A DNA stretch of 38,924 nucleotides. Origin: Chloroflexota bacterium (GTDB lineage: Bacteria; Chloroflexota; Limnocylindria; P2-11E). A model generated the notes under the pieces. The model searched no databases and had not been told where the DNA came from. It saw only the letters and a program-made list of their open reading frames with translations. How positions within the stretch are numbered: the stretch's first letter is position 1; each line of letters starts with the position of its first letter. This document shows, one piece after another, positions 1 through 38,924 of this stretch. Position numbers and translations under genes: made by a program. The stretch lies in NCBI GenBank assembly GCA_016875795.1, contig VGOU01000003.1, forward strand, positions 1 through 38,924, in the 5' to 3' direction.

Positions 1-151
1 CATCGGCGCTCACGCGGGCGAGGGCCGCGGCCGCAGCGGAGAGCGCGACACCGAGGGCCGCCGCGACCAGCGGCCGGTCGACGGCGAGGTACGCGAGGGC
101 GGCCGCGAGGAACGCCGCGGCGAGGAGCGGCGCGCGGAGAACGACGGTCAA
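1..151 (-). CDS. comEC: ComEC/Rec2 competence protein, N-terminal part (runs off the window)
   Basis: Hydrophobic open frame (MTVVLRAPLLAAAFLAAALAYLAVDRPLV...) starts at a TTG overlapping the comEA stop (TTGA). Identity is inferred mainly from comEA-comEC synteny. Confidence 0.55.
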   Translation of the reverse strand, partial: MTVVLRAPLLAAAFLAAALAYLAVDRPLVAAALGVALSAAAAALARVSAD

Positions 152-696
152 CGCGCCGTGACGAGATCCCTGATGTCGGAATACGTGCGCGCGGTGACGA
201 GGCCGCGCGTCTGCAGCTCCTCCGTACGCGCGAACGGCTTCGCCTCCCGCGAGCGCACGATCTTCGCCGCGGTCGTCGGTCCGATCCCGGGCAGCGCGAC
301 GAGCTCGGCCTCGGATGCGCGGTTGATGTCGATCCTCGTCTCCGAGGGCGTGCCGACGCTCCCGGCCGGCGCGGCCTCGCCCGGGCGCGGCACGTAGATG
401 CGCATCCCGTCGCGCAGGAGCGCGGCCTTGTTCACGGCGAACAGGTCGGCGTCGCCGGTCATGCCGCCGGCGGCGAGGAGCGCGTCGATGACGCGCGAGC
501 CCGCCGGGAGACGGACGACGCCGGGCCGCGCGACGGCCCCGACGACGTCCACGACGACGATCTGCGGGGCGCTCGGCGACGGGGACGGCTCCTCCGTCTC
601 GATGACCGGCGGCGCTTCCGCCGGCCGCGCGACGAGCCCCATGCCCGCACCGACGAGGGCGAGGACCGGCACGGCGAGGAGCAGGGCGCGCGGCAT
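148..696 (-). CDS. comEA: ComEA family DNA-binding protein (SLBB + HhH)
   Basis: N-terminal TM, VVVDVVGAVARPGVVRLPAGSRVIDAL SLBB motif, IDINRASEAELVALPGIGPTTAAKIV helix-hairpin-helix. Confidence 0.93.
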   Translation of the reverse strand: MPRALLLAVPVLALVGAGMGLVARPAEAPPVIETEEPSPSPSAPQIVVVDVVGAVARPGVVRLPAGSRVIDALLAAGGMTGDADLFAVNKAALLRDGMRIYVPRPGEAAPAGSVGTPSETRIDINRASEAELVALPGIGPTTAAKIVRSREAKPFARTEELQTRGLVTARTYSDIRDLVTAR

Positions 697-737
697 CGCT
701 GGTGGATCGGACGGGACGTGCGTCCCGCCGGCGGGCC

Positions 738-1139
738 TCAGTTCTGCCGCGAGCTCGAGGCGGTGATCGCGGAGATCGCGACCGGCAGGCTGCCGACGGT
801 CATGCCGTCGACGTCGAGGTCGAATCGGTGCAGGCCGTACGACGTGAAGCCGAGGTTGTTCAGCTCGACGATGACGTTCACGTCCTGGCCCGGGACGGAG
901 CGCACCTGGATGTGCGGGTCCTCGGCCATGGCCGCGCCGCCGTCCGGCTTCGTCAGCCGCACGGTGACGTCGTGCGCGCCGGGGTCGAGCGCGAGCACCG
1001 CGACGAGGTACATCCGCGGGTGCTGGGCGGGAAGCTGGCTCACGCTGATGTTCCGGAAGATGCCGAGCATGCTCAGCTTCCCGTCCTGGCCGACGATGGC
1101 GTGATCGCAGAGGGCCGCGATCTTGATCTCCGGCGTCAC
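738..1139 (-). CDS. Hypothetical protein, DUF6941-like
   Basis: GTG overlaps the leuS stop (GTGA). The ALCDHAIVGQDGKLSMLGIF N-terminal pattern and GxHRF C-terminal pattern resemble this family. Confidence 0.7.
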   Translation of the reverse strand: MTPEIKIAALCDHAIVGQDGKLSMLGIFRNISVSQLPAQHPRMYLVAVLALDPGAHDVTVRLTKPDGGAAMAEDPHIQVRSVPGQDVNVIVELNNLGFTSYGLHRFDLDVDGMTVGSLPVAISAITASSSRQN

Positions 1140-3571
1140 TTCGCGAGCACGATGTTCACGAGCCGGTCCTTCACGACCACGATCTTCGCCGCCGCGCGCC
1201 CGCCCATCGCCGCCTGCACCTTCTCGCTCGCGAGCGCGGCGGCCGTCGCATCCTGCTCGCCCAGGCCGGCCGCGACCGTCAGACGGTCGCGCACCCTGCC
1301 GTCGACCTGCACGACGAGCGTCACCTCGCCGGAGCTCGCCAGCGCGGGGTCGTACGCCGGCCACCGCTGCTGGTGGATCGAGTACGCCCCGCCGCGCCGG
1401 GCCCACAGCTCCTCGGCGATGAACGGCGCGAACGGCGCGAGCAGCAGCAGCAGCGTGTGGATGCCCTGGTCGCGGGTCGGGCCGCTCGCGCCCTCGAGGG
1501 CGTTGCGCAGCTTCATGAGCGCGGCGACCGCGGTGTTGAAGCGGTACGCCTCGAGGTCCTCGCCGACCTTGCGGATCGTGCGGTGGATCTCGCGCTCCAG
1601 GTCCGGGTCCGGCTCCCCCGCTGTGGGCTTCCCGTTCGCCAGGCGCCAGACGCCGTGCAGGAAGCGCGACGTGCCGTCGATGCCCGCGGCGTCCCAGTCG
1701 GAGCCCTGCGTCCACGGGCCCAGGAACATCACGAACATCCGCAGCGCGTCGGCCCCGTACCGCGCGACGTAGTCGTCGGGCGACTGCACGTTGCCGCGGG
1801 ATTTCGACATCTTCCTGCCGCCGAAGACGATCATCCCCTGGTTCTGCAGGCGCAGCGCGGGCTCGTCGAACCACAGCTCACCCAGGTCGCGCAGCGCCTT
1901 GCAGAAGAAGCGCGTGTACATGAGGTGCAGGATCGCGTGCTCGATGCCGCCCGTGTACTGGTCGACGGGCAGCCACTTCCGGCCCCGATCCTTGTCCATG
2001 AACGCCGTCCCGAGCTTCGGGTCGAGGTAGCGGTACATGTACCAGGACGAGTCGAAGAACGTGTCCATCGTGTCGGTCTCCCGGCGCGCCGCGCCGCCGC
2101 ACGAGGGGCACGCCGTCCGAGTGAACGACTCCACCTTCTCGAGCGGGTTCCCGCCGCGGCCGGTGAACTCGGTGTCGCGCGGCAGGATGACCGGCAGGTC
2201 GGCCGCGGGCACCGGGACGACGCCGCACTTCCCGCAGTACACGACCGGGATGGGTGTGCCCCAGTAGCGCTGCCGCGAGATGAGCCAGTCGCGCAGGCGG
2301 TACGAGACCGTCGGTCCGCCGATGCCGCGCCGCTCGGCCTCAGCGGCGATGGCCTTCTTGCCCGCCTCGCTCGGCATGCCGCTGTGCGGGCCGCTGTTCA
2401 CCATGACGCCCTCGCCGGCATACGCGGCATCCGGCTCATGCGCCTTCCCGTCCGGCGAGACCACCTCGCGGATGGCCAGCCCGTACCTCTTCGCGAACGC
2501 GAAGTCGCGCTCGTCGTGCGCGGGGACGGCCATGATCGCGCCCGTGCCGTAGGTGACGAGGACGTAGTCGGCGATCCACACCGGGATGCGCTCGCCGGAG
2601 AACACGTTCGTCGCGTACGCGCCCGTGAACACGCCGGTCTTGTCCATCCCCTCGGCGGTGCGCTCGATCTCGGCGACCGCGCGCGCCTTCTCGACGTACG
2701 CGTCGACCTCCCCCTTGCGGTCGGGCGTCGTGATCCGCGCGACGAGCGGGTGCTCCGGCGCCAGGACCATGAACGTGGCGCCGTAGATCGTGTCGGGCCG
2801 CGTCGTGAAGAAGCGGATCTCGGCGGCGGCGTGGCCCTCCACCGGGAACGCCAGCTCCGCGCCCTCCGAGCGGCCGATCCAGTTCGTCTGCATGACGCGC
2901 ACGCGCTCCGGCCAGTCGATGCCGTCGAAGCGCAGCAGCTCGTCGGCGTACTTCGTGATCCGCAGGAACCACTGCTCGAGGTCGCGCTTCACCACGGGCG
3001 TCTCGCACCGCTCGCACTTGCCCGCGATGACCTGCTCGTTCGCGAGCACCGTCAGGTCCTTCGGGCACCAGTTCACCGGCGCCTTCGCGCGGTACGCCAG
3101 CCCGTGCTCGAGGAACTTCAGGAAGATCCACTGGTTCCACTGGTAGAACTCGGGGTAGCAGGTGACGACCTCGCGGCGCCAGTCGATCGCCGCGCCCATC
3201 GCGCGGAACTGCTGGCGCATGTGGGCCATGTTCTCCTCGGTCCAGCGCGCCGGGTGCATCTTGTTCCTGATCGCGGCGTTCTCGGCGGGCAGGCCGAACG
3301 CGTCGAAGCCCATGGGGAACAGCACGTTCGCCCCGCGCATGCGCATGTAGCGCGCGGCCGCGTCGGCGGGCGCGGACGCGTACCAGTGGCCCACGTGCAC
3401 CTGCCCCGACGGGTACGGGAACATCGTCAGGAAGTAGGAGTTCTCGCGGCCCGGGACCTCGTCCGGCGTCTCGTGCAGGCGCGTGCGGTCCCAGGTATCG
3501 GCCCACCTGGCCTCCACCTCGGCCGGCACGTACTTCGCGATCCTCTCCTTCGCCGGCTCCTTTACCGCCAT
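1136..3571 (-). CDS. leuS: Leucine--tRNA ligase
   Basis: MFPYPSG-HVGH (HIGH), FTTRPDT CP1 editing domain, DWLISRQRYWG, KMSKS. GAAGGAGG RBS precedes ATG at 3571. Confidence 0.98.
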   Translation of the reverse strand: MAVKEPAKERIAKYVPAEVEARWADTWDRTRLHETPDEVPGRENSYFLTMFPYPSGQVHVGHWYASAPADAAARYMRMRGANVLFPMGFDAFGLPAENAAIRNKMHPARWTEENMAHMRQQFRAMGAAIDWRREVVTCYPEFYQWNQWIFLKFLEHGLAYRAKAPVNWCPKDLTVLANEQVIAGKCERCETPVVKRDLEQWFLRITKYADELLRFDGIDWPERVRVMQTNWIGRSEGAELAFPVEGHAAAEIRFFTTRPDTIYGATFMVLAPEHPLVARITTPDRKGEVDAYVEKARAVAEIERTAEGMDKTGVFTGAYATNVFSGERIPVWIADYVLVTYGTGAIMAVPAHDERDFAFAKRYGLAIREVVSPDGKAHEPDAAYAGEGVMVNSGPHSGMPSEAGKKAIAAEAERRGIGGPTVSYRLRDWLISRQRYWGTPIPVVYCGKCGVVPVPAADLPVILPRDTEFTGRGGNPLEKVESFTRTACPSCGGAARRETDTMDTFFDSSWYMYRYLDPKLGTAFMDKDRGRKWLPVDQYTGGIEHAILHLMYTRFFCKALRDLGELWFDEPALRLQNQGMIVFGGRKMSKSRGNVQSPDDYVARYGADALRMFVMFLGPWTQGSDWDAAGIDGTSRFLHGVWRLANGKPTAGEPDPDLEREIHRTIRKVGEDLEAYRFNTAVAALMKLRNALEGASGPTRDQGIHTLLLLLAPFAPFIAEELWARRGGAYSIHQQRWPAYDPALASSGEVTLVVQVDGRVRDRLTVAAGLGEQDATAAALASEKVQAAMGGRAAAKIVVVKDRLVNIVLAK

Positions 3572-3603
3572 CGGCCGACCTCCTTCGCGTGCTCGCGCGC
3601 AAC

Positions 3604-3640
3604 AAAAAGACCCCTCGTCCTCCTGACAGGGGACGAAGGG
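3604..3640 (-). terminator. Intrinsic terminator of the leuS T-box leader
   Basis: CCCUUCGUCC...GGACGAGGGG hairpin followed by UCUUUUU. Its 5' arm overlaps the 3' side of the antiterminator. Confidence 0.88.
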
Positions 3641-3758
3641 CGAAGCCTCCGCGGTACCACCCCGGTCGAGAGCCACATCGTATGAGGCTGACGCCTCATA
3701 CGGCCGTCGCCCGGCTCACCCGGAAGCCGCGGCTTCCGGTCTCGCCTTCGCTCGGCCG

Positions 3759-3830
3759 TGGACCTGGCGGGATTCGAACCCGCGACCCCCACACTGCCAG
3801 TGTGATGCGCTCCCACTGCGCCACAGGCCC
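3759..3830 (-). tRNA. tRNA-Ala (GGC)
   Basis: Cloverleaf: acceptor GGGCCUG/CAGGUCC with the G3:U70 Ala identity pair, D-arm GCGC/GCGC, anticodon loop CUGGCAG, T-arm GCGGG-UUCGAAU-CCCGC, discriminator A. CCA is not encoded. Confidence 0.97.
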
Positions 3831-4013
3831 AAGACGCTCTCCGACTCGAGCACGGTGATAACGGACGTGACCCCGGCGACCGCTCACTCTCGCTTCGCGA
3901 CCGCGGCTCCCGAGCGAGTTCCGCCTTCCGTACGCACCAAGTCGCACCGACCGCTGGCTCTCTGAGCGCCGGGACCTGGCGTACTGCTCTCGTTCGCAGC
4001 CTTTGTGCTCACG

Positions 4014-4019
4014 AGTATA
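4014..4019 (-). promoter_or_regulatory. Putative sigma-A -10 element (TATACT) for the T-box/tRNA/leuS transcript
   Basis: TATACT lies about 12 nt upstream of the base of T-box Stem I. Confidence 0.65.
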
Positions 4020-4253
4020 GGTTTCGACCCTCGCTCGCTCGCGTCCCAGCGCGCGCCGGCGACCCGCAGGCAGCCCGCTCACCGTCGTCGCGGGAAGACC
4101 AACGGCGGGTCGGGCCTGCGGGTGGCATCCGCACGATGGCCCCGGCGACGGCCGTGCAGCGGTACGGCGCTCGAGGTGCGGACCGCGATCGGAGCGACCC
4201 GCGCCGGGGGTCCCGGCTCCCCAGGCGGGTGCGTCACCCGCCCGAGGGCTGAC

Positions 4254-5420
4254 CTATCCCGCCGAGCGCTGACCTCCGGCCGACGCGCGCATCGAGATCG
4301 CCTGCAGCACCCCGAGCGCGAAGCAGATCGAGATGAGCGAGCTGCCGCCCTGCGAGATGAACGGCAGCGGGATCCCTGTCACCGGCATGAGCGACACCGC
4401 CATGCCCACGTTCACCATGATCTGGAAGGTGAACACCGCCGCGACGCCGCCGGCGATGTACGTGCCGAACGCGTCCCGCGAGCGGCGCGCGATGCTCAGC
4501 GCCGCGAAGAGCAGCACGATGTAGAGCGCGAAGAGGATCACCGCGCCGACGAAGCCGAGGTCCTCGGCGAGGCCCGAGAACACGAAATCCGACTCCGCGA
4601 TCGGCAGGTAGCCCAGCGGTGACTGCGTGCCGTGCGTCAGGCCCTTGCCGGTGAGCGAGCCCGAGCCGACGGCGATGAGCGACTGGATGATGTTCCAGCC
4701 CGCGCCCTGCGGGTCGCTGTAGGGGTCGGTGAAGGCCGTGAGGCGCGCCTTCTGGTACTCCTTCAGGAAGCCCCACACGAGCGGGAGCGCCGCGGCGCCC
4801 GCGGCGAGGAGCGCGGTGAGCTGCCAGAGACGGGCGCCGGCGACGAAGGCCATCCCGAAGAACATCCCGAAGAAGACGAGGCTCGTGCCGAGGTCGGGCT
4901 GCCGGAAGACGAGGGCGACCGGGACGGCGAGGATCGCGAGGCCGCCGAGCAGCGTGAACGGCGAGCGGACGTCGCGGTCGGCGAACCACTTCGCGAGGAC
5001 GATGATCATGAACACCTTCGCGAACTCGCTGGGCTGGAAATTGAAGCCGGCGATGGTGACCCAACGCGTGGCGCCGAGCGTCGAGCTGCCGACGACGAGG
5101 ACGATCGCGAGCAGGACGAGCGTGCCGATGAAGATGACCGGCGCGAGCGTCCCGAGCCACGCGTAGTCGACGAGCGCGACGACGGCCATCGCCGAGGCGC
5201 CGACGACCCCGTAGAGCAGCGCGCGCAGCATCTGCTGGCCGACGTCGCCGGTGAAGTTGCGGTCCTCGACGGTGATCGAGTAGCCCATCGCCAGGCCGTA
5301 GCCCATGAGCATGAGGGTGGCGAGGAGGAGGATCCAGTCGAGGTCCAGGAGCCGGCGCGCGCTCGGGCGGTCGTGGGGCGGCGACGACGGCTGCGGGATC
5401 GCGAGCGGCCGGACGCTCAC
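4254..5420 (-). CDS. rodA: Rod shape-determining protein RodA (SEDS)
   Basis: GATRW, FQPSEFAK, QPDLGT, DFVFS, GIPLPFISQGGSS motifs. GTG overlaps the mrdA stop. Confidence 0.95.
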   Translation of the reverse strand: MSVRPLAIPQPSSPPHDRPSARRLLDLDWILLLATLMLMGYGLAMGYSITVEDRNFTGDVGQQMLRALLYGVVGASAMAVVALVDYAWLGTLAPVIFIGTLVLLAIVLVVGSSTLGATRWVTIAGFNFQPSEFAKVFMIIVLAKWFADRDVRSPFTLLGGLAILAVPVALVFRQPDLGTSLVFFGMFFGMAFVAGARLWQLTALLAAGAAALPLVWGFLKEYQKARLTAFTDPYSDPQGAGWNIIQSLIAVGSGSLTGKGLTHGTQSPLGYLPIAESDFVFSGLAEDLGFVGAVILFALYIVLLFAALSIARRSRDAFGTYIAGGVAAVFTFQIMVNVGMAVSLMPVTGIPLPFISQGGSSLISICFALGVLQAISMRASAGGQRSAG

Positions 5421-7294
5421 TTGTTCACGCCCCTGTATTCCTCGAGGACCTTCTGCGTCAGCGCCACGGCAGGGTTGAAGCAGTTCGCGCAGAGCGAGCG
5501 GCTCGAGTCGAACATGAGGATCACCATCGCGATCTCCGCCGTCGGGTCGGTGTCGTCCTCCTTGGGGACGTAGCTCACGAACCAGTTGTGGAACCCGAGC
5601 ACGTTGCGGCCGGCCGCGTCGAGGCCCTTCGACTCGCCGAACTCCGCGGTGCCGGTCTTCCCGGCGATGGGAAGCTTCGCGTCGGGCATGTACGCCTGCC
5701 CGATGGTGACGACGCGCCGCGCTGACTCGCGGATGAGGCGGAGGTGCTCCTCCTTCACGTCGAGCTTCCGCGCGACCGCCGGCGGCTCGGTGTGCACGAC
5801 CTTGCCGTCGGGCGAGCGCACTTCCTTGAGGAGCCGCGGCTTGTAGACGGTGCCGCCGTTCGCGACCGCGGCGTACGAGTTGAGGAGCTGCAGCGGCGTC
5901 ACCGCGACGAAGCCCTGGCCGATGGCCGCGTGGTACGTGTTGCCGAGCGTCCACGGCTCGTCGAAGGTCGCGAGCTTCCAATCCGGGTCGGGCATGATCC
6001 CGCCCGACTCGCCCGGAAGGTCGATCCCGGTCGGCGCGCCGAACCCGAGCATGCGGCCGTACTTCGCTATGGCCTCGGGGCCCGCCCCGCGCTGGCCCGT
6101 GTACGGGTTGCCGCCGCCGATCGTGTAGAAATATATGTCACTGGAGTGCGCGAAGCCGTTGACGAAGTCGACGGTGCCGTGCGTGGTCCAGTCGTAGAAG
6201 CGCCACCCGTCCACCACCATCACGCTCGACGACACGTTCACGACGGTGTTGCGCGTCGCCGCGCCGGTGCTGAGCGCCGTGAGCCCCGTGACCATCTTGA
6301 ACGTCGACCCCGGCGGGTAGATGTCGGCGATCGCCTTGTTCACGAGCGGCCGCCGCCAGTCGCCGTTCCACGCCTTCATCTCCGCGCTCGAGACGCCGCG
6401 CACGAACGAGTTGTTGTCGTACGCCGGGATCGAGACCATCGCCAGGACCTCGCCGTTCTGCGGGTTCATCGCGATCCCCACGGCCTGCGTGAACCTGTCC
6501 TCGCGCACGCCCTGCTCGAGCTCCCGCGCGAGGATCCGCTGCAGGCGGTCGTCGATGGTGAGGACGAGGTCGTTCCCCGGCTTCGGCGGCGTCAGCCCGA
6601 GCGTGCGCAGCTCCCGCAGCGACGCGTCGCGCTCCACCTCGCGCCGGCCGAGCGCGCCGCGCAGGTACCGCTCGTACTGGTATTCGAGGCCCGTCTTGCC
6701 GATCGTGTCGCGCAGCAGGTAGCCCAGGTCCTTGCGCGTCGCGAGCTCGGCCTCGTTGATCGGCCCGACGTAGCCGAGCAGCGGCGAGTACAGCGGTCCG
6801 TCCGGGTACACGCGCATCGCCTCGGCCGTCACCGTCGCGCCCCGATACAGCTCCGCGCGCTCGATGAGCAGCATCGCGACCTCGCGCGCGACGGGCTTCA
6901 CGCTCACCTTCACCGGCTCGTACGGATTGCGGATGCGCTGGTCCGCGATCGCCTTCGCGATCTCGTCGCTCCCCCGCTCCACGAGCGGCGCGAGGCGCGA
7001 CGCGAGCTCGTCCTGCCGCGCGCGTGCCACGTCGGCGGGCAGGACCGTGACGGCGAAGCCCGGGTCGTTGCGGGCGAGGAGCTGCCCGCCGCGATCGAGG
7101 ATCACGCCGCGCGTGGGCAGGACCGGCACGCGCACGATGCGGTTCTGCTCCGAAAGCGAGCGGTAATGGGCGCCGTTCACGACCTGCAGGTCCCACAGCC
7201 GCACGCTGAGCACGACGAAGATGCCGACGATCACCAGCGCGAAGCCGGCGAGCCGGTGCGGACGGACGAAGGGACGCTCGCTGCGGTCGATCAC
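5417..7294 (-). CDS. mrdA: Penicillin-binding protein 2
   Basis: RGVILDR, GKTGLE, YPPGSTFK (SxxK), SSD (SxD), AGKTGTAE. Lies between mreD and rodA. Confidence 0.95.
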   Translation of the reverse strand: MIDRSERPFVRPHRLAGFALVIVGIFVVLSVRLWDLQVVNGAHYRSLSEQNRIVRVPVLPTRGVILDRGGQLLARNDPGFAVTVLPADVARARQDELASRLAPLVERGSDEIAKAIADQRIRNPYEPVKVSVKPVAREVAMLLIERAELYRGATVTAEAMRVYPDGPLYSPLLGYVGPINEAELATRKDLGYLLRDTIGKTGLEYQYERYLRGALGRREVERDASLRELRTLGLTPPKPGNDLVLTIDDRLQRILARELEQGVREDRFTQAVGIAMNPQNGEVLAMVSIPAYDNNSFVRGVSSAEMKAWNGDWRRPLVNKAIADIYPPGSTFKMVTGLTALSTGAATRNTVVNVSSSVMVVDGWRFYDWTTHGTVDFVNGFAHSSDIYFYTIGGGNPYTGQRGAGPEAIAKYGRMLGFGAPTGIDLPGESGGIMPDPDWKLATFDEPWTLGNTYHAAIGQGFVAVTPLQLLNSYAAVANGGTVYKPRLLKEVRSPDGKVVHTEPPAVARKLDVKEEHLRLIRESARRVVTIGQAYMPDAKLPIAGKTGTAEFGESKGLDAAGRNVLGFHNWFVSYVPKEDDTDPTAEIAMVILMFDSSRSLCANCFNPAVALTQKVLEEYRGVNK

Positions 7295-7794
7295 TAGAAG
7301 GGGGACTCCTTCTCCGTGAGTTTGCGGCCCCGGCGCGCGAGCGGGTAGACGACGAGCGCGAGCGCTCCCGTGTAGATACCGACCCCGACGGTCTGCGCGA
7401 GGGCGATCGGGCCGCTCGCCAGGGGGTGGCCCAGGAAGCCGAGAAGGCCCAGGTACACCGCCTGGGTGAGGACGGCGGCGACGGCGACCATGACCGCGCC
7501 GGGAAGGACCGGGATGGGCTTCGCCGGATCGCGCTCCCCCAGCCCGGCCAGCAGGACGCCCGGGAGGATCGCGACCGTGAACGCCCCGAGCGGCCCCGCC
7601 GACAGCATGTCCGAGGCGATCCCGCCGACGAACGCCCACCACAGGGCCTGGCGGGCCCCCGCGGCCACCGCCCAGGACCCCGCGACGAGGACGGGCAGGT
7701 TCGGGAAGGCGCCGCCGACCGCGACGAGGCTCGCGACGGCCCCCTGGAGCAGCGCTGCGGCGAGCGGGACGACGATCGCGAGCGCGACCCGCAT
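7294..7794 (-). CDS. mreD: Rod shape-determining protein MreD
   Basis: 166-aa polytopic membrane protein with PNL and AFVGGIASD motifs, directly upstream of mrdA. Confidence 0.85.
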   Translation of the reverse strand: MRVALAIVVPLAAALLQGAVASLVAVGGAFPNLPVLVAGSWAVAAGARQALWWAFVGGIASDMLSAGPLGAFTVAILPGVLLAGLGERDPAKPIPVLPGAVMVAVAAVLTQAVYLGLLGFLGHPLASGPIALAQTVGVGIYTGALALVVYPLARRGRKLTEKESPF

Positions 7795-7921
7795 GCGCCG
7801 CGGATCATAGGGCGCTGCGCGCGCCGCCGCTACCGATGCTGGTAGCGAAGAGAGCGGTTGGCGCGACCATATGTAGTAGCGGTCTGGACCGGCGCGGCGT
7901 GCGGCAATGGCGCCGAACGCC

Positions 7922-7927
7922 TATACT
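7922..7927 (+). promoter_or_regulatory. Putative -10 element (TATACT) for the parAB operon
   Basis: Near-consensus hexamer in the mreD-parA divergent intergenic region. Confidence 0.45.
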
Positions 7928-8040
7928 CACCTCACGGTCACTCGGCACGGTCCCACCCTTTCACCCGCCTCAGTGGCCGTCCTCCCCATCCTCACCGATG
8001 GCGACTTGGCACGTGCCACAAACGTCGGCAGAGGCCCCTC

Positions 8041-8819
8041 ATGACGCCCACGATCGCGGTCACCAACCAGAAGGGCGGCACCGCGAAGACCACCACGGCG
8101 GTGAGCCTCGGATCGGCCCTGGCAGGGCGCGGAGCCCGCGTCCTCCTCGTCGACGCCGACCCTCAGGCGAACGCGACGAGCGCGCTCGGGTTCGCCAAGG
8201 ACCGATCCACCGACCTGCACGCCGTCCTGCTCCAGGACGTCCCGGCCGAGCGGGCGATCGTCCCCACCGCGGTGGAGCGACTCGCCCTCCTCCCTTCGTC
8301 GCTCGACATGGCAGCCGCAGAGGTGGAGCTCGTCCCCGTCCTAGCTCGAGAATTCAGATTGCGCGTATCTTTATCACGGCTATCCGGCTATGACGCCATC
8401 CTCATCGACTGCCCGCCGTCGCTCGGCCTGCTCACCATCAACGCCCTCGCCGCGGCGACGCACGCCGTCGTCCCGGTGCAGTGCGAATACCTCGCGCTCG
8501 AAGGGCTCGCGCAGCTGGTGAACACGATCGAGGCCGTCCGCGCGCGCCTCAACCCGCAGCTCGCGATCCTCGCGATCCTCCTCACGATGGAGGACAGGCG
8601 GAATCGCCTCTCGCTGCAGGTGGCGGACGAGGTGACGCGGCACTTCCCGGACCTCGTCGCGCGCACGCGCATCCCGCGCTCGGTCCGACTCGCGGAGGCG
8701 CCGAGCCACGGCAAGCCTATCGACGTGTACGACCCGACGTCGCGCGCGACCAGGGCGTACGCCGAGTTCGCCGCCGAGGTGCAGGCACGCCTCGTGACAG
8801 CGGCGGCGGCGGTGGCCTC

Positions 8820-8823
<4 letters not shown>
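8041..8823 (+). CDS. parA: Chromosome partitioning ATPase ParA/Soj
   Basis: NQKGGTAKTT deviant Walker A, DADPQANAT, IDCPPSLG, PVQCEYLALEGL, RLAEAPSHGKP. Confidence 0.96.
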
Positions 8824-11773
<2,950 letters not shown>

Positions 11774-11858
11774 TGCCCGATCTCGATCGGGGCAGAGCCC
11801 CTCGCCCGACCCGCGTGCTCGGCCGCGTCCGCGCTCGGTCTGCGCGCGCGGGGGACGG

Positions 11859-12389
11859 TTGAGCGTGGCGAGGCTTTCGCAGCTCGGCGTCGACTTCGAC
11901 CACTGGTGCTTCGCCTGCGGGCGGCGCAACCCCGCGGGCATGCATCTCGACTTCGACGTCGCGCGCCACAGCGCCGAGACGACCTACGTCGGACAGCAGC
12001 GGCACCAGGGGTACGAGGGAACGCTGCACGGTGGGGTCGTCGCCGCGCTGCTCGATGAGACGATGGGCTGGGCGATCTTCCACCAGGGCATCTGGGGTGT
12101 GACCGCGAAGCTCGACGTCACCTACCGGCGGCCCGTCCCGGTGGGGGAGGAGCTGCGCGTGCGCGCCGAGGTCGTGCGCGACCGCGGGCGCGCCATCGAG
12201 CTGCACGGGACGGTCGCGCGCGCCTCCGACGGTGAGGTGCTCGCCGAGGCCGCCGGCCTGTTCCTGCGCATGCCCGACGAGCGCCGCGCGGAGCTCGAGC
12301 GGCGCTACTCGGCGGCGAAGGACGCGTTCGAGCGGGTGCGCGAGGCGGTCGCGGCCCAGGAAGCGGGAATGGAGCATGGCCGGACATGA
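11859..12389 (+). CDS. PaaI/hotdog-fold thioesterase
   Basis: [11 protein letters not shown] and [19 protein letters not shown] motifs. Start may instead be GTG 11865. ATGA overlap with gyrA. Confidence 0.88.
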
Positions 12390-15367
12390 TCGACCGCGGC
12401 GGGAACGAGCGCATCATCGGCGTCGATCTCCAGGTGGAGATGCGGCAGGCCTATCTCGACTACTCGATGAGCGTCATCGTCGCGCGCGCCCTCCCCGACG
12501 TGCGCGACGGGCTCAAGCCGGTGCAGCGCCGGATCCTCTACGCGATGAGCCAGCTCGGCCTGCGCCCGGACCGTCCGTTCCTCAAGTCCGCGAAGGTCGT
12601 GGGCGAGACGATGGGGAACTACCACCCCCACGGCGAGGCGCCCATCTACGACGCGCTCGTGCGCATGGCCCAGGACTTCTCGGTGCGCTATCCGCTCGTC
12701 ACCGGCCAGGGGAACTTCGGCTGCTTCGCCGGCGACACCAGGGTCGAGCTCACGAACGGGGACCAGAAGACCTTCCTCGAGCTCATCGACATGGTCCGCC
12801 ACGGCCTGCGCGGCGACATCTTCACCATCGACCAGCACCGCAACGTCCGCCTGAAGCCGGTGCGCGCGCCGCGCCTGGTGCGCCGGAGCGACCCCGTGGT
12901 GAAGGTCACCCTCTCGAACGCCAACGCGGTGACGTGCACCCTCGACCACCGCTTCATGCTGCGCGACGGCACCTACCGCGAGGCCCAGGCGCTGCGGCCG
13001 AAGGACCAGCTCATGCCCTTCGCGCGGACGGCGATCCCCGAGCGCCTCCACCGCACCGGGGCCTTCCCCGTGCCGGCGAGCCTGCAGGTCCGCGTCGAGA
13101 AGGTCGAGCCCGCCGGCAAGGCCGACGTCTACGACCTCACCGTCGACATCACGCAGAACTTCGCGCTCTCGGCCGGCGTCTTCGTGCACAACTCCATCGA
13201 CGACGACCCGCCGGCGGCCCAGCGCTACACCGAATGCCGCCTCGCCCCGATCGCGCTGGAGCTGCTCGCGGACCTCGAGAAGGAGACCGTCGACTGGCGC
13301 CCGAACTACGACGGGCGGGAGCGCGAGCCGGCCTACCTACCGGCGCGCCTGCCGAACCTCATCGTCAACGGGTCGTCGGGCATCGCCGTGGGCATGGCCA
13401 CGAACATCCCCTCGCACAACCTGCGCGAGGTCGTCGAGGCGACGAAGCGCCTGATCGACGACCCCGAGCTCACCATCGACGACCTCGCCGAGACCATCCT
13501 CGGGCCCGACTTCCCGGGCGGCGGGACGGTGTACCGCTTCGAGGAGCAGCGCAACGTCGAGACCGGCAAGGCCGAGAAGGTCGACGCCATCCGCCGCGCC
13601 TACGCGACCGGCCGCGGGCGGGTGCTCATGCGCGCGAAGGCGCACCTCGAGGAGGTCCGCGGGAACCGCACGGCGGTCATCGTCACCGAGCTGCCGTACG
13701 CGGTGAACAAGGCCGCGCTCATCGAGAAGATCGCCGAGCTCGTCCAGGCGAAGAAGCTCGCGGGGATCTCCGACCTGCGCGACGAGAGCGACCGCGAGGG
13801 CATGCGCATCCACATCGAGGTGAAGCGGGACGACGACCCGCAGCGCGTCCTGAACGCGCTCTACAAGCACACGGCCATGCAGTCGGCGTTCAACTTCAAC
13901 ATGCTCGCGATCGTCGACGGCCAGCCGCGCACGCTGTCGCTGAAGGACGTCCTCCAGCACCACGTCGACCACCGGCGCGACGTCATCAAGCGGCGCACCG
14001 AGTTCGACCTCGCGCGCGCGAAGGAGCGCGCGCACATCCTCGAGGGCTTCAAGATCGCGCTCGACGCCATCGACGAGGTCATCAAGACGATCCGCGCGAG
14101 CAAGACGCCCGAGACCGCGCTCGAGGGCCTGCAGCGCAAGTTCAAGCTCTCCGAGGCCCAGGCGCGCGCGATCCTCGAGATGCAGCTGCGCCGCCTCACC
14201 GGCCTCGAGCGCTCCAAGATCGAGGAGGAGTACGAGGCGACGATCAAGCTCATCGCCGAGCTCGAGTCGATCCTGGCCTCGCCGCGCAGGGTCCTCGGGC
14301 TCATCAAGAAGGACCTCGACGAGCTCGCCGAGAGGTTCGGCGACGAGCGGCGCACGAAGGTCGTCGACGACACGGTCCGCGAGCTGTCGGACGAGGACCT
14401 CGTCGCCGACGAGGACGTCGTCATCACCGTCTCGAGCCGCAACTACGTGAAGCGGATCCCGCTCTCGACGTACCGCGCGCAGCACCGCGGTGGCCGCGGC
14501 GTCATCGGCATGCAGACGCGCGACGAGGACGACGTCGAGCACCTCCTCGTCGCGAGCACCCACGACCGCATGCTCGTGTTCACCGACCGCGGACGCGTGT
14601 TCGCGCTGAAGGCCCACGAGCTGCCGGACGCGAGCCGCACGGCGAAGGGCACGCCGATCCAGAACATCCTCGAGGCGATGCAGCCGGGCGAACGCGTCTC
14701 CGCGCTCGTCGCGCTGCGCGAGCCCAGCGGCGCCGAGCACCTCGTCATGGCGACGCGCAGGGGCTTCGTGAAGAAGACGCCGCTCGCCGAATACGCGAAC
14801 ATGCGGCGCGCCGGGCTCATCGCCATCGCGCTGCGCAAGGGCGACGAGCTCGCGTGGGTCGCGCCGTGCACCGACAGGGACGCCATCCTCCTCGCGACGA
14901 AGAAGGGCAAGGGCATCACCTTCAAGGCCACCGACGCGCGGCCGATGGGCCGTCCGACGCAGGGCGTCACGGGGATCCGCCTGCGCAAGGGCGACGAGGT
15001 CATCGGCATGGGCATCGTCCGCCCGCGTACGCAGGCCCTCTCGGTCACCGAGCGCGGATTCGGCAAGCGCACCGACGTCGAGGAGTTCCCGGTGCAGGGC
15101 CGCGGCGGCCAGGGCGTCATCCTCGCGGCGATCAGCGAGAAGACCGGCGACGTGGCCGCGGCGGAGATGGTCGACGAGGCGACCCAGGAGATCCTGCTCA
15201 TCACCACCACGGGCGTCGTCATCCGCACCCCCCTCGACCAGATCCGACCGCTCTCGCGCGCGACGCAGGGCGTGAAGGTGATGGCTACGGGTGATGCGTC
15301 GATCGCGTCCATCGCCACCTTCGGCGGCACCCGCGCCTCGCAGACGGAGCTGAAGCTCAAGGGCTAG
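12386..15367 (+). CDS. gyrA: DNA gyrase subunit A, intein-containing
   Basis: [27 protein letters not shown] (catalytic Tyr), GyrA-box QHRGGRG, C-terminal pinwheel repeats. Confidence 0.97.
12722..13192 (+). mobile_element. Mini-intein (157 aa, no homing endonuclease) in GyrA
   Basis: Interrupts the conserved GNFG|SID. Block A CFAGDTRV, block B TLDHRF, block F VYDLTV, block G FVHN, +1 Ser. Confidence 0.95.
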
Positions 15368-15520
15368 GGCGTCCGCCAGGCGTACACCCGCTGGGCCGTC
15401 GCGCGCGGGTCCTAGTACCGCCGGACGCACCGCGAGGGCTCGCCCGGCGTTGTCCCCGGCGGGCCTGCGCTGGTACGGTGCCCCGCACCGGAAGGGCGCC
15501 GGCTCCAGGAGAAGGGTGCG

Positions 15521-16201
15521 TTGATCACGCTCGAGGACGTCAGCAAGCGCTACCCCAACGGCACGTACGCGCTGCGCGACATCGACCTGCACATCGGTGC
15601 GGGTGATTTCGTGTTCATCGTCGGCTCCTCGGGCGCCGGCAAGTCCACCCTCAACCGCCTCCTCATCCGCGAGGAGCTGCCCACGAGCGGCCGGGTGGTC
15701 GTCGACGCCCAGGACGTCGCGCGGCTGCCGCGCTCGCGGGTCTCGCTCCTCCGCCGCAAGGTCGGCGTGGTCTTCCAGGACTTCAAGCTCCTTCCCACCA
15801 AGACCGTCCACGAGAACGTCGCGTTCGCGCTCATCGTCACCGGCCACGACGGCCGCGCGGTGCGCGAGCAGACCGAGCGCGCGCTCGCGCTCGTCGGCCT
15901 GCTGCCGCGCCGCCACCACTTCCCGCGCGAGCTCTCGGGCGGCGAGCAGCAGCGCACGGCCATCGCGCGAGCTCTGGCGATGCGCCCCAAGGTGCTCGTC
16001 GCCGACGAGCCGACCGGGAACCTCGATCCGGTCACGACCTGGGAGATCATCAAGCTGCTCGTGCGCGTGAACGAGCTCGGTACGACCGTGCTCGTCGCGA
16101 CGCACAACGCCGAGATCGTGAACGCCCTCCGCCGGCGGGTCGTGCACCTCGACCACGGCCGCGTCATCCGCGACGAGCGCGAAGGGCTCTACGCCGCGTG
16201 A
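15521..16201 (+). CDS. ftsE: Cell division ATP-binding protein FtsE
   Basis: GSSGAGKST, VFQDFKLL, LSGGEQQR, ADEPTGNLDP. Followed by ftsX. Confidence 0.95.
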   Translation: MITLEDVSKRYPNGTYALRDIDLHIGAGDFVFIVGSSGAGKSTLNRLLIREELPTSGRVVVDAQDVARLPRSRVSLLRRKVGVVFQDFKLLPTKTVHENVAFALIVTGHDGRAVREQTERALALVGLLPRRHHFPRELSGGEQQRTAIARALAMRPKVLVADEPTGNLDPVTTWEIIKLLVRVNELGTTVLVATHNAEIVNALRRRVVHLDHGRVIRDEREGLYAA

Positions 16202-17100
16202 CGCGCCTCGCCTACGTCCTCACCGCGGCGTGGCACGGCTTCTCGCGCAACCCGTTCATGAGCGCGGCGTCGACGTTCACCGTCGCGCTCATGCTCGTGC
16301 TCCTCGCGTTCTTCTTCGTCACCGACCGCGGGCTGCAGTCGGCGGTGGGCCTCCTCGAGCAGAAGGTCGAGCTCATCGTCTACCTGCGCGACGACGCGAA
16401 GGTCTCCGAGGTCCTGCAGCTGCGCGCGCGGATCGCGAAGGACCCCGCGGTCTCGCGCGTCGACTACGTCTCGAAGGACGACGCGCTCAAGCGCTTCAAG
16501 GAGCTGAGCGCATCGCGCGCCGACATCGCGCCGGTCGAGGAGATCGGGGTGAACCCGCTGCCGGCGTCCCTCGAGGTCAAGCTCGCGCGCGCCCAGGAGA
16601 GCCGGCGCGTCGCCGAGGAGCTGCGCGCCGAGGCGGGCGGTCCGCTCATCGCGCGGCCCGACGACATCATCGACAACCCCCAGGTCGTCGAGCAGCTCCT
16701 CACCATCACGCGCGTGCTGTCGATCGGCGGCCTCGCCGTCCTCGGGATGATGCTGTTCGTCACGCTCTTCGTGATCGTGAACACGATCCGCATCGCGGTG
16801 CACGCGCGCCGCGACGAGATCGAGATCATGCAGCTCGTCGGCGCGACCGACCGGCTCATCTCGGCGCCCTTCGTGCTCGAGGGCATGCTCGTCGGCGTCG
16901 CGGGCGCGGCCATCGCGCTCGTCGTCATGGTGGCCGCCGCGGGACCGGTGACGAGCTCGCTCATCAAGTTCCTGGACATCCTCCCGGTCTCCCTCGGGGC
17001 GAACTTCATGGTCCAGCTGGCCGCGGGGGTGGCCGCGCTCGCCTTGTTCATGGGCGCGGGCGGGGCCTCGATCTCGATCCGGAGCCACCTCGCCAAGTGA
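16198..17100 (+). CDS. ftsX: Cell division permease FtsX
   Basis: NPLPAS, IVNTIRIAVHARRDEIEIMQLVGAT, PFVLEG motifs. Confidence 0.95.
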   Translation: MTRLAYVLTAAWHGFSRNPFMSAASTFTVALMLVLLAFFFVTDRGLQSAVGLLEQKVELIVYLRDDAKVSEVLQLRARIAKDPAVSRVDYVSKDDALKRFKELSASRADIAPVEEIGVNPLPASLEVKLARAQESRRVAEELRAEAGGPLIARPDDIIDNPQVVEQLLTITRVLSIGGLAVLGMMLFVTLFVIVNTIRIAVHARRDEIEIMQLVGATDRLISAPFVLEGMLVGVAGAAIALVVMVAAAGPVTSSLIKFLDILPVSLGANFMVQLAAGVAALALFMGAGGASISIRSHLAK

Positions 17101-17216
17101 CGCTCCTTCCCTCCGGTCGGCCCGCCCGCGCGGGGCAAGGCTTGACCGCGACCGACCTCGGGCGCGAACATGCGCTCGCGATGGGAGCTCCCCGGTCCGC
17201 GCGCCGGGGAGGTGGG

Positions 17217-18509
17217 GTGCGCCGCTGGCGCGTGCTTCTGGCCGCGCTGGTCATCCTCGCGCTGCTCCCCGCGCAGTCCGTCCCCGTCTCGGCCGACCCC
17301 GAGGACGATGCGCGCCTGGCGCAGCTGGCCCGCGAGAAGCAGGAGCTCGAGCGCGCCATCCAGGTCTCGCGCGCGAACGCCGAGCGCTACCGGCAGGAGG
17401 CGAGCCGCTTCGCGGCGGCGGTGCAGTCGGCGAACTCGCGCATCGCGCAGCTCGCCGCCGAGCAGAACCAGGCGCAGAGCGAGGCCGACGCGCTGCGCAT
17501 CGACATCGCCATCGCCGAGGAGCAGCTCGCGCTCGTCGGCTTCCAGCTGGACGAGACGCAGTCGCTCATCGATTCGCTCACCGCGCAGACCAGCGAACAC
17601 GCCAAGCAGCTCGCGAAGCGCGAGGAGGTCTACGCGGTCCACCTGCGCACCACGTACGTGCAGTCGCGGGTGAGCCCGCTCGAGATGCTGCTGTCGTCGC
17701 GGTCGCTCACCGACTTCGTCGGCCGGGTGCAGGCGCTCATCCTCATCGACCGCCAGGACAAGCAGCTCGTCGGCGAGATGCGGGCGCTCAAGGCCGCGAC
17801 CACGGAGAAGCAGGGCACCGTCGCGCTGAAGCAGCTCGAGATCAAGGGGCTGCAGCAGCAGATCACGGAGCAGCGCGCCTCGCTGCAGAAGAAGAAGACC
17901 GACTTCGAGGAGATCGCGCGCGCGAAGGCCGCGGCCGCGAACGAGACCGACGAGCAGCGGCGCATCGCGGCGCAGAACCAGCGGGCCGCCGCGGGCGCGA
18001 CGCAGCGGGCGAACGCCGAGACGGCCGCGCTGAACCGGCGGCTCGAGCAGACCGAGGCCACGTACACCGCCCTCGCCGCGCAGCTCGCCGCGAGCTCGGG
18101 CCTCGCGGTCTTCACGGGCCGCATGGCGCTGTGGCCGGTCGCCGGCGCCGTCACGTCGAACTTCGGGTACCGCTGGGGCGGCTTCCACAACGGCATGGAC
18201 GTCGCGGCGCCGATGTACACGCCGGTGAAGGCCGGCGCCGCGGGCCAGGTCGTCACCGCGGGCAAGCCGTACCTCGCGTACGGCGACACCGCGACGGTGG
18301 TGATCATCGCGCACGGCTCGAACTTCTCCACGCTGTACGGGCACCTCGACGACCGCGTCCGCCCGCCGGTGGTCCGTGTCGGGCAGTTCGTCACCGCGGG
18401 CACGACGATCGGCTACATCGGCATGACCGGATGGACGAGCGGCCCGCACGTCCACTTCATGACGATCGTGAACGGGCGCGCGGTCGACCCGCGGCCCTAT
18501 CTGCCGTGA
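17217..18509 (+). CDS. Secreted coiled-coil M23 peptidase (EnvC-like position, FtsEX partner)
   Basis: GGAGG RBS with GTG start, signal peptide, long coiled coil, M23 domain with intact HNGMD and HVH zinc motifs. Confidence 0.9.
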   Translation: MRRWRVLLAALVILALLPAQSVPVSADPEDDARLAQLAREKQELERAIQVSRANAERYRQEASRFAAAVQSANSRIAQLAAEQNQAQSEADALRIDIAIAEEQLALVGFQLDETQSLIDSLTAQTSEHAKQLAKREEVYAVHLRTTYVQSRVSPLEMLLSSRSLTDFVGRVQALILIDRQDKQLVGEMRALKAATTEKQGTVALKQLEIKGLQQQITEQRASLQKKKTDFEEIARAKAAAANETDEQRRIAAQNQRAAAGATQRANAETAALNRRLEQTEATYTALAAQLAASSGLAVFTGRMALWPVAGAVTSNFGYRWGGFHNGMDVAAPMYTPVKAGAAGQVVTAGKPYLAYGDTATVVIIAHGSNFSTLYGHLDDRVRPPVVRVGQFVTAGTTIGYIGMTGWTSGPHVHFMTIVNGRAVDPRPYLP

Positions 18510-18619
18510 CGCGCTCGACGACGCTGCTCGGGGTCCTCGTCGTCGCGCTGAGCGTGGTCTTCGCCGCGCTCGCCATCGCCGACGCGGCCACGGTCACGAG
18601 CGCGGCGGGCCCCTTCTAG
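18506..18619 (+). CDS. Small (37 aa) single-TM membrane protein
   Basis: GTGA translational-coupling overlap with the M23 gene. MTRSTTLLGVLVVALSVVFAALAIA... with host-like GC3 codons. Confidence 0.55.
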   Translation: MTRSTTLLGVLVVALSVVFAALAIADAATVTSAAGPF

Positions 18620-18650
18620 CCGCCCCGCCGAGACCGCAACGCCCGTGACG

Positions 18651-18679
18651 TTGACGCGCCCCCGGCCTGGTGCCAGCAT
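18651..18679 (+). promoter_or_regulatory. Putative sigma-A promoter TTGACG-N17-CAGCAT (extended -10 TG)
   Basis: Near-consensus -35, 17-bp spacer, TGn before a one-off TAnnnT hexamer. Confidence 0.55.
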
Positions 18680-18685
18680 GGCCGG

Positions 18686-18846
18686 CGTAGGAAAGGAGGT
18701 GATGTGAAGTGCCGGATGCCAGTGGGAAACCTACGACCCGCGGCGAAGCACTTCAGGACTCCTTGTCACATGAGGTGATCGCGCACTAGCGGGTCGAGGC
18801 GACCCCGGCTGGGAGCGGCGGCAGAGATGCCGCCGCTCCTTCTTTT
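18686..18846 (+). ncRNA. Putative structured small RNA / sORF transcript
   Basis: Lies between a promoter and a terminator. Has GAAAGGAGGTGAT and several complementary pairs, and could encode a 24- or 26-aa peptide. Confidence 0.45.
18811..18846 (+). terminator. Intrinsic terminator
   Basis: GGAGCGGCGGCA-GAGA-TGCCGCCGCTCC hairpin followed by TTCTTTT. Confidence 0.85.
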
Positions 18847-18866
18847 GCGGGTCGTAACCTGCGCCA

Positions 18867-19367
18867 GTGGCCAGGGCGCAGGACAAGGATCCCGACGAGG
18901 CCGCACCGCGCGTGAAGCTCGTGGCGGACAACCGGCGCGCCTTCTTCGACTACGCCATCGACGAGCGCTTCGAGGCGGGACTGGCCCTCACCGGGAGCGA
19001 GATCAAGTCGGTGCGCGAGGGTCGCGTCGACCTGCGCGACGGCTACGCCAAGATCGACAGGGGCGAGGCGTGGCTGCGCAACGTCCGCATCGCGCGCTGG
19101 CCGCAGGCCTCCGCCTGGGAGCCGGACGACCCGATGCGCGTGCGCAAGCTCCTGCTCCACCGCGAGCAGATCGGCCAGCTCGCGGGCGCGGTCTCGCAGC
19201 GCGGCTACACGCTCGTCCCGCTGCGGATGTACATCAAGGGCGGGCGCGCCAAGGTCGAGCTCGGCCTCGCCAGGGGCAAGCGCCGGTACGAGAAGCGGCA
19301 GGTCATCAAGGAGCGCGAGGCCGCGCGCGAGATGGAGGCCGCCGTCCGGCGCCGGGTGAAGGGCTAG
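18867..19367 (+). CDS. smpB: SsrA-binding protein
   Basis: NRRAFFDY, EAGLALTGSEIKSVR, RKLLLH, GKRRYEKR. Confidence 0.97.
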   Translation: MARAQDKDPDEAAPRVKLVADNRRAFFDYAIDERFEAGLALTGSEIKSVREGRVDLRDGYAKIDRGEAWLRNVRIARWPQASAWEPDDPMRVRKLLLHREQIGQLAGAVSQRGYTLVPLRMYIKGGRAKVELGLARGKRRYEKRQVIKEREAAREMEAAVRRRVKG

Positions 19368-20119
19368 GCCGGACGCTCGGCGCGCTCGGCGTCGAAGCGC
19401 CCGTGGAGCTCTACCGGCGCGCGCTTCCGGCGGTAGCGGAGGTTCAGCATCTCGACGAACAGCGAGAACGCCATCGCCGCGTAGATGTAGCCCTTGCCGA
19501 TGTGCTGCCCGGTCCCCTCGGCGACGAGCATCACGCCGATGAGCAGCAGGAACGCGAGCGCGAGGATCTTCACGCTGGGGTGCTCTTCGACGAAGCGGCT
19601 GATGGGGGCCGCCGACGCGAGCATCACGGCGACGGCGATGACCATGGCCGTGACCATCACCCAGACCTCGTTGGCCATGCCCACGGCCGTGATCACCGAG
19701 TCGAGCGAGAACACGATGTCCATCAGCAGGATCTGCCCGATGACCATGGCGAGCGCGCCGCGCGTGGCCCGCGGGACGAGCTCCTCGTGGACCGCCTCGA
19801 GCTTGTCGTAGATCTCCCACGTCGCCTTCGCGATGAGCACGAGACCGCCGCCGAGGAGGATGAGGTCGCGCCCCGAGAGCGGCCGGCCGAACGTGAAGAG
19901 CGGCTGCGTCAGGCTCATCACCCACGAGATCGCGAGGAGCAGCCCGATGCGCATGACCAGGGCGAGCGTGAGCCCCAGGCGCCGGGCGAATGCCGCTTCG
20001 CGCTCGGGGAGGCGTCCGGTGAGGATCGAGATGAAGACGACGTTGTCGATGCCGAGGACGATCTCCATGGCCGTCAGCGTCACCAGCGCGATGAGGACGC
20101 CGCCGAGCTCCTCTGTCAC
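19364..20119 (-). CDS. TerC family membrane protein
   Basis: EIVLGIDNVVFI and DIVFSLDSVITAVG motifs. Confidence 0.93.
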   Translation of the reverse strand: MTEELGGVLIALVTLTAMEIVLGIDNVVFISILTGRLPEREAAFARRLGLTLALVMRIGLLLAISWVMSLTQPLFTFGRPLSGRDLILLGGGLVLIAKATWEIYDKLEAVHEELVPRATRGALAMVIGQILLMDIVFSLDSVITAVGMANEVWVMVTAMVIAVAVMLASAAPISRFVEEHPSVKILALAFLLLIGVMLVAEGTGQHIGKGYIYAAMAFSLFVEMLNLRYRRKRAPVELHGRFDAERAERPA

Positions 20120-20169
20120 CGACCTCGAGGGTAAGGCGCGGCGGGCGTCCGGCCCGCCGCGCCGTCAGA

Positions 20170-20301
20170 TCACTTGGGGCTGAGAGCCAGGATGATGACG
20201 ATGATCGCGAAGGTCACGGCGAAGATCGGCGCGCTCAGGACGAGGAAGACCTGCAGATCCTCGGTCTTCGGCGGCTCGGGCAGCCTGCGGGGCGCGTCCA
20301 T
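20170..20301 (-). CDS. Small (43 aa) membrane protein
   Basis: GAGGGAGGG RBS. MDAPRRLPEPPKTEDLQVFLVLSAPIFAVTFAIIVIILALSPK has a C-terminal TM and host-like codons. Confidence 0.6.
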   Translation of the reverse strand: MDAPRRLPEPPKTEDLQVFLVLSAPIFAVTFAIIVIILALSPK

Positions 20302-20468
20302 CCATCCCTCCCTCGGTCGGTCTCGCCCTGGGCGACCGACGGAGGGCGCGCGTACACCCGGAGGTCGTCGCGTGAGGCCGATCCAGCCTAGGGCACGCCG
20401 GGTGCATCCGTCCATGACGACACCCGGCGCGGGACCGGGAGCTCGCGCGGGCGCTGGCCCTTCCCGGC

Positions 20469-20756
20469 CTAGGAGGCCGCGCTCCCCACGACGACGTTCC
20501 ACGGCCGGATGCGGTGCGAGCGGACCAAGCCGTTCTTCATGTACGGGTCGCCCGCGACGAACCGCTCGATGGGCGCGATGTCCGCGGTCCGCCACACCAG
20601 GACCCCGGTGTCGACCGGATCGGACAGCGCGCCGCCGAGGAGCAGCTCGCCGCGCGCCGCGGCCTCACGCGCCAGGGCGAGGTGCGCCTCGCGGAAAGGA
20701 ACGCGCCGCTCGACCATGCCCTCGACGTAGTCGTAGAAGAGGACGAAGTACTTCAC
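20469..20756 (-). CDS. YciI family protein
   Basis: RxxxREAHL, LLGGAL, DPYxxNGLV, IRPW motifs. Confidence 0.9.
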   Translation of the reverse strand: MKYFVLFYDYVEGMVERRVPFREAHLALAREAAARGELLLGGALSDPVDTGVLVWRTADIAPIERFVAGDPYMKNGLVRSHRIRPWNVVVGSAAS

Positions 20757-20789
20757 GCGGGCGGGATGCTAGCCCGCGGCGCGAGGCTG

Positions 20790-21216
20790 GAAGGTGAACC
20801 TCGCCGGCCGCGCGCGGGAGGCGCTGCACGCTCGCACGTGACACCGCGATGCCCTCGCGCTCAGTTAGGAGATCGGCCGGGTGGCTGTCGTCGATCCCGG
20901 CGTACGTCTCTTCGCGAGCGCGACGATGCGCTCGGCGACGGCGCGGTCGATCGCATTCGATGGGCGTCGCCCAGCGTTCCCGTGGACCAGCGCGGCGGGA
21001 CCGCGTGATTCGAAGCACGCCCGCAGCCGCCGGACGGTGCGCTCGGAGATCCCGAGGAGGAGGGCCGCGTCAGCGACCGTGACCTTGCCCGCGATGACCA
21101 TCGTCAGGACGAGGGCGCGAGGTGCAGGCTGGGGCATGTTCTGCCCGTCCCTTCCCTCCGCGGGCTGGACAGGATCGCTGAGCGGTTCCCCCGGTCAGAT
21201 TCGCTGGGCAGCAACG
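20790..21216 (-). mobile_element. Truncated, frameshifted ISNCY/IS1202-like IS remnant (left end + N-terminal HTH)
   Basis: HTH AALLLGISERTVRRL and LVHGNAGRRP. Homology continues in another frame (YAGIDDSHPADLLTEREGIAVSRASVQRL). No DDE domain. Subterminal direct repeats at 21167-21183 and 21193-21209. Downstream boundary is approximate. Confidence 0.75.
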
Positions 21217-21269
21217 GGACAGCTGGCAGGTGGTGGACAGGGCGGGCAGACTGGTCGCCGGGGATCACG

Positions 21270-22379
21270 ATGGACAGGCGCCGGCTGCTGATGATGTCCA
21301 GCGTCCTTCTGGTCGTCGCGGTCATCGGTGCGGGCGTGACCGGCCAGATCGCGGTCGCGTTCGACATCAACCGCTTCGCGCTCCACCGCTACATCGCGTA
21401 CACGCTGCTGGCGCTCGCGTTGCTTCACGTCGTCCTGGTCGCACCCACGTTGATCGGGCTGCTCCGGCACTGGAGCATGCCCCGCAGGCGCGCGCACAAG
21501 GCGCCGCCGGCACCCGCGAGCGCACCGCTCGGGCGCCGCTCGGCCCTGCGCATCGGGCTCGGCCTTGCCGCCTCCGCAGGCGCGGGCGCGGCGATCGGCT
21601 TCTGGCGTCGAGGCCTCGACGTGCCGGCCGAGCTGAACGAGGCGGGCGACCTGGGCGTCCTCTACCACCGCTGGAGCAGGCCGACCTACGCGGGAGGGCT
21701 GCTGAAGAGCCTCGGCGCGATCGCCCAGCCACCGCTGTACAAGGAGATCCCGGGGAGGATGGCCCACACGCTGCCTCCGCCCACGGACCTTGCGCGCATG
21801 CCCCTGCACCAGGCGATCCGGCAGCGCCGCTCGCGGCGCGACTTCGCCGACCGTGAGCTCCCGATGCAGCAGCTGTCCGACCTGCTCTTCCTTGCGGCGG
21901 GCGAGACCGATCACGCGGACCAAGGCTGGCCGTTCCGCGCGTTCCCCTCGAGCGGCGCCCTCTACCCGACCGAGACCTATGTCGCGGTCCGCTCGGTCGG
22001 CGGCCTGGAGCCGGGCGTGTACCACTACCAGCCGGCGCGTCACGCGCTTGCGCTGGTCCGGGCGGGCGACCTGAGCAGGGTGCTGATGCGCGCCGCGGTG
22101 GAACAGGAGATGGTCGCTGCGGCTGCCGCGACCTTCGTGCTCGCGTCACTCTTCGACCGCGCGCGCTTCAAGTACCAGGACCGCTCCTACCGCTACGCGC
22201 TGATCGAGGCCGGGCACCTGGGCCAGAACCTATACCTGTGCGCCGAGGCCCTCGGTCTCGGCTGCTGCGGGATCGGTGCGTTCTTCGACGATGACGTCAA
22301 CGCGCTCATCGGCGTCGACGGCCTCCAAGAAGCCAGCGTGTACCTGCTCGCGGTGGGCCCGCGGCACGCGTCGACCTAG
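21270..22379 (+). CDS. SagB/ThcOx-family FMN nitroreductase-fold protein with N-terminal membrane domain
   Basis: RRSRRDF, RAFPSSGALYPTETY, GVYHYQP, KYQDRSYRYALIEAGHLGQN, IGAFFDD. N-terminal TM helices. Confidence 0.9.
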   Translation: MDRRRLLMMSSVLLVVAVIGAGVTGQIAVAFDINRFALHRYIAYTLLALALLHVVLVAPTLIGLLRHWSMPRRRAHKAPPAPASAPLGRRSALRIGLGLAASAGAGAAIGFWRRGLDVPAELNEAGDLGVLYHRWSRPTYAGGLLKSLGAIAQPPLYKEIPGRMAHTLPPPTDLARMPLHQAIRQRRSRRDFADRELPMQQLSDLLFLAAGETDHADQGWPFRAFPSSGALYPTETYVAVRSVGGLEPGVYHYQPARHALALVRAGDLSRVLMRAAVEQEMVAAAAATFVLASLFDRARFKYQDRSYRYALIEAGHLGQNLYLCAEALGLGCCGIGAFFDDDVNALIGVDGLQEASVYLLAVGPRHAST

Positions 22380-22395
22380 GCCCCATACGTTGAAG

Positions 22396-22770
22396 TCAAG
22401 CGGTTGACGGCGGAGCGGCGAGGTCCAGGCCGCTCCGCCAGACGCCCCAGACGATCGCGAGCGCCTTCTTCATGCAGTGGCCGACCGCGTTCATCTTCGA
22501 CTTGCCCTGGGCGCGCTTGCGTGCGTAGTGCGCGCGGATGAGCGGGCTGTGGGTGATGCCGACGATGGCCATCTGGTACAGCGCGGTGCGTAGGTGGGCG
22601 TTGCCGGCCTTGGACATGCTCCAGCTCGTCTCGGGATCCTTGCCCTTCTCGCCGCTGCTCTTCTCCGCCGGGTGCACGCCCGCGTAGGCGACCGGCTTGT
22701 CGAGGCTCTCGAAGCGAGCGATGTCCCCGATCTCGGCGATGAGCGTGGCCGCCGTCGCCGGGCCGACGCG
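22396..22770 (-). pseudogene. IS110-family transposase remnant (C-terminal Tnp domain only)
   Basis: VGPATAATLIAEIGDIARF, AYAGVHPxxxSSG, SKAGNAHLRTALY. The N-terminal DEDD RuvC domain is absent. Confidence 0.85.
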
Positions 22771-22873
22771 GCGGTCTTCTTCAGACACCACGTCCGTGCA
22801 CTCCAACTCCCATCCGGAGCTTGTGCCCGAGATCGGCTACATGCTTGGCTACACAGCTGAGGCTTGGGGCCGA

Positions 22874-22898
22874 GAAGGCCCATAGATGCTGGGCCTTC
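22874..22898 (-). terminator. Hairpin immediately downstream of the tmRNA 3' end
   Basis: GAAGGCCCA-N7-TGGGCCTTC stem; U-tract is weak. Confidence 0.5.
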
Positions 22899-22902
22899 CC
22901 TG

Positions 22903-23248
22903 TGGAGATGGGGGAGGGTCGAACTCCCCGTCCAGAGCCATCGAACGATCCGCGTCCACGAAGCCTCGTCGGCGCTCTGCATCTCGCGGTCCCGGTCGCG
23001 CACCGACGCGCTACCGGATCCGCCAGCCCGGTGGTCTTAGGCCCGCTCACCGGACGTCGGCGGGCCGCACCTCCGCTCTCTCGTCCTCACCGGTCCGCGG
23101 AGGGGGGACCGGCGGGACGCTCACTGACTAGGCAGCGAGGGCGTAAGAGTTGTTGGCAGTTGTCTGCCTGCTGCTCGGTTCACGGGGTGAACAGCACCCC
23201 CGGCTCGCAACGGATCGCTCTCCTGCCCTGTCGAAACCACGCATCCCC
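22903..23248 (-). ncRNA. ssrA: tmRNA; tag peptide (A)ANNSYALAA
   Basis: 5' GGGGAUG...UUCGAC pairs with 3' CAUCUCC-A (G3:U pair). T-arm GGGAG-UUCGACC-CUCCC. Tag ORF 23128-23157 follows ACAACU. TACAAT -10 at 23273-23278. Confidence 0.97.
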
Positions 23249-24082
23249 GTGATCCCGCTAGGGACGAGTACCATTGTACCCGCGAAGACCCGCTTGCTCG
23301 GTGCCCTCCTCGTGCTCGCCGCGTGCAGTGGTGCAGGCGAGGTGACGCTCCGCACGGCATCGCCGACGCCCACGCTCACGCCGATCGCGACGCGCACGCC
23401 GGCGCCCACGGCGGTGGCCGCATCACCCGCCGCGTCGCCGAGCGCGAGCCCGACGCCGATCGTCCACCCGCCAGGCCAGACGCACTACGTCGCGATGGGC
23501 GCGTCCGACACCGTGGGCGTGGGATCGCTCGATCCGCTGAACGGGTCGTGGCCGTCGCGCGTCGCGGCGCTGCTCCCGCCGGGCAGCACGTACCGGAACC
23601 TCGGGGTGCGCGGATCGCTCACCGCGCAGGCCCAGCGTGATCAGCTGCCTGTCGCGATCCGCGAGCAGCCGACCATCGTGACGATCTGGCTCGCGGTGAA
23701 CGACATGCTCGCGCAGGTCCCCGCCGGCGCGTACGGCGCGTCCCTCGCCGCGATCCTCGATGCGCTCGTCCAGGGGACGGAGGCGAGGATCTTCGTCGGC
23801 AACGTCCCCGACCTCCGCGCCGTGCCGATCTTCCGCGCCGTCGATCCCGCGGTGGTCCTCGCTCTCGTCCAGGCGTACAACTTCCAGGTCACGACCGCGG
23901 CCGCGAAGCACCCCGGACGCGTCGTGGGTGTGGACATCTTCGCCGGCTCGGCGGAGCTGACGACGGACATCACCGTGTCGGCGGACGGCTTCCACCCGTC
24001 GGACAACGGCTACGCGCTCATCGCCTGGCGCTTCGCGGACGCGATGCGCCGCAGAGGGATCCCCCTGAAGGCCACGCCCTAG
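23249..24082 (+). CDS. SGNH/GDSL hydrolase lipoprotein
   Basis: Lipobox LAAC, Pro/Thr linker, GASDTVG, NLGVRG, AVND, DGFHP. Start is uncertain (GTG 23249 or TTG 23294). Confidence 0.85.
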   Translation: MIPLGTSTIVPAKTRLLGALLVLAACSGAGEVTLRTASPTPTLTPIATRTPAPTAVAASPAASPSASPTPIVHPPGQTHYVAMGASDTVGVGSLDPLNGSWPSRVAALLPPGSTYRNLGVRGSLTAQAQRDQLPVAIREQPTIVTIWLAVNDMLAQVPAGAYGASLAAILDALVQGTEARIFVGNVPDLRAVPIFRAVDPAVVLALVQAYNFQVTTAAAKHPGRVVGVDIFAGSAELTTDITVSADGFHPSDNGYALIAWRFADAMRRRGIPLKATP

Positions 24083-25308
24083 GACTCGGCTGGTTCCGCT
24101 TCGGTCGAGGGTGCGAGCGCACGCCCGACCGCCGGCTCGTACGCGCGCGTGGCGCGGAAGTACAGCGCGATGCCCGCCACCATCACCGTGATCACGGCGA
24201 AGAGCACGTAGCGCGGCTCGAGGATCCCGAGCAGGAATGACGCGAGGAACGGCGCGATCGTGCCGCGGATGCCGACGAGGAACGACTGCGCTGTGGCGTA
24301 GTCGAGCACGCGCCCCTTCGGGGCCACCTGCACGATCACCGTGTGGTACGTGATCTCCCACCCCGCGTTCAGGATCCCCTGCACGACGGCGAGCGGAACG
24401 AGGAACCACAGGTTCGGCGCGAACAGGTATGTGAGCGGGGTGGCGAAACAGATCACGTTCTGATAGGCGGTCGGCCAGAGCGACGAGCCGCGGTCGATGA
24501 GCCGGCCCCACCACAGGTACGCGACGCTCGCGGTGAGCGCGCTGATCGATCCGAGCGCTCCGACGAACGAGTTCGGCGCGTCGAAGTGGTCCACGAGCAT
24601 GAGCGGGACGATCGTCACGTTCATCAGGTTGCCGATGCCGAACACGCTGTTCGCCAGGAGCAGCTGCCGGTAGCGCCTGTCCTCCCATACCGTCTTCGCG
24701 ATGAGCGGGAGCGCGCGCCGCCGCGGCGCCGAGGTGCGGTGCTCCTCGCGGATCCAGAAGAACGCGATCGAGCCGGGCAGCGAGAGGATCGTCGCGGCCG
24801 CGAACACCGCCGTGGCCGACCCGGCGTCGATGAGGACGCCGGCGACGGCCGCGGAGATGACGCTCGCTACCGAGGCCCCCACGCGCACCTTCGCCATGGC
24901 CTGCCCGCGCTCGCTGTCGGGATAGATCGCCGCCATGACCGTCGTGTACGCGGCTATGTTCGCGAGCGTGATGACCCAGAACGCGAGCGTGGTCACGCCG
25001 AGCATGAGCGGCGTCGTCGCGATCAGGACGCCGACGAGGAACACGCTGCGCGCGGCGGTGATCGCCGCGGCGACCACACGGACGGGCGGCAGGCCGGAGA
25101 GCAGCCAGATCCAGATCGGCGACAGCAGGTGGCCGATGAACGGCGCGGCGACGACGAGCGCGACGTCGAAGGTCGTGCCGCCCATGCGGCGCACGACGAC
25201 GGGCATGAAGCCGACCAGGACGGCGGTCCACAGGCCGGCGCAGATGGCGGCGAAGAGGTCGATCCTGAAGTTGCGCCGGACGAGCTCCGGTGAGTGCGTG
25301 GGCGACAT
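24079..25308 (-). CDS. MFS transporter
   Basis: About 410 aa with about 12 hydrophobic segments, YPDSERGQA and GRLIDRG loop motifs. Confidence 0.85.
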   Translation of the reverse strand: MSPTHSPELVRRNFRIDLFAAICAGLWTAVLVGFMPVVVRRMGGTTFDVALVVAAPFIGHLLSPIWIWLLSGLPPVRVVAAAITAARSVFLVGVLIATTPLMLGVTTLAFWVITLANIAAYTTVMAAIYPDSERGQAMAKVRVGASVASVISAAVAGVLIDAGSATAVFAAATILSLPGSIAFFWIREEHRTSAPRRRALPLIAKTVWEDRRYRQLLLANSVFGIGNLMNVTIVPLMLVDHFDAPNSFVGALGSISALTASVAYLWWGRLIDRGSSLWPTAYQNVICFATPLTYLFAPNLWFLVPLAVVQGILNAGWEITYHTVIVQVAPKGRVLDYATAQSFLVGIRGTIAPFLASFLLGILEPRYVLFAVITVMVAGIALYFRATRAYEPAVGRALAPSTEAEPAES

Positions 25309-25360
25309 CGGAGCCAACGCTATCTGGGCCGCCCGCCGTGGTCTGTACCGCGCTACTCGA

Positions 25361-26257
25361 TCAAGGGCGATCGATCCGGGGCCGCGACGCTCCGTAACGG
25401 GAGCGGAACCCGCCGCCCCCGCCGCGGGGATCGAACATGCGGCGCGGGCCCATCGGGCGCCGCATCGGGCCGCCCGGGCGGAAGCCTGGGCGCATGCCGA
25501 CGGGGCCGTGCGCCCCGGGCGCGGTGGAGCTGATGACGACGCGTCGGTTCGGCTCGAGACCGACGGACTCGGTGCGCAGGCCGGGCGTGCCCTGCACGGC
25601 GAGGTGAACGACGCGGCGCTCGTACGCGAGCATCGGCTCGAGCGTCACGGCCTGGCCCGTCGCGCGGACGCGCTCGGCGACGCGCTTCGCCACCTCGCGC
25701 AGCTGGTCCTCGCGCCGGCGCCGGTAGCCCTCGACGTCGACCGGGATGTGCACGGTGCGCCCGGCCTTCTTCGAGGTGATGGCCGAGACGACCTGCTGCA
25801 GCGCGACGAGGTTCTCGCCGCCGCGCCCGATGAGCACGCCGAGGTCGCCGCCGCTGATCTCGACGCCCTCGCGCCCCGGGATCTGCTCGATCTTCACGTC
25901 GGCTTCGATGCCCATGACGTCGAGGATTTCCTTCGCGACCTGCCCGCCGATCGGCAGCGCCTCGCCGAGCGCCGCCGCGGGCTCCTCCTCGTCCTCGACC
26001 GCGTCGTGCGCCGCGCCGGGACGGCGCGGGACCTCGGCCTCGTCGACGGACGGCTGCGGCTCCTCGCTCTCCGTCTCCTCGTAGGAGAGGAGCACGCGCG
26101 CGTCCTCGCCGCCGAGGCCGAGCATGTTCGCGGGCTTCCCCTTCGCGAGGATCTCGATGTCCACCTGGTCGCGGCGCTTGCCGAGCTCGCGCAGGCCGCG
26201 CTCGATCGCTTCCTCGACCGTGCGTCCCGTGAACTCGTCCCCTCGGATCGGGCTCAC
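25361..26257 (-). CDS. khpB: Jag/KhpB/EloR RNA-binding protein
   Basis: Jag-N (GRTVEEAI), KH (LIGRGGENL), R3H (LEPMLAYERRVVH, GLEPNRRVVI). Confidence 0.94.
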   Translation of the reverse strand: MSPIRGDEFTGRTVEEAIERGLRELGKRRDQVDIEILAKGKPANMLGLGGEDARVLLSYEETESEEPQPSVDEAEVPRRPGAAHDAVEDEEEPAAALGEALPIGGQVAKEILDVMGIEADVKIEQIPGREGVEISGGDLGVLIGRGGENLVALQQVVSAITSKKAGRTVHIPVDVEGYRRRREDQLREVAKRVAERVRATGQAVTLEPMLAYERRVVHLAVQGTPGLRTESVGLEPNRRVVISSTAPGAHGPVGMRPGFRPGGPMRRPMGPRRMFDPRGGGGGFRSRYGASRPRIDRP

Positions 26258-27198
26258 CGTCCCCTCCTCCTCCGCCGGCGCGAGCGGCGATCGTCCGCGT
26301 CCCCACCGGTCTCGCCACCAGCGGCGCCGCCCATGTCCGCCTCGACCTCGCGGATCGCCGCCTTCTGGCTCTTCGCGATCTCGCTGTCGGCGGGAGACGG
26401 GGTCTCGCGGAGGAAGGGCAGCCAGCGCGCGAGCTGCCCCCACCCGGTGAGGAAGTACTGCTGCACGATCTGGAACACCGTCGTCGCCACCCAGTAGACG
26501 GCGAGGCCCGCGGGGAACGAGGCCGAGATGACGACCGTGATGATCGGGAAGTAGTAGGTCATCGACTGCATCATCCGGACCTGTGGGTCGTCCGACTTCG
26601 CCGCGTTGAGCGGCTGCGCCATGAGCGACGCGATGAGCTGCGTCACCCCGGCGAGGATCGGGAGGACGTACAGCGGGTCGGGGTTCTGGAGCCCCGGGAT
26701 CCACGGGAGCCAGTTCGCCGCGGTGCTGAGGCGCTCGCCCTCGGCGAGAGGGTTCGACAGGAACCAGAAGCGGATCCGGTCGATCTCGCCGGCGGTGAGC
26801 GCGCCGGCGCAGTTCGCGCCGAGGTCGCGGCCGAGCCCGCAGCCCGCCTGGATGAACGCCGAGTACATGGCGAAGAGGATCGGCATCTGGAGGAGGAGCG
26901 GGAGGCACCCCGCGGCGGGGTTCACGCCCTTCTCGCGGTAGAGCTTCATCTGCTCCTCGGCCACGCGCTGCTTGTCCTTGCCGTACCTCGTGCGCATCTC
27001 CTGGAGGGCCGGCGCGAGCTCCTGCATCGCGCGCTGCGAGCGGATCTGTGCGACGAACAGCGGGTAGAGCAGGAGCCGGATGAGGAGGGTGACGCCGACG
27101 ATCGCCAGCCCGAAGTCGGGGAAGATCCCGTACCAGAACGCGAGGAGCGACAGGAGCGGATGGACGAGGAGGAAGTTCCAGAGGCCGACGATGTCCAT
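26254..27198 (-). CDS. yidC: Membrane protein insertase YidC
   Basis: FGLAIVGVTLLIRLLLYPL, GCLPLLLQMPI, PAGLAVYW, QQY. Confidence 0.96.
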   Translation of the reverse strand: MDIVGLWNFLLVHPLLSLLAFWYGIFPDFGLAIVGVTLLIRLLLYPLFVAQIRSQRAMQELAPALQEMRTRYGKDKQRVAEEQMKLYREKGVNPAAGCLPLLLQMPILFAMYSAFIQAGCGLGRDLGANCAGALTAGEIDRIRFWFLSNPLAEGERLSTAANWLPWIPGLQNPDPLYVLPILAGVTQLIASLMAQPLNAAKSDDPQVRMMQSMTYYFPIITVVISASFPAGLAVYWVATTVFQIVQQYFLTGWGQLARWLPFLRETPSPADSEIAKSQKAAIREVEADMGGAAGGETGGDADDRRSRRRRRRGR

Positions 27199-27423
27199 CT
27201 AGCGGGCGTGCCCGTTCGGGACGGGGTCGCAGCCGCCGCGCGCGAACGGGTGGCACGAGAGCACGCGGCGCACGGCGAGGAAGGTCCCCCGGCCGAGCCC
27301 GTGGCGCTCGACGGCCTCGGCGGCGTACTCCGAGCACGTCGGTGTGTAGCGGCAGGCGGGCGGCAGGAGCGGGCTCACGGCGCGCTTGTACCAGCGCAGG
27401 GCCCACAGCACGGCGCCCTTCAC
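27199..27423 (-). CDS. yidD: Membrane protein insertion efficiency factor YidD
   Basis: [24 protein letters not shown]. Confidence 0.95.
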
Positions 27424-27761
27424 CGCGCCGCGCCCAGGAGCTCGTCGAGTTGCTTCGCGACGGCGGTGCGCAGGGCCGCCGCGGGCGCGTCGAGCGCCGG
27501 CGCGCGGGCCACGACGAAGAGGTCCGTGCCGGGAGCGCCGCGGCGCGCGAGGAGGAGGGTGCGGATCGCCTCGCGGACGCGCCGGCGCGCGCGATTCCGC
27601 CTCGTCGCCACACCGACCGCGCGCGGTGACGCGACCGCGACACGAACGACGTCGAGGCCGTTCGGGCGCGCGCGCATGGTGAACAGCCGGTCGGACCTCA
27701 CCTCACCGCCCTCGCGCACGAGCTCGATGTCCTTCGTGCGCCGCAAGCGCATCGCGCGCAT
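27420..27761 (-). CDS. rnpA: Ribonuclease P protein component
   Basis: [13 protein letters not shown] (RNR motif), DLFVVAR. Lies between rpmH and yidD. Confidence 0.92.
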
Positions 27762-27772
27762 CGGATGCGCGC

Positions 27773-27913
27773 TTACTTGGTGACGGTGAGGCGCTCGCGG
27801 CCGCGCGCGCGACGCCGGGCGAGGGTCTTGCGGCCGCCGGTCGAGCTCATGCGCTGCCGGAATCCGTGCGCGCGCGCGCGACGGCGGGCCTTGGGCTGAT
27901 ACGTACGCTTCAC
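27773..27913 (-). CDS. rpmH: 50S ribosomal protein L34
   Basis: [43 protein letters not shown] with GAGAGG RBS. Confidence 0.97.
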
Positions 27914-28091
27914 GTCGGTGGATCCTCTCTCGGGATGGCTCTCGTAAGGACGTCGCCGACACACCGTAGCGGCGGCAGCGCGTCCCGATCAGTGTATCGT
28001 TCCCCCGCTTCCAAGGGGACGGTGAACGTTCGCGACTCCGCTCGCATTCTTCGGTGCGGTATTCGCGTTGCTCGGCGGTAGCGTCGTGTAG

Positions 28092-29507
28092 ATGGGGAAG
28101 GACAGGATGGTCGAACGGGTAGAGGGCCGCACCGATCTCCAGCGCGTTTGGGCAGCCGCTCTCGGCGAGATCCAGCTGAGCGTCACGAAGCCGAACTTCG
28201 AGACGTGGTTCAAGGACACGACCATCCTCTCCGAGGAGGATGGCCAGTACTGCGTCGCGGTGCCGAACGCGTTCGCGCGCGAGTGGCTCGAGAACAAGTA
28301 CCGGCCGCAGGTCCGCCAGGCCCTCCAGCACATCGTCGGGCGCACCGTGGACGTGAAGTTCGTGACCGCCCCGGCGGGCGGGGCCGCCCGGAGCGGCGGA
28401 GCGGGGCCGAAGCTCGGCATCCCCGCGGCGCAGCTCGCCGCCGCCCCCCAGACGGCCCCGGAACGGCGGGAAGCGGCCGTCTCCGCGGTCCTGAACCCCC
28501 GCTACTCGTTCTCCACGTTCGTAGTCGGCAGCAACAACCGGCTGGCCCACGCGGCCGCGCTGTCGGTCGCGGAGCGACCGGGCCACTCGTACAACCCGCT
28601 CTTCGTCTACGGCGGCAGCGGGCTGGGTAAGACCCACCTCATGCACGCGATCGGCAACGCGGTGATGTCGCGTCATCCGCGCAAGCGCGTGGTGTACGCG
28701 ACGAGCGAGAAGTTCACGAACGAGTTCATCAACGCGATCAAGTCGCAGAAGATGGACGAGTTCCGCGAGCGCTACCGGCGGATCGACGTGTTCCTCATCG
28801 ACGACATCCAGTTCATCGCCGGTAAGGAGAGCACGCAGGACGAGTTCTTCCACACGTTCAACTCGATCCACGAGGAAGGCAAGCAGATCGTCCTCTCGAG
28901 CGACCGGCCGCCGAAGGCCATCGCGAGCCTCGAGCAGCGGCTCCGCTCGCGCTTCGAGTGGGGACTCATCGCCGACATCTCGCCGCCGGACCTCGAGACG
29001 CGCATCGCGATCCTCCGTGCGAAGGCCGAGGCGCAGAGCGTGCCGATCCCGCCGCCGGTCATCGACTACCTCGCGCAGCGCATCGTCTCGAACATCCGCG
29101 AGCTCGAGGGCGCGCTGACGCGCGTCGTGGCCCACGCCACCCTCTACGCCGTCCCGGTGACGACGGAGATCGCGCAGCAGATGCTCCAGCACATCCTGCA
29201 GAGCTCGAGGCGGCAGACGCTCAGCCCCGAGAAGATCGTCGAGATAGTCGCGCGCTACTACCAAGTCCCGGTCGAGCAGCTGCGCGGGAAGGCCCGCGAC
29301 CGGCAGATCGTCCTCCCGCGCCAGGTCGCGATGTATCTCATGCGCGAGGAGACCGAGGCGCCGCTCCTGCGGATCGGTGCGGCGCTCGGCGGCCGCGACC
29401 ACTCCACGGTGCTGCACGGCTGCGAGAAGATCGAGCGGGAGATGCAGGAGAGCGACGATTTCCGCCGCGAACTGAACTCGCTGCGAGAGATGCTGTACGC
29501 GCAGTAG
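28092..29507 (+). CDS. dnaA: Chromosomal replication initiator DnaA
   Basis: [48 protein letters not shown]. Confidence 0.98.
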
Positions 29508-29799
29508 GGGCATTTTTCGGGCTTTTTGTGGACAAGGCCCATTTTCCCGTGGATAAGACCTTTGGATCGTGGATAGCGCCTCTCCTGACAATGTCTTGAT
29601 CAGCGGCTCCTGTATCGTTCCGTGACAACGCCTGAATCCCTGTCCAACTGATCCCGCCGCGCCTCCACAGCGCGTCCATGGCCGAAGACCTTGTAGTAGT
29701 GCGGTGCGGAGGGGCAAGCCGTATGGTCCACACCGCCACTACGACAACGACGTATCCGATCGATCATCCATCCACGAACGAGGAACAGGGAGGGTCCGC
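29508..29799. other. Putative oriC (dnaA-dnaN intergenic region)
   Basis: DnaA-box-like 9-mers TGTGGACAA (29527-35), CGTGGATAA (29548-56), CGTGGATAG (29568-76) and TGGTCCACA (29724-32). The last is followed by CCGC and NAC trio-like repeats. Lower GC than the flanks. Confidence 0.8.
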
Positions 29800-30927
29800 G
29801 TGAAGGTCACGTGCCTGCAGGAGAACCTCACGCGCGGCCTCCAGATCGCCGGCCGGGGAGTCTCGTCGCGCTCGACGCTCGCCATCCTGGGCAACGTCCT
29901 CCTCCGCACGGAGAGTGGCCGGCTGAAGCTCACCGCGACGAACCTCGAGGTGGGGATCAACTGCTGGGTACCCGCGAAGGTCGACGACGAGGGCTCGATC
30001 ACCGTGCCCGCGAAGCTGTTCACCGACTTCGTGAACTCGCTCCCGCCGGGTCCGATAGAGCTCTCGCTGAACGTCCGCACGAAGACGGTGCACATCAAGA
30101 GAGGACCCTTCGAGGCGAACCTGAAGGGCATGGACGCCGAGGATTTCCCGACCATCCCCGGCATCCCGGACAAGCCCACGACGCGGATCGCGCAGAGCGC
30201 GCTGAAGCGCATGGTGCGCGAGGTCGCGTTCGTCGCCGCGACCGACGACAGCCGTCCCGTGCTCACCGGCGCGCTCACGACGTTCGACGGCAACGAGGTC
30301 CTCATGGCCGCGGCCGACCCATACCGGCTCTCTGTCCGCCGCTCGACGCTCCTCCTGAAGGTGCCCGAGAAGGTGGAGATCATCATCCCGGCGAAGAGCC
30401 TCTTGGAGGTCGAGCGCGTCCTCGAGGAGTCGGACGACCCGGTGGACCTGTTCATCACGCCGAATCGCGGCCAGGTCATATTCCACACCGAGGACGTCGA
30501 CCTCGTCACGCGCATCATCGAGGGCCAGTTCCCGAACTACAGGCAGGTCATCCCAGCGTCGAGCCAGACGCAGGTCATCGTCCAGCGTGAGGAGCTCCTG
30601 AAGGCCACGCGCCTCGCGTCGTACTTCGCGCGCGACTCGGCGAACATCGTGCGATTCCAGATAGACCCCACGAGCGACACCCCGCTCGTCATCAGCGCGA
30701 CCGCGGAGGAGGTGGGCGACAACACCGGTCGGATCGAGGCGAGCGTGCAGGGCCAGCCGGCGACGATCGCCTTCAACAGCCGTTTCGTGCAGGACGCGCT
30801 CACGAGCCTGTCGGCCCCCGAGGTGAAGCTGGAGCTCGGCGGACCGCTTGCGCCAGGCGTCATCCGGGTCGTGGGCGACGAGGAGGCGTACCTGCACGTC
30901 GTCATGCCTCTGAGGATCCCGAGCTAG
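29800..30927 (+). CDS. dnaN: DNA polymerase III beta sliding clamp
   Basis: LTATNLEV, SRPVLTG, RIIEGQFPNY, IAFNSRF, VVMPLR. GGGAGG RBS with GTG. Confidence 0.97.
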   Translation: MKVTCLQENLTRGLQIAGRGVSSRSTLAILGNVLLRTESGRLKLTATNLEVGINCWVPAKVDDEGSITVPAKLFTDFVNSLPPGPIELSLNVRTKTVHIKRGPFEANLKGMDAEDFPTIPGIPDKPTTRIAQSALKRMVREVAFVAATDDSRPVLTGALTTFDGNEVLMAAADPYRLSVRRSTLLLKVPEKVEIIIPAKSLLEVERVLEESDDPVDLFITPNRGQVIFHTEDVDLVTRIIEGQFPNYRQVIPASSQTQVIVQREELLKATRLASYFARDSANIVRFQIDPTSDTPLVISATAEEVGDNTGRIEASVQGQPATIAFNSRFVQDALTSLSAPEVKLELGGPLAPGVIRVVGDEEAYLHVVMPLRIPS

Positions 30928-30937
30928 CCGCTCCGCT

Positions 30938-32053
30938 TTGCGCGTCCAGCGCCTGCTCCTCGAGGAGTTCCGCTCGTACGACCGGACCGAGATCGACCTC
31001 GCCGACGGCCTGACGGCCTTCGTCGGCCCGAACGGCGCCGGCAAGACGAACATCCTCGAGGCCATCCACCTCCTCGCGCGTGGCGACTCGCCGCGGGCGC
31101 GCGACGACAGCGAGATGGTGCGCTGGGGCGCCGCGATGGCGCGCGCCGCGGCGCAGGCGTCGCGCGACGGCGAGGCCGCGCGCGTCGAGACCCTTCTCTT
31201 CGCGCCGGTGAGCGGGGAGCGGCGCCGGCCGCGGCGGTACCTCGTCGACGGCGCGGCGAAGCGCGCGGAGGACGCGCTCGGCCGGATCGTCGTCGTCGCG
31301 TTCTTCCCCGAGGACGTGGACCTCCTCGCGCAGGCGCCGGCCGCGCGCCGGCGCTACGTCGACGCGATGATCGCGCAGGTCGACCGCCGGCACCGCGCAG
31401 AGACGCGGGAGTACGCGCGCGTGCTCGAGCAGCGCAACGCGCTCCTGTGCGCGCTCCGGGACGAGGGCGCGCAGCCCGAAGGGCAGCTCGACTTCTGGGA
31501 CGGCGAGGTGTGCCGCCTCGCGGCCGCTATCTCGCTGCGGCGCATCCAGGCCGTGCACGGGCTGCGTCAGCCGTTCCGCGAGGCCGTCGAGCGCTGGAGC
31601 GGCGAGCACCAGGTGGACGTCGCCTACGCCACGCCGGCCGAGGGCGAGAGCGAGGCGGAGCGCGTGAGCGCTTACGCGCGGCTCCTCGAGGAGAAGCGCG
31701 AGAGGCAGATATGGCAGGGCGCGACGCTCGTCGGGCCGCACCGCGAGGACCTCGCCGTGACGCAGGGCGGGCGGGACCTGCCATCGTTCGCCTCACGCGG
31801 CGAGCAGCGCAGCGTCGTCCTCGCGCTGAAGCTCGCGGAGGCGCAGTGGCTGCGCGAGCGCGCGGGCACGACGCCGATACTCCTCCTGGACGACGTGCTG
31901 TCGGAGCTCGACGGCGAGCGGCGCCAGCGCCTCGTCGACGCCCTGCCGGCCGATGCCCAGGCGCTCCTCACGTCGGCGCTCCCCGCGGGCCTGCCCACGC
32001 GGCTCGCCGAGGGTGCGTCGGTCATCCCCCTGTCGCGGGAGCGCCCGCTGTGA
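30938..32053 (+). CDS. recF: DNA replication/repair protein RecF
   Basis: FRSY, GPNGAGKTNILEAI, GPHREDL, ASRGEQR, LLDDVLSELD. Confidence 0.97.
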   Translation: MRVQRLLLEEFRSYDRTEIDLADGLTAFVGPNGAGKTNILEAIHLLARGDSPRARDDSEMVRWGAAMARAAAQASRDGEAARVETLLFAPVSGERRRPRRYLVDGAAKRAEDALGRIVVVAFFPEDVDLLAQAPAARRRYVDAMIAQVDRRHRAETREYARVLEQRNALLCALRDEGAQPEGQLDFWDGEVCRLAAAISLRRIQAVHGLRQPFREAVERWSGEHQVDVAYATPAEGESEAERVSAYARLLEEKRERQIWQGATLVGPHREDLAVTQGGRDLPSFASRGEQRSVVLALKLAEAQWLRERAGTTPILLLDDVLSELDGERRQRLVDALPADAQALLTSALPAGLPTRLAEGASVIPLSRERPL

Positions 32054-32346
32054 GACCGGTCTCGCGCGCGGTGGACCGGCTGCTGCGCGGCCTCGGCATC
32101 GCGGCCGAGGTCGACCGCGCCGCAGCCATCGACCACTGGGCCGCCGCGGCGGCGTCGGTGCTCGGTGCGGATGCATCGCTCACGCGCGCCGTCGCGGTCG
32201 ACGGGGCGACCATCGTCGTCGCCGTGCCGACGGCGGCGTGGGCGTCGGAGATCCGCCTACGGCAGCGCGCGATCCTCGAGGCGCTCCGCCGGGCGTCGCC
32301 GAAGAGCGACATCCGCGCGATCCGCACCGTGCCGAGCGCTCGGTGA
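32050..32346 (+). CDS. DUF721/DciA family protein
   Basis: 98 aa after recF (GTGA overlap), with W...G and AWASEI patterns typical of DUF721. Confidence 0.8.
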   Translation: MRPVSRAVDRLLRGLGIAAEVDRAAAIDHWAAAAASVLGADASLTRAVAVDGATIVVAVPTAAWASEIRLRQRAILEALRRASPKSDIRAIRTVPSAR

Positions 32347-32391
32347 CGCCGCCCGCACCCGCGATTCCGCCTGCGACGGATAGCCGAGCCC

Positions 32392-34521
32392 GTGGATCCG
32401 CGGAGCGTGCTGGCGAGCGAGCGGCGCCAGGCCGGGCAGTACTCTCGGTCGCGGATGCGGGCCGCGAGCTTCGTCACGACGGTCGGCGCGACGATCGCCG
32501 CGCGCGACGGCCGCGAGATGGTCATCGTCCACGAGCCGCCGACCGGGGCGACGCTGCGGACGCGAGGCCGCTTCTACCTGGTGTGCGAGATAGACCCGCC
32601 GTCACGCCGCGCGAACGAGATCGCCGCCGAGGCGACCGAGATGGTCCGGCACGAGTACTACTACGACCTCTCGGCGGGGATCGAGGTCGCGCTCCGGCGC
32701 GCGCTGCGCAAGGCGAACCGGCTCGCCGCGCAGCTCGTGCGCGAGGAGCGCGGGCGCATCCGCCTCCATCTCGCGTGCGCCGTGATCGTGAACAACGAGG
32801 TGCACGCGGCGCGCGTCGGCCGCACCCACGTCTTCCTCGTCCGGCACGCGCGGCTCTTCCTCCCGGGCGAGGAGCCCGACGAGATCGCCGACTTCGTGCA
32901 TCGCACCACGACGCGGCAGGCGGCGTCGCTCGGCGCGGAGATCGACCTGCTCCCGCTCGTCTGGCGCCAGGCCATCGACGCGGGCGACACGATCGTGCTC
33001 GCGGCGAGCGACGTCGTCGACACGCTCGGCGCGGAGGCGCTGAGGAACGCGGCGATCACGCTGCATCCGCGCGCTGCCGCCGAGCACGTCCGGGCGCGCG
33101 CGGTCGCGGAAGGCGCGGCCGGCAGCACCGCGGCCGTCTTCATCGAGATCTCCGGATCGGCCGGCGCCGCGGCGCGCCTAGCCGGCGAGCCCGAGGTGCC
33201 GGCCGAAGCGCCGGCCGAGCTCGTCGTGGCCGAAACGATCAGGTCGCGGCTCGACGTCGTGTGGCGGCACCGCCCGCGCCTCGGGCGGATGCTCGCGGCG
33301 GTCACCGCGCCGCTCGTCCGCGCCTTCCGCGCCGCCACGCTCGTGGCCCTCGAGCTCATGCCGCGACGCGCGACGGTGCTGCCGCGCCGGCCCGAGAGCG
33401 CGCGGCGGCGCTCGGCGCGAGTCCAGCGCGTGATCTCGCTCCTCGCGGTCCTCCTGTTCGTCGTGACGCTCGGCCTCGGCGCCGCGGTCGTGCGCGACTA
33501 CCAGGCGAACCAGGTCGTGCACGACTACCGCCTCGCCATCGTCGATGTCGAGAACGACCTCGCCGCGACGCGCTCGTTCGCGACGCGGCGCGACATGGAC
33601 CGCGCGTGGGACCGGCTCGGCTCGGCGGCGGACCGGCTCGCGGCGGCGTCGCGCTCGCCCGCGGCGGAGGAGGGCACGGTCGCGAAGCTGCGCGCCGAGA
33701 TCGCGGCGCTCGAGGACAAGCTGAACGACGTCATCGTCGATCTCGCGAAGGCCGCGCCCGGCGCGGCGCCGACGGAGCTCGCGCAGACGGTGAACGGGCT
33801 CTACGCGGCGGATCCGCCGTCGGGACGGCTGTGGCGCATCTTCGGCGACCCGGTGACGACGGGGGTCGTCCTGCAGCGCGGCAGGGCCGGCGTCGGCACG
33901 CCGGTGTCCGTCGCGGCACAGGGCGAGGCGCTCCTGACGCTCGACGACGCGCGCAAGGTCTGGCGGGCGCAGGGCAACGAGGTCGCCGCGCTCGCGCTGC
34001 CGAAGCCCGAGACGTGGAAGAGCGCGACGCGCGTGGGGACCTTCCGCGACAACGTGTACGTCCTCGACCCCCTGGCCGGCCAGCTGTGGCGGTACGAGCC
34101 GAACTTCCGCGGAGTGCTCGACGGACCGGTCGCGGCCCTGCCGACGGCGCTCCCGGCCGAGATGCTGCGCAGCATGGCCGTGGACGGCGACGTGTGGCTC
34201 CTCACGAGCGGCGGCGAGGTCCAGCGCTACCGGCGGCAGGGCGTCCAGCCCACGCTCACCCGCCTCCCGTTCACGCTCACCTTGATCGGGGCGCCGATCA
34301 GGCCCACCCACATCCAGGCGATCGAGGCGCAGCGCTCGATCTGGCTGCTCGACGCGCCGGGGCGGACGCTCGCGCAGGTCACGCGCGACGGCCGGGAGAT
34401 CGCCCGCTTCAGGGTCTCCGCCCGGCTCGCTGAGGCGAGCGCTTTCTTCGTCTCCGAGGGCCAGCGCATCGCCTACACGATCCACGGCAGCAAGGTGGCC
34501 GCGACCGACATCACGCGATGA
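32392..34521 (+). CDS. Membrane protein: degenerate PP2C-like domain + TM + beta-propeller-like extracellular domain
   Basis: N-terminal PP2C-like pattern, TM VISLLAVLLFVVTLGLGAAVV, C-terminal repeats such as NVYVLDPLAGQLWRY and MAVDGDVWLL. Confidence 0.7.
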   Translation: MDPRSVLASERRQAGQYSRSRMRAASFVTTVGATIAARDGREMVIVHEPPTGATLRTRGRFYLVCEIDPPSRRANEIAAEATEMVRHEYYYDLSAGIEVALRRALRKANRLAAQLVREERGRIRLHLACAVIVNNEVHAARVGRTHVFLVRHARLFLPGEEPDEIADFVHRTTTRQAASLGAEIDLLPLVWRQAIDAGDTIVLAASDVVDTLGAEALRNAAITLHPRAAAEHVRARAVAEGAAGSTAAVFIEISGSAGAAARLAGEPEVPAEAPAELVVAETIRSRLDVVWRHRPRLGRMLAAVTAPLVRAFRAATLVALELMPRRATVLPRRPESARRRSARVQRVISLLAVLLFVVTLGLGAAVVRDYQANQVVHDYRLAIVDVENDLAATRSFATRRDMDRAWDRLGSAADRLAAASRSPAAEEGTVAKLRAEIAALEDKLNDVIVDLAKAAPGAAPTELAQTVNGLYAADPPSGRLWRIFGDPVTTGVVLQRGRAGVGTPVSVAAQGEALLTLDDARKVWRAQGNEVAALALPKPETWKSATRVGTFRDNVYVLDPLAGQLWRYEPNFRGVLDGPVAALPTALPAEMLRSMAVDGDVWLLTSGGEVQRYRRQGVQPTLTRLPFTLTLIGAPIRPTHIQAIEAQRSIWLLDAPGRTLAQVTRDGREIARFRVSARLAEASAFFVSEGQRIAYTIHGSKVAATDITR

Positions 34522-35192
34522 TCCCGCTCCACGACCTGGAGCGGCGGACCGGGACGCCGCTCGTGACGCGGGCGATCCTCCTCGCGAACGTCGCCGTCTG
34601 GCTGTACGTCCTCTCGCTGCTCGGCCGGCCCGCGGAGCTGCGCGCCTTCTACGACCGCTGGTCGTTCGACCCGGCCGAGCTGCGCGCGACGCTCGCGGCG
34701 GGCCAGGCGACCGCAGCGACCCTCGCGCCGCTCTTCACGCACCAGTTCCTGCACGGCGGCTGGCCCCACCTCGCCGGGAACGTGCTGTACCTCTGGGTCT
34801 TCGGCGGCAGCGTCGAGGGGCGGCTCGGCTCCGCGGGGTACCTCCTCTTCTACCTCGCGAGCGGCGCGTTCGCGGCGATCGGCCAGGCGGTCGCGGCGCC
34901 GGCGGCGATGGTCGGCGCGTCGGGGCCCATCGCCGGCGTGCTCGGCGCGTACGTCGTCCTCTCGCCCACGGCGCGCGTGCGGACGCTCGTGTTCCTCGGC
35001 ATCTTCATCACGGTCATCACGCTGCCCGCTGTCGTCGTCATCGGCGAGTGGATCGTCATCCAGGTCCTGTCCGGTCTCGAGGTGATGCGGCTGACGCCGC
35101 ACCGCGCGACCGACCAGGTCGCGTACGCCGCGCACGTGGCGGGCTTCCTCAGCGGGATCGTGCTCGTGCGCCTGCTGCTGCCGAGGCGCTGA
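34518..35192 (+). CDS. Rhomboid intramembrane serine protease
   Basis: FLHGGWPHLAGN, VGASG (catalytic Ser), AHVAGF (catalytic His). Confidence 0.93.
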   Translation: MIPLHDLERRTGTPLVTRAILLANVAVWLYVLSLLGRPAELRAFYDRWSFDPAELRATLAAGQATAATLAPLFTHQFLHGGWPHLAGNVLYLWVFGGSVEGRLGSAGYLLFYLASGAFAAIGQAVAAPAAMVGASGPIAGVLGAYVVLSPTARVRTLVFLGIFITVITLPAVVVIGEWIVIQVLSGLEVMRLTPHRATDQVAYAAHVAGFLSGIVLVRLLLPRR

Positions 35193-35210
35193 TACGATCG
35201 ATCCGCAGAG

Positions 35211-35747
35211 ATGTACGTCATCTGTGCGGTCGAATCGGTCCGCGTGCACAGCCTCACGGGCCAGCACGTCGTCTTCCTGCAGGGTCGCGAGTCGGAGCGG
35301 ATCGTGCCGATCTGGATCGGCGCCGACCAGGCGCACAGCATCGCGATGAGCATCGCCGGGCTCCGCAGCGAGCGGCCGCTCACGCACGACCTCATGGCCG
35401 AGATGCTCGCGAAGCTCGACGTGGAGGTGACGCGCATCGTCGTGAAAGACCTCGTCGACGACGGCCAGGGCAGCGGCGTCTTCCACGGCAGCGTGTTCCT
35501 CCAGGCGGGCGAGCGGGAGATCGAGGTCGACTCGCGCGCCTCGGACGCGATCGCCCTCGCCGTGCGCAGCGGGGCGCGCATCCTCGTCACGGACGAGGTG
35601 TTCGACCGCGCATCCATGGCACCGGAGGGCTCCGGTGAGGACGACAGCGAGATCGCGCTCTTCAAGCAGTTCATCGAGAGCCTCCCGGAGGAGCCGACCG
35701 GGGAGCCCAAGAGGGAGGCAGACGGCCCGGGCGATCCTCGCAGCTGA
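35211..35747 (+). CDS. Bifunctional nuclease family protein (DUF151)
   Basis: PIWIG, RPLTHDL, DSRASDAIALA. Confidence 0.92.
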   Translation: MYVICAVESVRVHSLTGQHVVFLQGRESERIVPIWIGADQAHSIAMSIAGLRSERPLTHDLMAEMLAKLDVEVTRIVVKDLVDDGQGSGVFHGSVFLQAGEREIEVDSRASDAIALAVRSGARILVTDEVFDRASMAPEGSGEDDSEIALFKQFIESLPEEPTGEPKREADGPGDPRS

Positions 35748-37026
35748 GGTCTGGCCCCGCGACACGAGCGTGGGGCGGGACGGGCACCTCCGCGTCGGCG
35801 GGGTCGACCTCGTGCGGCTGGCCGCGCGCCACGGCACCCCGCTCTACGTGTTTGACGCGGCGACCATCCGCGACGCGTACGCCGCGTACGAGCGCGCCTT
35901 CCGGCGGTACCGGCCCGTACGCATCTCGTACGCGGTGAAGGCGTGCGCGCTCATCGGCGTGGCCGCGGTCATCGCGCGCCTCGGCGCGGACGCGAGCGCC
36001 GCGTCCATCGGCGAGGTGATGGCCGCCCGGCGCAGCGGCTTCCCGGCCTCGCGCACCCAGCTCCACGGCAACGCGAAGACCGACGACGACCTGCGCCGGG
36101 CGCTGCGGCTCGGCGTCGGCCGCATCGTCATCGACGGGGCCGAGGAGATCGGCGCGCTCGCCCGGCTCGTCCGTCGCAGGCGCGGCGAGCAGAAGGTGTG
36201 GCTGCGCGTGTCGCCAGGGATCTCCTCGGACACGCACGACCACCTGCGGACCGGTGCGCTCGACAGCAAGTTCGGCGCGCCGCTCGCGACCGGGGATGCG
36301 CTCGCCCAGGCGCGCGCGATCGTCGCGACGAAGGGCCTGCGCCTCGTGGGCATCCACGCGCACCTCGGGACGGAGCTCCACGAGCCCGACAAGTACGGCG
36401 TGCTCGCCGGCATGCTCGTCGAGTTCGCGCGCGAGCTGCGCCCGCTCGGCGCGCGCATCGCCGAGATCTCCGTCGGCGGCGGGCTGAGGATCCCGACGAC
36501 GGGTGAGGACCGTGTCCTCTCGCTCGACGACTACGCGCGCGCGGTCGGCCCGGCGATCCGCTCGGCGGCCGGCCTGAAGGCCGCGCTCTACCTCGAGCCC
36601 GGGCGGTCGCTCGTCGGGCGCAGCGGCGTGGCGCTGTACGGCGTCGTCGGCACGAAGCGCGTGCCCGCCGTCCGCACGTTCGTGGCGGTCGACGGCGGCA
36701 TGGGCGACAACATCCGCCCGGCGCTCTACGGCGCGGCGTACACCGCCGTCCTCGCGGACCGGCCCGCGGCCGCGGCCGAGGAGCAGGTCGCCGTCGTGGG
36801 CTCGTACTGCGAGAGCGGCGACGTGCTCATCCGCGAGGTGCTCCTCCCGACGGCGCGCCGCGGCGAGGTGCTCGCCGTGCCGGCGAGCGGCGCGTACGCG
36901 GTCGCCATGGCGTCGAACTACAACCACCACCCGCGGCCCGCCGTCGCGCTCATCGACAGCGGCCGCGCGCGCCTCATCCGCGAGCGCGAGCGCGCGGCGG
37001 ACATCTGGCGGCTGGAGAAGAAGTGA
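35635..37026 (+). CDS. lysA: Diaminopimelate decarboxylase (start uncertain)
   Basis: GTPLYVFD, YAVKA (PLP Lys), HGNAK, EPGRSLVG, DNIRPALY, CESGD, MASNYN. Confidence 0.92.
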   Translation: MRTTARSRSSSSSSRASRRSRPGSPRGRQTARAILAAEVWPRDTSVGRDGHLRVGGVDLVRLAARHGTPLYVFDAATIRDAYAAYERAFRRYRPVRISYAVKACALIGVAAVIARLGADASAASIGEVMAARRSGFPASRTQLHGNAKTDDDLRRALRLGVGRIVIDGAEEIGALARLVRRRRGEQKVWLRVSPGISSDTHDHLRTGALDSKFGAPLATGDALAQARAIVATKGLRLVGIHAHLGTELHEPDKYGVLAGMLVEFARELRPLGARIAEISVGGGLRIPTTGEDRVLSLDDYARAVGPAIRSAAGLKAALYLEPGRSLVGRSGVALYGVVGTKRVPAVRTFVAVDGGMGDNIRPALYGAAYTAVLADRPAAAAEEQVAVVGSYCESGDVLIREVLLPTARRGEVLAVPASGAYAVAMASNYNHHPRPAVALIDSGRARLIRERERAADIWRLEKK

Positions 37027-37664
37027 GGGCCGTCGTCGTCGCGCACGGGGAGGTGGATCCCGCGGACGCCGCGCACCTGCGCGCGGCCGACCTCATCGTC
37101 GCCGCCGACGGCGGGACCGCGCACCTCGAGCGCTGGGGTGTCGCGCCGCACCTCGTCGTCGGGGACCTCGACTCGCTGTCCGCCGAGGCGCGCGCGCGCC
37201 TCGCGGGCCTCCCGGTCGAGCGGCACCCCGCCGCGAAGGAGAAGAGCGACACCGAGCTCGCCGTCGACCGCGCCGTCGCGGCCGGCGCGGACGAGATCGT
37301 CCTCCTCGGCGCGCTCGGCGGTCCGCGCGCCGATCACGCCCTCGCGAACACGCTCCTCCTCGCCTGCGACGCGCGCCTGCGGATCGTCCGCGGCGCGCTC
37401 GCGATGCGCGTCGTGCGCGGCGGCGGGCGCGCGGCCATCGACCGCCCCGCGGGCGAGACCGTGACGCTGCTCGCCGTCGGCGGGGACGCCGCTGGCGTCA
37501 CGACGGAGGGGCTGCGCTATCCGCTGCGGTCCGAGACGCTGCGGCTCGGCTCGTCGCGCGGCGTCAGCAACGAGGTCGCGTCGCGTCCGGCCGCGGTCAG
37601 CGTCGGGTCGGGCGCGCTCCTGGTGATCGAGGGCGGCCCGTCATCCCCGCAGGAGCAGGCGTAG
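37023..37664 (+). CDS. thiN: Thiamine pyrophosphokinase
   Basis: ADGG, GDLDS, KEKSDTELA, GGPRADH, GLRYPL, GVSNE. Confidence 0.93.
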   Translation: MRAVVVAHGEVDPADAAHLRAADLIVAADGGTAHLERWGVAPHLVVGDLDSLSAEARARLAGLPVERHPAAKEKSDTELAVDRAVAAGADEIVLLGALGGPRADHALANTLLLACDARLRIVRGALAMRVVRGGGRAAIDRPAGETVTLLAVGGDAAGVTTEGLRYPLRSETLRLGSSRGVSNEVASRPAAVSVGSGALLVIEGGPSSPQEQA

Positions 37665-38354
37665 GCGCAGGCGCAGCAGGTCGCGGACCGTCCGCATGAT
37701 CACGCGGAGCGTGGCGCCCTTCTCCCGGCCGTAGCGGCGCGGGAAGTGGCGCACCGGCACCTGCTCGATGCGCTCGCCGCGCGCGCGCAGGACGAGGAGC
37801 AGCTCGGGCGAGAAGAACGCGCTGTCCGAGCGCACCGCGGCGAGCGGGACGCGGTCGAAGACCGACCGGCGGAAGATCTTGAACGCGCAGTCGACGTCGC
37901 GGAACGGGGCGAGGAAGAGCGCGCGGATGAGGGTGTTGTAGACCCACGCGATGAAGAGCCGCTTCGGCGGGTCGGCGCGCTTCTCGCGCCACCCGACGAC
38001 GACGTCGGCGCGGTCGAGGCGCGCGATGAGGCGGTCGAGGTCGTCGAGGTCGAACTGCTGGTCGCCGTCGGTGAAGAAGACGTGCTCCTTCGTGGCGGTC
38101 GCGAGGCCCGAGCGCACCGCGCCGCCGTACCCGCGGTTCGGGCTGTGGTGGACGACGCGCACGCGCGGGTCCTCGGCCGCGAGACGATCGGCGATCTCAC
38201 CCGTCCGGTCGTGGCTGCCGTCGTCGACGACGACGATCTCCACGTCGTCGGCGAAGCGCGGCAGCTTGGCCTGCGCCTCGCGCACGACGGCCTCGACGTT
38301 CTCCTCTTCGTTGTAGGCGGGGAAGAAGAAGGAGAGGCTCCGCAGCCCCGGCAC
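37641..38354 (-). CDS. GT2 family glycosyltransferase (DPM1-like)
   Basis: PAYNEEEN, VDDGSHDRT, NRGYGGA, TDGDQQF, DVDCAFK. Confidence 0.92.
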   Translation of the reverse strand: MPGLRSLSFFFPAYNEEENVEAVVREAQAKLPRFADDVEIVVVDDGSHDRTGEIADRLAAEDPRVRVVHHSPNRGYGGAVRSGLATATKEHVFFTDGDQQFDLDDLDRLIARLDRADVVVGWREKRADPPKRLFIAWVYNTLIRALFLAPFRDVDCAFKIFRRSVFDRVPLAAVRSDSAFFSPELLLVLRARGERIEQVPVRHFPRRYGREKGATLRVIMRTVRDLLRLRLRLLLRG

Positions 38355-38395
38355 ACGCGCGAGGCTAGCGCCCGCTTTCGCCTAGCGTTCTACTG

Positions 38396-38924
38396 ATGCG
38401 GCTCACCGACCCGCGCATCGCGCTCGCGCTCTCGCTCCTCGGCTCCCTGGGATACCTGGCGTTCGGGTGGGGGGCCGAGACGGTGTACGACTACTACGGC
38501 CGCCTCGCCGAGGCGTTCGCCGACGGGCGGTGGTGGCTCGAGACCGCGCCCCCGTGGCTGAACGAGCTCGTGCGCTGCGGTCCCGAGCGCTGGTGCGTCG
38601 TGTACCCGCCGCTCCCCGCGGTGCTGTCGATCCCCTCCCTGCCGCTCGGCGCCGCGCTCGCGCAGAGCATCGTGTCGCGGATCGCCGGCGGGGCGTCGGC
38701 GGGCTTCCTGTACATGGGCCTGCGCGCGTACGGCGCGCCGCGCCGGGTCGCTCTCGCGGGGGCGGTCGTGTCCACGTTCGGGACGACGCTCCTCTTCACC
38801 AGCGTCGACGCGCGCTCGTGGTACGCGGCGCAGGCCGTCGCGATGTGCTTCGGATCGGCCGCGTTCTGGGTCGCGGCGCGCGGCGGGCCGCCGTGGGCGC
38901 TCGGCGCGCTCATCGGCCTCGCCG
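38396..38924 (+). CDS. Integral membrane protein, possible GT-C glycosyltransferase (partial)
   Basis: Open frame from ATG 38396 to the window end: MRLTDPRIALALSLL...YDYYGRLAEAF...YPPLPAVL, multiple TM segments. Divergent from the GT2 gene. Confidence 0.65.
   Translation, partial: MRLTDPRIALALSLLGSLGYLAFGWGAETVYDYYGRLAEAFADGRWWLETAPPWLNELVRCGPERWCVVYPPLPAVLSIPSLPLGAALAQSIVSRIAGGASAGFLYMGLRAYGAPRRVALAGAVVSTFGTTLLFTSVDARSWYAAQAVAMCFGSAAFWVAARGGPPWALGALIGLA

Follow-up and report, generated by a model that had tools for sequence, protein, structure and literature searches.

The leader of leuS in the window, the whole 38,924-nt stretch of DNA analysed here, was confirmed by sequence analysis as a complete Leu (CUC) transcriptional T-box, Stem III of which is predicted to close around an intact tRNA-Ala(GGC) gene. 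Comparative analysis of related loci established its anatomy, conservation and covariation, the occurrence of a Leu specifier with leuS, the promoter-like position and the presence of this tRNA as a sole copy. The arrangement is best explained, with good confidence, as a conserved form of the Leu T-box that has a genuine tRNA-Ala(GGC) gene for its Stem III loop and whose single transcript would serve first as the switch and then be processed. A preliminary description of this DNA had proposed that the leader is at once a Leu T-box and a pre-tRNA-Ala with the tRNA in the Stem III loop, and conservation, covariation, promoter position and sole-copy status all support that proposal.

Anatomy of the leuS leader

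Each of the elements that had been listed for the leader, from TATACT to leuS, was found in its place on the minus strand by sequence inspection, ARAGORN, Rfam and TIGR00396, as follows.

4014..4019, minus strand: putative -10 hexamer TATACT, from the sequence; start site expected near 4007
3906..4000, minus strand: T-box Stem I with AGUA (3985-3982), AGAGA (3963-3959), GGUGCGA (3948-3942) and the specifier loop; Rfam RF00230 alignment (62 bits) and motif positions in the sequence
3916..3918, minus strand: specifier codon CUC (Leu), within GAA-CUC; Rfam alignment and motif position
3876..3904, minus strand: Stem II, arms 3904-3897 and 3883-3876; Rfam alignment
3851..3875, minus strand: Stem IIA/B pseudoknot with the CCGUUA box (3864-3859); Rfam for IIA and CCGUUA, CACG/CGUG complementarity from the sequence
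3836..3847, minus strand: purine string GAGUCG (RRRxG variant, 3847-3842) and Stem III 5' strand GAGAGC (3841-3836); motif and covariation
3759..3830, minus strand: tRNA-Ala(GGC), full cloverleaf with G3:U70 and A73, no encoded CCA; ARAGORN, Rfam tRNA (65.6 bits)
3674..3758, minus strand: hairpin insert of 85 nt in the tRNA trailer; sequence and fold
3666..3673, minus strand: Stem III 3' strand GCUCUC (3673-3668) and flanking GA (3667-3666); motif and covariation, AA replacing GA in most relatives
3629..3663, minus strand: antiterminator with the UGGUACC bulge (3659-3653); Rfam (19.1 bits), fold and helix A1 covariation
3604..3641, minus strand: intrinsic terminator overlapping the antiterminator, hairpin ~3641-3610, U-run 3608-3604; fold of -27.0 kcal/mol for 3652-3598
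1136..3571, minus strand: leuS, leucine-tRNA ligase, 811 aa; TIGR00396 (952.7 bits), SD AAGGAGG at 3585-3579

The hallmarks of a transcriptional T-box were present in the Rfam alignment and at the expected positions, namely the AG bulge of Stem I, the GGUG loop, the S-turn and a specifier codon, and the specifier matched the function of the downstream gene, CUC standing with leuS. The same genome has a gene for the cognate tRNA-Leu(GAG), on contig C34; this tRNA ends in A73, the discriminator base matched by the bulge U of UGGUACC. The RRRxG-Stem III-AA discriminator motif was recognised by covariation, the window having the variant GAGUCG ... GA, and was absent from energy folds. From the folds and from covariation of helix A1, the UGGN-bulge antiterminator and the intrinsic terminator are mutually exclusive. 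Only the arms of Stem III had to be redrawn, since comparison with relatives upheld the GAGAGC/GCUCUC pairing and assigned the GUC/GAC extension of the preliminary description to the flanking purine string and the 3' GA.

The Rfam T-box model, the use of which on this leader had been recommended, matched it as two pieces flanking the tRNA, at 3844-4006 (62 bits, E 6e-13) and 3629-3666 (19.1 bits, E 0.067), and no single match in the window reached the RF00230 gathering score of 93. The ordinary T-boxes of the same genome likewise fell below this score (best 57.8 bits). Standard searches miss this class because the tRNA splits the Rfam match. Within the leader a strict promoter/terminator scanner made no call, and a -35 element had no visible match.

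Assembly and distribution of the nested layout

The concern that the nesting might be a misassembly was addressed with a contig of 713 nt that aligns to 3366-4078 without a single difference or gap; its run carries no flag as a source of this DNA, although it may belong to the same sampling campaign. Misassembly was ruled out, because this second contig spans the leader identically and over 150 further loci show the same layout.

A LeuS search covered 40 relatives, and loci were obtained from 23 that share the family of the window genome, 1 that shares its order and 5 that belong to a different family. In this survey of related leuS leaders, which had been suggested earlier, all 24 family and order loci, including one from a genome marked unpublished (G012), have a tRNA-Ala(GGC) placed after the CCGUUA box region and ahead of leuS; the T-box bulge is kept in 23 of them. 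One family member, L021 (G011:C30), has retained Stem I to IIA/B and the tRNA with a decayed T-box bulge, the appearance being that of a switch caught in loss.

Wider scans used a layout pattern made up of the T-arm and 3' end of any tRNA followed within 34 nt by a T-box bulge; Stem I, the specifier, Stem III pairing and leuS are independent of the selection, because none of them is in the pattern. At least 120 matches were found among species genomes, those listed including 107 called Ala(GGC) by ARAGORN and 3 Ala(GGC) cut by the locus edge. The remaining 10, non-Ala matches lacked T-box parts by eye and were set aside as apparent chance. Metagenomes likewise gave at least 120 matches, 109 of those listed being Ala(GGC); T-box parts were absent by eye from the matches with 4 other tRNAs and the 4 unassigned non-Ala matches. 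Thus, among the matches listed in either scan, with trailers of up to 34 nt, no tRNA other than Ala(GGC) was found in a T-box. By this pattern the layout occurs in classes of Chloroflexota, in anaerobic Bacillota and in records labelled Armatimonadota. The titles among the genome matches listed included Limnocylindria, Ktedonobacteria, Thermomicrobiales, Anaerolineae and Chloroflexia, and further Syntrophomonadaceae, Peptococcaceae, Thermacetogeniaceae, Armatimonadota and Coprothermobacterota. Cultured carriers are Desulfofundulus thermosubterraneus, Desulfotruncus alcoholivorax, Thermosyntropha lipolytica, Desulfitispora alkaliphila and Tengunoibacter tsumagoiensis.

In two phylum samples the pattern was present in at least 37 of 401 Chloroflexota genomes and at least 58 of 401 genomes of the Desulfotruncus phylum, both lower bounds because the window itself, with its long trailer, escapes the pattern. 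The reversed control pattern occurred in 0/401 genomes of each sample, which ruled out chance juxtaposition. For the Desulfotruncus phylum, ARAGORN called Ala(GGC) in 23 of the 25 loci listed and in all 10 regions examined. Phage carriage of the nested leader found no support, 0 viral contigs matching the pattern; on the related question of a mobile element, the neighbours of the leader are rodA upstream and leuS downstream. A covariance model (R1) was dominated by the tRNA, nested and free tRNAs being inseparable below ~95 bits, and was excluded from the counts. Several tallies include genomes marked unpublished (G012, G432, G452, G461, G484, G075), and the conclusions are independent of them.

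A LeuS tree of 92 nested loci, a quick, midpoint-rooted tree of nested taxa only with unreliable bin titles, separated most Bacillota from most Chloroflexota rows by a supported branch, with exceptions, and required 10 changes for 8 groups. It fits a long, mainly vertical descent or an old transfer, and no date or donor is claimed. The LeuS of the window genome grouped with records titled Candidatus Limnocylindria and Chloroflexi, in keeping with a Limnocylindria-type member of Chloroflexota.

Some loci depart from the common plan. Several loci titled Ktedonobacteria or Anaerolineae (L042, L060, L072, L093, L096, L097, L104, L108, L116 and others) have a second tRNA-Ala, with anticodon CGC, just before the T-box, at a distance of 250-390 nt from the nested tRNA-Ala(GGC). 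L246 (G882:C5 61000-68500) has two identical nested leaders 4 kb apart, the first ending just after the bulge, which is either a duplication or an assembly artefact. On the Bacillota side, L243 (G850:C57) has a nested T-box with a much shortened Stem I.

Stem III covaries across the tRNA

Closure of Stem III around the tRNA was analysed in 148 loci, obtained from 180 by way of 166 with Ala(GGC), 158 unique and 157 with a bulge; of the 9 loci dropped last, 3 were short upstream and 6 had no purine string by the rule used. At least 4 bp could form between the bases after RRRxG and those before AA in 116 of the 148 loci, cross-locus shuffles reaching a maximum of 27%, while 32 loci had fewer than 4 bp by the same rule (bulges, mismatches or wrong anchors). 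Compensated variants included GACC/GGUC, GAGA/UCUC, GACA/UGUC, GGUA/UACC, GAUA/UAUC and GGCA/UGCC. With anchors blind to pairing, base pairs 1-5 of Stem III formed in 118, 120, 119, 116 and 110 of 134 loci. Among held-out metagenome loci, 78 of 95 unique loci with upstream sequence could be anchored, and the first four positions all paired in 56 of these 78 (shuffle mean 9.5, maximum 20).

A MAFFT alignment of 39 compact loci, picked for distinct Stem III strands, had 83.8% of Stem III cells paired, a value as high in 0 of 500 shuffles and above the best slid control (54.1%). The covariation score and the count of double changes were also reached by 0 of 500 shuffles, and the two other of five measures, which count pairs or types, did not rise above the shuffles (132/500 and 50/500) in these 39 loci. 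Independent contrasts on the LeuS tree (77 rows) favoured pairing at bp 3 (6.3 to 0.0, p 0.03) and bp 5 (6.2 to 0.0, p 0.03); among the results listed, the tree-aware sign tests all pointed toward pairing, but only two reached p 0.03 and the others were underpowered. The covariation in the Stem III base that had been named earlier as a check on the nesting was therefore present, above shuffles, in the 148-locus, 39-locus and held-out sets.

A partition-function fold of the whole leader gave Stem III a probability of 0.0 and the cloverleaf acceptor 0.5-0.6, and the RNAalifold prediction contained no Stem III. The helix appeared only in a local fold or under constraint, 3.2 kcal/mol above the free minimum. 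A helix of 5-6 bp that closes a multiloop is weak. Stabilisation of Stem III within the tRNA-bound discriminator is described in PMC7583486.

The nested tRNA-Ala(GGC)

The tRNA-Ala(GGC) in the leader is the only Ala(GGC) gene among the 43 tRNA calls of the genome, which is 88% complete, and the question raised earlier of a second copy was answered accordingly. In 539 ORFs, a crude set, 4.8% of the codons are GCC. G3:U70 was present in all 148 nested tRNA-Ala genes, with compensatory changes in all four tRNA stems. CCA is encoded in 0 of the 41 scored tRNA genes of the genome, so a tRNA-Ala without CCA is normal here. The genome encodes RNase P RNA, RNase J, RNase Y, RNase PH and an enzyme of PolyA_pol/CCA type; RNase Z fell below its cut-off (67 bits) in this 88% complete genome. 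Elsewhere in the window, at 22900-23248 on the minus strand, ARAGORN and Rfam identified a tmRNA gene with the tag ANNSYALAA.

A long trailer was found in just 7 of 148 loci, typical relatives having ~16 nt, and the 85-nt insert of the window therefore appears dispensable. It had no convincing further copy in the genome. The insert (3674-3758, minus strand) resembles a palindromic element in the trailers of several family members, which in L012 (~961, minus strand) lies upstream of the promoter instead and has another example in L013 (~1291); it is possibly a small REP-like mobile repeat.

RNA runs contained just 6-8% of the words; among metatranscriptome contigs, two from relatives span the tRNA and both flanks, although contigs cannot show transcription. 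One of them, of 418 nt, joins the tRNA to the T-box bulge across a 17-nt spacer and says nothing on transcription either.

Proposed mechanism and possible coupling of its two functions

We infer that a single promoter upstream of Stem I would give one transcript, that antitermination works, and that switching comes first and cutting later. During transcription, Stems I and II would read the anticodon of tRNA-Leu(GAG), and the 5-6 bp base of Stem III would close around the tRNA-Ala cloverleaf, bringing the purine string beside the antiterminator, so that the discriminator would be built as in any T-box with tRNA-Ala as a looped-out passenger. Uncharged tRNA-Leu would then allow read-through into leuS, and charged tRNA-Leu termination. 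Afterwards RNase P at the 5' end, 3' trimming and CCA addition, the nucleases being those we expect to be involved, would free tRNA-Ala from either product. The terminated leader, normally waste, would become the cell's source of tRNA-Ala(GGC); this recycling would follow if the tRNA has no other promoter. Since the tRNA lies upstream of the terminator, it would be transcribed in both switch states, and any effect of leucine on its supply would thus have to act via processing and not via transcription. In the read-through mRNA, excision would create a processed 5' end ahead of the terminator hairpin; processing that leaves a terminator hairpin near the new 5' end is described for B. subtilis thrS in PMC7913692. 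A frozen accident would be sufficient to account for the pairing of Ala with Leu.

A more elaborate reading, which we regard as possible though rather doubtful, is that processing and switching gate each other. The closed Stem III would hide the leader and trailer of the pre-tRNA, delaying RNase P until the decision or until trailer trimming, and bound uncharged tRNA-Leu would prolong the delay; Leu starvation would then slow the maturation of tRNA-Ala(GGC), or excision would reset the switch and set the stability of leuS mRNA. Consistent with such gating, 0-5 unpaired nucleotides separate Stem III from G1 of the tRNA in 55 of 116 loci (median 6), the nesting is kept across phyla with the same tRNA among the matches listed, RNase P is inhibited when a leader pairs with the 3' end in the other setting described in PMC9433436, and RNase cuts inside T-box leaders alter mRNA stability in the cases given in PMC7913692. 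However, the spacers range from 0 to 45 nt on the 5' side and from 0 to 87 nt on the 3' side, a spread that speaks against any tuned geometry; family f3, a sister family (see below), retains tRNA-leuS without the T-box; and an essential, single-copy tRNA would also explain the persistence of the layout. In its boldest form, held here with similar reserve, the leader would be an ancient two-function RNA, possibly predating the split of Chloroflexota and Bacillota, in which Stem III makes RNase P wait for the switch, uncharged tRNA-Leu times tRNA-Ala(GGC) maturation, and excision sets the 5' end and the stability of leuS mRNA. If true, one tRNA would regulate the maturation of another.

Promoter position and a sister family devoid of the T-box

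The single-transcript mechanism was set against the possibility that the tRNA has a promoter of its own inside Stem II or IIA/B, or that an early RNase P cut leaves two halves of the switch working in trans, held together by Stem III and bound tRNA-Leu. A -10-like hexamer was found 12-50 nt before the AGUA motif of Stem I in 88 of 131 homologous loci, and one lay 7-45 nt before the tRNA in 6 of the 131, which would suit a second transcript in those few; the other 125 had no such hexamer before the tRNA, and the median distance from the purine string to G1 of the tRNA is 11 nt. An internal start would moreover give a transcript without Stem I that always terminates, which argues against two transcripts. 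As for a cut switch, covariation proves pairing and not covalent continuity, but T-box decisions occur in a short co-transcriptional window, as described in PMC13001445. Two transcripts or a split switch are thus improbable.

Family f3, of the same class (L187-L216), had a specifier or a bulge in 0 of 30 loci. By eye, a -10-like hexamer stands shortly before the tRNA in most of them, and leuS is still downstream in 22 of 30. With the T-box absent, tRNA-leuS kept and the promoter abutting the tRNA, the tRNA-leuS unit therefore outlives the T-box. Loss of the T-box in f3 is probably the simpler interpretation, given that three sister families, and taxa outside the class, have the nesting; this comparison is not a rooted test. 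Most f3 loci have a GC-rich hairpin resembling a terminator in the stretch from tRNA-Ala(GGC) to leuS, which raises the question of how leuS is reached by read-through.

Selection on the switch

Insertion of the tRNA might instead have broken the switch, leaving its motifs as relics and leuS to be read by leak. Decay does occur, in the lost bulge of L021, in f3, and in the shortened Stem I of L243. In contrast, the elements of the switch were conserved or covarying across deep lineages, Stem III as detailed above. A motif of the GAA-CUC type was found in 144 of 148 loci (one miss being a wrong anchor) and in 85 of 95 held-out loci; the bulge read UGGUACC in 140 of the 148, UGGAACC in 5 and UGGCACC in 3; positions 3-5 of antiterminator helix A1 paired in 119, 116 and 81 of 137 loci, above all 500 shuffles; and a U-tract followed the antiterminator region in 117 of 147. 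A vestigial T-box is therefore very unlikely.

Among 157 loci, leuS was the first gene in 97 and lay within 4 kb downstream in 47; it was not seen in 13, mostly short loci. In the 9 cases tested, the genes ahead of leuS encoded a GNAT protein, a class IV aminotransferase, presumably IlvE-like, an AMP-binding enzyme, or a metallophosphoesterase or hydrolase. Loci of family f4 (e.g. L040, L183) have a conserved GNAT gene first in the Leu T-box operon, before leuS.

The idea that the embedded tRNA acts as a structural mimic or cis ligand, pairing its own ACCA end with the UGGU bulge, is hardly credible, for although ACCA is encoded 4-94 nt upstream of the bulge in 108 of 148 loci and Ala and Leu tRNAs share A73, no CCA is encoded in the other 40, the window included, an ACCA that runs into the trailer has no free 3' end such as the discriminator requires in the account of PMC7583486, and the gene is the sole Ala(GGC) of the window genome.

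Comparison with known systems

A full-text literature search, with the classic T-box surveys outside its scope, found no description of a tRNA inside a T-box; an earlier mention of such loci in those surveys or in TBDB is unlikely but would be no great surprise. The nested leader is a real and widespread T-box variant, apparently undescribed so far. As a natural T-box with a whole tRNA in Stem III, it must be cut by the tRNA-processing machinery, and therefore sets up a race, open to direct testing, of co-transcriptional switching against RNase P. It would also give terminated riboswitch leaders a use, as feedstock for a housekeeping tRNA, and provides a natural test of the carrying capacity of Stem III.

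With the Stem II-class Leu T-box of Rfam RF00230, the leader shares the Stem I specifier, Stem II, IIA/B, RRRxG-Stem III-AA, the UGGN bulge, the terminator and the matching synthetase gene. It differs in Stem III, the loops of which are 4-10 nt in the examples given in PMC11404447 and PMC7913692, whereas here the loop holds a whole tRNA gene and its spacers. Three other T-boxes of the window genome (G000), their genes assigned by eye, have no tRNA: C76 ~6729-6917 (valS-like), C48 ~8710-8769 (ileS-like) and C51 ~6015-6333 (trpE-like), the last with a long, hairpin-rich linker.

The met leader of Staphylococcus aureus, with its 150-nt insertion and RNase III cleavage, and B. subtilis thrS resemble the nested leader in having a big insertion between the sensing halves or leader cuts that change the fate of the mRNA, as set out in PMC7913692. 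The S. aureus insertion, as located there, separates IIA/B from Stem III and does not constitute a gene; in the nested leader Stem III itself holds the insert, which is a tRNA of the essential type, and cleavage would therefore be obligatory and would yield a product. GOLLD RNA, as portrayed in PMC12990946, likewise has a tRNA nested in a larger structured RNA. It is, however, not a cis-regulatory leader, while the RNA that hosts the nested tRNA-Ala is a tRNA-sensing switch for a housekeeping gene. In mixed tRNA-mRNA operons, a tRNA shares a transcript with the protein gene downstream of it and is excised by RNase P. Family f3 has exactly that layout of tRNA and leuS; in the nested leader, unlike in mixed operons, the tRNA is enclosed by a covarying regulatory helix.
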